Below, piece after piece: positions 1 through 64,000 of a stretch of DNA of 64,000 bases. The DNA lies in contig OY970295.1 of NCBI GenBank assembly GCA_963716185.1, positions 15,864-79,863 of the forward strand, written 5' to 3'. Each line of letters begins with the position of its first letter. Position 1 is the first letter of the stretch. Position numbers and translations under genes: made by a program. The notes beneath the pieces are model-generated. The model worked only from the letters and a program-made list of their open reading frames with translations. It searched no databases and was not told where the DNA came from. This DNA is from Thermodesulfovibrionales bacterium. Lineage in GTDB: Bacteria > Nitrospirota > Thermodesulfovibrionia > Thermodesulfovibrionales > SM23-35.

Positions 1-237
1 CTTCAACGATTGGAATATCAGACGGTCTGAAGTGAAAGTCCTTTTTCATACTATTCATTGCATTGAACTAGGTAAATGAATAATTCAGAGATGCGTTTAC
101 TAAAATTATCTCAAGAAGACGGTGTATTTCAAGATACCGGTTCGTAAAGAGACTTTTAAAATTTCTCATAAAACTTCTGCCAATGAGAACTGTGTAAGTG
201 AGATTTTATATTGTGAGGGCAAATATCTTTGTAAGGT

Positions 238-390
238 TTAACAGATAGGATAGATACCTTTGCTCAGTTCCAAGCAGAATTTATTTATTCTTGAGAGTTC
301 TTTCACAAAAACTTCTTCTGCGTTCTTTGCAATCTCTCTGATTCCTCTTCCTCTTTCGAGCAGGACTTGGGCAGTTGCCATCTGCGGGCG
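238..390 (-). pseudogene. C-terminal remnant resembling archaeal-type S-adenosylmethionine synthetase
   Basis: PQMATAQVLL...KELSRINKFCLELSKGIYPIC* resembles the C-terminus of archaeal-type MAT. The rest of the gene is absent. Confidence 0.45.
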
Positions 391-681
391 ATAAAAAAGA
401 AAGAAGGATGGTTTTTCGCTTGCCTTGGTGATTCCCGGTCTTCTTCGTATTGCAGCCAAGGAGCTGGCTCTAGGTGCAAGCATTTCTTGATTCAGGGCTC
501 TTTCCTTTCTGCCAGCGGAAAATCATTAATTTTGTTATAATAAATTGTAGTCGTTTCATGATTTTATCCTATCTGAATTTTTTCTCTTGTCGAAATCAAA
601 AGGGAGTACTACCGCATATTAAGCTGTAAGGACTCTTTGTATGATACGCGTAACACTGATAAACTTATTTTAAGGAGTACG

Positions 682-2106
682 ATGAAAAAAAAAGACATTT
701 TTGAAGACATTATAGACATAGGCAAGAGGCGCGGAATGCTCACTTATGATGAGATAAATGATGCCGTTCCCTCAGAATTTTCCTCCCCTGATGAGTTAGA
801 GGAACTCAGGGACCGTTTACATGATACGGGAATTGAAGTCATAGATAATCAGAAGACTGACATTACTGAAGAAGAAATCTCAGTTTCAGAGGAAGAAGAG
901 GAAGAAACAGAGGACATTGTTCAAGCATATTTCCATTCGATGGGGAATATTTCAATACTTAAAAAGCATGAAGAAATAGAGCTTGCGAAGAGATTGGAAG
1001 AAGGAAAAGTGATAATCAAAGGAATTGTTACAGCACTTCCCTTATACAAGAAACTCGAAACGAGTATACGCGGAAAAGCCGAAGAAGCCTTGACCGGCGT
1101 AGCAGAAGAAAAAATAGATGAAGCTCTTGAAACGAGCTTGAAAGTACTTGAAAACCTTATTCTAAAAATAGGAATCGCAGATCGAAAGATTGCCGGATAT
1201 GGGACTTTAAAAGACGTGAAAAAAATAATAAAAGACAAAAAGAAACAAGGTATCAGTTCCGTAGAACTCGATGCCATTGCAAAGGAAGTTCAGAACGAGT
1301 ATAGGTGGGTCGAATCAGAGGTGGGAATCAAGGTTGACGAATTGAAATCAATATGGGATAGGATAACCAAGGCAAGAACCCTTGTTAGCGAAGCAAAAAG
1401 TGAATTAGTAACTCGTAACCTGAGATTAGTAATCAACATAGCTAAACATTATGTGGGAAGGGGTTTAACTCTGCTGGATCTGATTCAGGAAGGGAATATT
1501 GGTCTTATGAAGGCCGTAGATAAGTTCGACTATAAAAAGGGATTCAAGTTTAGCACCTATGCAACATGGTGGATAAGACAGGCAATAACAAGAGCGTTAA
1601 TTGATCAGACAAAGACTATCAGAGTTCCTGTGCATATGGTGGAATTTTATAACAAGGTTAGCAAAGCGGCCAGAGAATTGACGCAACAGCTTGGAAGAGA
1701 ACCGAGCAAAGAAGAAATTGCCAAGAGACTGGAAGTATCAACTGTAAAAGTCGAAGAAGTATTAAAGGCAATGCAGGACCCGATTGCTCTTCAAACTCCC
1801 GTAGGAGACGAGGATGCAAAACTCGAGGATTTTATTAGTGACAAAGATAGTCCCTCTCCATACTTTGATACAGAAAGAAACTATATCACCCAGCAGATAC
1901 TACGTGTTCTTGATACTCTAACTCCCAGGGAAGCGGAGGTTATAAGAATGAGATTTGGTATAGGATTTGATAAAGACTATACTCTCGAGGAAGTAGGAAG
2001 ACACCTTTCTGTTACACGTGAAAGGGTGAGGCAAATAGAGTCAAAAGCGCTGAGAAAACTTAAACATACAAATAGACGCAGAGAATTGAAGATCTTAATC
2101 GGTTAA
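682..2106 (+). CDS. rpoD: RNA polymerase sigma-70 factor, RpoD-like
   Basis: Region 1.1 (LTYDEIND), [46 protein letters not shown] and region 4 [25 protein letters not shown] precedes ATG 682. Confidence 0.92.
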
Positions 2107-2302
2107 ATTTTTATATAAATTTAAAAAAATCAGACTCGTTCCAAATGGAAATCTTCCCCTCATGAGGAAGAATCTACAAGAAACGCTTGTTCAAAATTAA
2201 AAAAGTTTCTTGATTTCAAAGGTGGGTAGTGAGGGAGGTCTAATAGATGAAATTTTTGGCTGAACTTTTTCCCTCAATTATGTGAAATAGTTTAGACTTA
2301 AC

Positions 2303-2839
2303 TTAACTTTCCATTACTGTCACAGTACTGGCTTGCATTCCCTTTTCACCCTGTTCTTCCGCAAAACGCACCTCCATTCCGACCTTCAGGTGCCTAAAAA
2401 TATAGTTTATTACACTGTGCTCATGAAAATAGATCTCCGCGCCGTCTGACGTGGTCAGAAAGCCGTAACCCTTGTCAGGAAACAGTGCACTTATGTGCGC
2501 ACGAGGTGTTTCTTCATGGTGTTTTACATCATCTCGCTGCTTTCTGGCAAAATCCTCTAACTGACGCCGAGCTGCATCAAAGGAATCTCTTATCGCTACA
2601 TTGATATCTTTGTTGGGCTCGCGTTTTATTACCAGTTCTGCACCAGGTACTGTTATGTCAATACGCACGTTGTATAACGTTCCCTCACGGCGATGACGGT
2701 GGGGAACTTCCACCACGATCCTGCATCTCATGATTTGATCGTAATATTTATCTAAGTTCTCTGCCTTCTTGCGGATGTCTTCCCTGAAAGTGTCGGGAAG
2801 ATCAAAATTGCGGGCAGTAATTTGCAGTGGAAGTCTCAT
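2303..2839 (-). CDS. HPF/RaiA-family ribosome-associated protein with C-terminal cold-shock domain
   Basis: N-terminal S30AE-like LQITARNFD...AIRDSFDAARRQL; C-terminal GYGFL..DG.EIYFHEHSV cold-shock motifs. Confidence 0.88.
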   Translation of the reverse strand: MRLPLQITARNFDLPDTFREDIRKKAENLDKYYDQIMRCRIVVEVPHRHRREGTLYNVRIDITVPGAELVIKREPNKDINVAIRDSFDAARRQLEDFARKQRDDVKHHEETPRAHISALFPDKGYGFLTTSDGAEIYFHEHSVINYIFRHLKVGMEVRFAEEQGEKGMQASTVTVMES

Positions 2840-3085
2840 ATTATCCCTCCATCAGACAATTTCAATATTATTGCCTCCATACTAACAATCAATAAAGCTC
2901 AAGTCAACATGCAAACAAATAAAATGATTCCCTTGATGGTTGCACGTAGTAAATTCAAAATCAAGTTTTTGTAAAGAGATAAGGAAATATTCCGATCTGT
3001 TAAAACAGTTACGGTTATTCTTGTCAAAGCATCGGATGAAGAAGTTAAATGGCATTTTTTAAGAACCGCCTGAATAAGGCGGGGA

Positions 3086-3473
3086 TCAATCAAATATCTT
3101 TGTTATCTCATCCCTATCGAAAACAGGCAGTTCCAAAACCTCATCATGCTTTTTTATCTTCAGGCCACTTTCTTTTGGCAAGATTGTTCCTATCTTTGCA
3201 GCGGGGATGCCGTTATCCTTTAACGCTTCCAAAACCTTTTCGGTGTCACGAGGATTAATTGAAATAAGTAATGAACCTTGACGCTATAAGACCAAGGGGA
3301 TCCAATCCATAGTGCCTGCACAGGGTCCGGCACTCCGGGAAAACGGGGATACGTTCTTCTTCTACAATCAATCCCACATCTGCAGCGGCTGCGACCTCAG
3401 AGAGACCGGTCGCCAGTCCCCCTTCGGTTGAATCATGCATGGAGTGAACATCCCCAATCACCCTTATAACAAA
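3086..3473 (-). pseudogene. AIR-synthase/HypE-like protein, 5'-truncated and frameshifted C-terminal remnant
   Basis: MHDSTEGGLATGLSEVA...LDPLGLIAS, then a shift near 3277 into GSLLISINP...LPVFDRDEITKIFD* (TGA 3086-3088). Confidence 0.75.
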
Positions 3474-3691
3474 TCTCTCATTTCGGGAGGAACGGTGTCG
3501 CATTACTTAAAATCCGCAATGAGCTCTACCATTAATAGGCAACAGTACTGTTTCAAGTCCTTGCCTCAAAAAACTGCTATAATTTGCATAGGGGTACTGG
3601 TAATCACTACGCGAGATACTTGAACAATTCATCACATGTTTTTTTCAGCATGATCGATGGCATTGGGTTTTATGAAAGAAGGTGAAATGAA

Positions 3692-4585
3692 ATGAAGATA
3701 TTGCTTTCAATCGATGGCTCTGAGTACTCCGAATGGGCTGCGAGGTTTCTGACACGTCTTCATTGGTCCTCAGATGACAATATTACTGTTTTCCACGCTG
3801 TATATTGGATCCCTTTTCGATACGATGAAGCGTTTTATCTGGATACCCTCAAAGAAATAAAAAAGGAGATCGCATCCAGAATTCTTGAATCTACATTGGA
3901 TATTCTGAAACCCGTTCAAGCAAAGATCAGTGTTGCGATCATAGAAGGTTCACCGGAACAATGCATCATTGATGCAGCCGCAGATTCGGATATGGATATG
4001 ATTGTAATGGGTTCCAGGGGAATAAAAGGCATTGAGTCAGTCTTTATCGGAAGTGTAACGAGATCGGTCGCGGTCAACTCAGTAAAACCCCTCCTTGTTG
4101 TAAAACCGCCGATATCTGCAAAATCTGACAAGATAAAAATTCTTCTTGCAACTGATGGATCTGATTATTCCAAAGCTACTGTAGAGTTCTTATCTTCCAT
4201 TCCTTTTCCGGACAATACGGAAGTAACGATATTGAACATGATGCGGTCGAACTTCTTTGAGATTCCTGAAAGGTTTGTTATCGAAATAGATGAACGTATC
4301 AAGAAGCTCGTGGCTAATACCAGGGCTACGGAATTTACAGATTCTGAAAAGATTATCGAGCGGGCCAGACAATATTTGAGTAAAAGGTTTAAAGATACTC
4401 ACGTACTATCAAAAGTAGGAGACCCAGCGACAGGAATACTAAAGACAGCGGAGACAATGGAGGCAGATATAATAGCTGTTGGATGCAGGGGCTTGAGGGG
4501 AATTAGGGGAATGATGGGAAGTGTATCAAGAAATATCCTTGCCCATTCAAAGAGTTCCGTCTTAATAGGGAAAACATGTAAATAG
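3692..4585 (+). CDS. universal stress protein, tandem USP domains
   Basis: Two KILL(S/A)xDGSxYS ... D(M/I)IxxGxRG...GSV(T/S)R repeats. Confidence 0.93.
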   Translation: MKILLSIDGSEYSEWAARFLTRLHWSSDDNITVFHAVYWIPFRYDEAFYLDTLKEIKKEIASRILESTLDILKPVQAKISVAIIEGSPEQCIIDAAADSDMDMIVMGSRGIKGIESVFIGSVTRSVAVNSVKPLLVVKPPISAKSDKIKILLATDGSDYSKATVEFLSSIPFPDNTEVTILNMMRSNFFEIPERFVIEIDERIKKLVANTRATEFTDSEKIIERARQYLSKRFKDTHVLSKVGDPATGILKTAETMEADIIAVGCRGLRGIRGMMGSVSRNILAHSKSSVLIGKTCK

Positions 4586-4622
4586 TAAAGCATTAAAACC
4601 GTCAAACAATAAGGAGGTGCTT

Positions 4623-4790
4623 ATGCCCGCCTATGAGTATGTGTGCAAAGGCTGTAGCAAAGAATTCGCTGTCTTCCTGTCAATAAAGGAATTTGAAGCT
4701 AAACCCAAAATAAAATGCCCTTATTGTGAGAGTGATAATGTTCAAAAGAGACTTTCAAGTTTTTCTGTGAAAACGAGTAAAAAATCATAA
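4623..4790 (+). CDS. FmdB-family zinc-ribbon protein (55 aa, below the ORF-track cutoff)
   Basis: MPAYEYVCKGC...KCPYCES..VQKRLSSF; RBS AAGGAGG upstream. Confidence 0.88.
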   Translation: MPAYEYVCKGCSKEFAVFLSIKEFEAKPKIKCPYCESDNVQKRLSSFSVKTSKKS

Positions 4791-4865
4791 GCCATTAACC
4801 TAAGCTATTAGTGAAGGTGCGTGCACTAAAATAATCGGAATCGGTGAACAGGAAGGGAGGAGTGA

Positions 4866-5222
4866 ATGAAAGAGATGAGACTTCTGTTGCATGTCAGTGA
4901 CAATGACCGCTGGAGCATGGCGCTGGGAAATGCGATAAATTTCATAAAAGATGTAGGTGAGGAATATGCTGATGTTGTGATTGTAGCAAATGGCGCTGCT
5001 GCAGCCTCTTACGCCTATTCAGATAAGATCGAAACTATGGAGGTGCTTGCGGACAAGGGGGTACAGTTCAAAGCCTGCAGGAATTCTCTGAAAAAACTCT
5101 GTGCTGAAGGATCAGTCTGTATCAATGAGGACGCGCTTCCTTCTTTTGTCAAAGTGGTTACCGCTGGCATTAGCGAGATTGTTCGCAAACAGAGAGAGGG
5201 ATACGCCTACGTAAAACCTTGA
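4866..5222 (+). CDS. DsrE-family protein
   Basis: IVANGAA, GVQFKACRNSL, AGISEIVRKQREGYAYVKP. Confidence 0.85.
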   Translation: MKEMRLLLHVSDNDRWSMALGNAINFIKDVGEEYADVVIVANGAAAASYAYSDKIETMEVLADKGVQFKACRNSLKKLCAEGSVCINEDALPSFVKVVTAGISEIVRKQREGYAYVKP

Positions 5223-5270
5223 TGAAGTGAGCCCACCGAACCGGATGCCTGGATTGGACAAGGGAAAGCG

Positions 5271-5795
5271 ATGGAAAGAATCATCATTACGCCTATCGGA
5301 AAGGTTGATCCTGGGTTTCTCAGGACTGTTTCTTCTGCCGTTAGAAACAAATTTCATATAAAAGCCGAAGTAGGTCGAAAGGTGTCAGTCCCCCTGGCTT
5401 CCTATAATGCACTGAGAGAACAGTATAATGCCACTGCTGTTCTTAAAGAGATGATCGCTTACAAACAAGGAAACGGCGAGATTCTGTTCGGTATCATAGA
5501 TGCTGATCTTTATGCCTCAAGGCTCAATTACGTCTTCGGAGAGGCTGATCCGCATGCGGGAGTCGCCGTTATTTCTCTCTGGAGACTCAGACAGGAGTTT
5601 TACGGGCTCCCTCGCGACGAGGAGTTGCTGAAAGAGCGGGCAGTTAAGGAGACAATTCACGAACTTGGACATGTTTATGGCCTTGACCATTGTTCTTATC
5701 CCAAATGCATAATGTACTTCTCTAACAGCATCAGTGATACGGATAGAAAGAGAGCGGAATTTTGCGATATCTGCAAAAACACGCTTGGAATTTGA
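5271..5795 (+). CDS. archaemetzincin-family Zn metalloprotease (M54)
   Basis: HELGHVYGLDHCSYPKCIMYFS...FCDIC motif; DLY...LNYVFGEA. Confidence 0.92.
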   Translation: MERIIITPIGKVDPGFLRTVSSAVRNKFHIKAEVGRKVSVPLASYNALREQYNATAVLKEMIAYKQGNGEILFGIIDADLYASRLNYVFGEADPHAGVAVISLWRLRQEFYGLPRDEELLKERAVKETIHELGHVYGLDHCSYPKCIMYFSNSISDTDRKRAEFCDICKNTLGI

Positions 5796-6004
5796 AACTG
5801 AAATTTGTTAGATGAACGTTATGGTAATTGTTATACAATTAGAACAAGGAGACTCTTTCGCAAGGCATGCAGAGATTGAAATCGATTAAAGGGAAACATG
5901 CAGTGGACGATGCTTGAAAAGATGACTTGGAAGAAATTAATGTCAAAAAAGATATTCTCGTTTACAAAGTCAAAAAGGGATTGAAAGTTTAAGCAAACCG
6001 AACC

Positions 6005-6616
6005 ATGCGGGAATACGAGCAGGTAATAATAAAACTGAAAGAGCCAAAATATGGCGGCAGCATGTCGGTCGAAGAGGCCTTGCTTAAGAGAAGGTCCGTC
6101 AGGGATTTTAAAGACAAGACTGTAACACTGTCCGAAATCTCACAGTTGATGTGGGCCGCTCAGGGCAGTACAGATCAGCGAGGTTTCAGGACGGCGCCTT
6201 CTGCGGGGGCACTTTACCTGCTCGAACTCTATGTCGTAGCCGGAAACGTAACTGGTCTTCCTGCCGGAATTTATAAGTACAGATCCAAAAGCCATGAATT
6301 GCTAAGTATCGCAAAAGGCGACAGGAGGATCGACTTGGGCAATGCCGCACTCGGCCAGTCTTCTATCAGAAGGGCTGCCCCAGTTATGGTATTGTCAGGG
6401 GGATATGAAAGGATGACCACAAAATATGGAGAGAGGGGCATTAGATATGTTCATATGGAAGCCGGTCATGCCGCCCAGAACGTCTGTCTTCAGACAGTCT
6501 CTGTGGGCCTCGCAACAGTGGTTATCGGGGCTTTCCGGGATGAAGAAGTAAAAAGTCTTTTAAAGATGGCGTCAGGAGAAAAGCCTCTTTATATAATACC
6601 GGTAGGGAGGAGATAA
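6005..6616 (+). CDS. SagB/ThcOx-type nitroreductase-family protein
   Basis: RRSVRDF, RTAPSAGALY, EAGHAAQN, VIGAF. Confidence 0.9.
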   Translation: MREYEQVIIKLKEPKYGGSMSVEEALLKRRSVRDFKDKTVTLSEISQLMWAAQGSTDQRGFRTAPSAGALYLLELYVVAGNVTGLPAGIYKYRSKSHELLSIAKGDRRIDLGNAALGQSSIRRAAPVMVLSGGYERMTTKYGERGIRYVHMEAGHAAQNVCLQTVSVGLATVVIGAFRDEEVKSLLKMASGEKPLYIIPVGRR

Positions 6617-7136
6617 TATATGATGATTACCATCGACAAAAATATCGTAATCATCATTTCTACAAGAATTCATGAGTTTATAGCTTGAAAGAGGCTAAAA
6701 AATGAAGAGACCTCCTAAATCCCCGATGGCATTCAGGGAGATCCGACTGCATAGATTTTCTATATATGTAAATGGACATTCCCTATCCTCACGTTCGTTA
6801 GCCCAGCTTCGTTAGCCCTGGAAAATGCCGTTGATTACAGGTCTATGTGAAAAAAAGTCTTTACCAGTCAAGATTCGCTGTTTAAGTAGATCCGGTGGGA
6901 ATAGGATAAAAATATACCGGCGTAGTGATGGAAGATGTCTTATAAAGGCGGCTCAAGTCAAAGCTTTTTTAGATATGCTTTCCCACTATTTTTGTAATTA
7001 TATTTTTTAGGTTAAAGCAGAAAGTTCGCTCTGATTTTTGCCATCTAGCCCGACATTTTGCCGCAACACTGTGAATGTTTCCAAAATCCTCGCTTTTCAG
7101 TGTGGGCGTTATCAGCAGAATCTCTTGCCTTTCCTG

Positions 7137-8183
7137 TCAGAAATATTTCTTCAGTCGCGCGGCCAGATCTTCCGGTGGCGTTATGATAAGTTCAGTCTGA
7201 AGCAGCTTCTGCAAGAAATAGTCGTCATTCCGGTAGTTGGGATAAAGGTTCTGTCTGCTAATGATTTTGACCAGGCAGCGAAAGACATCCGAATAGAGAG
7301 CTCCCCTGACCGAATAGATGGCATAGTTGAAACTCAGGTGGCCGAGGGTCTCATAAAAGGCGAGTACTCTTGAAATACCATGAGAGAGGTCTTTTAGGTC
7401 AGACAAAGTAAGGTCTCCAAAATCGGCCTCTGCTTCATGGATTGCCATGAACTCATTATTACCCATCGGAGAAAAAGGTGTAAACCAGTGCCACCGTCCC
7501 TTCCGAACGACATATCTCGGACCGTTTTTCTCCTCTTGAACCAAATCGATGAAATAGGGTGAGCCGTTTTCACGGTAGTAGACATTACAAGCGTCAAGGA
7601 GTCTCCCATGATACGAATAGGGAACAGACGTTATGACCATCTGGAGGTGGGGGTGCACGAGACTCGCGCCCGCCGGAAAGAGATAATTTGCTGTTACGGC
7701 GGTAAAGACAGCTGAGGCGTCTCTTTCATAACAGATTTTCAGGAACTTCTGTGCCGCGTTGATTCCGTCTGCCATCAGGTCTGGATGAAACTCGGAAAGC
7801 TTGAGGAAATGGGCTTGGCACAGACGTATAACAGGATGGTATGTGCCGAGGGAAAAAAGATTCGGGAAGAGGACTGCCTCTCCGACCCTCAACCGCCCTT
7901 CGGCGAGGAAATCCGACGTGAAGCGTGGTGTATCTTTTTCCACTTTTTCTCCGCAAAAGAAACAGGTCTTTTCACTCTCCTCAACTAACCGTCTTAGCAA
8001 ATCCGGGTCACATTCTCCGAAAAATGCCTTCGCCTTGTCCTTGAGATAGGCGTTATAGACGCTCACATCACCGAAGAGCGGGTCCTTGCGGATTTCAAGC
8101 CTATGGAGGTCTTCTGCAAAATCCCTCAGTGGGTTATGGAATCTCACCTCTGATTCAACGCTCTCAAATATAATTTTACCCAT
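7137..8183 (-). CDS. galactose-1-phosphate uridylyltransferase-like (GalT/HIT) protein
   Basis: RKDPL, CFFC, FPNLF and GASLVHPHLQ (HxHxQ). Confidence 0.85.
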   Translation of the reverse strand: MGKIIFESVESEVRFHNPLRDFAEDLHRLEIRKDPLFGDVSVYNAYLKDKAKAFFGECDPDLLRRLVEESEKTCFFCGEKVEKDTPRFTSDFLAEGRLRVGEAVLFPNLFSLGTYHPVIRLCQAHFLKLSEFHPDLMADGINAAQKFLKICYERDASAVFTAVTANYLFPAGASLVHPHLQMVITSVPYSYHGRLLDACNVYYRENGSPYFIDLVQEEKNGPRYVVRKGRWHWFTPFSPMGNNEFMAIHEAEADFGDLTLSDLKDLSHGISRVLAFYETLGHLSFNYAIYSVRGALYSDVFRCLVKIISRQNLYPNYRNDDYFLQKLLQTELIITPPEDLAARLKKYF

Positions 8184-9881
8184 AACTTCCTCTTCATGTT
8201 GATCTTGTGAATACCATATAGAGAATATTATCCCATATTAGACGTTTTCAGAAAAGAAACGGTATATGCCTTGTACCTACGGGCTCACACTTCGCAACTG
8301 TCAAGATTTTCTGTTACAATTGCTTATAAACTTGCTATTTTAATGAAAAGCGATATAAAAACCCCAGTGACAATATGAAATCATCATTACGCATTCTTCA
8401 TCTCGAAGACGAGAAGAATGATGTTGAACTTGTTCAGGCTGTACTTGAAGAGGAAGGCTTTAATTGTCATGTGACTCATGTTGAAACGCGGTCTGATTTC
8501 ATTGCGGCGCTTGAAAGAGACGTATTCGACATAATCCTTGCAGATTACAAGCTTCCTTCTTTTGACGGACTTTCAGCGCTGGCCATAGCCCTCAAAAAGG
8601 ATCCTCTGGTGCCTTTCGTCTTTGTGTCGGGTGTAATGGGTGAAGACCTGGCAATTGAATCACTCAAGAACGGGGCGACGGATTACGTCCTTAAACAGCG
8701 TCTATCGAGACTCGTTCCCGCAGTAAAAAGGGCTTTGACGGAATCCGAAGAACGTAATGAACTCAAGAAGGCAGAAGAAGAATTAAGAAATTACCAAGAA
8801 AATCTCGAGGAACTTATAGAGGAACGTACCGCTAAATTGGAGGAAGCAAACAAACTGCTGCAAAGGAAGGAACAAGAAATCCGTCTCATCGCCGATAACG
8901 TCCCGGCCTTCCTTGCCTATGTAGATAAAGACGGGATCTATCGTTTTGTCAACAGAAGCTACGAAGAACGATATGGTATTTTACGCCAGGAGATTATAGG
9001 AAGGCATCTAAGATCAGTCGTCGGCGAACATTTTTATGAGTCGATAAAGGGGGAAGTTGATGCCGCATTGTCGGGTGAAAGGGTGGCCTATGAGAAATCC
9101 ATTGAGTTCCGACCGGGCGAGACCCGCTGGGTTTCCATCAATTATGTACCCGATGCCGACGAAGCCGGAAATATTAGAGGTTTCTATACATTGGGCATTG
9201 ACATCACCGAACGCATGCGGGCGGAGGAGGCGCTCCGGGAAAGCGAACTGCGGTACCGCGAAGTGTTTGACAACACCTCGGAGTGCATCTTCCTTCTTGA
9301 TGTCACGAATGACGGCCGTTTTAAGTTCGCAGGGTTTAATCCGGCCGAAGAGAAGTCGGTGGGATTTTCGAACGCTGAAGTCTCAGACAAGTTCGTTGAA
9401 GAAATAGTTCCTGAGGAGGTGTCCAGAGATATCATAGCAAAATATCGGCAGTGCATAGAGGCTGGAACTATAATCGAATACGATGAGGTAATCAATCTCC
9501 CGGTCGGACGACGAGATTTTCACACGATTCTTATACCTGTGCACAACGGCGCTGGCCGCATTTACCGGATCGTCGGTATGGCGCATGACATTACTGATCG
9601 AAAGCGGGCAGAGCAGGAATTGAAGCATCTGACGGATGAACTGGCTCGTTCCAATGCAGATTTGCAGGAGTTCGCCTACGTGGCGTCTCATGATCTTCAA
9701 GAACCTTTGCGCGTAATAGCCGGTTTTATAAAACTATTAGGAAAGCGTTACAAAGGCAAACTCGATGAAAAGGCTGACGAGTTTATTGATCTCACTACTG
9801 ATGGGGTTAAAAGAATGCAGGAGATGATCAAGGATCTATTGGAATATTCAAAGGTAGGAATGAAGGGGATAAATTTAAAAC

Positions 9882-11353
9882 CAGGAGTTCCCCCAGAATT
9901 ACCTGTTCAGAGGACGTAACTATCTGAGGCAACTGTAAAAAATTATTTTCTGAAGTGGTCGGAGTTCGTTTTGGAAAAAATGGGGGAACTTTTTGTAAGC
10001 AGCAGAGGTAAAGAAGACCTCCTGTGGTATATCTTAGAAGTGCTTAGCAACTAAGGATATATCAGAAGGAGGTTACATGGATTATAGCAGAATGGCGAGG
10101 AAGTTGAGGGAGAAGATAGCGAGATTTTCGGGGGAACTTTCAAAAGGGCTGCCCAAAACAGCGGCTCGTTTTGTGCAAGAGATGGTTTATGGGATACAAG
10201 CGAGTCAGTCGGTGGTATTGACGAAGGTAGGCCGGACGTTAGAGGAACCGATCTCGATCAAGAAGGTAGAGGAGAGGTTATCTCGGCAACTGTTACGGAA
10301 AGGCTTGGGTGCAAAAGTTCAGAAAAAGCTTCTTACTATGGGAGCGGCCCTAGTGGGAAAAGACACCTTACTCATTCTGGACCCAAGCGACATACGGAAG
10401 AAATATGCGAAGAAGATGCAGTATTTGGCGACGGTGCATGACGGCAGCGAGCATGAGCTGGGCAATGGCTATTGGACGTGTAATGTTGTGGCCGCGGAGG
10501 TGGGGGACAGCAAGATAGTGCCGCTGGTGGCCCGTTTGTATTCGGCGGATGCTCCTGAGTTTGTCAGTGAGAATCACGAGATATCAACGGTCATGGATAT
10601 GGTTGCCGGGTCCGTAAAGAAGCGAGGGATATGGGTGATTGATCGCGGCGGGGACCGGAAGAATCTTATTCAGCCGATGCTGCAAAGAGGATACCGATTT
10701 TTAATACGACTGATCGGTAATCGTGATCTGATATGGTCAAACAAAGCAATGCTGGTTGAAGAGATTGTAAAGGACACCCCATTGCCGTATGCCGAGACAG
10801 TAGTGAAGATGGATGATGGTAAGGAGAAGGTATATCATCTTGAGTTTGGGTATCGTAGTGTGCGGTTCCCCGGCAGGGAAGAGACCCTGGGCCTGCTGGT
10901 AGTGCGAGGGTTTGGAGTTGAGCCGATGATGCTGTTAACGACGGAGCCTCTGAGAAGAAGCAGAAGAGTGTTGTGGCGGCTGGTGCGGGCATATCTCCGG
11001 AGATGGGCGATTGAGGAGACCCTTCGCTACGTAAAGCAGAGTTATGAGTTGGAGGACGTGCGCGTGTTGAACTATCGGAGTCTTCAGAACATAATGCCGC
11101 TGGTGTGCGCAGCGGCCTATTTTGCTGCGGTTTTGCTTGACCCTGAGTCGAAACTGAAAGTGATCGCCAGCTATGTGTTGAAGGCGGCAAAGCGCTTGTT
11201 TGGGATTCCAGACTTTCACTATTACAGCATTGCCGACGGTCTAACGAGTATTTTCATGCGTCATCCGGGCCGGATCATGAGACCGCTGCCGCAAGTCGCA
11301 GCACAGAGATCGCTATTCCCCTCAAGCGCTTAAAAATTTTGGGGGAACTCCTG
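9882..11353 (+). mobile_element. IS4-family insertion sequence
   Basis: 19-bp TIRs CAGGAGTTCCCCCA(G/A)AATT; 12-bp TSD TAAATTTAAAAC at 9870-9881 and 11354-11365. Confidence 0.95.
10077..11333 (+). CDS. IS4-family DDE transposase
   Basis: LILDPSD, VIDRGGD and [15 protein letters not shown] (YREK motif). Confidence 0.93.
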
Positions 11354-12271
11354 TAAATTTAAAACCTATTGATTTTTCTCTTACCTTGGATACGGCTGTC
11401 TTAAATCTAAAGACAGCAATTGAAGAAAGCGGTGCAATAGTCACACATGATGAGCTTCCGACTGTGGTGGCCGATACTGCACAAATCAGCAGATTATTCC
11501 AGAACCTTGTAGGTAATGCGATTAAGTTCCGCGGTAAGGAGTCGCCAAAGGTCCATATTTCGGCTGAACGAAAGGATAATGAGTGGATATTTTCAGTCAG
11601 TGATAACGGTATCGGAATAGAGCGTAAGGCTGCAGAAAGGATATTTGTTGTTTTTCAGCGCTTGCATAGAAGAGAAGCGTATCCGGGTACCGGCATAGGG
11701 CTTGCGATCTGTAAGAAAATCGTTGAACGCCACGGAGGCCGGATATGGGTGGAGTCGGAACCTGGAAGGGGCTCAACGTTTCATTTCGCTATTCCCAATA
11801 GCGTATAACTTTTTATATCCACGCAGAAACATCTTTGCATAATACCCAATATTCAACATCTCGGAAGCTTTCTGCATCTGAATCTTTGTAACGAAAAATC
11901 ACGTATCCGATCTGCCACTGCCATGTTTGTTATGGAGGGAAGGTCGCACCATAGTAGAATTAGCTTCTGTGCGCATTAGATGAAGAATGGAACAAAATTT
12001 TAGAACACCTGAAAACGTTTCTTCTTCGTGACACTGAGAAAAATGTTTCTTATGGGACTAATGTACCTCTGCAACTTACACCATGAAAGAGAGAGGCATT
12101 TCTGCCACAAACACTTACAAGTCTTTAGTTAAAAGTATGGCAAAGAATTAAGGATTAGTGAAATATTTATGTCGCCGGGTTAACAAAAGTCGCCGAGTTG
12201 GTGCGAATATCAGATAGGGTGATTATATACTTGACACAAGGTTTAATTTTATGATAAGGTATAATCATGAA

Positions 12272-12421
12272 CTACTCAGATACCTTATCAGCCTTACGTT
12301 TCTTGGTGGAAATCTTTTCCACATGCTTCTTTAAATGCTCCAAGGCTTTTGGATGGAACACATGCGCTATGGCTTCATCCGTAGTCATGTCCTTTGGATG
12401 TTTAACTTCTTTCTTTTTCAT
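12272..12421 (-). CDS. small basic 49-aa ORF inside IS1595 (MKKKEVKHPKDMTTDEAIAHVFHPKALEHLKKHVEKISTKKRKADKVSE)
   Basis: Open frame ATG 12421 to TAG 12272, divergent from the transposase, with a possible AAGGA RBS. Confidence 0.5.
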   Translation of the reverse strand: MKKKEVKHPKDMTTDEAIAHVFHPKALEHLKKHVEKISTKKRKADKVSE

Positions 12422-12435
12422 AATGGAGGTGTCCT

Positions 12436-13317
12436 TTGCAAGATAATCTTGTTAATTTGATTGAGCGTTATAGCGATGAAAAGAAATGTCGTGAGTACCT
12501 TGAGAAACTTCGCTGGATAGATGGTGTTAAATGCCCTCGCTGTGGTTCTGAGAAAATATCCCGGATAACAGAGAGAAATCAATTTGATTGCGATAAGTGC
12601 CGTTATCAGTTTTCCGTAACCGCTGGTTCGATCTTTCATGATTCCCATTTGCCTTTGTGGAAGTGGTTTCTTGCTGTCTATCTTATGATCGAATCCAAGA
12701 AAGGTATTTCCGCTAACCAGCTTAAAAGAAGTTTGGCTGTGAGCTATAAAACAGCTTGGTATCTTTGTCACCGTATCCGCAAGGCCATTGAAGAGGCAAC
12801 GAATAAGCCCCAACTTGACGGTGTTGTCGAAGTTGATGAAACCTATGTCGGTGGCAGATATGATCGCCGGAGAAAAAGAGGACCAAACGAAAAACAACCT
12901 GTCATCGGTCTGCTTCAGAGAGACGGAACTTTTGAAGCAAGAAAAATCAAGACCAATAGTAAGGCAATTTTGGTCGGTGTCATAAAAAACCGGGTCAATA
13001 AAGATGCTACAGTTATGACTGATGAATTCAGGGCCTATAAGTCTGTCGGCAAAACGCACAAACACGAAAGCGTTAAACATAGAGCCGAAGAGTGGGTCCG
13101 TGGCGATGTCCACACAAACGGCATAGAAAACGCATGGTCTCTTTTTAAGAGATCTCTTGTAGGTTCTTATCATAAAATTAGCAGAAAACATATGGACGCA
13201 TACCTTGATGAATTTGAGTGGAAATTCAATGGACGTGATAATCCATATCTCTTCCGGGATACGCTCATTCGGTTGCTCAATTCATCTAAATTGGAGTTTA
13301 AAGAACTCATAGCTTAA
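12436..13317 (+). CDS. IS1595-family transposase
   Basis: Zn ribbon CPRC...CDKC, HTH SYKTAW, VEVDETYVGG, TDE, VHTNGIENAWS. Confidence 0.95.
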   Translation: MQDNLVNLIERYSDEKKCREYLEKLRWIDGVKCPRCGSEKISRITERNQFDCDKCRYQFSVTAGSIFHDSHLPLWKWFLAVYLMIESKKGISANQLKRSLAVSYKTAWYLCHRIRKAIEEATNKPQLDGVVEVDETYVGGRYDRRRKRGPNEKQPVIGLLQRDGTFEARKIKTNSKAILVGVIKNRVNKDATVMTDEFRAYKSVGKTHKHESVKHRAEEWVRGDVHTNGIENAWSLFKRSLVGSYHKISRKHMDAYLDEFEWKFNGRDNPYLFRDTLIRLLNSSKLEFKELIA

Positions 13318-13318
13318 A

Positions 13319-13996
13319 TTAAGTTAATATTAAGTTCTGTTGTAAATATTCGTGCAATTTATCAATAGAATGTTGAATTTTATTGATAAATGCATCCTGT
13401 TCTATATTAGAATTTTTTACCCACGTATCTAAATCATCGCTTAAACTAACATCTTTAACATTCATTTCGGGAATTTCCAGCACTGTTTCTGTTAATAGTT
13501 TAATTTCGGGACTATCCTTAAAAAGATGGATAATCTCAGTAATAATACCTGCAAACTTTGCCTGTTCTTCATCTCTATTCCTAACCCACTGCTGTTGTTT
13601 ATCTACAGAATTATTTAATTTTTTTGCAAGCATCTCTTGAACCCATTCACGATCTTCTTTGGATCGTATTACATCCGCGCGCGCATAAAAAACATCTTTA
13701 TGAATAGAAAATCCTTCCCGATAAACATTAATGCGTCGGATTCTTTCTTCAACAAATTCCCTATAAATCTTTGCATGCTCAGCAAGAACTTTCTCATGTT
13801 CCTTTTTCCACACCTTGAAGGATGCCCAAATGACACAAACACCAAAAATAAGAACTGAATACCATAAATTAGGCATAGTCCACCAGCCTAATCTCTCGCC
13901 TATCGGGAGTATGATGCCTATAAATGCACCGCCTACCAAAATGACCCAATGTTTCCAAAGAAGCTTTGCCCAGAGGATAAAACCGTTCATATGCAT
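13319..13996 (-). CDS. passenger membrane protein of unknown function (two N-terminal TM helices plus helical domain)
   Basis: 225-aa AT-rich ORF inside the IS1595 TIRs with two hydrophobic N-terminal segments. Confidence 0.75.
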   Translation of the reverse strand: MHMNGFILWAKLLWKHWVILVGGAFIGIILPIGERLGWWTMPNLWYSVLIFGVCVIWASFKVWKKEHEKVLAEHAKIYREFVEERIRRINVYREGFSIHKDVFYARADVIRSKEDREWVQEMLAKKLNNSVDKQQQWVRNRDEEQAKFAGIITEIIHLFKDSPEIKLLTETVLEIPEMNVKDVSLSDDLDTWVKNSNIEQDAFINKIQHSIDKLHEYLQQNLILT

Positions 13997-14138
13997 TAAG
14001 ACTACCCCAAACTATTACCTGTGTCAAGTTAATAATCACCTCAGATAGTTGTTGACTTTTATTCTAATACATGTAAGCATTCCATTGAAGTTCCAGAGAA
14101 CTCGGCAAACTCAACAAACGCTTAAAGAGGAGGTATTT

Positions 14139-14909
14139 ATGGAATTTTTAACATCGTCCGTTAGTTTTCTTTTTGTATTATTCCTCGTCTTATATTTTCT
14201 TTCGAGCGCGATAAAAATCCTGAGGGAATATGAAAGGGGGGTAGTATTCAGGCTTGGAAGGGTGATACCCGTAAAAGGCCCTGGCCTTGTCATCATCTGG
14301 CCAATAATCGATAAGCTTGTTAGGGTTAGCCTCCGAATTGTCACCATGGATGTCCCTTCTCAAGACGTAATAACGAAAGACAATATTTCAGTTAAGGTGA
14401 ATGCTGTTGTTTATTTTAGGGTCATGGAACCGATAAAGGCGATCACTGAGGTAGAAGATTTTTATTTCGCTACATCACAGATCGCACAGACAACACTAAG
14501 GAGTATACTCGGTCAGAGCCAGCTCGATGAACTGCTTTCAAACAGAGAACAGGTAAATGCAGAGCTCCAGAAAGTTATTGATTTCCAGACAGCACCATGG
14601 GGAATTAAAGTCACGGCAGTAGAAGTCAAAAATGTTGACTTGCCTGTAGAAATGCAGAGGGCTATAGCAAAACAGGCAGAAGCAGAACGCGAAAGAAGGG
14701 CAAAGGTCATCCACGCAGAAGGAGAATTTCAAGCTTCCCAGAAACTTGCTGACGCAGCAAATATCATAGCGACAGCACCAAGTGCATTACAACTCAGATA
14801 TCTCCAGACCTTAGCAGAAATTGCAACAGAGAAAAACTCAACGATAATATTCCCTGTACCTATAGATTTGATAAAACCATTCTTAGAAAAGCGTGAAGCA
14901 CCAAAATAG
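14139..14909 (+). CDS. SPFH/band-7 (stomatin-like) protein
   Basis: [58 protein letters not shown] before ATG 14139. Confidence 0.93.
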
Positions 14910-15191
14910 TTTTATCCCCTCATAGGAGAATTGTTATGGCAAAATGCAATAATAAAACCTTGGTCAAATTATTTCTGCTTTTGCCTATTATTGCAGATCA
15001 ACATTGATCATGAATATTATGTTTATTAATTCTCTATTTTTTAGAGGCTTAAGATATATAAAAGCTAAGACATTTTTTATTGATTTCCATTTGCAATTTT
15101 CGATGGCGTTTTAAAAAACACCTTATTTCCTATTTTTCTGATTTTTTCTGCCATTAAAACCCCTTGCCTTAAACAGCCAAGAACTATTATA

Positions 15192-15218
15192 TTAGCACTC
15201 ACTGACTTCGAGTGCTAA
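15192..15218 (+). promoter_or_regulatory. CIRCE element (HrcA operator)
   Basis: Perfect TTAGCACTC-N9-GAGTGCTAA upstream of groES. Confidence 0.97.
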
Positions 15219-15255
15219 CAAAATTAAAATCTTATTAAAAAAGGAGAGAAATTCT

Positions 15256-15543
15256 ATGAAGTTTAAACCGCTCAGAGACAGGGTATTTGTTAAGTTTTCT
15301 TCAGAAGAGGAGAAAACAGCAGGAGGTCTGTTTATTCCTGACAGTGCGAAAGAGAAACCACAGAGAGGTACCGTCATTGCAATAGGGCCGGGCAGAGTTA
15401 CCGAAGACGGAAAACGTCAGCCTATGGATGTTAAGATAGAGGATACGATACTTTTCGATAAGTATTCGGGATCAAAGATCAAGATGAACGACGAGGAATA
15501 CCTCATTATCCGTGAAGAAGATATTCTTGGCATTGTCGAATAA
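15256..15543 (+). CDS. groES: co-chaperonin GroES
   Basis: [32 protein letters not shown]. Confidence 0.98.
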
Positions 15544-15584
15544 TCAAGAATGTTAACTCTAACACACAAAAGGAGGATATATTA

Positions 15585-17213
15585 ATGGCTAAGCAGTTAC
15601 TTTTTGATGAAGAAGCAAGAAGCGCTATACTGAAAGGAGTCAGCCTTCTCACAGATGCGGTGAAGGCTACGTTAGGCCCGAAAGGAAGGAATGCAATCCT
15701 TGATAAGAAATACGGTGCACCTACGATAACAAAGGACGGTGTTACCGTTGCAAAAGAAATTGAATTGAAAGATCCAGGGAAAAACATGGGCGCACAGCTT
15801 GTCAGGGAGGTTGCATCGAACACATCCGATACCGCAGGTGACGGTACAACCACAGCTACAGTTCTTGCACACGCAATTTACAGGGAAGGTATTAAGCATG
15901 TTGTTGCAGGTGCGAACACTATGGATATCAAAAAGGGAATAGAGAGGGCAGTTGAGGTAGTTGTCGAAGAGCTCAAGAAAATGAGTAAGCCCGTACAGGA
16001 CAAGAAAGAGATAGCACAGGTCGGTACAATCTCTGCAAATAACGATGCATCCATTGGTGAATTGATTGCAGAGGCCATGGACAAGGTCGGGAAAGACGGT
16101 GTTATTACCGTTGAAGAGGCAAAGAGCATGGTAACAACACTCGATGTCGTTGAAGGTATGCAATTTGACAGAGGTTACATATCACCGTACTTCATAACTG
16201 ACCCTGAAAGAATGGAATGCATCCTCGAAGATGCTTTCATTCTTATCAATGAGAAAAAGATTTCGAGCATGAAAGATCTGCTCCCGATACTGGAACAGAC
16301 TGCAAAGATGGGAAGGCCATTATGTATCATCGCAGAAGAAGTTGAGGGGGAAGCCCTCGCAACACTAGTAGTGAACAAGCTGCGCGGAACGATTCAGGTA
16401 TGTGCTGTTAAAGCACCTGGGTTTGGTGAAAGACGTAAGGAAATGCTTGAAGATTTAGCTGTACTTACCGGCGGAACCATGATATCCGAGGACCTCGGGA
16501 TCAAGCTCGAAAGCATAAAGATATCCGATCTTGGCAGGGCAAAGAAGATCAATGTAAATAAAGAAAATACGACCATCGTTGAAGGTGCCGGAGACTCAGC
16601 AAAAATTCAGGGAAGAGTAAAGCAGATAAAGACCCAGATAGAAGAGACAACTTCTGACTATGACAGAGAGAAACTCCAGGAAAGGCTTGCAAAACTTGTC
16701 GGCGGTGTTGCTGTAATCAATGTCGGTGCAGCAACCGAGACAGAAATGAAAGAGAAAAAGGCGAGAGTTGAAGACGCCCTGAACGCAACAAGGGCGGCAG
16801 TTGAGGAAGGTATTATCCCTGGTGGTGGGGTTGCACTGCTAAGATGTATTCCTGCTCTCAAATCCCTCAAACTGGAGAATGACAGACAGATAGGTGTTGA
16901 AATTATCATAAGGGCACTTGAGGAACCTATCAGACAGATAGTAAATAATGCCGGAATCGAAGGCTCAGTGGTAGTCGAAAAGGTAAAACATGCAAAGGAA
17001 GTCAACTACGGCTTTGATGCAGATAAGGAAGAGTATGTCGATATGATAAAGAGCGGTATTATTGATCCTACCAAGGTTACAAGATATGCTCTGCAGAACG
17101 CGGCATCCGTTGCAGCGTTGATGCTGACTACATCGGTAATGATTACAGATATTTCTGAGGAAAAGCCTGAACCAGCAATGCCTCCAGGAGGCGGAATGGG
17201 CGGAATGTACTAA
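15585..17213 (+). CDS. groEL: chaperonin GroEL
   Basis: [30 protein letters not shown]-terminal GGMGGMY. Confidence 0.99.
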
Positions 17214-17226
17214 AAAATAGCAGACA

Positions 17227-18309
17227 CTAGTGTAGTGTCCCTATAACGGCTTTACAATGAGCGACCTTTTCCAATATAGCATCGACCTTTTTCGTCCAGA
17301 CGAACGGCTTTGGATTCTCATTGTTGATATGGATGAAATCTTCGATTGCCGCGACGAGTTCCGGGACGTTTCGGAAAACTCCGCGCCGAATGCGTTTCCG
17401 CGTTATTTCTCCGAACCATCTCTCCACCAAGTTCAACCACGATGAACTGGTCGGCGTGAAATGAAGGTGAAAACGCGGATGTTTTTCCAGCCACGCTTTG
17501 ACCTTGGGGTGGTTGTGGGTGCCATAGTTGTCCAAAATCATGTGGATGGCCAACTCTGCGGGCACAGCTGCGTCGATCTGTCGCAGGAACTTCCGAAATT
17601 CAATATTGCGATGTCTCTGATAGCAGGAGCCAATGACCTTACCCTCCAGCACGTTCAATGCCGCGAATAGGCATGTGGTGCCGTTGCGTTTGTAGTCATG
17701 GGTCATGGTTCGGCATCGCCCCTTTTTCATCGGCAAGCCGGGCTGCGTCCGGTCCAATGCCTGAACGTGGCTTTTCTCGTCGACGCACAGCACCACCGCC
17801 TTGTCCGGAGGATTCAGGTATACTCCAACCACATCCGTCAGTTTCTCGACAAACCGCTTGTCCTTGGACAACTTGAATGTCTCGATTCGATGGGGTTGAA
17901 GACCGTGCGCGTCCCATATCCGTTGCACCGTGGACTTCCCGACCCCCTGGGCCTTGGCCATCGAACGCACGGACCAATGCGTGGCATCGCGAGGGGTCGT
18001 GTGGAGAGTAGCCTCGATAATGGCCTTCACTCGGTCCAGTGGAAGAGCCTGAGGACTCGGGCCGTGGGGTGCGTCCTCAGCCAATCCAATCGGTCCGTGC
18101 TCCTCAAAACGTTTGCGCCATTGAATTACTGTCGGGCGGGAGGTGGACAGTTGGGCGGCGATAGCGTTATTCGACAGGCCGTCCGCCGCCAACAGGCAAA
18201 TGCGCGCCCGTAGAACCGTTCGCTGAGGGCTGGTCTTCGCCCGATTCCAAGCTTCCAATGTCGCACGCTGGTCGTTTGTCATCTTCAACGCGTTTGCCTT
18301 TTCCCACAT
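17227..18309 (-). CDS. IS630-family transposase
   Basis: LCVDEKS, ILDNYGTH, TPTSSSWLNLVERWF. Confidence 0.95.
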   Translation of the reverse strand: MWEKANALKMTNDQRATLEAWNRAKTSPQRTVLRARICLLAADGLSNNAIAAQLSTSRPTVIQWRKRFEEHGPIGLAEDAPHGPSPQALPLDRVKAIIEATLHTTPRDATHWSVRSMAKAQGVGKSTVQRIWDAHGLQPHRIETFKLSKDKRFVEKLTDVVGVYLNPPDKAVVLCVDEKSHVQALDRTQPGLPMKKGRCRTMTHDYKRNGTTCLFAALNVLEGKVIGSCYQRHRNIEFRKFLRQIDAAVPAELAIHMILDNYGTHNHPKVKAWLEKHPRFHLHFTPTSSSWLNLVERWFGEITRKRIRRGVFRNVPELVAAIEDFIHINNENPKPFVWTKKVDAILEKVAHCKAVIGTLH

Positions 18310-18365
18310 AAAAAAAGTTTACCACAATAAACCATTATTGTCAAGATATTAGTGGGACATTACAC
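17230..18365 (-). mobile_element. IS630-family insertion sequence
   Basis: TIRs GTGTA(G/A)TGTCCC, flanked by a duplicated TA within CTAG on both sides. Confidence 0.92.
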
Positions 18366-18385
18366 TAGTCAATAGCAGAAGAAAC

Positions 18386-18419
18386 GGGGTAATCCTCACT
18401 CATCTGTGAGGATTACCCC
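18386..18419 (+). terminator. stem-loop, probable groESL terminator displaced by IS630
   Basis: Perfect 14-bp stem GGGGTAATCCTCAC-6nt-GTGAGGATTACCCC; no strong U tract. Confidence 0.55.
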
Positions 18420-18648
18420 TACAAGGATATAGGGGAAAGTTTTATAAATCATAATTTACAGGAAGAAGAACGAAACCGCTACGCGGTAGATCACACACCA
18501 AGCTATACGATAATAATTCTTTCGAATTCCCTATCCCAGGGTTAATCATGTCCTCACTTTTTTGACATGGCATAATCTTTTTAGAATCTCCTTTAGTTGT
18601 ACCGCCGACATGAGCCGGCGGATCATCTGTTTCAAAGGAGATTGTGCG

Positions 18649-20079
18649 ATGGAAAAGTTAACAGATCAGATGCAAGAGGACCTTCAACTGAGGGGCATCA
18701 CCGCGAAGACGCAGAAGATCTATCTTAGGGAGGTAGAGAATTTTGTTAAGTATTTCGACAAGGCACCTGAAGACCTCGGAGAAGAGGAGTTACGAGAGTA
18801 TCTGCTCTATTTGCTGAATGACAGGAATCTATCACAAGGGACATTCAGGTTTTACGTAGCCGGCCTGAAATTCTTTTACAGAACGACCTTGAAACGCGAG
18901 GAAGTTGTAGCAAATATCCAGTATCCTAAACGCAAAAAGACACTCCCCATTGTTTTGGACCTGTCCGAAGGCACGAAGAAAGACACTCATATCACCATAG
19001 TTATGGGCGCCATAGAGGACTGCAGAACCTCTGCACTTGGGGGGCATAAAGATAAGTGTGATAACTGTGGACATATAGAGATCTCTTACAACTCCTGTCC
19101 CGAATGCCAGTTTCTAAAAAAAGAGAAATGGATCGAGGCCAGAGCTGAAGATCTCCTCCCCATACGATACTTTCATGTCGTCTTCACCATCCCGGCGGAA
19201 TTAAGGCCGCTCGTCTTAAGCAATCAGAAAGTCATGTACGATATACTCTTCCGCTCTGTCTCGGAAATGCTTGTCAAACTTGGAAACGATCCGAAGCATC
19301 TTGGCGCACGCATTGGCTTTATGGGAATACTGCACACCTGGGGACAGAATCTTATGGACCATCCCCATATCCATTGTGTGGTCCCCGGCGGTGGGCTATC
19401 CCATGACGGAAGCCGCTGGGTCTCGTCGAGAAAGAAGTTCTTCATTTCCGTAAGCGTTATGTCGGAACTTTTCAAGGAGAAGTTTCGAGCATACCTGAAA
19501 AGCAGTTACGAATCCGGCGAACTCGTCTTCCCCGGCGTTATAGGTCATCTTAGGGAGCGTCACGCTTTCGAAAAGCTCAGGGTACACCTTTATCATAAGA
19601 AGTGGGTTGTCTATTGTAAGCCTCCGTTTAACGGAGCCAAAGGGGTCTTTGAGTACCTCAGCAGATATACCCACAGAATAGCGATCAGTAATAACCGTAT
19701 TCTCAAAATCGATGGCGGCAAGGTGTCTTTTCTCTGGCGAGACTATGCCGACAACGACAGAGTTAAGACAATGACCGTTGATGCATGCGAGTTCATCAGA
19801 AGGTTCCTCCTCCACGTTTTGCCTGATAGGTTCGTAAAGATCCGCTATTACGGCCTGTTGGCAAATAGAAACCGTAAGGATCATATCACTTTGTGCCGTA
19901 AACTTCTCGGCGAAGATAAGATCGAGACAAAAGACAAAGACGCACCAGAAACGTGGCAGGAACTCTTACTCAGGGTCTCCGGTGTCGATGTTACCAAGTG
20001 TCCTCTCTGCAAGAAAGGCAGGATGGTCACAGTCGAGGTTTTGAACCCTTTAAGGTGTAATGGTCCTCCAAAATCATGA
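18649..20079 (+). mobile_element. degenerate tyrosine-recombinase/IS91-family element, with the integrase N-terminus fused in frame to a Y2 transposase
   Basis: First ~105 aa are integrase SAM-like (QEDLQLRG..KTQKIYL...KTLPIVL), followed by CRTSALGGH, HTWGQNLMDHPHIH, YLSRYTHR, FIRRFLLHVLP. Confidence 0.85.
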
Positions 20080-20329
20080 AGTTCCTTTACCTCACAAACA
20101 GTATTGCTTCAGATACATGCGAAAAACTCATAATTTATCGCACCGCTCTCCTATTGCCTAAAATCCCGTGTTTGGGCGTATCTACAATGCAATCGACGCC
20201 ATCGAGACAATCAATATGTTCCTCGGACGGGGAAAAGCGCCTTCAAGGTGCTTCCGCCATATGAAACTGCTATCTGGCAGGGTGGGCAATAAATACAGCT
20301 GGTGGTTTGAAAAACCATAGGCCGCGTAG

Positions 20330-20882
20330 CGGCATCGTCCTTCACGCTTCAATCTCCAATTGCACAACTTCTGCAAAATTGCACTACGCTCTCTCACACA
20401 ACAGAAGATTGAAGCTTAACCGGATTCCTGATGAGCTTATGTTTTGTGAAGTGCAGAAAACATGTTCTATATGTTTGTTTCCCCTTTTGGCTACGTTGAC
20501 GATAACTCTGTAACTCGTCCTCTCCGAAATATTTAGAAGTCCTAAGGCTTTCCTCAAAAAAGTTGTCGGGGTCGGTGTCTATATGTAATCATTTGCTCCG
20601 CATTTCTGGCATCTCTCGATGTCGGACAGTTTGTCTGAACAAACCATAAGTATTGAATCTCTTGAGACCTTCATCCCCCCTTACAGCTGAGCATAACTGT
20701 TCACAGGTCATGTCAGGGACATCAGGTTTAATTATTATAAGATCTGCTTGTTCCTTTCTATGAATAGTAAGTGCTTCTCTGCCAGATTCTATGTAAACAA
20801 TCTTATCGCCGCATCTGGTAAGTGCGCTCACTTTTTGCTGGACAAAATCTTTCAGAGCATCAGCAATAATTATTTTTTTCAT
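20330..20882 (-). pseudogene. REC-PilZ response regulator, frameshifted
   Basis: Receiver-like N-terminus. After a frameshift and stop, the frame reads ERTSYR (RxxxR) and QNISSSG (PilZ motifs). The 3' end is approximate. Confidence 0.6.
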
Positions 20883-21032
20883 CTGAATACTATACCAGTA
20901 ATACCCATCGGAAAACGTATAAAGAGGGAACCCCTACTCATTATAAATAGATTTCTAATTCTAATATGCAGAATTATAACAAATTTCAAGTGTGTGATTT
21001 TCAGAAAGCACATCGCACAGGATTAATCATAT

Positions 21033-21073
21033 CAATGGGGTCAAGTCTTATATTGCAAGACTTGACCCCATTG
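21033..21073. repeat. REP-like perfect palindrome
   Basis: CAATGGGGTCAAGTCTT-7nt-AAGACTTGACCCCATTG; partial second copy at 24988-25030. Confidence 0.8.
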
Positions 21074-21161
21074 TATTCTGTTGAATTTGCGACACACCCG
21101 TACATAAAGCCGCGACATAAGCCAAGTCGCTGTTCACTGATTTGTTCTACTGTCGATCATT

Positions 21162-21488
21162 TCACAGCCCCTCAATTAGCTTGTAATACTCCTTGAGAGT
21201 GCGGATGGATTCCATCGTGGTTTGGAATAAGATCCAACTGAGAACAAGGATTCCTATTGTGAGTCCGATCTTCCAAGCACGCGTCGTATTAGGACGCCAC
21301 CAGATTAACGGCAACGCCAGAGGTCCCACACTGCAGACTGCGATGATAATGAAAGATTTTCGGAAATACCATTTAATAGTGTCTTCTCCATGGTGTGGGC
21401 GGGAGGCTGCATCGAGAAACTCGCCGCAGTGTTTACACTTTATTGCGGCGTCTTGAATCTCTTCAGCACAGTACGGACATGTTTTCAT
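21162..21488 (-). CDS. zinc-ribbon membrane protein, gene-cassette-like
   Basis: CPYCAEEIQDAAIKCKHCGE plus two TM segments; GTTAGCC just upstream. Confidence 0.8.
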   Translation of the reverse strand: MKTCPYCAEEIQDAAIKCKHCGEFLDAASRPHHGEDTIKWYFRKSFIIIAVCSVGPLALPLIWWRPNTTRAWKIGLTIGILVLSWILFQTTMESIRTLKEYYKLIEGL

Positions 21489-21770
21489 TCTATCAATTTC
21501 CTTGGGCTAACGCCTAAATTTCTGCTTCAAATATACACTCTTAAGGATGTTTTGTGAACCCTCTGTCTCAGGAAGTACTTCTCTCATTTGCGTGGGCAAC
21601 AATTACAGTTTAATTTCCTCGCTAAACAGAATTCGATTACCGTTATTACTGACGATTGAGGTGCAACAAAACACTTACACCTTATTTCTATTCACAAAAG
21701 TAATCGGTAGTCTCGTCCAGTATATAACAGGTGTACAGTACAAGGAAGGTATAAAGTGTAAGCGTATATG

Positions 21771-22205
21771 TTATTTCACTATTGGGTAACCAGCTTCTTT
21801 CCACGCCTTCAGACCACCAATCATATTTACCGCTTTTTTATATCCGAGGTCATTCAACGATTTAGTTGCCAACGGGCTTCTCAGGTCAAGTCCACAATAG
21901 ACGATAATCTTCTTGTTTTTATCAGGTACAATTAAATGAACTTTAAAATCCAAACTTCCACGAGATATGTTGATCGCCCCTGGAATATACCCAGTTTCAT
22001 ATTCTTCTCTATCTCTCACATCAAGTAATATTATTTCTTCCCTATTATCAATCATTTTTTTAACTTCATCAATGGGCACCTCATTTATTGCAGCTTTTGC
22101 CTCTTGTACGACCTGTTCTGGAGTTTTATCGACAGCATGTACAATAGATGCAGAGTAAAGTACAAAAAAAGTAATTACTAAAAAGATGCTTATTTTTATT
22201 TTCAT
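21771..22205 (-). CDS. exported rhodanese-like protein
   Basis: Signal peptide; LLDVRDREEYETGYIPGA, VYCGLDLRS, GGLKAW. Confidence 0.9.
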   Translation of the reverse strand: MKIKISIFLVITFFVLYSASIVHAVDKTPEQVVQEAKAAINEVPIDEVKKMIDNREEIILLDVRDREEYETGYIPGAINISRGSLDFKVHLIVPDKNKKIIVYCGLDLRSPLATKSLNDLGYKKAVNMIGGLKAWKEAGYPIVK

Positions 22206-22366
22206 ATTACATCCTTCCACTTTTTTACAGTTTCAAACATATAGTATCTATTATTATAGCTTGACACACTATTATTGTACGAGACTATTTAAATGATCTC
22301 TATCAGAACAAATGGCGCAAAACAGGATGGTGGAAATCGGATCTAAACAGCCGGAATTAGCATAAA

Positions 22367-23605
22367 TTATTCGCTCCTAATACCACCCAGCATCTTAATA
22401 AATGTTGCCAAGAGATCGTGATCATAGTTTCCTGTTTCACTTTTTATAATTGATAGTGCGTCGAAAGGTGTATATGCAGGGCTGTAAGGACGTTGTGTTG
22501 TCAAGGCATCGTAACAATCTACGATAGCACTTATTCTGCCAGGCTGTTTTACTGCGGCCCCTGACAGATGGAGAGGATATCCTTTACCTGTCAGCTTTTC
22601 ATGGTGTTGTAAAACCGGTATCAGGGAATCTTCATGAATATTTCTATGCCTCCTTAGGATATTTTCACCTTCACGGACATGGGTTTTAATTATCTCGAAC
22701 TCTTCATCGGTCAGTTTTCCGGGCTTATTCAATATCTCCGGAGGGATCATGCTTTTCCCGATATCATGTAACATTGCACCGATCCCGAGATTCTCTATGT
22801 CGTTCCTTTTCATATCTGCGGTAATCCCCAACCCGATTGACAAAACAGCCACGTTCACAGAATGCGTATATGTATAATAGTCATAATTTCTGAGTGAGAG
22901 CATATCATACATGGCACGCTTTTGTTTCATTATGCATTCGATGATATCATTGACAAGAGCTATCGATTCTTTTATCTTTTTGCCGCTCCTCGGGTTGTCG
23001 AACAAATCTCTCATTACTATCTTTGAATTCTCCTTAATGACAATTGCCTTTATTGTCATCTCTTCCGACAAATTCCCTGCCGACAAAGAATCCAAATAAG
23101 CATTATAACGATAGATATCGGCTCTCTTGATAAGGATATCGCCCGTCGTGTTCACTAAATTTTTACCTATTTTTGAAGGTGAAGCATCTGAGGCCTCTAA
23201 GAGCATATAAATATTTGACCCGTCAATACCAAACAGACTGAAGTTAATATCCATATCCTGTATAAGAAGGTTTCTATCTATTTGATGGTAATGTTCCTTA
23301 TAGCACAGATAATCTTCAAATGTCATAAGATTAAACAGGGGGGGTTTTTGAGACCTCACTCTTGAAAGATAGTCATCTAAGATGTCCCTGTCTTTTTTTA
23401 GGCTATACACTTCGGAGATACCACTTCTTTTCAGATAATCCCTCGTAATATTAGTAAAAATGGTGCCCTTATTAAACAGGTATTTGATGAAATTGATATC
23501 CTTGGCGTAGATATCGAAAGGCAGGATATCCCCCGTCAAAAGTTTATCAACATCTATGGGTATATATTCTCTGATAGATAACTCTGTGAACTTTGTACTT
23601 ATCAT
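22367..23605 (-). CDS. HD-GYP domain phosphodiesterase
   Basis: YTYTHSVNV, LHDIGK, HHEKLTGKGYP, DCYDALTTQRPY. Confidence 0.92.
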   Translation of the reverse strand: MISTKFTELSIREYIPIDVDKLLTGDILPFDIYAKDINFIKYLFNKGTIFTNITRDYLKRSGISEVYSLKKDRDILDDYLSRVRSQKPPLFNLMTFEDYLCYKEHYHQIDRNLLIQDMDINFSLFGIDGSNIYMLLEASDASPSKIGKNLVNTTGDILIKRADIYRYNAYLDSLSAGNLSEEMTIKAIVIKENSKIVMRDLFDNPRSGKKIKESIALVNDIIECIMKQKRAMYDMLSLRNYDYYTYTHSVNVAVLSIGLGITADMKRNDIENLGIGAMLHDIGKSMIPPEILNKPGKLTDEEFEIIKTHVREGENILRRHRNIHEDSLIPVLQHHEKLTGKGYPLHLSGAAVKQPGRISAIVDCYDALTTQRPYSPAYTPFDALSIIKSETGNYDHDLLATFIKMLGGIRSE

Positions 23606-23718
23606 GGCCCCTATATATTATCCCTTATACCTCAGGCATCTCTGACAGCCCTTCTTCTTAAATAACTGAAAAGCTTATGCCATACCAGTTTCTTTATTTT
23701 GATTTTAATCTCATGCCC

Positions 23719-23940
23719 TTAGTCAGTCGTACTTCTTTCCGACTCACGCAACCGATGCGCTTCCATTGCGTCCGATACAATCAGCAGTAGTTCATTAAAG
23801 TGAAAAGGTTTCAATATATAATCAAACGCACCCACCTTTTTTGCTTCAACAGCGACCTCAACACTACCACACGCCGTCATTATAATTCCGACAAGTGATG
23901 GGTTTATTTCTAATACAGCCTTTAGCAGTTCGATACCATC
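23719..23940 (-). pseudogene. response-regulator receiver fragment
   Basis: Startless frame DGIELLKAV...IIMTACGSVEVAVEAKKVGAFDYILKPF. Confidence 0.75.
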
Positions 23941-24496
23941 ACTTCTTACAGGTCATGTCTTGAAATCACATCTTTCTTACCTAATATCATTTTTGATCTT
24001 TTCAAGGAGATATTCAATCCTACCTTAGTAGTGGAAAGAAAAATTATTTATTACTGCTTGTAATGTTGTGTTCGGCGACAAATTTTAAAAACATTCTTTC
24101 AGGAAGCAGTCGAAAAATTGATCGAACCTCGACGGAGCAGGGCATCAGGTTACTTTGCCTCAAGAGTACAGTGCGTAACACGAGAACCGGAGTGCTGTCT
24201 CGACTTCCATCAGATCTCTCCTTAAGTCTTGCGTCTGATACCGGCAGAGAATTATGTATCGTTTGACCAGAAATGGTGATCACGGGTATAGGTATTAGAA
24301 GGCTACAGTAATGTCGTTCCCGTTCGTCGGGGAATCTTTCTAAAAAACGTAGTAGGATTGAGGCAAGCGGCAAGCCGCAATGACGGAAGGTGATAAGAAC
24401 GTCGCTTTACTAATGACCGTCTTATTACGTTCTATTTTGTTATGATAAGAGGATAAAAATTATTAAGAGCGATTAATAAATCAGAAAGGAAATATT

Positions 24497-24943
24497 ATGA
24501 GGATTTTGAGCATTGCTTTATTTTCGATTCTATTGGCTGCGTCAACGGTTATTGCAGGATTCACTTTAAAAAGCGGCGTGTACCGCATGAACGAACTGGA
24601 TGCAGCTAAATCGGACGCGCTTTCCGGAAGAAAGACAATAGCGTTCCTCTATGCCGACGAAAACACCTTCTGTACACAATGTATAAGCGCCAGTCTGCAA
24701 GCGATGGAAACACTGTCAGGTAGTTGCGTTGTGGTATACGTCAACAAATCCGATGCGACTAAACTACCCAGACAGGTGAAGAATGCACTCCGCTCCCCCG
24801 AGGCAGGCAAGTACATTCCAGCAATTGTCGTTATGAGTTACGATCTCAAGAAAGTGATTGCCATTGTGCCTTTTGCCCGGGGCGACGCTTACAAGAAGCT
24901 ACTGTCCGAGGCAAAGGAAAAGATTTTATCATATGGAAAATGA
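24497..24943 (+). CDS. exported thioredoxin-like hypothetical protein
   Basis: Signal peptide, CTQC motif, YIP cis-Pro-like segment; RBS AAGGA. Confidence 0.55.
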   Translation: MRILSIALFSILLAASTVIAGFTLKSGVYRMNELDAAKSDALSGRKTIAFLYADENTFCTQCISASLQAMETLSGSCVVVYVNKSDATKLPRQVKNALRSPEAGKYIPAIVVMSYDLKKVIAIVPFARGDAYKKLLSEAKEKILSYGK

Positions 24944-25167
24944 GATCGGAATCGCGGCCATCGCTGTGAACAGCCATGGAAAGTAAACTTATATTGCAAG
25001 ACTTGACCCATTGAATTTGTTGAATTTGCGGTACCTGATCCTTTCGTATAGATTTTTAAATGAGGCAACGAATCTGTTTCATATAGATTTTTGATGAGGC
25101 AATGCGTTTCCTTGACTCGTAGGGCATGCTTTGCTATTATCTGGTTAGGGATCTGGTGGAGGTCTTC

Positions 25168-26370
25168 ATGAAATCTTATAAATCGATATTATCCCTAATT
25201 GTCCTTTCGGTTCTCTTCGTAGGTGTTTTCTCTCACCTCTCATTCGCGGACTCCTTAGACAACTGGCATGTTAGGGATAATCCAGCTCAAAGTGGTACCT
25301 TGAATGCCATAACTTACGGGAATGGGCTCTTTGTCGCTGTGGGAGATAACGGAACAATTCTTACTTCAACTGATGGCATAATCTGGGCCGCAGGGAACTC
25401 GGGAACTAGGGTATCACTTCGAGGTATAACTTATGGCAATGGTACCTTTATTGCTGTGGGTTCACCTGGGACGATTATTACCTCGCCTGACGGGGTGAAC
25501 TGGACTATCAGACAATTTGGAACTTATTACGGGTTTGACGGGGTGATTTATGGAAATGGCACTTTCCTCGCTTTGAGAAATCCGGGAACAACATATAGTT
25601 CAAGCAATGGAATTAATTGGAGTCTCAATAATATAGAAGGGGATAGTGGTTTAATTAACGGTTATAGTGATTTTATGTTTTTTGGTTTAACTTTCGGCAA
25701 AAGCAATTTTGTCATTGTTGGGGGATGGCAAGATGTTCATGTGGGTCTACCGATCTCTATTGAAATAATATTGACCTCATCTGACGGTGTTAATTGGACT
25801 CAAACGTATTCTGGAACTTATCACGAGCTTCATGGAACGACATATGGCAATGGAAATTTCATCGCCGTAGGTCATTCAGGGAGAATTGTCACTTCGCCTG
25901 ACAGTATGAACTGGACAGTGAGACAATCAGGGACTACCGAACTACTTAATGCGGTGGCCTATGGGAATGGCACCTTTGTGGCCGTGGGCACTGGCGGAAC
26001 TATCCTTCAATCAGACCCCTTAAGCGGAAACTGCACTGCCACGTCGTCCAATGATTTATCATTGAATGTTCCAATCTTGATCTATCATGGCCAGCCTTTC
26101 TGGGCTGATTTCCAGGGTGATCCGAATAGCCTCGACATTCAACTCACAAACTTCGGCCTCTTACCTGATCTCGGACCATTTGGTGGCTGCCAACCTTCTT
26201 TATTGTCTCCGGACCTTATACTTCACATACCAACGATCTTATTTGACGGCGTCCCTTTCCTTGCTGATTTCCAGTACAGTCACGACTTACTCCTCCACCT
26301 TACTGGTGCCGGTCAAAGAACTGGCAATACCACCCCTTATCAGGTCTCACACCACGGAAACCTGATATAA
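25168..26370 (+). CDS. secreted BNR/beta-propeller repeat protein
   Basis: Repeated ITYGNG.F.AVG..GTI.TS.DG.NW units; signal peptide; RBS GGAGG. Confidence 0.85.
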   Translation: MKSYKSILSLIVLSVLFVGVFSHLSFADSLDNWHVRDNPAQSGTLNAITYGNGLFVAVGDNGTILTSTDGIIWAAGNSGTRVSLRGITYGNGTFIAVGSPGTIITSPDGVNWTIRQFGTYYGFDGVIYGNGTFLALRNPGTTYSSSNGINWSLNNIEGDSGLINGYSDFMFFGLTFGKSNFVIVGGWQDVHVGLPISIEIILTSSDGVNWTQTYSGTYHELHGTTYGNGNFIAVGHSGRIVTSPDSMNWTVRQSGTTELLNAVAYGNGTFVAVGTGGTILQSDPLSGNCTATSSNDLSLNVPILIYHGQPFWADFQGDPNSLDIQLTNFGLLPDLGPFGGCQPSLLSPDLILHIPTILFDGVPFLADFQYSHDLLLHLTGAGQRTGNTTPYQVSHHGNLI

Positions 26371-26417
26371 TTGTGTTGAGTATAATCGGTAATGTTTGAT
26401 TTTCACGGAGTGGATGA

Positions 26418-26819
26418 TTGGAAAAAAGAAGAATTATCGGGATACTGACTGTCTTAATTGCTTTTCCTTATCTATTCTTATCCATTGTTTTGATAGGTCG
26501 GTATGACTTTCCTATAAATCATTGGTTCGTTCTTGAAAAGTTATCAATTGTTGTATTCGGGATTATTGGAGGGGTCTTGTTATGGAATGGACGAAGGATA
26601 GGTTATATTCTATCTATTATTGCTTGGATGATCATTTTCAAGGAAAGTAGCTTAAGTCTTTATCATTTCTATTTCGGCAAAGGACATCTTGAGGCAAATG
26701 CTCTTCTCAAACGGATATGGCGTAATTATGCTTTATTACAGGTAATCCCAAGTATACTGATTGTGTTTATCCTAATTCGGGATTTAATTACTTCTTCAAA
26801 AATTCAAAGAAATAATTAA
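26418..26819 (+). CDS. hypothetical membrane protein
   Basis: About four hydrophobic segments; TTG start with GGAG RBS. Confidence 0.6.
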   Translation: MEKRRIIGILTVLIAFPYLFLSIVLIGRYDFPINHWFVLEKLSIVVFGIIGGVLLWNGRRIGYILSIIAWMIIFKESSLSLYHFYFGKGHLEANALLKRIWRNYALLQVIPSILIVFILIRDLITSSKIQRNN

Positions 26820-27078
26820 TTTTTGAATGAATAGCTGATCTTTCATAAAACCTTCTTCCTCTTCTAAGGAAATTGAACCCGAGAGATGAATGTTTCAACA
26901 GGGATTTCACAAAAAAAATCCCGTAAGAATTATTTGATTTGTATTAATATGCATATTCTATATATTAATAAAAATAACAACGTTATATAGAATTTTAAGC
27001 CTTCTATCAGCAGTTTTTCGGCAAAATTCATTGACAATCGCCCCGCAAAATTATAATCTCTTAAACAAATATAGAATA

Positions 27079-27099
27079 CGCTTTAAAATAATGTTAGAC
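27079..27099 (+). other. attI-like integron recombination site
   Basis: CGCTTTAAAATAATGTTAGAC resembles the attI1 simple site CGCCCTAAAACAAAGTTAGGC (as recalled); TTGACA/TATAAT hexamers at 27031-27057. Confidence 0.45.
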
Positions 27100-27125
27100 C
27101 AACAAAAATATAAGAAAAGAGGCAT

Positions 27126-27763
27126 ATGTTGAAACGTAGATTTTCAGAGCGCCTGGGTCTTTCTGGGCATATTCAAACGATCCAAATAGAGGAAATGAAT
27201 GATGCTCTTCGGAATTCCTTAGTGAACACGACTATTGGATACCTGTTGCAAAATGGGTTGCTCAGTTTTTTTTAAAAATTCCGGTGGATGAACTTCCATA
27301 CCAAGATTATCGTTGCAGAAATTGGCTCAAAGAGCATTTTTACAGACTGACATGGTACGAGGTTTATGATTTTATTGAGTTCATAGTAGACCATCATGAA
27401 AACATGGTTCGATACTCGTCATATCGGAGAGACGAATTGGAAGAACTCAGTTGTTCTGTCTTTGGGCACATATGTCCCGTGTTCTTTTCGGCCGAGCCCT
27501 TTACAGAAACGAAGGAGGATCGGCGAATTAGTCGTAATATTCCGCGCGACGTTATGCTCAAAGTAGTACGCCGCGACGGTCAGGTGTGTCGTGCCTGCCA
27601 CAAAAACGTTTCTGATGACAAAATCGAGTTTGACCACGTCATTCCTCATTCTCGCGGCGGACCTACTACACCAGAGAACCTTAGAATTCTATGCCGAGAA
27701 TGCAATCGTAAGAAGAGTGAGGCGCTCAAGGAGATATTGGCCGATGATCCGTTGCGTAAGTAG
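27126..27763 (+). pseudogene. chimeric remnant: AbiJ-N-terminal-like fragment fused to an HNH endonuclease C-terminus
   Basis: MLKRRFSERLG..IQIEEMNDALRNSL, frameshift, KIPVDELP...WYEVYDFIEF, then RDGQVCRAC..EFDHVIPHSRGG...NLRILCRECN. Confidence 0.65.
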
Positions 27764-27816
27764 GCCCTCAACCCGGACGCACAAAAGCGGCGCGCCGGTT
27801 AGTTGTTTCATTAACC
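27754..27816 (+). other. degenerate attC-like site
   Basis: CTCAACCCGG...CCGGTTAG imperfect palindrome right after the HNH stop; outer core boxes are degenerate. Confidence 0.5.
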
Positions 27817-27955
27817 GTTTACTTTTACCGTTAATCAACACTTTTTCCGCATTGTAAAAAATACACGATTGATCTAAATGGGTGTCCTCTAAATGGGTGT
27901 AGGTGTAACCTTGTGCCAACGGCAAGAGCATATGAGTTGAAAATTACGGGAGCTT

Positions 27956-28660
27956 ATGACCGCGCAGATAATACGTACAAAATTACAAAAGCTCGCTAAC
28001 AAAGACAAGGCAAAAATCCTCCAGGTTTTTTTTAAGACCGGGCCGGGGGAATACGGGGAAGGAGACATTTTTCTCGGCATCAATGTGCCGGCGCTCAGGA
28101 AGCTGTCAAAAGAGCATGATGGTATCCCGTTGAATGAAACGGTGCAACTCCTCAAGTCCCCGGTCCATGAAGAACGTTTGCTTGCCCTCCTGCTGCTTGT
28201 CCGTGCCTTTTCAAAGGGTAATGAAGCTCTCCAAAAGAAGATTTGCGACCTTTACCTTAAGCACGCCAGGTATATCAACAACTGGGACCTCGTTGACCTG
28301 ACTGCGCCGAATATTGTAGGGACGTACCTCTTGGACAAGAGCAGAAATCCGCTTTATGCGCTTGCGAAATCGAATGATCTCTGGAAGCGCAGGATCGCGA
28401 TCCTGGCTACGTTTTCGTTCATCAGGCAGGGCGATTTTGATGATACACTTAAAATTTCAAACACCCTTCTCACTGATGAGCATGACCTGATTCATAAGGC
28501 TATAGGCTGGATGCTGCGCGAGGTCGGCAAAAGGTCGCTGGTGACCGAGGAGCGGTTCCTGCAACAGCATTACAAGAAGATGCCGCGGACCATGCTCCGG
28601 TATGCGATTGAGCGGTTCCCGGAAGCGAAGAGGAAGAAATATCTGAATGGCGCAATGTGA
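27956..28660 (+). CDS. DNA alkylation repair protein (AlkD-like)
   Basis: FFKTGPGEYGEGD, NNWDLVD, KAIGWMLREVGK, MPRTMLRYAIE. Confidence 0.92.
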   Translation: MTAQIIRTKLQKLANKDKAKILQVFFKTGPGEYGEGDIFLGINVPALRKLSKEHDGIPLNETVQLLKSPVHEERLLALLLLVRAFSKGNEALQKKICDLYLKHARYINNWDLVDLTAPNIVGTYLLDKSRNPLYALAKSNDLWKRRIAILATFSFIRQGDFDDTLKISNTLLTDEHDLIHKAIGWMLREVGKRSLVTEERFLQQHYKKMPRTMLRYAIERFPEAKRKKYLNGAM

Positions 28661-28722
28661 CGCGTCTCTTTGATTCCTCTAAACGCGGTCTTTATTTTAT
28701 CCGTTAATTTAGTTTTACAAGT

Positions 28723-29259
28723 CTACTTTTTTATTATCTCTTTGTAGCACTGGGAATTGCGGATATTGTCAAGGTCCTTATCTTTCTTTGCACTGTCCCA
28801 ATCTTTGAACCCGTTATCCACACTTTTTCTTAACTCTTCGCAGGCCCTTACAGAATATATACAAGCCATATTGTAATAGGGGTAGGGATTCTTTGGGTTC
28901 AGCTCAATGGTTTTTCTGTAGTCGGCAATAGCTTCATCATAATGTCCTTTTGCATAATAGGCATTCCCACGGTTGAAGTAAGCAGCCTCATATCTCGGAC
29001 TCGCCTTAATTGCTGTGGCGTAATCGGCAATCGCTTGGTCATATTGTCCTTTCCCGGCATAGGCAATCCCACGGTTTGCATAAGCGATGCCCACGTCACG
29101 CACTTCTGTCTCACGGTTTATTTGTCTTGTGCACTCTGTAATTGCCTCGTCATATTTCTTTTTCTCAATATACTCATAGCACAGATCTTTTGCATAACAT
29201 ACGGAAGTAGCCGAAAGCATAAATATCAAGATAAATAAAACAATGCATTTTGATCTCAT
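28723..29259 (-). CDS. exported TPR protein
   Basis: AY.NRG.AY..KG.YD.AIADY repeats; signal peptide. Confidence 0.88.
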   Translation of the reverse strand: MRSKCIVLFILIFMLSATSVCYAKDLCYEYIEKKKYDEAITECTRQINRETEVRDVGIAYANRGIAYAGKGQYDQAIADYATAIKASPRYEAAYFNRGNAYYAKGHYDEAIADYRKTIELNPKNPYPYYNMACIYSVRACEELRKSVDNGFKDWDSAKKDKDLDNIRNSQCYKEIIKK

Positions 29260-29506
29260 AAAACTCTCCACGAAAGAAATATTTCCTAACAGCATATCAA
29301 AAACGGATATGAACAGACAAGCAGGAAAATCAGAAGGTTTTGATATGAATAATGTAAATTATCGAATTATTAACAGTCTCATATAATAACGACATAGATG
29401 ATCCGCTCTCCCTAACCCTCTCCCACCAAGAGAGAAGGAACTCCCTATTGTCCCCTCCATTGACACTAATGAGAGTCTGTCCATAAAGTCGACCATTTTG
29501 CGTTTA

Positions 29507-31026
29507 CTTTGCAGTTGCATAAATTATGAAGAACAACTATGAAAAACTTCTCGTAAAACGGCCTCCTTATTGGTTAAAATTGAAATTGCGAATTTTAAAA
29601 TCAACCAAACAGGAGGCCACTGAAAGTGAAATATAGTAAAGCACAAATTCTCTCCCGTGTCCACAAAATTCCTGAACTTCGTTTCGAGGACCAACGGCTT
29701 ACGTCTTTTGCCGGAACTGTGATAATTCAGAAGTTGTTTTCTAATCTTAATCTGAAAGCCCGGCTCCGTGCATGTTTTGATCATCTGCCGATAAGCCCGA
29801 TATATGGCAATCATATTATTGCTCTGGTATTGATTGTACATTTGATGCTTGGATACCGGCGCCTCCGGGACATGGATTACTATCGTGATGACCTAATGAT
29901 ACTTCGTCTTTTGGGTCTCAAAAGGATTCCGGATGTTTCGACAATCAGCAGGGCCTTGGCCAACGTTGATGACAAAAGCATAATTAAAATTCGGCAGGCG
30001 TGCCGGGAGATGCTTCTTGCAAGACTTAATGCCCTTGGTGTGGCACGGGTCACACTTGATTTTGACGGCTCTGTTTTGAGCACGGGACGAATGGCGGAAG
30101 GTACAGCGGTGGGCTTTAACAAACAAAAGAAAGGACAAAGGAGTTATTATCCTTTGTTCTGCACGATAGCTCAGACAGGCCAGGTCTTCGATGTGCTTCC
30201 CCGCTCGGGCAATGTCCATGACTCCAATGGTGCCTTGCAATTCATGCAGAAGTGCGTGCGCATTATTCGCGCCGCCTGCCCCGGCATTATCATCGAGGTA
30301 CGCATGGACAGTGCCTTCTTCAGCGACGAGATTGTCAAAGCACTTGATGCTGAGGGTATCGAGTTTACGATATCGGTGCCGTTCGAGAGGTTTGCCGAGC
30401 TTAAGGGTATGATTCAGGGGCGGAGACGCTGGCGCTATTTCAATCGGGAGTTTTCGTATTTCGATACTCAGTGGAAACCCAAGAAGTGGGACAACCGCTT
30501 CCGGTTTCTCTTTATCAGGCACAAGGTCAAAAAGCAGTCTAAAGAGCTTGTCCAACTCGATCTATTCATTCCCCATGAGCACGGATATGAGTTCAAGGTA
30601 ATCGTCACAAATAAGAAGACTACTATGAAGAAGGTCTTGTATTTTCATAATGGACGTGGGTCTCAGGAAAATACTTTCAGCGAATTGAAATCCCAGTGCA
30701 ATCTGGATTATGTCGCTGTCAGACGGCTTTGCGGCAATCACCTTTATATGATGTCGGCAATCCTCGCGCACAATCTGTTTCGGGAACTCCATATGATGGT
30801 GCATGAAAGAAACAGGGGAACCACCGAGAAACGAACCGCGCTATGGGAATTTACGGAAGCCAATACCCTCAGAAAGACGCTGTTGCAGAGAGCTGGGCGC
30901 CTTACTAACTCTGGAGGCACACTGACGCTCACAATGAGCGGCAATCAAACAGTCAAAAAGGGGGTTTTGCATTATCTTGAACGTCTCAAGCGTGCTGCTT
31001 GACCTAAATTTAATGCAACGTTAGGG
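29507..31026 (+). mobile_element. IS1380-family insertion sequence
   Basis: Imperfect TIRs CTTTGCAGTTGCATAAATT / CCCTAACGTTGCATTAAATT; 4-bp TSD TTTA. Confidence 0.8.
29626..31002 (+). CDS. IS1380-family transposase
   Basis: LTSFAG, TLDFDGS, YYPL, RSGNVH, VRMDSAF, HNGRGSQENTFSELK. Confidence 0.93.
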   Translation: MKYSKAQILSRVHKIPELRFEDQRLTSFAGTVIIQKLFSNLNLKARLRACFDHLPISPIYGNHIIALVLIVHLMLGYRRLRDMDYYRDDLMILRLLGLKRIPDVSTISRALANVDDKSIIKIRQACREMLLARLNALGVARVTLDFDGSVLSTGRMAEGTAVGFNKQKKGQRSYYPLFCTIAQTGQVFDVLPRSGNVHDSNGALQFMQKCVRIIRAACPGIIIEVRMDSAFFSDEIVKALDAEGIEFTISVPFERFAELKGMIQGRRRWRYFNREFSYFDTQWKPKKWDNRFRFLFIRHKVKKQSKELVQLDLFIPHEHGYEFKVIVTNKKTTMKKVLYFHNGRGSQENTFSELKSQCNLDYVAVRRLCGNHLYMMSAILAHNLFRELHMMVHERNRGTTEKRTALWEFTEANTLRKTLLQRAGRLTNSGGTLTLTMSGNQTVKKGVLHYLERLKRAA

Positions 31027-31149
31027 TTTATATGTCATTCCGGCTTGTCCGGAATCTTTCTTCGCCTTTTCTCGGAAGGATTCCCGACACGCTTCGCTTG
31101 CGGGAATGACAAGATTTCCAAACCGTAACAAACAATTTACGGACAGACT

Positions 31150-32663
31150 CTAATGAGTCAATATCTGACTGGCGTTCCAGCCGCCGCCGAGGGCCTTGAT
31201 AAGGAGCACGGCGGCGGTCATCCTGCGGCTGAGGATATCGACTGCGGTCCTCTCATTATTCAGCGCGGTAGTCTGGGAGACTATCACGTTCAGATAGCTT
31301 ACAGTCCCGGCCTTGTATTGGTTCATGGTGACCGTCACTGTTTGTTGAGCGGCCTTCACCGCGTCATCCTGCGCCCGTGCCTCTTCTTCCAGGATGCGGA
31401 GAGCGGCGAGATTGTCCTCCACTTCCTGGAATGCCGTGAGAACGGTCTGCCGATAGGACGCCACATTAGCGTCATAGGCTGCACGGGCCTGGGCTGTCTG
31501 CGCTTTCCTCAAGCCGCCTTCAAACACGGTTTCTGCTATTGCAGACCCGATCGACCAAAAATGGTTTGGCCAGCTCAGCCACTTCGGCAGATTCGAACTT
31601 TCAAAGCCGCCTGATGCGCTAAGCGTAACCGTTGGATAAAAGGCTGACTCGGCGACGCCTATCTGTGCATTTGCCGCAGCCATATGCCTTTCGGCAGAAG
31701 CGATATCGGGACGGCATTCAAGGAGTTCCGAAGGAACCCCGATTGGTACCGCAGGCGGAAGCATGGTGCGCTGCACAACCGGAATGGAAAAGACCGATGC
31801 GGCTTTTCCGACGAGGGCAGCAATCGCGTGCTCCAGCTGGGCACGCTGTACACCGACATCTATCGCCTGGGCCTGAGTGGTCTTGAGCTGGGTTTCCGCC
31901 TGGAGCACATCCGCTTTTGACGCCACGCCGCTTGCATAGCGGTTCCGGGTCAGTTCAAGAGATTTATTGAAAGCAATGACCGTTTCATCGAGAAGCTGCT
32001 TCTGGGCATCGAGTGCGCGCAACTGAAAGTAGTCCTGTGCCACTTCTGCCTTGGCGCTCAGACGGACCGCCTCCAGGTCAGCGGCACTTGCCTGGGCGCT
32101 TGCCTCTCCCGCCTCAACACCTCAACAGTACGGCGAACACGGCCCCAGACGTCCAGCTCCCAGGAAAAGTCGACAGGCAGTGAGTAGTCCGAAAAGGTGA
32201 CTGTCGAACCGCGACTACCGCCCGTGGCACCGACCCCGCCTGTGTTGCCGGCGATAGTGCTGCTGCCGGCGCTTACAGGTCTCCGGGACCGAGTGAAAGA
32301 GGCGCATGTCGTAATTGTCGGGAAGTACCCCGCCCGGGCAGCATAGACAAGTGCGCGCGCCTGACGGAATTGAGCTTCGGCAACAGCCACGTTCTGATTT
32401 GAGATGTCTACCTGTTCTTCGAGCGCGTTTAACTGCGGGTCATTGAATACTTCCCACCACGTCCCCCTGATAGTCTCATCCTTCGGCTGCGCCTCCTTCC
32501 ATCCTGCTGTCTCTTTGTACGACGCCGGTACCTCTGCTGAAGGCCGCACGTAATTCGGACCTACGGTGCATGCGCTAAATATCACCAGGGACGCTATGAC
32601 TGTAATTAGCCTGATATTATTTGACATCCTCAACATCCAATATGTTGTTTTAAAGTGTAGCAT
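31150..32663 (-). pseudogene. RND outer-membrane factor (NodT/OprM-like lipoprotein), frameshifted near 32110
   Basis: SACTVGPNYVRP, WELDVWGRVRR, PSELLECRPDI, LIKALGGGW split over two frames. Confidence 0.85.
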
Positions 32664-34080
32664 TGTTCACCTTTGATGTACCGCGCTTCCCCCGCTTTTT
32701 TTCGATCCAGAGTCTGAAGCGGTCGAGGTAAAGGTAGACCACCGGCGTGGTATAGAGCGTGAGCATTTGACTGATGATCAGCCCGCCGACTATTGCAAGA
32801 CCGAGGGGCTGGCGAAGCTCAGACCCCACCCCTCTCCCAACCGCCAGTGGCAACGCCCCAAACAGCGCAGCCATCGTTGTCATCATGATCGGCCGGAACC
32901 TTAGAAGACACGCCTGGTAAATGGCATCGACCGGGCTTTTACCCTCTTTCCGTTCTGCCTCAAGGGCAAAGTCTATCATTAGTATCCCGTTCTTTTTCAC
33001 AATACCTATCAAGAGAATAATGCCAATTACAACTATGATGCTCAACTCCGTGCGGAAAAGCATGAGAGCGAGGACCGCGCCCACCCCTGCTGAAGGCAGC
33101 GTAGAGAGAATGGTGACCGGGTGGATATAGCTCTCGTACAATACCCCTAAAACTATGTAGACCGTTATGAGCGCAGCAAGGATCAGGAGCGGTTCGTTCA
33201 CCAGCGAGGCCTTGAACGCCTGGGCCGTGCCCTGGAAGCTACCGGCGATACTTGCCGGAAGACCCATCCGCCTCGTCGCCGCTTCGATCGCATTTACCGC
33301 TTCTCCCAGCGATACATCAGGGGCCATATTGAACGAGGTTGTGACCGCCGGAAATTGTCCCTGACGGTTGATAACCAGAGGTCCTGTAATTTCCTCTGCC
33401 TGAGTGATCGTACTCAACGGAACTTGTCCGCCGTCAATGCTGCGAAGATAAATAGATTGCAGAGCCCCGGGGCCGCGCTGAAAATCAGGCTTAACGGCCA
33501 GGACGGCACGATACTGGTTAAGCTCGGTGAAGATAGTCGACACCTGCCTCTGGCCAAAGGCGTCGTACAGGGTATCGTCGATAAGCTGCGGCGTGATACC
33601 GAGCCGCGAAGCAGTGCTGCGGTCGATCTTGAGGGAGACCCTGAACCCATTGTTCTGTTGATCGCTGCTCACATCGCGCAGCTCGGGTTGTACACGCAGC
33701 TTGTCGATTACCCGGGGGGCCAGATATTCAACTCGTCGGTGTTGGGGTCCTCAAGGGTATATTGATACTGGGTGCGGCTGACCCGGGCATCGACCATAAG
33801 GTCCTGTGCGGGTTGCATAAAGAGTGTGATCCCCCCGACCTTTGCCAGTTCCGGCTGAAGACGCCGGATTACATCGCCCGCGCTCACTTTTCGCTCTTTC
33901 AGCGGCTTCAGGTTGATCAGGATCCGGCCGCTGTTGAGCGTGGTGTTGGTACCATCGATGCCGATGAATGAAGAGAGACTTGAAACCGCAGGGTCCCGAA
34001 GGATCACACCTGCAAGGGCCTGCTGGCGTTCGGCCATTACCCCGAAGGAGACCGATTGGGAGGCCTCAGAGATACCCTGG
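32650..34080 (-). pseudogene. MdtB/MdtC-like RND permease, 5'-truncated and frameshifted
   Basis: [49 protein letters not shown]; only the C-terminal ~45% is present, with a shift near 33715. Confidence 0.88.
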
Positions 34081-34231
34081 AGCAGAGATGAACGAGTCTG
34101 TTACCGCGTTTCGTTCTCCTTTGGTTCTTCAGTCGACATTAGCACTCATCCTGTTCGAAAGTTAAGGACAGGCCTGATGCCGGCCCGATTTTGAAATTTT
34201 GACGGATGCTGTTTATGGACAAGGCATCTGC

Positions 34232-34561
34232 CTATTTAAAGGTCTTCATTATATATTCTGCTATTTCCTTTGCCGCTTTATCCGAAATGGTGCTCTCATC
34301 AAATTTTGTCATGCCCGGACCCGGATTTCTCATGATCTTTATGATGTCTTCAGATGTTTTGACGTTGTTAGCCTCCATATCTTTTTTGTGTAGTGTCTTT
34401 TGCGGGCTGAATACATTGCCTCCGCCGGGATGGCAGACAACACAATGTTCATTAAACTCGGCCTTGCCCGGCTCTTCCTCCGCGGGTTCAGCCGCAAAAC
34501 CTTTCATAACAAATAAACAAACTCCTATTCCCAGAATCGCTCCTCCCAAAACTTTTTTCAT
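34232..34561 (-). CDS. monoheme cytochrome c (c6/c553-like)
   Basis: Signal peptide, CVVCH, axial Met in PGPGMTKF. Confidence 0.9.
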   Translation of the reverse strand: MKKVLGGAILGIGVCLFVMKGFAAEPAEEEPGKAEFNEHCVVCHPGGGNVFSPQKTLHKKDMEANNVKTSEDIIKIMRNPGPGMTKFDESTISDKAAKEIAEYIMKTFK

Positions 34562-34678
34562 GGCGCTTTTCTCCTTTCACACGCATTCTAAATTTGTCTG
34601 TCCCATTGACGCTAACAGAGCAATCCTCCGGCATCCCTGGTGAGTGACCTGTGCCGGAAAATATCAATGCAATTAATA

Positions 34679-34695
34679 AGCAAAAGAAATACCAG
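34679..34695 (-). promoter_or_regulatory. sigma54 -24/-12 promoter for cytochrome c
   Basis: CTGGTATTTCTTTTGCT (GG-N10-GC). Confidence 0.55.
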
Positions 34696-35171
34696 GGTAT
34701 AACTGCGTGATTTATCGGGCATTTTTAAATTATAAAATGGAATCGCTTCAGGCAATTTGTCTTATTCATGGGAATATTGTCTGAATCGGTATGTTACCCA
34801 GCTGACGCAGATAGTCTCCCCGCCGATGCACATTCCTATTCAGTGCAAGACAACTTCATTGACCACTTTTAAAAATAAGTTGTTCTTCCGCAGTCGGCGA
34901 TATTCTCATTTTCCTGTCGATAAACATTCGTGATGCAACCCGATAAATTAAGTTGAGCGGACAGTGACTATGATGAACCGGAATTATCAGCACCGGATTT
35001 TGATCACTTCATATAAACCCGAACCGGGTTCATCGTTCACAAAAATGCATCAATCGTTCTAAAAAGTGATTTTTTTATTGACAAAATGAAATCAATCGTA
35101 TATGAATAATATAAGTTGTTTTTTTAGAGGATTATTTTCAGTGCTGTAAAGTGAAAGGAGGTGAACAGACA

Positions 35172-35231
35172 ATGCCAGCAAAAAAAGCTCCTGCGAAGAA
35201 GGCAGCAAAGAAGACCGCAAAGAAGAAATAA
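35172..35231 (+). CDS. 19-aa Lys/Ala-rich histone-H1-like microprotein MPAKKAPAKKAAKKTAKKK
   Basis: Strong RBS AAGGAGGTGA, upstream TTGACA-17-TATGAA, downstream intrinsic terminator. Confidence 0.75.
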   Translation: MPAKKAPAKKAAKKTAKKK

Positions 35232-35262
35232 GTTTCCTTTAACACATGCACACACATTTTTT

Positions 35263-35296
35263 AGGCTGAAGAAGAAATTCTTCAGCCTTTCTTTTT
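35263..35296 (+). terminator. intrinsic terminator
   Basis: AGGCTGAAGAA-GAAA-TTCTTCAGCCT followed by TTCTTTTT. Confidence 0.85.
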
Positions 35297-35415
35297 GCGG
35301 TCTTCCCTTTTAATGAAAACCAATTTTGAGGAAAAATGCAAGTACAAATTTACAACATATTGAAAATAAAAGATTATTATAAAACCCGCACAGGTTCAGC
35401 AGACAGCACAGAAGA

Positions 35416-35600
35416 TTAACCCAAAAACCGCAAGTCATTAACCTTTATATTCATAGATTAACGGTGGACACGGCGGATGCAGTATTTGAGCTCATTCTCG
35501 GGCTATCGCCCTCCGAGGTAAATTCTGTTCCGAAGGCTTTCGGGATTTTTATGTCACTATGCTCGCCTCAATCTAAGACCAACCGTATTTTTCGGGTTAA
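35416..35600. repeat. MITE-like repeat, copy 1
   Basis: TTAACCC(A/G)AAAA-type terminal inverted repeats; 35521-35600 closely matches 39620-39698. Confidence 0.6.
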
Positions 35601-35699
35601 CTTTTCGGATGATTCGCAATCCTTAGTTTTTATTTTCGCGTCAGACTTTTCGGGCACGGGATCCGGACAGAGGTCTATTTGACCCAGTCGGCGGTCCTT

Positions 35700-36938
35700 T
35701 CAGTGCACGGAGCAGGAGAAGCAGGGATCATAAGCCCTGACGAGCATCTCACACAAAAGGGTCAGTTCTTCCTCAGGCTTATCCATATTTTCAGTTACGA
35801 GTTTTTTAAGGTCTTCTTCGAGGCCGAGAAAATTATACGCTGTCGGCGTAACTATATTCGCGCTCTTTATAATTCCCAGTCTGCTGACTTTGTATTCATG
35901 ATACAGAAGACCCCTCGGGGCTTCAGTCATCGCAGCGCCCGCACCCTCTCCGGGCCTTACCGGCATCAGGGAATCCTGAGGAGAAAGAGTATCAAGGAGT
36001 TCGATGCATTTCCATACGCAGTGCACCACTTCCACGGCCTGTGCAACGACATTAAAGAACGGATTTTTCCCCAACGTCTTAAAACCGATTACACCTGCGG
36101 CTTTCCTGGCTTCGGGATGAAGCATATCAAATTTTATATTAAGCCTTGAAAGTGCGCCCACCATAATCGGCGCCCTGCCCTTCAATATAGTTCTTTTCGC
36201 ATTTGAATAGGGGACTTCACATTCCTGAAAGTAAGAATAATAATCGTTTATTTCCGCCTTAATGCCGGAGCCTGACGTGATCGTCCCATCATTTATTGCA
36301 TATTCTCCCCCGCTGACAAGAGCAACGTATTCTGCATTGCTTTCCAGAACCGGGTACTTAAGTTCCGACACCATTTTCACCGTATCCAGTGCATCGTTTA
36401 CCACACCTTCCAATTGTTTTATCATTTCCCCGATCTCATTCCCGGACGGGACTTTTGTAAATCCTCCTATTACCATTGATACCGGGTGGAGAGCCCTGCC
36501 TCCGAAGGTGGACGTAACATTATTTATGGCCTCTTTCAGCCTTAAAAGCCGCTTTAATTCATTATCAAGTCCGGAGAGCATATCAAGCCCGTGATAATCC
36601 GGCAGGACCAGTGCATATATGTGAACGAGATGGCTCGCGGCTATCTGGCTGAGGGTCATGATGTCCCGGATCTTTTTAATCTCCGGAGAAGGTCGAAAGC
36701 CTATCGCTTTCTCGACTGCATTGATTGCCGTCGTCATATGAGAGACGGGGCAGATACCGCATATCCTCGAAACGATATCCGGGACTTCATCATATTTCCT
36801 TCCCGTGAGGAACCCCTCGAAGAAACGTGGAGGCTCCCATATATTCAATTTGAGTGTCTTTAATTTTCCATCTTTTATATCAAACCTGACAGACCCTTCT
36901 CCTTCGACGCGCGCCACATACTCCACATTAATCTTCAT
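35700..36938 (-). CDS. [NiFe]-hydrogenase large subunit, group 3b-like
   Basis: ARVEGEG, RFFEGF, L1 RICGICPVSH, EAPRG, L2 DPCFSCSVH followed directly by the stop. Confidence 0.95.
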   Translation of the reverse strand: MKINVEYVARVEGEGSVRFDIKDGKLKTLKLNIWEPPRFFEGFLTGRKYDEVPDIVSRICGICPVSHMTTAINAVEKAIGFRPSPEIKKIRDIMTLSQIAASHLVHIYALVLPDYHGLDMLSGLDNELKRLLRLKEAINNVTSTFGGRALHPVSMVIGGFTKVPSGNEIGEMIKQLEGVVNDALDTVKMVSELKYPVLESNAEYVALVSGGEYAINDGTITSGSGIKAEINDYYSYFQECEVPYSNAKRTILKGRAPIMVGALSRLNIKFDMLHPEARKAAGVIGFKTLGKNPFFNVVAQAVEVVHCVWKCIELLDTLSPQDSLMPVRPGEGAGAAMTEAPRGLLYHEYKVSRLGIIKSANIVTPTAYNFLGLEEDLKKLVTENMDKPEEELTLLCEMLVRAYDPCFSCSVH

Positions 36939-37698
36939 ATGCCTCTATCGCCCTTCTGAATTCGATCGTGTCCGCTCCAAACTCCGTAAACTTTCTCACA
37001 ATGTCGTCTCTTGAAAACCCGAGTGTCTTAAATTTCTTTGCAAGCGCCGGTCCGTTGGCGTGTTTCATAGGCCCGAAACATGAATAGCATGCCCTGTTCA
37101 TAGAAGGGCAGAGCGCTCCGCATCCCGCATTAGTCACGGGCCCCATGCAAGGCAGATTATAAGCCACCAATACGCAGACATTGCCCTTCAGTTTACATTC
37201 AACGCAGACACTGTGTTCAAGAAAGACGGGTTCTTTCCCCATAAGAACTGATGACAGCGCCTCATACAGGTCCCTCTCTCCCGGCGGACATCCTCTTATA
37301 TGACCATCTATTTCCACGTATGCATCCAGGGAATGGGGCCTTATGGAATGAATTGTGGAGAGGTCTTTATATACCTTTTTTTCCGCTTCGAGCTCGGGCA
37401 TAGTCGATTTTATGGCCGGTATGCCTCCATTTATGGCACAGGCGCCAATGGCAAAAAGTTGTTTGCTCCGTTCTCTTATCTTTTTAAGTTCATCCACCTG
37501 CCAGGATTCCGTTACAGTGCCTTCAACAAGGGCCAGATCAAAAGGTCCGTGAGGATTGCCGCCCCTTTTGAGCATCCTTGCATAAACAAAATCAAAACCT
37601 GCCAGTGTTTCGGGAATATGTTTCTGGAAATACATGAATTGAAACTCGCATCCGGCACAGCAGGAATATTTAAAGAACCCGAGCTTAGGTTTTTTCAT
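36928..37698 (-). CDS. [NiFe]-hydrogenase small (delta) subunit
   Basis: CCAGC, GACAINGG, GCPP, CVECK..CV, CMGPVT.AGCGALCP..CYSCFG; ATG 37698 overlaps the upstream TGA. Confidence 0.93.
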   Translation of the reverse strand: MKKPKLGFFKYSCCAGCEFQFMYFQKHIPETLAGFDFVYARMLKRGGNPHGPFDLALVEGTVTESWQVDELKKIRERSKQLFAIGACAINGGIPAIKSTMPELEAEKKVYKDLSTIHSIRPHSLDAYVEIDGHIRGCPPGERDLYEALSSVLMGKEPVFLEHSVCVECKLKGNVCVLVAYNLPCMGPVTNAGCGALCPSMNRACYSCFGPMKHANGPALAKKFKTLGFSRDDIVRKFTEFGADTIEFRRAIEAYED

Positions 37699-38750
37699 AA
37701 TGTCGGGAAGCGCTCTCCCCAGTCGTACCATTTCCAGACATCTCTTGCCAGATCTTTATACTCGTTCTTAATATGCTCAAAAAGGCGTGCGTTTTCTATG
37801 GCTATAGCGCCCTGACATGCAAGTGCCGACAGGAAATCCACATCGGATTCGTTAAAGGCATAAGGTACCGCAGTATACACCCTGAGGACCCCTATCGCGG
37901 AACCCCTCACTATCAGCGGCAAAGAGAGTAAAGCCCTGACGCCTTCTTTTATCAGTTCACCGGGGTACTGGAGCCTCTTATCTTTCCGGATGTCTTTCAC
38001 GTTGATGACCTTGCATCCCAGGCATTCCCTGTCTATAATGCTTTTCTCTACTTCGACAGGGCCCTTTTCCAAATAAGCCTTGCTTAAACCGTAAGCGGCT
38101 TTAACTCTCAGCGTCTTCCTTTCTTCATCGAGCAGCCTCAGGGATGCGCCCTTCATGCCCAGGACCCTGGCCGCATTTTCCACAACCATCTGGAGTATCT
38201 CGACGGTAGAAAGAGAAGAATTAATAGACCTGGATATCCTCGTAAGGGCGTTCATCTCATCCCATATCCTGGCCCTGCCGGCAAGTATGCCTCCAAGTGA
38301 TGCAAGGGCCTTTAGTTTCTCCGTCTCTTCCTTCGTAAAAATGTGCGGCTCAGAAGTATAAACCCTGATTACACCTATCGCTCTTTCTTCCTCCATAAGG
38401 GGAACACTCAGAACAGATTTAATACCTTCTTTTTTAGCCTGCTCAAGATAAAGGACGTGAGGTTCCTTTGTTATATCTTTTGTGCTGATCACCCTTCCCT
38501 TGAGGACCTTCTGATCGACCGGGTGTTCCTTAACAGTAATAGGACCCTTTTTCAGATATTTGGCGCTCAAACCGAAAGCCGCTGCAATTTCAAGGGTCTG
38601 ATTTTTTTCATCAAGAAGCCTGATCGTACAGCCCTTGACGCCCATTATCTTTGTCACGCTTTGAGCGAGGACTTTCAGGGTCGAAGTCAGGTCAGGGGCT
38701 TTGGCAAGGTCACCGCAAAGCCTGCACACTTCCGCATCAAGATGATCCAT
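37695..38750 (-). CDS. tandem GAF-domain protein with no output domain
   Basis: Two similar units (GVKGCTIRLLDE/GMKGASLRLLDE ... AIGV.RVYT). Confidence 0.88.
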   Translation of the reverse strand: MDHLDAEVCRLCGDLAKAPDLTSTLKVLAQSVTKIMGVKGCTIRLLDEKNQTLEIAAAFGLSAKYLKKGPITVKEHPVDQKVLKGRVISTKDITKEPHVLYLEQAKKEGIKSVLSVPLMEEERAIGVIRVYTSEPHIFTKEETEKLKALASLGGILAGRARIWDEMNALTRISRSINSSLSTVEILQMVVENAARVLGMKGASLRLLDEERKTLRVKAAYGLSKAYLEKGPVEVEKSIIDRECLGCKVINVKDIRKDKRLQYPGELIKEGVRALLSLPLIVRGSAIGVLRVYTAVPYAFNESDVDFLSALACQGAIAIENARLFEHIKNEYKDLARDVWKWYDWGERFPTL

Positions 38751-38886
38751 GAAAAAAGGCTACCAGACAGGGCCGGGGTTGTCAAGAAAATTGGCGCTGC
38801 AAGCCATTCACCTCGCCTGCCAAAATCTTCTTGTTATGATTTTCGATATTCCTTTATACTTAATAAATCAAACATTAATTTTAACT

Positions 38887-39480
38887 ATGGAACAGGGTAT
38901 CATAGAGAACCTCATAACCGAACTCACAAAACTGCCCGGTATAGGCAGAAAGACCGCGCAGAGGCTCGCTTTTTTTATACTTGCCATGCCGGGGGAAGAC
39001 GCAAAGGGCATTTCGAGGGCGATAGATGAGGTAAAAGACAAGGCGCGGTTCTGCAGGGAGTGCTTTAATATTACAGAAAACGAGATTTGCAGCATTTGCA
39101 GCAGTGCTTCGCGGGACAAAAGCAAACTCTGTGTTGTAGAAGAGCCGAGTAATATACTTGTGATCGAGCGGTCCAGGAGCTTTGACGGTCTCTACCATGT
39201 CCTCCTCGGCGCCCTCTCCCCGATAGACGGCCTTACCCCCGACAGGCTCAAGATAAACGAACTCGTCGAGAGGGTCAGAAAAGATTCAATCCAGGAGATT
39301 ATCATCGCGACAAATCCCAATACCAAAGGCGAGATGACCGCACAGTACATACGAGAGATGCTGAAGCCTTTTAACGTAAGAGTCACCCGGATTGCCTACG
39401 GCCTTCCGATAGGAGGAGATATCGAGTTTGCCGACGAGGTGACCCTCAGCAAAGCTCTCGAAGGAAGAAGAGAGATTTAA
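38887..39480 (+). CDS. recR: recombination mediator RecR
   Basis: LPGIGRKTAQRLAF, C4 zinc finger, YHVLLGALSP, TRIAYGLPIGGDIEFAD. Confidence 0.97.
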   Translation: MEQGIIENLITELTKLPGIGRKTAQRLAFFILAMPGEDAKGISRAIDEVKDKARFCRECFNITENEICSICSSASRDKSKLCVVEEPSNILVIERSRSFDGLYHVLLGALSPIDGLTPDRLKINELVERVRKDSIQEIIIATNPNTKGEMTAQYIREMLKPFNVRVTRIAYGLPIGGDIEFADEVTLSKALEGRREI

Positions 39481-39698
39481 TCCAAAAAATGCAATTCCCT
39501 AAATATATAGGGAGGCATAGTGGCAGAAAAAACTTGACAGCAGTTCCTTTGTGGGCGGTCAGATATCAAGTCCGCCCGGATATTTTTATTCAGAAGAAAT
39601 ATATGCCGTAGAAAACCCAAATTCTGTCCCGAAGGCTTTCGGGATTTTTATGTCGCTATGCCTCCCTCAATCTGAGATCAACCGCATTTTTCGGTTAA
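39477..39698. repeat. MITE-like repeat, copy 2, with nested inverted repeats
   Basis: Outer TTAATCCAAAAAATGC / GCATTTTTCGGTTAA; inner AGGGAGGCATAG.G.CA IRs at 39509 and 39667; TCCCGAAGGCTTTCGGGA hairpin. Confidence 0.6.
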
Positions 39699-39746
39699 TA
39701 AATGCAAACTTAAAATCCCGCAATTCCGATTTATTTCGGGTAGTTA

Positions 39747-40544
39747 TTATTTTTCTCTTTTGGGTCCGAAAGTCCATTGAAATGCAAGGTATGCTGAAAA
39801 TGTATTTTGACCTTTGAGGTCGCGGCCTGCCGAAAAAAGGATATGGTGCGCGTCGCTGAGATTGATAATCCCTCCCGCGTTAAATCCGGTTTCATCACTT
39901 TCGCCCTTGGCCTTCGGCGAAGTGTTAAAAATCTCGGAGCCGAGGGTAATGACTTTTGAAAGATCACGCTGGAGGAGCCATCCCGCAAACCAGTAGTTTT
40001 TATTGCCTTCACCCGGATGATGCCAGTATCCACCGCCCCCGTAAGTTGTCCAGGGCCCCCAACTTTTTTGTATCCATACCGGGAAAAATATATTTATGCG
40101 CCCTTCTCCCAGTCCGCGGGAGCTGTCACCTGCAGGCAGTTCAATAAGCGGGAAAGCTCCTACCTGCGGAATCCAGCCTTTGTCATCTTCATGGATAAAG
40201 CGATACTTGATACCTAATTCCATATCGCCCAAGCCGTATTGGGTTGAGCCGATATGCGGCGCCGAATAAGCCATTGGAAGGATCAAGTGAAGCTGTACAT
40301 CCCGGATTATACCATAGTTGACCTCGACATGCGGCAGAGTGCCTGATGTCCCCGCTTCCCTTTCATGTGCCCACTGTGAAGCCAAGTACACTTCCCAGTG
40401 CCTGAACTCAACGGGTTCGGGATCATCGGTGACAAAGGGCGGACCTCCCCATGCCGGACCCGCAGCGAATATAAATAAAGAGACCGCAGCCGTAAGCACT
40501 GCGGCCGCAAAAATGACAGGCCCTTTTTGAAGCCGATAACTCAT
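39747..40544 (-). CDS. putative outer-membrane beta-barrel protein
   Basis: GPPFVTDDPEPV N-terminus, GLGDMELGIKYRF, alternating beta pattern, terminal aromatic strand YLAFQWTF. Confidence 0.7.
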   Translation of the reverse strand: MSYRLQKGPVIFAAAVLTAAVSLFIFAAGPAWGGPPFVTDDPEPVEFRHWEVYLASQWAHEREAGTSGTLPHVEVNYGIIRDVQLHLILPMAYSAPHIGSTQYGLGDMELGIKYRFIHEDDKGWIPQVGAFPLIELPAGDSSRGLGEGRINIFFPVWIQKSWGPWTTYGGGGYWHHPGEGNKNYWFAGWLLQRDLSKVITLGSEIFNTSPKAKGESDETGFNAGGIINLSDAHHILFSAGRDLKGQNTFSAYLAFQWTFGPKREK

Positions 40545-40649
40545 TCTATTAAAGGATATCAAGGACTGTGTTACTGTCAAGCGTATGAGCGTATGATATC
40601 TCTTTTCTGCTATCATCTAAGGGAAGACAAAATTAGTCGTGGAGGTATG

Positions 40650-41048
40650 ATGAAAAACTTTTTGCCGCCGTTAATTATAGTGATTCTCCTCGCAGGATGC
40701 AGCTCCTACCTGATTCGCGGACAGTTTGACAAGACTCTTGAAGCATATAATGAGGCATTGCGCTGGTTTGAATGGAGCAATGCGAGTTTTTATACCGAAG
40801 ATTCAATCCGGGAAGAGTCTGAAGCGAGGGCGGCGGCGGCAAAGGATGTGAGGATAGTCGACTACCGCATTGTCAATAAGACATATGATGCGGAAAAGCG
40901 TGAGGCGACCGTGGAGGTAGAGATTGATTATTACAGAGTTTTTTCCCTGGCCGTAAGAACCTTGCGCGACACGCAGAAGTGGGCATATCTGGGCGAGAAG
41001 GGAACAGAAAGATGGAGACTGGTGAGCTTGCTGCCGGAATTCAGATGA
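40650..41048 (+). CDS. hypothetical lipoprotein
   Basis: Lipobox LLAGC; RBS GGAGG. Confidence 0.8.
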   Translation: MKNFLPPLIIVILLAGCSSYLIRGQFDKTLEAYNEALRWFEWSNASFYTEDSIREESEARAAAAKDVRIVDYRIVNKTYDAEKREATVEVEIDYYRVFSLAVRTLRDTQKWAYLGEKGTERWRLVSLLPEFR

Positions 41049-41106
41049 ATATATTTCGCGGGGCTGAATATCAAACGGGGATTATGTCAATACCAAAGAA
41101 ATAATA

Positions 41107-41472
41107 CTAAAACATGGACCTGATTCTTCCTGTTCTTCTATCGATCAGAATTAAATCTATAAGAGCACCCTTGTTATTTACAATTTCAGCCACAAAGAAA
41201 TGAGGTCTCTCGGTTATCCTGACAACCCTTACACCCCAATTGTGATGCACAAAGATTTTCTCAAGGATTTCCTGGGCTTCGGCAGATGTCCTCACGATTC
41301 TCTTCGCTCCGTACCATCCCCACTTCTCGCCTTGCCCGTAATCTCCATAAGTAGGCTGACACTCCACCTTTTCCTGAGTAGTCTGCTGGGCGTACGAAAA
41401 GTCTGTAACAGAAAAAACACTTGCAAAAGATAAGAAGAATAAAATTATTCCATTCATTATTGCCTGATTCAT
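41107..41472 (-). CDS. exported hypothetical protein with PepSY-like C-terminus
   Basis: Signal peptide; ..ILIDRRTGRI ending. Confidence 0.6.
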   Translation of the reverse strand: MNQAIMNGIILFFLSFASVFSVTDFSYAQQTTQEKVECQPTYGDYGQGEKWGWYGAKRIVRTSAEAQEILEKIFVHHNWGVRVVRITERPHFFVAEIVNNKGALIDLILIDRRTGRIRSMF

Positions 41473-41577
41473 TTTGAAGGGGGCCTATAGACCCCCTTTA
41501 TTCTTACAGATTCACCGGACATCTTCCCATTATATCTTTTTTGCCTAACACTCTGCCGCAATTTACACCGCCGTCCT

Positions 41578-41712
41578 TCACTCATTTACTCCTGCTTCAT
41601 CGGCTTTTTGAAAAATCTGTGCTCTGATACCGATAATCTCTTTCTGAAGTGCCGCAGCAACTAAAGTTAGGCATGCTTCCAAGATTAGCCCTATTACCAC
41701 CACCTTTCTCAT
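41578..41712 (-). pseudogene. internally deleted ZraP/Spy-like periplasmic protein
   Basis: Signal peptide joined directly to a LQKEIIGIRAQIFQKA tail resembling 61624-62025; strong RBS. Confidence 0.45.
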
Positions 41713-41745
41713 CAAATTTACCTCCTTTCCCAATGTACATAACAT

Positions 41746-41784
41746 ATCAAAGGATTGTGAAGAGGTTTCGAAGGAATTATGAAG
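41746..41784 (-). promoter_or_regulatory. OmpR-family-type tandem direct repeats
   Basis: CTTCATAATTC-CTTCGAAACCT-CTTCACAATC-CTTTGAT with 10-11 bp period, between the kinase and its downstream genes. Confidence 0.4.
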
Positions 41785-43165
41785 AAGTTGTGAAATCAGG
41801 TATTGGTATATACAGGACAAATACCGAGCCCTTTCCGTATTCGCTCTGCACTTCTATCCTGCCGCCGTGGGCTTCGGCAAGCTCTTTCGCAATAGCGAGA
41901 CCGAGGCCGAGACCTCCCTTGGATGTCTTATAAAACCTCTCGAATATAAAAGGCATATCCTCTTTCCTTATGCCCGAGCCCGTATCCATGACCTCGATAT
42001 AACCTTCACTTCCTCTGATTCCGGCCTTTATCCCGACACTGCCTCCTTTTTCCGAGGCCTTGAGCGCATTGACCAGGAGGTTGATCACGATCTGGCTGAT
42101 TTTGTCCGGGTCTGCATAGAGCACAGAACTGTCGCCGCATTCAAGATTCAATGCAATGCCTTTATCGTTAAACAAGCTTTCAAATCTCACTCTGATATTT
42201 GTCAGGAAGGGCCTGAGATCAAAAGATTGTCTCTTGAGCTCGAGGACACACGCTTCCGCCTTTGAAAGGTCCTCTATCCCCTCGATAATTTTCTTAAGCC
42301 GGGCAGCCTCTTCATGCAGGGACAAAAGACGTTCCTTATCCGTTTCTATAAGACCGTCGATCATACCTTCAAGTTCTCCCTGGATTACGGTAAGGGGCGT
42401 CCTGAGTTCGTGCGCTATGTTGGCAGTCAGTTTCCTTCTCAGGGACTCATGGATCTCCAAATTGTTCGCCATGGTATTAAAAGTTCTCGCGAGAGTGCTT
42501 ATTTCGTCATTGCCCGAAACAGAGACCCTGCTTTTAATATTTCCTTCACTGATATTTCGGGCGGCATCTGTGAGCTTCTTTATAGGGTCCGTCATTTTTT
42601 TTGAAAAGATGAGACTCATGACGAGGGATAGTCCGCCCAGGAAAAAGAGAGACAAGAGAAGGAATTTATTCGATCTCATCATAAAAATAGCCTCCTTGCC
42701 CGGACCTTTTCTCGGTACGACCGGCTTTATATAGAGAGTTCCTATGTTACTGCCCCCCAGAAAAAGCGGATAGCTGCTGAATTCCCCGCCGCCGGATTGC
42801 GGGTTATCGCCTGAAAACCCTGACAGGGCGACAATTCTCCTTTTCATAAGGGGAGACAGAGACCCAACCGCCTCCCTGGAATTCATGAGTTCATGATTGT
42901 TCATATCGAGTATTTTCACCTTATATCCGAGAAGAAGCGCCCATACTGCGGCCTCCTTAAGAGCGCCCCGGTTCCATCCCGAGTATTTTTCGTAGGTACC
43001 CTCTATGGCAGCATTCACCCGATAAATTGTGTCCTCTGTTTCGCCGTCAAGGTATTCCTCGAAATCCTTTATTATCAGCTCGCGCAGGGACAGGGCCGCA
43101 GACAGGGAAATCAGGGAAACGGAAAAGAGAAGTAAGAGAAACTTAACCCAGAGACTTTTGATCAT
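41777..43165 (-). CDS. BaeS-like sensor histidine kinase
   Basis: Two TMs, HAMP, AHELRTPL, NALK, GLGLGLAI. Confidence 0.93.
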   Translation of the reverse strand: MIKSLWVKFLLLLFSVSLISLSAALSLRELIIKDFEEYLDGETEDTIYRVNAAIEGTYEKYSGWNRGALKEAAVWALLLGYKVKILDMNNHELMNSREAVGSLSPLMKRRIVALSGFSGDNPQSGGGEFSSYPLFLGGSNIGTLYIKPVVPRKGPGKEAIFMMRSNKFLLLSLFFLGGLSLVMSLIFSKKMTDPIKKLTDAARNISEGNIKSRVSVSGNDEISTLARTFNTMANNLEIHESLRRKLTANIAHELRTPLTVIQGELEGMIDGLIETDKERLLSLHEEAARLKKIIEGIEDLSKAEACVLELKRQSFDLRPFLTNIRVRFESLFNDKGIALNLECGDSSVLYADPDKISQIVINLLVNALKASEKGGSVGIKAGIRGSEGYIEVMDTGSGIRKEDMPFIFERFYKTSKGGLGLGLAIAKELAEAHGGRIEVQSEYGKGSVFVLYIPIPDFTTSS

Positions 43166-43856
43166 CTATCATTCCGGTAAATTTATAACCCACTCCGTAA
43201 ACCGTATGAATAAATAAGGGACTCCTCGGATCATCTTCTATCTTCTGCCTTATGTTCTTTATATGGGCATCAATGCTTCTTTCATATCCTTCAAACTGAT
43301 AGCCCAGCGCACTCTCGACAAGCTCGCCCCTCGTGAATACCCTTCCGGGTGAACCTGCCAGCACCGAGAGTATCTTGAATTCGGTCGGCGTCAGCGTCAG
43401 CGTCAGTCCTTTCTTTTTGACCTCGAGGCTTCGGGAATCCACCGCCAAAAGCCCTTTATTGAAGCTCATGAAGCTGGCAGTCACATCTTTCTTCTGAGAC
43501 CTTTTCATCACGGCCTTCACCCGCGCGACCAGCTCTCTCGGGCTGAACGGTTTGACAATATAATCATCGGCGCCCAACGCAAAACCGGCCACCCTTTCTT
43601 CTTCTGCGGATTTCGCCGTCAACATAATTATCGGGAAATCTCCGATCTCCCTGAGTTCCTGGCATACCTCTTCTCCCGTCATATCCGGCAGCATCAGGTC
43701 CAGTATAACGAGAGACAAAGGTTCTTTCGAGGCCGAATCCAGTGCGTCCCTGCCTTTCTCGGCAGCAATCACCTTAAACCCCTCGCCCTCAAGATAAACC
43801 TTGACTAACCTGGAAATCTTTCTGTCATCTTCAACAACAAGAATCGGATGCACCAT
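43143..43856 (-). CDS. OmpR/BaeR-family response regulator
   Basis: LDLMLP, GADDYIVKPFSPREL, ERSIDAHIKNIR, TVYGVGY. Confidence 0.95.
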   Translation of the reverse strand: MVHPILVVEDDRKISRLVKVYLEGEGFKVIAAEKGRDALDSASKEPLSLVILDLMLPDMTGEEVCQELREIGDFPIIMLTAKSAEEERVAGFALGADDYIVKPFSPRELVARVKAVMKRSQKKDVTASFMSFNKGLLAVDSRSLEVKKKGLTLTLTPTEFKILSVLAGSPGRVFTRGELVESALGYQFEGYERSIDAHIKNIRQKIEDDPRSPLFIHTVYGVGYKFTGMIDDQKSLG

Positions 43857-43893
43857 ATTCTAAATATACCACATACTGTCCCCTGTTAATCTA

Positions 43894-46578
43894 TTATGAT
43901 AGATAGTTACCCCCTCTTCTCCTCCTGAACCACTTCTCAGCCTCGACAGCAAAAAAAACAATTGAAGATAACCCCAATGCAATGAATAGTTCGCATAAGG
44001 ACAGGGGCTTCGTTTTGAACACCGGGTTTAAAAAGGGTACATATACCGCAGCCATCTGAAAAGCCAAACTTATTGTTACCGCACCTAAAAGGGGTTTGTT
44101 GGATAATAGTCCGATCTTGAACAACGACTCCCCTTCCGACCTCACCGCAAAGGCATTTCCGAATTGCGACAGACAAAGAACAGTGAACACCATTGTCTGC
44201 CAGTGGCCGTTGAAGACCCGGATCGACAACGCCTGTGTGAAAATAGTAATTCCGGCCATGAGCAGGCCGACCCATAAACAATAGAATCCCAGGCCGTCGG
44301 CCAATACGCCCTCTTTCGGATGCCTCGGCGGCCTGACCATCACATCTCTTTCTTCAGGTTCAACGGAAAGTGCAAGAGCGGGAAGCCCATCGGTCATCAG
44401 GTTTATCCATAGAATATGGATCGGCAGGAGGGGAATCGGCATGCCGAAAAAAGGCGCAAGGAACAGCGTCCACACTTCCCCGGAATTCGATGAGAGGAGA
44501 TATTTTATTATTTTTCTCAGATTGTCGTATATCTTCCTGCCCTCTCTGACCGCCTTCACGATTGTCGCAAAATTGTCATCGATGAGGATCATATCGGATG
44601 TCTCTTTTGCAACATCGGCGCCAGTTATTCCCATGGCAATACCAATGTCCGCCTTTTTTAAAGCGGGTGCGTCATTCACACCGTCTCCCGTCATAGCAAC
44701 GAACTGGCCTCTGTCCTGAAGCGCCTTGATTATCTTTAACTTTTGCTCCGGTGCGACTCTGGCGTAGACCCTTACATATTCCACCTTTTTTTCAAACTCC
44801 GCCATCGGAAGTTCGGAAAGCTCTTTCCCTGTAATGACTTCTCCCGACTCTCCGTAAAGAATGCCGATCCTTTTTGCTACTGTTTTTGCCGTGACCGGAT
44901 GGTCGCCTGTTATCATGACAGGCTTTATGCCTGCGGACTTGCAGATTTCCACAGCCTCCTTGACCTCTTCACGCGGCGGGTCCGCAAGGCCGACAAAACC
45001 CAGGAAAGTAAGTCCCTTTTCCACCGAGCCGGAAGTAATTTCATCCGGAAGGTGATCCCATCTTCTGAATCCTATGGCGATAACTCTGAGTCCGTCGGCG
45101 GCCATTCTATCGTTCACAATCTTGATCTCTTCCTTGTTAATTTTCTTCGGACCGTACGTTGTCAGAATATCGACAGATCTTTCCAGGATGACCTCGATCG
45201 CTCCTTTTGTGAAAGAGACGAAATTGGGCAACAAATCATCCCCCCATCCCCCCTTTGGCAAGGGGGGGAGCTCAGGGGGGGGCCTGTGTATCGTCGTCAT
45301 GCACTTCCTTTCAGAATCGAATGGAATCTCTGCAACGCGAGGGGAATAATCTTCGAGTTCTTTTTTAGCGAAACCTTTCCCGGCGGCAGCGTTATACAAA
45401 GCTATCTCCGTAGGGTCCCCAAGAACTTTGCCGTCTTTGTCGACTGCCGCGTCATTATTCAAAGCAAGAGCCGACATAAGAAATTGAATGGGGGAATTAA
45501 TGAATTTAGCAGCCACCCTATTCACCCATTTTTCACCCTCTATTTCGTCATGGACGTAGACCTCCTCAACAGTCATCCGGTTCAGCGTCATCGTGCCTGT
45601 TTTGTCGGAGCAGATAAACGTCACAGAGCCGAGAGTTTCCACTGCAGGAAGCTTTCTTATCAGAACGTTCTGTTTCACCATCTTTCTTGCACTGATGGCA
45701 AGCGAAATCGTCACAACCGCAGGAAGGGCCTCTGGTATAGCGGCAACAGCAAGGGAGATGGCTGTGAGCAGCATGAGCAAGGGCTGCTCTCCTCTTATAA
45801 GGCCGGCGCCAAGGATTACAGCACATATGACGATTATCCCTGCAGAAAGTTTCTTACCGAAATCTTCGAGTCTTTTTTGAAGCGGGGTCTTTACCTTTTC
45901 TTCCCCTTGAAGCATTGATGCGATCTTTCCCAGCTCCGTTTTCATCCCCGTGGCGGTAACAATGCCTTTGCCTCTGCCGCTGGATACCACGGTGCTCTTG
46001 TACGCCATATTCTTTCTATCGCCTATCGGCAGCATTTCATCCTGAAGCAAGTCTGTATTTTTTTCTACGGGTATGGATTCTCCTGTGAGAGCCGCCTCTT
46101 CGATCTTCAGGCCGGCCGCCTCGAATAATCTCATATCTGCGGGTACAACCTTGCCCGTCTCAAGTGAAACTATATCTCCGGGAACGACCTCGTATGCAAT
46201 TATGTTTTCGGGGTTCCCGTCTCTTATGACAGTTGCCGTAAGAGCTGCCATCCTCTTTAAAACCGCCATGGCCTTTCCCGCCCTGTATTCCTGAATGAAC
46301 CCGATGACCGCGTTAAGTATTACTATCGCTATAATGGCCGCAGTGTCGGACTTCTCACCGAGAACACCTGATATGATGGCGGCTGCGATAAGGACAAGGA
46401 TCATGAAGTCCCTGAACTGCCCGAGAAACATCACGAAGGGGGTCGTTTTCTTTTTTTCTTCGAGTACATTCGCGCCGTGTGTCCGGAGCCTTTCTCCGGC
46501 CTCGGCAGCGGAAAGACCATTTCTTGAAGAACGGAGTTCCTCAAGAATATCTTCTATGTCTTTTTGATGCCAGTCCAT
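43894..46578 (-). CDS. P-type cation ATPase, Ca2+ (P2A)-like
   Basis: TGES, AIPEAL, CSDKTGT, GDGVNDAPAL, WINLMTDGLP. Confidence 0.95.
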   Translation of the reverse strand: MDWHQKDIEDILEELRSSRNGLSAAEAGERLRTHGANVLEEKKKTTPFVMFLGQFRDFMILVLIAAAIISGVLGEKSDTAAIIAIVILNAVIGFIQEYRAGKAMAVLKRMAALTATVIRDGNPENIIAYEVVPGDIVSLETGKVVPADMRLFEAAGLKIEEAALTGESIPVEKNTDLLQDEMLPIGDRKNMAYKSTVVSSGRGKGIVTATGMKTELGKIASMLQGEEKVKTPLQKRLEDFGKKLSAGIIVICAVILGAGLIRGEQPLLMLLTAISLAVAAIPEALPAVVTISLAISARKMVKQNVLIRKLPAVETLGSVTFICSDKTGTMTLNRMTVEEVYVHDEIEGEKWVNRVAAKFINSPIQFLMSALALNNDAAVDKDGKVLGDPTEIALYNAAAGKGFAKKELEDYSPRVAEIPFDSERKCMTTIHRPPPELPPLPKGGWGDDLLPNFVSFTKGAIEVILERSVDILTTYGPKKINKEEIKIVNDRMAADGLRVIAIGFRRWDHLPDEITSGSVEKGLTFLGFVGLADPPREEVKEAVEICKSAGIKPVMITGDHPVTAKTVAKRIGILYGESGEVITGKELSELPMAEFEKKVEYVRVYARVAPEQKLKIIKALQDRGQFVAMTGDGVNDAPALKKADIGIAMGITGADVAKETSDMILIDDNFATIVKAVREGRKIYDNLRKIIKYLLSSNSGEVWTLFLAPFFGMPIPLLPIHILWINLMTDGLPALALSVEPEERDVMVRPPRHPKEGVLADGLGFYCLWVGLLMAGITIFTQALSIRVFNGHWQTMVFTVLCLSQFGNAFAVRSEGESLFKIGLLSNKPLLGAVTISLAFQMAAVYVPFLNPVFKTKPLSLCELFIALGLSSIVFFAVEAEKWFRRRRGGNYLS

Positions 46579-46869
46579 GATCAAGTTTGCGTTCCCCTCC
46601 TCAAAAACGTCCCATGGAGAGCTTTGTATCAACCACTAGTAGGAATTATAGCGGCTGCGCAGGTCAATAGGAATAGCAGCAGAATAACTTGCAGAGATGC
46701 GGCACTTATCACTAAGATAATTTCCGTCGTACTGCCCGACTGCGTCGTTTACAGCACACCGCAGGTATTTTTTCAAGCGCTTAAACTTTAAGTTGACACT
46801 GTTACATTAAACAACATAAATTATATAAGGGTTTTTGTAAAAACTTGTTTCTGTCCCGATAGATAAACT

Positions 46870-48522
46870 ATGTTAAACAAGAAATTTGAGAGACTGATCA
46901 AGAATAAAATTATAACTGAAGACGCATTAAATGAAAGCATGCAAGAATCGGTTGCTTCCGGTAAATGCCTCGAAGAATTACTGATAGGCAAAGGCGTACC
47001 CAAGCATCAGATATTGTTCTGCCTCACCGAATACTATGGATATCCGTTTGCGGAGTTCGATGAGAATATTAAGATTAAGGCGCCCCCGGATATTATACAA
47101 AAGCTGGATCTCGAAAGGCTTAAAAAAGCCCTGTGGTTTCCCCTTTCGGCCGGACAGAATAAAGCAGAGGTGATCGCATACGACCCCGCTTCGCCTTCGG
47201 TTATAGAAGATATAAAAGATACCGTGGCCGCCGAAAAGATAGAATTTCAGGTTGCCCTGCCCTCCGATATCGTCAGGATAATCGAGAACAATCAGGATAT
47301 TAACCCTCATTTCCCGCCTTCTTCGGGAAGGACACAGCTTGCAAAGGTAAGGACGTTTTTAGCTTACAGGAGATCTCTGCTTGCCAGCTACAGGACATTG
47401 TTGTCAAAGGGCAGGACGGGACTTGCCTTTCTTCGCACCGGGCTTTCTCTTATAACAATAGCCCTCATGCTTTTCAAGATTTTTGGATTTGGATATTGGA
47501 CTATTATTGATTTGATGATTTTGGCAACAGGAATTGTAATGACTATAGACGGTCTTACCTGGTATATCCCGGCAAGGAAGATCGGCAGAAAGAAGCTCTT
47601 TAAAGTCAGCACTGTACCAACAGGCGTAACCTCGGTGCTTGAAGTCGTGAATCCCGAAGGCAAATTCTTTTTTAGGCGAACCGGCCCTGTTCCCGGAGCG
47701 GATATATTGCGCGGCAACTGGAGAGGTCTCTCACCGGTGATGCGAAGGAGGTTCCTTGCAAACGACAGGACCGATTTTGCAGAGGAAAGGACACTTCTTT
47801 CATTTTACAGGACTTTAATGGCCAAGGCACGCACGGGTCTTGCCATTACCCGTACAGGAATCGGATTTATCGGTCTGGGGATTGCTTTGTTGAGGCATTT
47901 TCACAGGGGCTCATGGGATGTATTCGGTTATGCCCTTATGGTTATCGGCGGCACCATGGTGCTTGAGGGCTTGTACTGGTATTTCCCTGGAAGGCGTGCA
48001 GGCAAAGAAAGCTTTGATTCAGTTAAAGCGGCAGGGGAGAAAACGACTATCTGGGATCTCGTATTCCCGCCTGTGCATAAAAGACCCGTCAGAGAAAATT
48101 CCCTCGCCGGCCCTTTGCCGGTTAAGGCGAGCCATTCTCCGGGAATCTGGGGAACAACGGGGCTTGCCCTTGAAAGGACAGTGCTCGCGGAAAGAAGGAA
48201 TGTTATGGCGAGGCTCCGCACTATTATGGCCCGATCGAGGACAGGACTGGGCTTTGTCAGGACCGGAATGAATTTCAGCGCAGTAGGCACCGGCCTTCTT
48301 GTATCTTTCGGCACGCGAAATATTGTTTGGACTATAGTAGAGGTCATCATATTACTGACCGGCCTGGTGCTTATAGCTGACGGATTGTACTGGCACATAC
48401 CGGCGGAAAAAATAAGACGGCAATTCCCTTACTGTTTCGGCGATATGGAGATTGCGATCCCCGACTACGGCAAGCCCGTCCGCTTTTGGGGAAAGGCCAT
48501 TTTCAATCATGATAACGAATAA
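46870..48522 (+). CDS. membrane protein: GspE/PilB N-terminal (MshEN-like) domain plus three extended DUF202-like repeats
   Basis: N-terminal LEELLIGKG..LTEYYGYPF..WFPL..DP; three (RTxLAxx)n-RTG-TM-TM-DGLxW units. Confidence 0.7.
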   Translation: MLNKKFERLIKNKIITEDALNESMQESVASGKCLEELLIGKGVPKHQILFCLTEYYGYPFAEFDENIKIKAPPDIIQKLDLERLKKALWFPLSAGQNKAEVIAYDPASPSVIEDIKDTVAAEKIEFQVALPSDIVRIIENNQDINPHFPPSSGRTQLAKVRTFLAYRRSLLASYRTLLSKGRTGLAFLRTGLSLITIALMLFKIFGFGYWTIIDLMILATGIVMTIDGLTWYIPARKIGRKKLFKVSTVPTGVTSVLEVVNPEGKFFFRRTGPVPGADILRGNWRGLSPVMRRRFLANDRTDFAEERTLLSFYRTLMAKARTGLAITRTGIGFIGLGIALLRHFHRGSWDVFGYALMVIGGTMVLEGLYWYFPGRRAGKESFDSVKAAGEKTTIWDLVFPPVHKRPVRENSLAGPLPVKASHSPGIWGTTGLALERTVLAERRNVMARLRTIMARSRTGLGFVRTGMNFSAVGTGLLVSFGTRNIVWTIVEVIILLTGLVLIADGLYWHIPAEKIRRQFPYCFGDMEIAIPDYGKPVRFWGKAIFNHDNE

Positions 48523-49732
48523 TAAGGTTTTTATAGAAAAGAGAGTTGAGAGATTTTCTGCTTTGATAGAGCATGGAAGAATTACATGGGAGGCCATTCT
48601 TGCAGCCGAGGAAGCCGCATTTGCACGCGGCGTTGAACCTGAAAAAATACTCATAGAGGAACGGGGCATTTCCCGCTGCGCTTTACTTAGGATAGTTTCA
48701 GAATATTATAACCTTGCCTTTATTGAATACGATGAAAGGCTGCCTGTGCCCCCGGAACTTTTATATGGTCTTGATGCAAAAATACTTTCAGAGAGCAAGT
48801 GGTTTCCTGTCATTAAAGACGGCAATGCAGCCGTCATAGCCGTCAACAATCCGGCGGATGTCGCGATTTTGGATGAAGTGAAAACCTTCATCAAAGCGAG
48901 CGGGTACGAGTTCCGGGTGGCCCTCGGAGATGATATTCAGTGGTTTATCCAGGACTTCCTTAATGAAAAACCCGGGTATCTCATAGGAACTCAACGGACC
49001 GGCCTTGCCTTCTGGCGCAACATATTGGCTCAGTGGAGGACAAGGCTTTCGTGTTATAGAACAGACCTTGCAAAGGCAAGAACAAGTCTTTCTTTTCTGC
49101 GATGGGGGCTGGGCCTGACTGCTCTCTCCGATACGCTTATGCACACACATAAGTATGGTGAGATTTTTTATTTTTACTGGGCAATGATTGCAGCGGGCAT
49201 TTCTCTTTCCGTCATGGGATTATTAGGATACCTTAAGATAAGGGAGACAAGGATAAACCCTCCGGGAGTTCAAACGCTTGTAGAGGTCACATCTGCAACA
49301 TTACAATTCCTCGAAGATTACCATTTCATTGAAGGTACATGTAAAATTACGCCTCAAAAGAAGACGATGCTTGCCCGTTTAGCCGATTTTCTTGAATGCT
49401 ACTCCACTATTCTTTACCCATTTCGATCATATAAGGAACGCATCCATCTTGCGCGCGAAAGAAATGTCCTTGCAGCACAGCGTACAGTGGCTTCCTGCTA
49501 TCGTACAATTGCCGCACGCGCAAGGACGGGCCTTTCATTTTTTCGTACAGGCGTTGCATTATCAAGCCTTGGATTCGGTCTTTTAAAATATTTCGGATTC
49601 AGCCTGGCAACAACCTTTGACATGTTTCTTATCTTGGTCGGATTACTGATGATCTATGATGGCATCATGTGGTACTGGCCTGTAAGAAATGAACAGGCCG
49701 AGACCCCGAGATGCAACCTTCCGGAGTGGTAA
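48509..49732 (+). CDS. paralogous membrane protein: MshEN-like domain plus two extended DUF202-like repeats
   Basis: ATG 48509 overlaps the end of the upstream gene; same N-domain (SEYYNLAF..KWFPV..NNP) and two Arg-heptad/2-TM units. Confidence 0.7.
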   Translation: MITNNKVFIEKRVERFSALIEHGRITWEAILAAEEAAFARGVEPEKILIEERGISRCALLRIVSEYYNLAFIEYDERLPVPPELLYGLDAKILSESKWFPVIKDGNAAVIAVNNPADVAILDEVKTFIKASGYEFRVALGDDIQWFIQDFLNEKPGYLIGTQRTGLAFWRNILAQWRTRLSCYRTDLAKARTSLSFLRWGLGLTALSDTLMHTHKYGEIFYFYWAMIAAGISLSVMGLLGYLKIRETRINPPGVQTLVEVTSATLQFLEDYHFIEGTCKITPQKKTMLARLADFLECYSTILYPFRSYKERIHLARERNVLAAQRTVASCYRTIAARARTGLSFFRTGVALSSLGFGLLKYFGFSLATTFDMFLILVGLLMIYDGIMWYWPVRNEQAETPRCNLPEW

Positions 49733-49738
49733 GATCGA

Positions 49739-51133
49739 GTGAAAATAGAACGTAAGATTACGCTTTCCTATATCTTTAATATTGCTTTTATAGTCCTGAT
49801 TGGCATTTTCTCATTAAATAATATGAACCTTGTCCTTACGAAGCTCAAATTTGTGGAAATCGCGGATGACTTGAATGCCTCTTTCCTCGAAATGAGAATT
49901 TCAGAAAAAAACTTTTTCCTTTATAAAGACGTGACGGCCCTCGATGAGATCGACAACAAGGTAAAAAACACCCTGGAATCCATCGAGTCTGCTAAAGACA
50001 ACATCACCCGTGCCATCGGCGAGGAAAACCTCGGACGGCTGAAAACATATTTAAAAGGTTACGCTAAAGCTGTGGAAGAGGTCAGAAGTCATGGTGTAAG
50101 CGATACCGAATCGGAGATGGAACTCAGGGCCAAAGGCAAGGAATTAAGGGAATTTTCTCAAACCATTACCGAGCTTGAAAGAAAAAACGTTAATGCTATA
50201 ATTTTAAAATCGAAGGAGATTCTCTTTGTTTCTTTCCTGGTAATACTTTTATTGTCCGTTTTCGGCGGGCATTTTATCTCCCAGAAAATAGTGGAGTCTA
50301 TGAGGGAAATAGAGAGGCTGGCTTTGTCCATATCAAAGGGGACCTTCGAAAAACTTGATACTATTAAATCAGATAATGATGAATGCGCTTCCGTAATCAG
50401 GGCCATGAATATGATGTCTGATGAACTCAAGAACCGCGAAGACGAAATAATCCAGTCAAAGAAGCTTGCATCGCTGGGTATTCTAACCGCAGGCGTGGCT
50501 CATGAACTGAGGAACCCTCTGAACAATATCTCGATGGTGGCCCAGAACTTTGTTGAGATGCATGATTCCCTGAGCAGGGACCAGAGGATTGAGCTTATGG
50601 CCAGGGTTGAAGAGGAGACAAAAAGGATTGAAGAGATTGTGAAAAACCTTCTCGATTTTGCAAAACCGAAGGTGGCCAATCTAAAGGAGGCGGATATAAA
50701 CGGCACTATAAGCAAAGCTGTAAAACTGATGCAGAACACCCTGGATATTTCCAATATCGAGTTGAACTTGTCCCTTGATTCTTCGATCCCTCATGTCTTT
50801 ATCGATAAATCGCAGATGCAGCAGGTGCTGGTTAACCTGATACTTAATGCCGTCCAAGCCATGTCGCCCGGCGGAAAACTGTCCATAAAAACACAGGCGG
50901 GCGCTGAAGATTCTGTTACAATTGAGGTTACGGATACCGGCAAGGGAATCCCGCACGAATTTTTACCATATATATTCGACCCATTTTTCAGTACGAAAGG
51001 GGTGGAAGGAACGGGACTCGGCATGTCGATAAGTTACGCTATTATAAGAAACCATAAAGGAAACATCAAGGTCGAAAGCACGGTGAATGCAGGTACTACG
51101 TTCACAATAGATCTGCCCGTATACAAAAAATAG
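49739..51133 (+). CDS. NtrB-type sensor histidine kinase (periplasmic helical sensor, HAMP)
   Basis: AGVAHELRNPL, NAVQAM, FDPFFSTK, GTGLG. Confidence 0.93.
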   Translation: MKIERKITLSYIFNIAFIVLIGIFSLNNMNLVLTKLKFVEIADDLNASFLEMRISEKNFFLYKDVTALDEIDNKVKNTLESIESAKDNITRAIGEENLGRLKTYLKGYAKAVEEVRSHGVSDTESEMELRAKGKELREFSQTITELERKNVNAIILKSKEILFVSFLVILLLSVFGGHFISQKIVESMREIERLALSISKGTFEKLDTIKSDNDECASVIRAMNMMSDELKNREDEIIQSKKLASLGILTAGVAHELRNPLNNISMVAQNFVEMHDSLSRDQRIELMARVEEETKRIEEIVKNLLDFAKPKVANLKEADINGTISKAVKLMQNTLDISNIELNLSLDSSIPHVFIDKSQMQQVLVNLILNAVQAMSPGGKLSIKTQAGAEDSVTIEVTDTGKGIPHEFLPYIFDPFFSTKGVEGTGLGMSISYAIIRNHKGNIKVESTVNAGTTFTIDLPVYKK

Positions 51134-51143
51134 GAGGCGAAAT

Positions 51144-51512
51144 ATGGATGACTACAGGATCATGATTATTGATGATGAAAAGATTGTAGGTGATATGGCG
51201 AAGATGGCCCTTGAGAAAGAAGGTTACAGCGTCGAGACGTTTGTAAATGCTGAACCCGCACTGGATAGATTAAGGACCGAGAGATTTGACGTAGTGGTTA
51301 CCGACTTCAAAATGAAGGGGATAGACGGCATGGAAGTGCTCAGGAGGGTGAAAGGTCTTTATCCCGAAACCAAGGTCATAATGATTACGGCCTTTGCCAA
51401 TCTCGACACTGCTATTGAAGCCCTGAGGGAAGACGTGTATGACTTCTTCCCGAAGCCGGTAAAAATAAAGGAGCTGAAGGCATCCATACAGCGCGCATTG
51501 AAAAAATTATGA
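51144..51512 (+). CDS. single-domain response regulator
   Basis: IIDDE, VTDFKM, ITAFA, PKP. Confidence 0.92.
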   Translation: MDDYRIMIIDDEKIVGDMAKMALEKEGYSVETFVNAEPALDRLRTERFDVVVTDFKMKGIDGMEVLRRVKGLYPETKVIMITAFANLDTAIEALREDVYDFFPKPVKIKELKASIQRALKKL

Positions 51513-54097
51513 TGAAGAGTTCTTTTGGTTTTTTGAAATCTGTCTTCGACAGCGCCAAGAGAGCTACATACAGGCAGATTCCTTTTAATGTCCTCTTTCA
51601 GAGATTCCAGGAAGTTCTTGAAAGCAACAACAAGGCGCTTGAGATCATCACCGATATGGGAGAGAAGCTCGGAGGAGACTATCTTTTTGATATACATTAC
51701 ATAAAAAGCGCTTATTCTCAGTTATCCGCCGCCCTCTACGATTCTATTCAGAAATTTGATCTGCTCACGCGGAGGAAATATGCGCTCCTTCACGATGTAT
51801 ACAAACGTATTGATAATCAAATAAGGAATACTATATACGACCAGCCCCTGATATCCGGCAAACGGGTAGTATTTTATGAAGATATTACGTGGGACATGCG
51901 CCGGGATGTCGGCGGCAAAAATGCCGGGCTCTCCGATCTGAAAAATATTTTGAAGCTCAATGTACCTCACGGATTCGCCATAACAACATACGCATTTGAC
52001 GAATTCGTGCAGCACAACAGGCTGAACGAAAAAATAGACGGGTTGAGGAAAGACGCCGAATTTGCCGAAACAAAACTGGATGAGCTGCGCGGCCTGATCA
52101 TTGAAGCGGAAATACCGCAGGACCTGGACAGCGACATTAATATGGCCCTGCATACAATAAGGTCCCGGTGCGGTGGAAATTGTTCCCTTGCCGTAAGGAG
52201 CAGCGCCGAGGAAGAAGACGGCGAAATATCTTTTGCCGGACAGTTTGATACCATACTCAACGTGCCTTTGAAAGCGGAGACGGTCAAGGACGCTTACAAA
52301 AAGGTGGTTGCAAGCCTTTTTTCGACTCACGCAATAACATATCAAAAGAGTTTTGGATATAACATCGGGAAATTGAAAATGGCTGTGGGCTGTATGGCAA
52401 TGGTTGACACAATAGCCAGCGGTGTTGTCTATTCTGCGAACCCGGACGGAGACAATGAGACGATGCTGATAAATTCGGTCTGGGGGCTCGGGAGGACCGT
52501 CGTAGAAGGCCGGGCTGATGCCGACCTTTATATCGTGGGAAAAGATATCAGCCCGGAATTGATCTCCGAAAGGCCCGGCGGCAAGGAATTAATGACGGTC
52601 AATGCCGCAGACGGCGGAACGGTTATTGTTAATACCCCGGATATATTGAGAGGAAAATCTTCCCTGTCCCGGGACCAGATAAAAGAACTTGCCACGCAAG
52701 CTCTCTTTATCGAGAAATACTTCAGGAAGCCCCAGGACATTGAATGGGCGATCGATAAAAACGGGAAAATATTTATTCTGCAGTCAAGACAGCTCAGGAC
52801 CGGGGAGAGTAAAAAGGATTCTGTTTCCCGGGGCTGGTCCGTTGATTCAACAGCAGTGCTCATAAAGGGGAAAGGCATTGTCGTGCAGAAAGGCGTCGGC
52901 GCGGGCAGGGTCTTTATTGCAAATAATATCGACGAACTGGGCCATTTCCCAAGGGGAGCGGTACTCGTTGCAAAACATGACTCTTCCAACTTCGTACGGC
53001 TTATGCCTTATGTATCGGCTATTATAACCGATACCGGTACTCCCACCAGCCATATGGCGTCCCTCTGCAGGGAATTCAGGATCCCGGCAATCGTGAATAC
53101 AGGGGATGCAACAAGGGTTCTCAGGCACGGTCAGGAAATCACCGTAGATGCATATGATGAAAACAATATCGTCTATGACGGAATTATCAAAGAACTTATC
53201 GAATATGCTTATTCGGATTCCCCGGATATGGAATCCCTATATGAATACCGCAAGAAAAGGTATGTCCTGAGGTATATTTCGCCTCTCAATCTCGTCGAAC
53301 CGTTAATGGATAATTTCACCCCCGGTGGGTGTAAGACCATACATGATATACTCAGGTTCATTCATGAAAAATCGATCACGGAGATCATCGACAGCGCCGG
53401 ATACGGAATGAATTTAAAAGACCGTATTGCCGTTAAACTGGAACTTCCCATCCCTGCGGACATTATAGTAATTGATATGGGGGGCGGCCTGGAACTCACG
53501 GACAACAGTTCAAGAAAACATATCGGGAAGAAAGATACGGTTAAGGTTGAACAGATAACGTCCATCCCGTTGAAGGCCGTTATCAAAGGAATGCTGTATC
53601 CCGGCGCCTGGCATTCTGAAACCGTCCCGCTGAAAATGAATGACCTGATCACAAGTATGACAAGAATGCCGGACATAATCTCTGAAAGCAGGGCTAATGT
53701 CTTTCACAACGTGGCTGTCGCTTCGAAGGAGTACGTAAACCTTAACATGAAATTCGGGTATCACTTCAATGTCCTGGATTGCTACTGTAGTGAGAACGCA
53801 AGGAATAACCATATCTATTTCCGTTTTGCAGGCGGCGCAACAGATATTTTGAAGCGTTCACGAAGGGTACAGCTTATCGCGATTGTTTTAAAAAAATACG
53901 GCTTCGGCGTAATGACAAAGGGGGACCTCCTTATCGGGAGGCTCGCAAATATGAAACAGGATGAGATAGAAGACATCCTCGACCGGCTGGGTAGGTTGAT
54001 TGCCTACATAAGGAAGCTGGACGCCCTTCTCCGTGACGACAGCGCCGTTGAACGATACGCAGAGAGATTTATGGAAGGGAATTACGAATTGAAATAG
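51509..54097 (+). CDS. PEP-synthase/PPDK-like protein (ATP-grasp plus phospho-His domain, non-canonical C-terminus)
   Basis: VGGKNAGL, AVRSSA..ED..SFAGQF, PQDIEWA, TSHMASLCRE; no recognisable pyruvate-binding barrel. Confidence 0.88.
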   Translation: MMKSSFGFLKSVFDSAKRATYRQIPFNVLFQRFQEVLESNNKALEIITDMGEKLGGDYLFDIHYIKSAYSQLSAALYDSIQKFDLLTRRKYALLHDVYKRIDNQIRNTIYDQPLISGKRVVFYEDITWDMRRDVGGKNAGLSDLKNILKLNVPHGFAITTYAFDEFVQHNRLNEKIDGLRKDAEFAETKLDELRGLIIEAEIPQDLDSDINMALHTIRSRCGGNCSLAVRSSAEEEDGEISFAGQFDTILNVPLKAETVKDAYKKVVASLFSTHAITYQKSFGYNIGKLKMAVGCMAMVDTIASGVVYSANPDGDNETMLINSVWGLGRTVVEGRADADLYIVGKDISPELISERPGGKELMTVNAADGGTVIVNTPDILRGKSSLSRDQIKELATQALFIEKYFRKPQDIEWAIDKNGKIFILQSRQLRTGESKKDSVSRGWSVDSTAVLIKGKGIVVQKGVGAGRVFIANNIDELGHFPRGAVLVAKHDSSNFVRLMPYVSAIITDTGTPTSHMASLCREFRIPAIVNTGDATRVLRHGQEITVDAYDENNIVYDGIIKELIEYAYSDSPDMESLYEYRKKRYVLRYISPLNLVEPLMDNFTPGGCKTIHDILRFIHEKSITEIIDSAGYGMNLKDRIAVKLELPIPADIIVIDMGGGLELTDNSSRKHIGKKDTVKVEQITSIPLKAVIKGMLYPGAWHSETVPLKMNDLITSMTRMPDIISESRANVFHNVAVASKEYVNLNMKFGYHFNVLDCYCSENARNNHIYFRFAGGATDILKRSRRVQLIAIVLKKYGFGVMTKGDLLIGRLANMKQDEIEDILDRLGRLIAYIRKLDALLRDDSAVERYAERFMEGNYELK

Positions 54098-54129
54098 ATC
54101 CAGGGTTATTGAATTTTATGCATCTGCTC

Positions 54130-54432
54130 TTTTCCCGGTTTGACAATACCTTCGCTCGAGATCCGAAGCGCTCAAGACGCGTCCTCGACAGTTTCACCAT
54201 TGTCGGGCTTATATCAATTCCAAATGTATCGCGCATCCGATGAAAAGTGGTGCGCGAGCAAAGATTCAGTGAGCCAACCGGTCCCGCAGCCAAACTCAAT
54301 GACGGATTTTGCTGACCCGAGATCTAATCGACGGATGAGATCGGTGACGGCAGATTTCTCATAAAATCGTTGCCAATCCTGCTTTGAGCCAAACGTGTCA
54401 TAAAAGACGCGTGCCTCGTCATGAGAGAACAT
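54130..54432 (-). pseudogene. class I SAM methyltransferase remnant
   Basis: VIEFGCGTG motif I, frameshift into GIDISPTMV, truncated; 3' end approximate. Confidence 0.75.
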
Positions 54433-54557
54433 TAATGAGTGGCCTTCCTTGGCCATAAATTATCAAGGCGCTGAGAGCATCTCGTGATATCCTCTATCAG
54501 ACTACAGCATCGTATATGAAGTTGACGCTGCAAAACATTTATGACTACTGCTCAATT

Positions 54558-55022
54558 CTAGTCCGCTTTTTCGGGTTCTTCTTTGACAAGTAGAATTGAA
54601 CAAGGCATAGTCCTGATGATCTCATCGTTACTACGGCCGAAAAGGAGGTGTTCCAAGCGCCACTCCGAATGTGCGGCCATCACAAGAAGATCGATGTTCT
54701 CTTCCTTAATCGTCTTCAGAGTCTCTTGTGTCGGCTCCCCTTCTTTCAGCAGTTCCCTTATCGTCAGACCTTTCTCTTTCTCCAGATCAATGACTCTGTC
54801 AAGTTCCTCTTTTTCCTCTTTCACAATTTGCCTGTACGATTCATCTATAGACGGAAGCGGCAGGTTCCATCCCTGCAGATCTGTGCCGAACGGCTGATGA
54901 ATCACATGAAGAACAGAAATTTCGCAACCGTATTTTCTGGCAAGTGAAACTCCGTAATGGACCGCCTTCCTGCTTTGTTTCGTCATCCGTGTCAATACAA
55001 GAATTCTTTTCACATTTTCCAT
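54558..55022 (-). CDS. universal stress protein
   Basis: RILV, LHVI, IDLLVMAAH...FGRSN..IIRTMPCSILLVK. Confidence 0.9.
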   Translation of the reverse strand: MENVKRILVLTRMTKQSRKAVHYGVSLARKYGCEISVLHVIHQPFGTDLQGWNLPLPSIDESYRQIVKEEKEELDRVIDLEKEKGLTIRELLKEGEPTQETLKTIKEENIDLLVMAAHSEWRLEHLLFGRSNDEIIRTMPCSILLVKEEPEKAD

Positions 55023-55299
55023 TATTGCCTCCTCCATAAAAATTTTCTTTTAAAAAATCGAGGTCATTTATGTACACCGGTTACATTATCGGGTACTCTG
55101 AATCTTCATCTCGGATTTTCCGTAATTACCCTCTTTGGTACGGACAACGGATCTTGAGTTCAAAACCGTTTGTTAGCGATCATTGATATAGTAGGAATAG
55201 CAATTAAGGTGCCAGATGATAAGTCTTTGATTATTAATGGAGATATGCGCAATTTCCCGAACGTCTTAATGCATTTCGCCTTTTTCGTGTGGCAAAATA

Positions 55300-55746
55300 C
55301 CACGGTGAGAGGAAAAAGCTTCCGCGGGTCTCACGTCCGACGGAACCGCCGCTGCCGATACTCATGGCAGAGGCAAAAGATTTAACTGCAGCGACGACGG
55401 GCCTGATAATTCCCTTATTGTAGTAAATAGCATCCATAACCTCCGGCACTCTATGCCCTTTCGCCTCCTGTGCAAAGTTATCGATGAGAAAAGCCACAAC
55501 AATAGAACCGACAACAGGCACAAAGATGACAAGAGGGCCCCATGGGCCGGCAGGCGTATGACTGTTGGCATCGTAAACAAACGATATCTTGCCGAGAAAC
55601 AACACATTATGAAAGAAACCGATCATGATCCGGAAGACGACCGCGCCCAGGCCCGATACTACGCCGACCAAAAGGGACAGCAGCGCAAAACCAAACAGCC
55701 CTAAAGATCCTGGTCGCGCAGTCTCTTTTTCGTTTGGATTCAGCAT
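55300..55746 (-). pseudogene. truncated ClC chloride channel N-terminus
   Basis: AKGHRVPEVM, GSGGSVGRE, then loss of homology. Confidence 0.8.
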
Positions 55747-55762
55747 AAGTTCATAGACCTGT

Positions 55763-55873
55763 TTAGGGATTGAGATTATCGACTATTTTATCCCCTTGCA
55801 GCATCTTATATGCCCGGTTTTTCAGCGTATCTTCTATGGAAAGACTTTTGTAATCATCCGTATTTTTTAACAT
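55763..55873 (-). pseudogene. deletion scar of a P-type H+-ATPase-like gene
   Basis: MLKNTDDYKSLSIEDTLK joined to an AYKML-like tail; RBS GGGAGG. Confidence 0.35.
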
Positions 55874-55937
55874 GAAAACCTCCCCGCGATTCTGACGAGC
55901 AGTTGAGCAAAACGAACAACTCTTGAAAGAAAAGCTC

Positions 55938-57305
55938 TCAAAACATAAGCCAGACAAGGAGAAAAAGCGTATTATTATCCGAGGCGTTCCTGCCGGACCC
56001 GTCATAGTCTGAATGAGAGCCGTTGAATTTGTTATAAATTGTGTATTGAAGCGAAACCTTGCCTGTTTTCCATGGCAAATAGCCCGCCTCCAGTATAAAA
56101 CCGTCGCTGTCCGGTTTTCCACTTCTGCTCCCATCAAGAGGGTTGGGGGAATATAGCACATTATCTTTATCTCCTGTTGTGGAGAAATACCCCACCGTTC
56201 CGCCGATATCACCAAAATGACCCCTGTAATAATAGTTTGCATTCACTCTGAAAGTATTCAGGCTGTCGGACTTGTTGGCTGTATTTCCGAGGGCAAAACT
56301 GGCATTCCAGTCCTGGTCTTCATGAATCCAGGTTGTCTGGGCCGAAAGAAAATGATCCTTTACGATATACTGGTATTGAGCGTCAAAGGCTATGTCTATG
56401 AACCGATCTGAAGGCCCGCTGCTATTACCTTCCGGAAAAATATTCGCCGCCATTCCGTAAGTGCCAATAGATAAGGAGTGTTTTTTCTCCCATTGGCGCT
56501 GAAGCACCAAACGCCAGTAAGGGGCGGCGGCATCGACCACCATGTCCGTATGCGTACCCACACCCAAGGGTCTCGTAATCCCATTGCGGGCAGTCCTGTA
56601 TACACTCGCTTCGGCATAAATCAAGTTGTTCCAGTATGCATACAAACCTATGCCGCCTACTTGCTGGCCTAATGTACCATCAATAATTGCGGCGGCAGCA
56701 GGAGTCGGAGCGATACCTGATGTTGCAGAAGGGAAACCCCATGCAGGAGTGCTGTTCCAGACATCTTGCGAGGTGGGATTATTATTTATTGTAAGGCCAT
56801 AGACAAGTTTTTTGCCAATTACCCATGTGCTGCCCGCGTAGCGAATATCCGTATTGTCCAAAAACAGCGAGTTGCTGGGACCGTCAAAGGTACCTTGTAT
56901 AAAAGCTCCAACATTGTAAAAAATACGTCCTCCGTAAAACAGGCTCAGCTGCTGCGGAATACTAATAACATTGTTTCCCGACGAGGTGATGCGGGTTGCC
57001 CAATTGTTGTCAATGGCCCCCTGAGGTTGAGCCCTGTCAGTATGCGTATAAGATATCTGTGCCATACCCGCCACTGGCGGAGGAAACTCGTATGGTTTGT
57101 CGCTCGTGGTCATTAAATAGCCGCCGAGCTTGAAAGATCTTCCCAACGGGGTCAATTCGGGGAAGACCATATGGCAGGCATTGCATTCCATCCCCGCCTG
57201 TCTTGCAAAACTCGGCACCGCAGAGGCGTCTTTTAGAGATAGAAATATTGAAAGGATGGTGATACTCATTACGAGTAACAGATCCTTGAGGTTTGATTTG
57301 GCCAT
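55938..57305 (-). CDS. cyc2: Cyc2-like fused monoheme cytochrome-porin outer-membrane protein
   Basis: After the signal peptide: AVPSFARQAGMECNACHMVFPELTPLGRSFKLGGY; beta-barrel body ending in terminal Phe (LVWLMF). Confidence 0.85.
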   Translation of the reverse strand: MAKSNLKDLLLVMSITILSIFLSLKDASAVPSFARQAGMECNACHMVFPELTPLGRSFKLGGYLMTTSDKPYEFPPPVAGMAQISYTHTDRAQPQGAIDNNWATRITSSGNNVISIPQQLSLFYGGRIFYNVGAFIQGTFDGPSNSLFLDNTDIRYAGSTWVIGKKLVYGLTINNNPTSQDVWNSTPAWGFPSATSGIAPTPAAAAIIDGTLGQQVGGIGLYAYWNNLIYAEASVYRTARNGITRPLGVGTHTDMVVDAAAPYWRLVLQRQWEKKHSLSIGTYGMAANIFPEGNSSGPSDRFIDIAFDAQYQYIVKDHFLSAQTTWIHEDQDWNASFALGNTANKSDSLNTFRVNANYYYRGHFGDIGGTVGYFSTTGDKDNVLYSPNPLDGSRSGKPDSDGFILEAGYLPWKTGKVSLQYTIYNKFNGSHSDYDGSGRNASDNNTLFLLVWLMF

Positions 57306-57313
57306 TTCTCCTC

Positions 57314-57658
57314 CTATTTTGCAGACGGGTTAAAGCTGTGAAGGTAACCGATAAGCGCCTTCATCTCTTCTGGCTTCAGCTCAAATGCTGGCATTTCGTC
57401 TTGACCATTTTCGATTATATGCGTAATTTTCTTGTCATCATTTTCCCTCCAGAACTTGGGATCGGTAAAATCGGCAGGTTTGGAACCGAGATATGCGGCT
57501 GCCCGCCCATTGCCGTCCCCCTTAATACCATGGCAAAGCTGGCATTTACTGGTATAAAGCATTTTTCCTTTGTCGTCTTCTCCCGCAGATATTCCTGTCC
57601 ATAGAACGGCGGTTACAAGAAATATTCCGGCTATGGAATTTATAGCCACTTTTTTCAT
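57314..57658 (-). CDS. periplasmic monoheme cytochrome c
   Basis: CQLCHG.KGDGNG, MPAF. Confidence 0.92.
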   Translation of the reverse strand: MKKVAINSIAGIFLVTAVLWTGISAGEDDKGKMLYTSKCQLCHGIKGDGNGRAAAYLGSKPADFTDPKFWRENDDKKITHIIENGQDEMPAFELKPEEMKALIGYLHSFNPSAK

Positions 57659-57812
57659 GAGATAGCCACCCTTTCCTTGCGACGATCATTTCTTGCTTTT
57701 GTATAGCAGCACACTGCGCTTCCCGAACCTAAAATTGTGAGAAGCACAGGGCCAAAATATATACGTTCTTAAAATGTTTAATGATTATTCATTCTTATTT
57801 AACAACATATGC

Positions 57813-58568
57813 CTACCACCCGCAACCCAGAGGAGCCTTCGCATAGATTTTCTTCTGAAGGTCGAGGATTTCTCTCTCAAGTTTCACTATTGTTTCAGGA
57901 GTGGTCTTTGGGTTCCGATAAGCCTCTGAATATTCAAACCTCTTGTCATACAGTTCTTTTCTCAATCCTGCGGTCTCATCAAGAAACTTCTGGCATTCTT
58001 CGCTCTGATTGTATCCGCCCATCATACCACGGCCCATCATGCCGCCACCCATCATGCCACGGCCCATCATGCCGCCACCCATCATGCCGCCACCCATCAT
58101 GCCGCCACCCATCATGCCGCCACCCATCATGCCGCCACCCATCATGCCGCCACCCATCATGCCTGGTCCCATTCCATAACCACGACCGAGCATGCCGGAG
58201 CTTCCAGCGGAATAAATATACTTGTAGAGTGTCTTGGCTTGTTGGTCAGATATTTGCTTATCAGAAAAAGCAGGCATAACACCTTCTGATCCGTCCGGCA
58301 TCTTCGGATCGCGTATAAAGGAAAGGAACGTTTTAAAGTCCGCCAACTTCGAAGACCCCCTCAAGGGCAGGTTAGGTAAGATGACATTGCCTCCGTTCGG
58401 ATGGCATCTGCTGCAATTTGCATTGAAAATCTTAGCTCTCGCACTGTCTACAGCCTTTTGGGTTTTCTTACCCTGTCCGGCCTCCATCATGCCGGGGCCT
58501 TGCGCAAAAACTATTCCGGTCACTCCTAAGATTAGTGCAACAGTCAACATCATTTTAAACCTTTTCAT
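57813..58568 (-). CDS. cytochrome c fused to a Met/Gly repeat and a ZraP/Spy-like helical tail
   Basis: CSRCH, MPAF, ten MMG(G/R)G units, QKFLDETAGLRKELYDKRFEY. Confidence 0.85.
   Translation of the reverse strand: MKRFKMMLTVALILGVTGIVFAQGPGMMEAGQGKKTQKAVDSARAKIFNANCSRCHPNGGNVILPNLPLRGSSKLADFKTFLSFIRDPKMPDGSEGVMPAFSDKQISDQQAKTLYKYIYSAGSSGMLGRGYGMGPGMMGGGMMGGGMMGGGMMGGGMMGGGMMGGGMMGRGMMGGGMMGRGMMGGYNQSEECQKFLDETAGLRKELYDKRFEYSEAYRNPKTTPETIVKLEREILDLQKKIYAKAPLGCGW
58014..58163 (-). repeat. 15-bp coding tandem repeat x10 (MMGGG)
   Basis: CATCAT recurs every 15 bp from 58020 to 58160. Confidence 0.97.
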
Positions 58569-58610
58569 CTCTTCTTCCTCCTTTAAAAATATTTATCCAC
58601 TCATTATTTT

Positions 58611-58627
58611 TGCAACATTTATGCCTT
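58611..58627 (-). promoter_or_regulatory. sigma54 -24/-12 promoter of the cytochrome/cyc2 cluster
   Basis: AAGGCATAAATGTTGCA (GG-N10-GC). Confidence 0.65.
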
Positions 58628-58801
58628 AGCCGAATTTACTGATTTAATTGAATAATTAGTAAGAAAGACTTATTTGAGGTGGTCATTTTTCCTCACATGC
58701 ATGGCATTTTTCCTCTGCCTATCCGTTTTTTTTATATTGATTTTGTAACTATAAATTATTATTATTATAGTTACAACTTATTTAACCATGAGGCATGTTA
58801 T

Positions 58802-59062
58802 TTGATCTTAGCGGGAATTAAAGAGCTTAAGGCGAGACTGAGCAGTTACATTGACAAGGTGAACGGCGGAGAGCAAGTCATTGTAACTGAACATGGTAGA
58901 GAAGTGGCGGTGATAAGCCCTATTTCGAGAGAAAGAAAGGCAATCATGTCGCTTATAAAGGCAGGCAAGGCCCACTGGGGCGGAGGGAAACCTATAGGAC
59001 TCACTGGAATCAAGATTAAGGGAAAGCTCTTATCAGAGACCATCCTGGAAGAACGCAGATGA
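58802..59062 (+). CDS. Phd/YefM-family antitoxin
   Basis: GIKELKARLSSYIDKVNGGEQVIVTEHGREVA; TTG start inferred. Confidence 0.88.
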   Translation: MILAGIKELKARLSSYIDKVNGGEQVIVTEHGREVAVISPISRERKAIMSLIKAGKAHWGGGKPIGLTGIKIKGKLLSETILEERR

Positions 59063-59484
59063 TCTTATATCTTGGAACGAGCAGTCTTGTGAAATTGTAT
59101 ACAGACGAACAATATTCAGATATTGTCAGAGAATGGGTGAATGGGGCTGAGATTGTGGCAACGTGCCGTGTAGCGTATACCGAAGTGATCTCCGCGCTCG
59201 AGGCGAGATTCAAGCAAAACGATTTTTCAAAAAGCGATTATAATCGTATTGTGAAACAATTTTCAGAGGATTGGCTTCATCTTGCCATCGTTGATTTCGA
59301 TGAGCGCGAACCGGGAGTTTATGTAAAGAAGTACGGCTTAACCCGTTTCGACGCAATCCACTTATCTGCTGCAAGGCTTCTGAAAAGTGCCGGCCACGGC
59401 ATATCATTATCATTCTCCTCCGCTGACGCCAACCTTTGCAAAGCCGCTGCCGCCGAAGGGCTGAAGGTCTTGTACTTCTGCTGA
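59059..59484 (+). CDS. vapC: VapC-family PIN toxin with the first catalytic Asp replaced by Gly
   Basis: MILYLGTSSLVK, TEV, FDAIHLSAA, SADANL; ATGA overlap with the antitoxin. Confidence 0.85.
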   Translation: MILYLGTSSLVKLYTDEQYSDIVREWVNGAEIVATCRVAYTEVISALEARFKQNDFSKSDYNRIVKQFSEDWLHLAIVDFDEREPGVYVKKYGLTRFDAIHLSAARLLKSAGHGISLSFSSADANLCKAAAAEGLKVLYFC

Positions 59485-59523
59485 GCTGACGAAAAAATGT
59501 TGAAAAAGCGATGAGTGGTTCCG

Positions 59524-60906
59524 ATGAGAAAAAAGATTGTTGAAGAATCCGTCCTTTTTATAAGCATTCTCAAATGGTTGTTTCTCGCGTCCTGCATCGG
59601 CATTCTCGTCGGTCTGTCAACGACCCTTTTCCTTAAGGTGCTCGAAGCCAGTTCGCGTTTCGCCGGAGGCTTCAAATATTATTTCCTGCTCCTGCCGGTC
59701 TCCCTCTTTATGAGCAGTCTTATCGTGAAGTACCTTGCTCCCGAGGCTGCCGGACATGGTACAGAGAAGGTGATCGAGGCTGTACACAAAAGATCCGGAA
59801 AAATAAACCCTTTTGTTGTGCCCGTAAAGCTTCTGGCTACGGTTATCACAATCGCATCGGGCGGCTCAGCAGGAAAGGAGGGGCCCTGTGCACAAATTGG
59901 AGCCGGCCTTTCGTCGATCTTCTCCGATGTTGTCCGGTTCGAGGATAAAGACCGCAAGAAACTCGTAATCTGCGGGATAAGCGCGGGCTTTGCTACGGTC
60001 TTCGGAACCCCAATAGCCGGCGCTATATTCGGTGTGGAAGTTCTGTTTATCGGAGGTCTTCTCTATGAGGTTCTTCTCCCTTCTTTTGTTGCGGGCATCG
60101 TTGGATACCAGGTCTCTTCGGCTTTAGGTATTGCCTATTTTTATGAACCCATGAGGTTCGTCCCCCAGTTCAGCAGCGCCTTTTTCATAAAGGTATGTCT
60201 GAGCGGACTGTTTTTCGGGGTGAGTTCCCTGCTGTTTATTGAAATGTTGAAGCTGCTTGAACGTTTGAGCAGAAAGATCAGGGTCTGGGCTCCCTATAAA
60301 GGGCTATTGGGAGGTTTGATTCTCGTTGCCCTCGCCCTCCTGTTTTCAACGAAGTATTTGGGCCTCGGGCTCGATACGATCAGGGGCACTCTCGAAGGAG
60401 AAGGCATTTTCCCGGGTGCATTCCTTTTAAAGATGCTCTTCACCTCCATTACCCTCAGCTTCGGGGGAAGCGGCGGAATAGTAACACCGATATTCTTTGT
60501 GGGGGCCACTTCGGGCAGCGTCTTCAGCCAGATTTTCGGATTCGACAAAGCCGTTTTTTCCGCAATAGGAATGGTGAGCCTCCTCGCCGGGGCTGCGAAT
60601 GCTCCTATATCCGCGAGCATTATGGCGGTGGAGTTGTTCGGCCCGGCGGTAGCGCCATATGCCGCGGTCGCATGCGTTATCAGTTTTCTCATGACTGGGC
60701 ACAGAAGTGTCTATCCTAGTCAGGTCCTCGCTGTTACGAAATCATCCTCTCTCGGCGTTGCCACCGGCGGCGAAGTGAAGGACATCCCGGAAATCGATTT
60801 TCATATAAGGGGGCGAAGCGTCACGGGCGGGATCGTAAGAGGCTATGATAAGGCCAGGAAAGGTCTAAAAAGGACGATCGAAAAAAAACATGATGAAGAC
60901 AAATGA
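59524..60906 (+). CDS. ClC-family chloride channel/antiporter
   Basis: GHGTE, GSAGKEGP, FGTPIAG, GGIVTPIFFVG. Confidence 0.92.
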   Translation: MRKKIVEESVLFISILKWLFLASCIGILVGLSTTLFLKVLEASSRFAGGFKYYFLLLPVSLFMSSLIVKYLAPEAAGHGTEKVIEAVHKRSGKINPFVVPVKLLATVITIASGGSAGKEGPCAQIGAGLSSIFSDVVRFEDKDRKKLVICGISAGFATVFGTPIAGAIFGVEVLFIGGLLYEVLLPSFVAGIVGYQVSSALGIAYFYEPMRFVPQFSSAFFIKVCLSGLFFGVSSLLFIEMLKLLERLSRKIRVWAPYKGLLGGLILVALALLFSTKYLGLGLDTIRGTLEGEGIFPGAFLLKMLFTSITLSFGGSGGIVTPIFFVGATSGSVFSQIFGFDKAVFSAIGMVSLLAGAANAPISASIMAVELFGPAVAPYAAVACVISFLMTGHRSVYPSQVLAVTKSSSLGVATGGEVKDIPEIDFHIRGRSVTGGIVRGYDKARKGLKRTIEKKHDEDK

Positions 60907-61082
60907 GTGTAAAAACGAAAAACGACTTCTTCAATATTACTTATCGTGAACGGAATCGATAATTTTTGGAGGCAATGAATGATAGTAATAAAAGTAATCG
61001 CATTCACAATTATTGTCTTAATATTAGGCTACATATTCGCAACGATAATCTCAGAAGATAATCACAAACATTAATTTATGCC

Positions 61083-61514
61083 TTAAGGCCCTGAATTGAA
61101 GCCTCTCCTCATCATGCGTCTCTTCCAGAGAGGCATGCAGGAAGAATCCCTGAGTAATGTGGTCTTCCCGGTGGAAAGATTTTTGAGACGGCTCGCGATG
61201 ATATAGAGATTTCCGTCCCGTGAGACATATTTTGATCCGGTCACTTCGTAAGATGTTCCGGCCTTGAACCCGATGCCTTCCCGTGCAATGTACCACGGCG
61301 GTGCGGTGACGACCCTATAATCCTTGTTTCCGGAATTAAGAATGATAATCACCGGACCCCTCATATCCTTCCTGACTTCTCTCACCGTACCCTTTACGGC
61401 TACCTCGGTATTTTCGTCGTACCCTTCACCGACCTCACTTTCCGCGTAAACAGCTGAAAAGAGAAAAACTATTAAAAAAGAAGCAAGTAAAACACTATTC
61501 CTGCAACTGTTCAT
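61083..61514 (-). CDS. exported OB-fold-like protein
   Basis: Signal peptide; YDENTEVAVKGTV, APPWY, EVTGSK, LRD...PLW. Confidence 0.65.
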   Translation of the reverse strand: MNSCRNSVLLASFLIVFLFSAVYAESEVGEGYDENTEVAVKGTVREVRKDMRGPVIIILNSGNKDYRVVTAPPWYIAREGIGFKAGTSYEVTGSKYVSRDGNLYIIASRLKNLSTGKTTLLRDSSCMPLWKRRMMRRGFNSGP

Positions 61515-61623
61515 GTTTTCTTTAATAATACCTGATTTTGATCCTGAATTTTATGTTTCAAAAAACGAATACGGCGAGGACACAGATTGTGTGTACTCTC
61601 TGTGTCCTCCCTTTTGTCCCTGC

Positions 61624-62025
61624 TTAGAGCCTGCTCATTCTGCCCATGTGTCCCGGGCCATATCCGCAGCCGCCGCATCCGGCGCCGCCAAAACCGTTTG
61701 CCGCCGCCTTTTTCTGCATTTCGGTCCTTACGTCAACCATCTCCTTACGTTTGGCCGAAATCGCATTCCAGTCCGTCGGCGTCTGCGTCCGCAGAGTCAT
61801 CAGATCTGTTCTGAGTTGAAGCATCTTCTGCTTCAGCGGCAAGATGTCGGTCTGAAACTTGGCGAACTTCTGGGACTGCTCAGGCGTCAAGGCGCCTGCA
61901 GCCCCCGGGCATGTCCCGTAACCGGCGCCCATTCCCCAGCCGGAGCCGGGGCCAAAAGCAAATGCCGCTGTGACGACTACTGCAACTAATGCAACTACTA
62001 AGCCTGCAATAATACCTCTCTTCAT
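61624..62025 (-). CDS. ZraP/Spy/CpxP-family periplasmic protein
   Basis: Signal peptide, Gly-rich ends, LTPEQ motif, helical core. Confidence 0.85.
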   Translation of the reverse strand: MKRGIIAGLVVALVAVVVTAAFAFGPGSGWGMGAGYGTCPGAAGALTPEQSQKFAKFQTDILPLKQKMLQLRTDLMTLRTQTPTDWNAISAKRKEMVDVRTEMQKKAAANGFGGAGCGGCGYGPGHMGRMSRL

Positions 62026-62071
62026 GCTGATCACTCCTTTCTATGGTAAATTTTATCTTAACCATATTGAA

Positions 62072-62088
62072 AGCAATCGTCATGCCGG
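62072..62088 (-). promoter_or_regulatory. sigma54 -24/-12 promoter
   Basis: CCGGCATGACGATTGCT (GG-N10-GC). Confidence 0.75.
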
Positions 62089-62138
62089 CATAAAAGAGAC
62101 TGATTTATCGAGGTTTTTTAATAGATTATTTTTTAGTC

Positions 62139-62173
62139 TGCAAATATTGCGCTGAATTGATGCAATATTTGCA
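62139..62173. promoter_or_regulatory. tandem palindromic enhancer boxes (bEBP UAS)
   Basis: TGCAAATATTGCG and TGCAATATTTGCA, 22 bp apart, upstream of the sigma54 motif. Confidence 0.6.
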
Positions 62174-62181
62174 TTACGACA

Positions 62182-63513
62182 TCACGAAATACCATATTCC
62201 TTAATCTTGTAGTGAAGTGATCTTAAGGATATGCCGAGTATTTCAGCAGCCCTCTTCTTGTTCCCTCCTGTCTGTGAAAGGGCGGCCTTGATTGCCTGTA
62301 TTTCTACAGCTTTCAAATCTCCGCTGATCTTCTGCCCATGACCGGACTCAGCAACATACTCTATGCCGGAGATATGCAGCTCCGGACCTTTACTCACAAT
62401 AATCGCACGCTCGATGATATTTCTCAGTTCCCGTATATTACCCGGCCAGGCATATTCCATCATCTCCTTCATGGCTCCGGAAGTGATGTTCTTCGGCTCC
62501 CGTCCCAACCTTCCTGAGATGGTGTCGACCAGATAACGGGCGATCTTTTCCAAATGCTCCCTGCGCTCCCTCAAAGGTGGAACCGAGATGGGGAAGACAT
62601 TAAGACGATAAAAAAGGTCTTCCCTGAATTTCCCTTCTCCTGCCAGTCGCTTCAGGTCCCTGTTCGCGGCGGCGATAATCCGTGCATTTGTCTTGACCGT
62701 GTTGGTTGACCCGAGTCGTTCAAAGGTCTTATCCTGAATGATCTTCAGTAGCTTGGCCTGCAGCGTCAAGCTCATCTCCGATACTTCGTCAAGCAGTATA
62801 GTGCCGTCATTGGCGAGCTCAAATTTGCCTTTTTTCTGAGTCAGTGCGCCCGTGAATGCGCCCTTTTCGTAGCCGAAGAGCTCAGACTCCAGCAGGTTTT
62901 CGGGAATAGCTGCGCAGTTAATATCCACGAAAGGTCCCTTCCTTCCGCTCAAGCGATGCAGAATTTTTGCTATCAGCGTCTTGCCTGTCCCGGTCTCGCC
63001 GTAAAGCATAACCGTAGCATCAGTCGGCGCAACATCCTTCACTTCTTTTAGCACGCTATCCATCCCGGCGAATACGATCTCAAGGGAAGGAATATCTTCA
63101 AAAAGGACTGATTTCAGGAGAGCATTCTCGTTGATGAGTACCTGACGCTCAAACACTTTCGCTACCGCAATCCTAAGCTGATCGGGGTCTCTGAGGGGTT
63201 TGGTAATGTAATCACCAGCGCCTTTTTTCATGGCTGTAACCGCTGTCTCGACAGTCGCAAAGGCGGTGACCATGATGAAATCGGCCTGGCTGCTTTTCCT
63301 GACCTCTTCCATGAACCTGATGCCGTCCATCTTAGGCATTTTTAAATCAGAAATGATGAGACTAGGTCCGAAGGAATCAAGGACCTTCAATGCATCTTCG
63401 GGGTCGCTGAGTCCCTTGACCGTATGCCCCTCTCCCTCAAGAATTTTCGTCATGAGGAGGAGAAAGGATTTTTCATCATCGACAATAAGTATCCTGAAAT
63501 TATCTTTATTCAT
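62182..63513 (-). CDS. sigma54-dependent response regulator (ZraR/AtoC-like)
   Basis: REC, GETGTGK, ESELFGYEKGAFTGA, WPGNIREL, Fis-type HTH. Confidence 0.95.
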   Translation of the reverse strand: MNKDNFRILIVDDEKSFLLLMTKILEGEGHTVKGLSDPEDALKVLDSFGPSLIISDLKMPKMDGIRFMEEVRKSSQADFIMVTAFATVETAVTAMKKGAGDYITKPLRDPDQLRIAVAKVFERQVLINENALLKSVLFEDIPSLEIVFAGMDSVLKEVKDVAPTDATVMLYGETGTGKTLIAKILHRLSGRKGPFVDINCAAIPENLLESELFGYEKGAFTGALTQKKGKFELANDGTILLDEVSEMSLTLQAKLLKIIQDKTFERLGSTNTVKTNARIIAAANRDLKRLAGEGKFREDLFYRLNVFPISVPPLRERREHLEKIARYLVDTISGRLGREPKNITSGAMKEMMEYAWPGNIRELRNIIERAIIVSKGPELHISGIEYVAESGHGQKISGDLKAVEIQAIKAALSQTGGNKKRAAEILGISLRSLHYKIKEYGIS

Positions 63514-64000
63514 ATCGACCCATGCCCAGTACCGCAGGGAATTTTATCCTGAAGACCGTTCCCCTGGCTGGTTCGCTTTCAATTTCTATACTCCCGCCCA
63601 GAGCCCTCGTGAGCTTGTCGACAATCGCAAGCCCCAGTCCGGTGCCCCTTGCTTTGGTTGTAAAAAATGAGGTGAAAGCCATGGACTTCGTCTCTTCGTC
63701 CATGCCGCAGCCGTTATCGTTGATTATTATAATTATTTTATCTGCTGCACGCTCCGCCCCGACTTCAATAAGGCCTCCTTCGTTCACCGCATCAGCAGCG
63801 TTCCGGAGTATATTGGAAAGTATCTGTTTCAACTTTTCCCTGTCCGACGCAATTGCCATGTCTCCGGGAATTACTGTGTTGATAGTTATCGCGGCCTGCT
63901 TCACCCTATCGGATTCCCGTAATACCTTCACCAATTCATCAGCCAGTTCAGACAGATTAAATTCTTCCACCCTGACTTCTGAAGGTCTCGCATACAGCAG
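63506..64000 (-). CDS. sensor histidine kinase, C-terminal part (runs off the window)
   Basis: NILRNAADA, DNGCG, FFTTKARGTGLGL. Confidence 0.9.
   Translation of the reverse strand: MLYARPSEVRVEEFNLSELADELVKVLRESDRVKQAAITINTVIPGDMAIASDREKLKQILSNILRNAADAVNEGGLIEVGAERAADKIIIIINDNGCGMDEETKSMAFTSFFTTKARGTGLGLAIVDKLTRALGGSIEIESEPARGTVFRIKFPAVLGMGRYE

Follow-up and report, generated by a model that had tools for sequence, protein, structure and literature searches.

The closest described systems to the gene pair analysed here are the eukaryotic VTC complex, the bacterial YidH/DUF202 proteins and the MshEN domains. As far as the available text of the two sources goes, K24 and R31 form the two pore rings of Vtc1 (PMC9911596; bioRxiv 10.1101/2023.01.27.525886), and the lumen of VTC has a radius of 1.5 A at R31 (PMC9911596). 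YidH has no established function, and in the accessible part of PMC10299036 no D-alanine export was seen for it; our searches found neither an assigned function nor a solved structure for bacterial DUF202 proteins. MshEN receptors of c-di-GMP carry two 24-residue RLGxx...Q motifs, according to the portion of PMC5013675 available. No paper was found on the pair itself, which lies in a 64,000-nucleotide stretch of a Thermodesulfovibrionales genome (the window). On balance we lean towards a reading in which A and B assemble 1:1 into a pseudo-pentameric, arginine-ringed tube that would conduct, under regulation, a small multiply charged anion and not polyphosphate.

Genes A and B and their arginine ladders

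46793..46822, +: sigma-70-like promoter pattern upstream of A, 10/12 matches; a pattern only, such sites numbering 20 per 8 kb against 11.9 +/- 3.3 in shuffles
46870-48522, +: gene A, 550 aa, MshEN-like domain and three arginine-ladder DUF202 hairpins
46870..47313, +: A N-domain, aa 1-148, MshEN/GSPII fold with a degenerate c-di-GMP motif
47317..47574, +: unit A1, ladder R154-R189 and hairpin, predicted to pack on B2
47734..47991, +: unit A2, ladder R293-R328, no confident ladder contact with B
48142..48405, +: unit A3, ladder R436-R464, first rung Thr, predicted to pack on B1
48509-49732, +: gene B, 407 aa from the ATG at 48509, MshEN-like domain and two arginine-ladder DUF202 hairpins
48536..48976, +: B N-domain, aa 10-156, MshEN-like, no c-di-GMP motif match
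48983..49246, +: unit B1, ladder R163-R198, the most divergent of the five units
49427..49684, +: unit B2, ladder R311-R346
49739..51133, +: HAMP-HisKA-HATPase sensor kinase, 6 nt after B
51144..51512, +: receiver-only response regulator
51509..54097, +: dikinase-like protein with PPDK_N, a PEP-utilizer swivel domain that has its His, and a C-terminal domain that matched no named family

A and B are paralogues (31% over 401 aa). The longest reading frame for B begins at TTG 48452; from the ATG, the first 14 nt of B are also the last of A, in agreement with the overlap reported in a preliminary description of this DNA. Pfam DUF202 (PF02656, cut-off 23.4) matched both proteins, A with 52.3 bits (E 8e-14) and B with 30.2 bits (E 6.5e-7), in the three stretches of A and two of B that had been described as homologous units, and both heptad strings quoted at that time are present in the translations. 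Arginines spaced by 7 residues start at A154 (6), A293 (6), A436 (5), B163 (6) and B311 (6), giving 29 in A+B, close to the 30 or so first estimated, with Thr in place of rung 1 in A3. At the pair's Arg frequency of 7.5%, only 0.0002 six-rung runs are expected by chance in 957 aa. An artefact or chance repeat was rejected. Conservation of the ladder Arg was 98-100% in two 64-row alignments, one of A and one of B, and the R/T/G columns were invariant across 145 aligned units. Arg+Lys number 41 in the ladder segments and Asp+Glu 8, so a ring of these segments would need bound anions. In the predicted models of both proteins each ladder is an unbroken helix running into a hairpin, and the hydropathy scan and the models together gave two membrane helices per unit. 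Four of the five units share a conserved basic residue on helix 1 and a conserved acid on helix 2; the (D/E)G(L/I)xW ending, earlier said to be usual, is likewise found in 4/5, B1 being without the acid.

The proposed DUF202/Vtc1 homology is supported by PF02656 and by a link to Vtc1 that runs through YidH; the direct link to Vtc1 is weak. An A/B unit aligned with the plain YidH of the window genome (hhalign 85%, E 6.5e-6), whose only PDB matches were Vtc1 chains (E 0.11-0.18); in the register obtained through these weak matches, rungs 4 and 5 align with Vtc1 K24/R31. No VTC chain was matched when the unit profile was searched against the PDB by sequence, and none was listed by structure searches with the whole-chain 550-residue model of A (Foldseek and two VIA searches), whose lists were filled by MshEN domains and generic bundles. 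In the atlas comparison only the family's own DUF202 cluster scored at least 0.9. In each of the five units the position preceding rung 5 is most often Gly, Ala or Ser, and Glu is never among the three commonest residues there; the E30-type residue of the E30-R83 inter-subunit salt bridge of VTC is absent from all five.

The N-domains, not named in the preliminary description, match MshEN/GSPII PF05157 (E 2e-7 for A, 4e-11 for B), and the model of A superposed on 5htl (Z 14.2, rmsd 3.2, 138 aligned) and 2d28 (Z 13.3, rmsd 3.4, 137 aligned). An MshEN domain from the same phylum, that of a GAF-MshEN-T2SSE ATPase, is closest to them (hhalign 99%, 35% identity), and the window genome has five other MshEN matches. 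With the c-di-GMP motif NF053729, A reached 21 bits against a cut-off of 38 and B had no match; the N-domain consensus has K/R-F-x where RLG is expected, and no conserved Gln. A c-di-GMP receptor reading was rejected because the RLG...Q motif is not retained.

Pairing across genomes and the predicted complex

Across 129 distinct loci, 110 were intact 3+2 pairs; the rest comprised 8 frameshifted loci that keep the five-unit order, 5 A'+A+B triplets in which the two As are 68-71% identical, 5 loci cut by contig ends and one exception (L029), a two-unit A beside a truncated B. A search of 301 Nitrospirota genomes gave 44 carriers of A, related to each other and so not independent samples, in which B lay directly downstream in 44/44 and exactly five units were counted in 42/44 with a profile derived from single-unit proteins alone; none of the 301 genomes showed a full-length A or B as an orphan. 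Each unit position forms its own clade (support 0.71-1.0). A and B are strictly co-inherited as a 3+2 pair, and the conserved pairing anticipated earlier was therefore recovered. As for other arrangements, no longer homologue representing an A-B fusion was found among proteins of 743-2120 aa, which is weak evidence, and none of the best 150 of 3084 matches had five A/B-type units in one chain; P0319, an unrelated single chain, does have five DUF202 units, in keeping with a ring of five.

Modelling of A+B, at 1:1 stoichiometry only, gave a complex score of 0.79 against 0.00 for the best control, upholding the A-B interface that had been claimed; of the solved pairs 116/157 reached the score mark, of the mismatched ones 2/215, a calibration that holds only roughly with our own alignments. 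At least 81% of contacts agreed between runs, with partner pLDDT of at least 69. We note that resemblance to solved VTC structures may account for part of the score. In the model A3 contacts B1 and B2 contacts A1, while A2 stands apart from B, as is expected for the middle unit of A. The two A-B seams are separate, using heptad offsets 0/1/4/5 (A1, B1) and 6/0/3/4 (A3, B2), and their centres lie about 110-115 degrees apart, compared with 108 for a pentagon. These predicted contacts fit a closed five-ring with Arg and Ala toward the axis, and we consider it very probable that the five long helices form such a ring. Of the Arg-lined five-helix pore first suggested, the ring-type contacts and the axial position of Arg were recovered; the inward-facing Arg and open lumen are read from contact lists.

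Another possibility is that the number five is incidental and that A and B build larger rings (A2B2) or separate homo-oligomers. The 1:1 scope of the modelling, the two A genes in five loci and, weakly, the missing fusion would allow this, but two distinct seams close the 1:1 model at an angle near that of a pentagon, full-length orphans were found in 0 of 301 genomes, and the As of the triplets, 68-71% identical, fit alternative subunits. We regard this arrangement as highly improbable.

In the favoured five-helix tube, the ring order would be A1-A2-A3-B1-B2, with heptad Arg (d) and Ala (a) predicted to face the lumen and Thr (e) and Leu/Met (g) to make the seams. Rungs 1-5 would make up a stalk, about 4 nm in length, that gathers anions on the cytoplasmic side, and rung 6 would enter the membrane, where the hydrophobic remainder may serve as a gate by analogy with VTC. 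The two MshEN-like domains at the cytoplasmic mouth may be protein-docking regulators and not c-di-GMP receptors. Given a ring, conduction by A+B is likely.

Neighbouring genes, hosts and cargo

The kinase cluster occurs in 73/94 A-centred loci and the receiver cluster in 61/94. TauE is often found with the pair. A possible parallel may lie in the TSUP clusters of Desulfovibrio vulgaris (PMC4641369, PMC4265775). A close subfamily of the dikinase-like protein, delimited by a cut-off of at least 44% identity set after seeing the data, is present in 41/44 A/B carriers and 6/257 other genomes. Two genomes without A/B, one with the same kinase-receiver-dikinase module (G127) and one with the dikinase (G001), have a plain DUF202 gene downstream. 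dsrA was found in 43/44 carriers, and A/B in 43/163 dsrA-positive and 1/138 dsrA-negative genomes; this association follows lineage and is taken as context only.

Uncharacterised single-hairpin, long-ladder DUF202 proteins occur in Acidobacteriota and Gemmatimonadota, each locus having a single such gene with a single unit. They have 12-23 rungs in 79/80 loci and no MshEN domain, and their neighbours over the 80 loci include TauE (31), kinase (26), dikinase-like (24), receiver (24) and Alph_Pro_TM (16) genes. A cytidylate-kinase-like gene is present in 80/80 of these loci and in none of the A/B loci L001-L165. One single-unit relative, P0270, is fused to a receiver domain.

A rival explanation is that the five-helix ring binds anions without conducting them and acts as a sensor or scaffold, its MshEN-like domains signalling the bound phosphate or sulfur anions to the kinase, receiver and dikinase-like protein. 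The tight coupling to kinase and receiver, the P0270 fusion, the 12-23 rungs of the relatives, more than a selectivity filter needs, and the hydrophobic membrane part past rung 6 all speak for it. However, the hairpin is of the DUF202 family, which forms pores, and retains the rings equivalent to K24/R31, the kinase has two membrane helices and a sensor region of its own, and the invariance of the 29 Arg extends over the full length of the axis. We think this reading unlikely.

Polyphosphate, the cargo proposed in the preliminary description, was not supported. ppk1 was above cut-off in 3/44 carriers (plus one fragment) and ppk2 in 0/44; with the window genome set aside the counts are 3/43 and 0/43. 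The window genome, complete in a single contig, yielded no PPK1, PPK2 or VTC domain (TTM polymerase, PF09359), with controls positive in 3-8/14 genomes, and A and B have neither a polymerase nor an SPX domain. A small anion is more likely than polyphosphate because most carriers are without known polyphosphate kinases. A polyphosphate channel like VTC would match in homology and five-fold count, Arg rings stacked 7 residues apart suit a linear polyanion, and the co-occurring dikinase-like gene keeps its swivel His in the window; such a channel would need a polyphosphate source beyond PPK1, PPK2 and the VTC polymerase, for example the dikinase-like enzyme, and we judge it very unlikely. A further reading, also quite unlikely, makes the locus a bacterial VTC counterpart, in which the dikinase-like enzyme would make a phosphorylated polyanion, either polyphosphate by a route other than PPK1/PPK2 or an unknown phospho-polymer, and feed it through the two-chain, 29-Arg five-helix tube under two-component control, in sulfur-respiring hosts lacking known polyphosphate kinases.

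A conduit for some other polyanion (DNA, acidic polysaccharide or acidic peptide), with the MshEN-like domains docking parts of a type IV pilus or type II secretion system, would draw on the closeness of the N-domains to the T2SSE-type ATPase and on the other MshEN matches in the genome. Against this, no pilus, secretion or polysaccharide gene was found in neighbour clusters common to more than 6/94 loci, a five-helix lumen is narrow (1.5 A at R31 in the available account of VTC, PMC9911596), and the single-unit relatives keep the same neighbours without MshEN. This we consider the most improbable of the readings. For the small-anion conduit that we prefer, the cargo would most probably come from the co-inherited dikinase-like enzyme as a product bearing phosphate (Pi or a phosphorylated acceptor), with a sulfur oxyanion handled together with TauE as second choice; any one named cargo is doubtful at best.

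Comparison with known systems

The pair is a predicted two-protein channel that could be expressed and solved, with its stoichiometry fixed genetically (3+2), and it offers a handle on a widespread unexplained module (TauE, Alph_Pro_TM, Usp, kinase and dikinase-like) of sulfur-cycling anaerobes. Whatever the cargo, six arginine rings stacked in one pore would make an unusual design for an anion conduit.

The N-domains share the MshEN/GSPII fold (PF05157) of MshE, PilF, PilB and XpsE, but are fused to membrane hairpins and not to an ATPase, and do not retain RLG...Q. The single-hairpin long-ladder proteins share the hairpin, the heptad and the neighbours of A/B; they differ in having one unit, longer ladders, no MshEN domain and a cytidylate-kinase-like neighbour. 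With bacterial YidH/DUF202 (PF02656) the last three rungs of each ladder are held in common as the family signature, whereas A/B extend what in YidH is one short unit by three rungs upstream, repeat it in tandem and carry an N-domain. VTC (Vtc1 x3, Vtc3, Vtc4; PDB 7ytj, 8i6v, 9umg) resembles the pair in its DUF202 unit, in having five units in all and in being a pseudo-symmetric heteromer with basic rings spaced by 7 residues along the inner helix, the A/B ring being predicted. Unlike VTC, which has five chains with three helices and two rungs each, A/B are two chains of tandem units with two membrane helices and six rungs per unit; they have MshEN-like heads, no E30-R83 lock and neither a TTM polymerase nor an SPX domain, and their hosts are mostly without known polyphosphate kinases. 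The A/B pair ties the eukaryotic VTC pore to the bacterial DUF202 family.

The gene pair and its arginine ladders

The genome is a single contig of 3.59 Mb, 100% complete by markers, and carries dsrA; the named relatives nearest to it belong to the Thermodesulfovibrionales (Nitrospirota). The two overlapping genes head a compact run in which they are followed by a HAMP histidine kinase, a receiver-only regulator and an 862-amino-acid dikinase-like protein, each junction being a gap of at most 10 nt or an overlap.

46870-48522, + strand: gene A, 550 amino acids
48509-49732, + strand: gene B, 407 amino acids, overlapping A by 14 nt
51509-54097, + strand: dikinase-like protein, of which some 300 C-terminal residues match no named family

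A and B are paralogues (31% identity over 401 amino acids) in which an N-terminal MshEN-like domain precedes the DUF202 units, three in A (A1-A3) and two in B (B1, B2). In AlphaFold2 models of A (pLDDT 75, pTM 0.67) and B (pLDDT 76, pTM 0.56) each of the five units is predicted to run through 48-55 residues as one continuous helix, turn briefly and come back as a second helix. Along the first helices 29 arginines recur at seven-residue spacing, close to the 30 or so of the preliminary description, and these rungs are 98-100% conserved in 64-row alignments of A and of B (64 of 120 listed homologues for each); by chance, 0.0002 six-rung runs would be expected.

Further genes were noted on either side of the run; the ATPase among them is absent from the conserved A/B neighbours.

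43894-46632, - strand: Ca-type P-type ATPase, transcribed divergently from gene A, then an OmpR-type regulator and kinase
55234-55746, - strand: short fragment (170 amino acids) of a CLC chloride channel gene
55938-57305 and 39747-40616, both - strand: two proteins whose N-termini resemble signal peptides, without a Pfam match at E 0.001

Conservation of the 3+2 pair

Three genome scans returned 165 loci, 129 of them distinct; since two scans took the best 80 of 271 and the best 80 of 236 relatives, the sample leans to close homologues. The two-gene 3+2 architecture was intact at 110 of the 129, while eight kept the five-unit order split by frameshifts, five were A'+A+B triplets and five were cut by contig ends. 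At the single exception (L029:7953-10116) units 2 and 3 of A are fused in frame at a repeated motif and B stops early, inside unit 2, a state attributable to either misassembly or decay. The triplets lie at loci L074, L093, L109, L119 and L121; in the four compared, the A copies share 68-71% identity, the second carrying an N-domain insertion, and are possibly alternative subunits.

Bias is smaller in a set of 301 evenly drawn Nitrospirota genomes, each at least 85% complete. A full match to A was found in 44, with a B-type match directly downstream in all 44 (counted from the results table); in a further 68 genomes with a match none was stronger than E 4e-27, and the matches listed covered the MshEN region only. 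By a profile built from single-unit relatives only, exactly five units were present in 42 of the 44 carriers, the other two being a genome with two pairs (at least nine units; nine candidates scored) and a triplet genome (seven), and one unit was found in each of two non-carriers. The preliminary description had reckoned on exactly five units per A+B pair and had named conserved 3+2 pairing as a check, and these surveys bear out both. The five unit positions form five separate clades (support 0.71-1.0), A1 grouping with B1 (0.88), and the pairwise identities of A show a correlation of 0.89 with those of B (53 of 106 pairs); the positions are thus specialised and long fixed.

Predicted assembly, cargo and associated module

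Complex prediction gave A+B a score of 0.79 (best control 0.00). Of 157 solved complexes 116 attain this mark, as do 2 of 215 mismatched pairs, the calibration being approximate for alignments built in this analysis. Contact agreement among runs was at least 81% and partner pLDDT at least 69, so that the A-B interface expected earlier is indeed predicted. Resemblance to solved VTC, the yeast polyphosphate polymerase complex, may contribute to the score, and the list of between-chain contacts is the more telling evidence from the models. Predicted seams join A3 to B1 and B2 to A1 and leave the A2 ladder without contact to B, as a closed ring A1-A2-A3-B1-B2 requires. The seam-forming residues sit at heptad offsets 0/1/4/5 in A1 and B1 and at 6/0/3/4 in A3 and B2. 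Centred at +77 to +85 and -30 to -34 degrees, the seams are separated by about 110-115 degrees, where a pentagon would have 108, and the line halving this angle passes between Arg at offset 0 and Ala at offset 4. If the model is taken to be a helical barrel, Ala (a) and Arg (d) would line the lumen and Thr (e) and Leu/Met (g) would build the seams, and we infer lumen-facing Arg and Ala from these between-chain contacts.

We propose, with moderate confidence, that A and B would assemble 1:1 into a pseudo-pentameric tube conducting a small multiply charged anion under regulation, in association with a dikinase/TauE module. A stoichiometry other than 1:1 we consider highly improbable.

Polyphosphate, the cargo first suggested, finds little favour: no PPK1, PPK2 or VTC domain was found in the genome, control searches run beside these giving matches in 7, 8, 8 and 3 of 14 genomes. 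Among the 43 other carriers, several of them fragmented drafts (completeness 86-100%), ppk1 exceeded the cut-off in three, plus one fragment, and ppk2 in none. A polyphosphate exporter would therefore need a polymerase of an unfamiliar kind, and a channel so served is improbable.

The N-domain has the MshEN/GSPII fold (against 5htl, Z 14.2, rmsd 3.2, 138 aligned), and comes closest to the MshEN domain found in a GAF-MshEN-T2SSE ATPase from the same phylum. The c-di-GMP motif of MshEN domains, as defined in the accessible text of PMC5013675, is not kept in A or B, and the N-domains probably act in protein docking. Docking of a polymer conduit to pilus or secretion parts is the reading to which we give least credence.

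At 94 A-centred loci, many of them cut by contig ends and a few redundant, the neighbours were a kinase cluster (73), dikinase-like (62), receiver (61), Alph_Pro_TM (43), TauE (42) and Usp (42) genes. In such company A+B might instead be a non-conducting anion sensor or scaffold, which we hold to be unlikely. In the genome studied the TauE-Alph_Pro_TM-Usp block is detached from the operon, in two near-identical copies (G000:C1, about 2.032-2.039 Mb and 3.188-3.198 Mb). The close dikinase-like subfamily (best match at least 44% identity, next group at most 40%, a threshold set post hoc) occurs in 47 of the 301 genomes, namely 41 of 44 carriers and 6 of 257 others. Of those six, a plain DUF202 gene directly follows the dikinase in G001 and lies three genes further on in G127; the locus of G032 is cut by a contig end, and the stretches examined of G074, G190 and G271 have no such gene. 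The two plain, YidH-type genes downstream of the subfamily in genomes without A/B lie at L254:1488-1895 and L259:2215-2613. dsrA is present in 43 of 44 carriers, a co-occurrence that follows lineage.

A second family, of single-hairpin DUF202 proteins with 12-23 rungs, occurs in Acidobacteriota and Gemmatimonadota (80 of 107 loci taken, L173-L252, gene at about 6001), with one gene per locus and a cytidylate-kinase-like gene always alongside. These 80 loci share with A/B loci TauE (31), kinase (26), dikinase-like (24), receiver (24) and Alph_Pro_TM (16) neighbours. Three forms of DUF202 protein are thus found with this module, linking the arginine tube to it. The cytidylate-kinase-like/BON gene has a P-loop without the lysine, and long-ladder units are fused to a receiver domain in P0270 (363 amino acids) and to a bile-acid:sodium symporter family domain in P0367 (489 amino acids).

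Relation to VTC and other DUF202 proteins

A literature search, with subscription journals thinly covered, found no publication on A/B-type proteins among those listed, and one set of its matches mentioned neither DUF202 nor PF02656. E. coli YidH, a plain single-unit DUF202 protein, figured in a D-alanine export screen in which, in the accessible text of PMC10299036, the transport assay was negative. In P0319, an unrelated 476-amino-acid singleton on a 2-kb contig, one chain holds five DUF202 units by our profile (four stretches by Pfam), as tandem hairpins with short, three-rung ladders; P0381 (271 amino acids, partial) is of the same kind. P0319 is a possible one-chain pentamer and supports five-fold assembly independently, though as one case.

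The A/B units are DUF202 members by Pfam. Of the similarity to DUF202 and Vtc proposed earlier, this part stands, as does a transitive alignment; a direct match does not, the unit profile having hit no VTC chain among PDB sequences. Fold searches with the whole 550-residue model of A listed MshEN domains and generic bundles. The unit matched the plain YidH encoded in the same genome (probability 85%, E 6.5e-6), whose four PDB matches were all Vtc1 chains, weakly (E 0.11-0.18), and through this chain rungs 4 and 5 correspond to Vtc1 K24 and R31. In the available portions of PMC9911596 and bioRxiv 10.1101/2023.01.27.525886 these residues are positively charged pore rings, and five TM1 helices line the pore of a 3:1:1 pentamer. 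Unlike VTC, A and B have two membrane helices per unit and six rungs, and lack an E30 equivalent, a polymerase domain and an SPX domain. The pair falls outside VTC on three tested features, yet it likely operates like the VTC pore.
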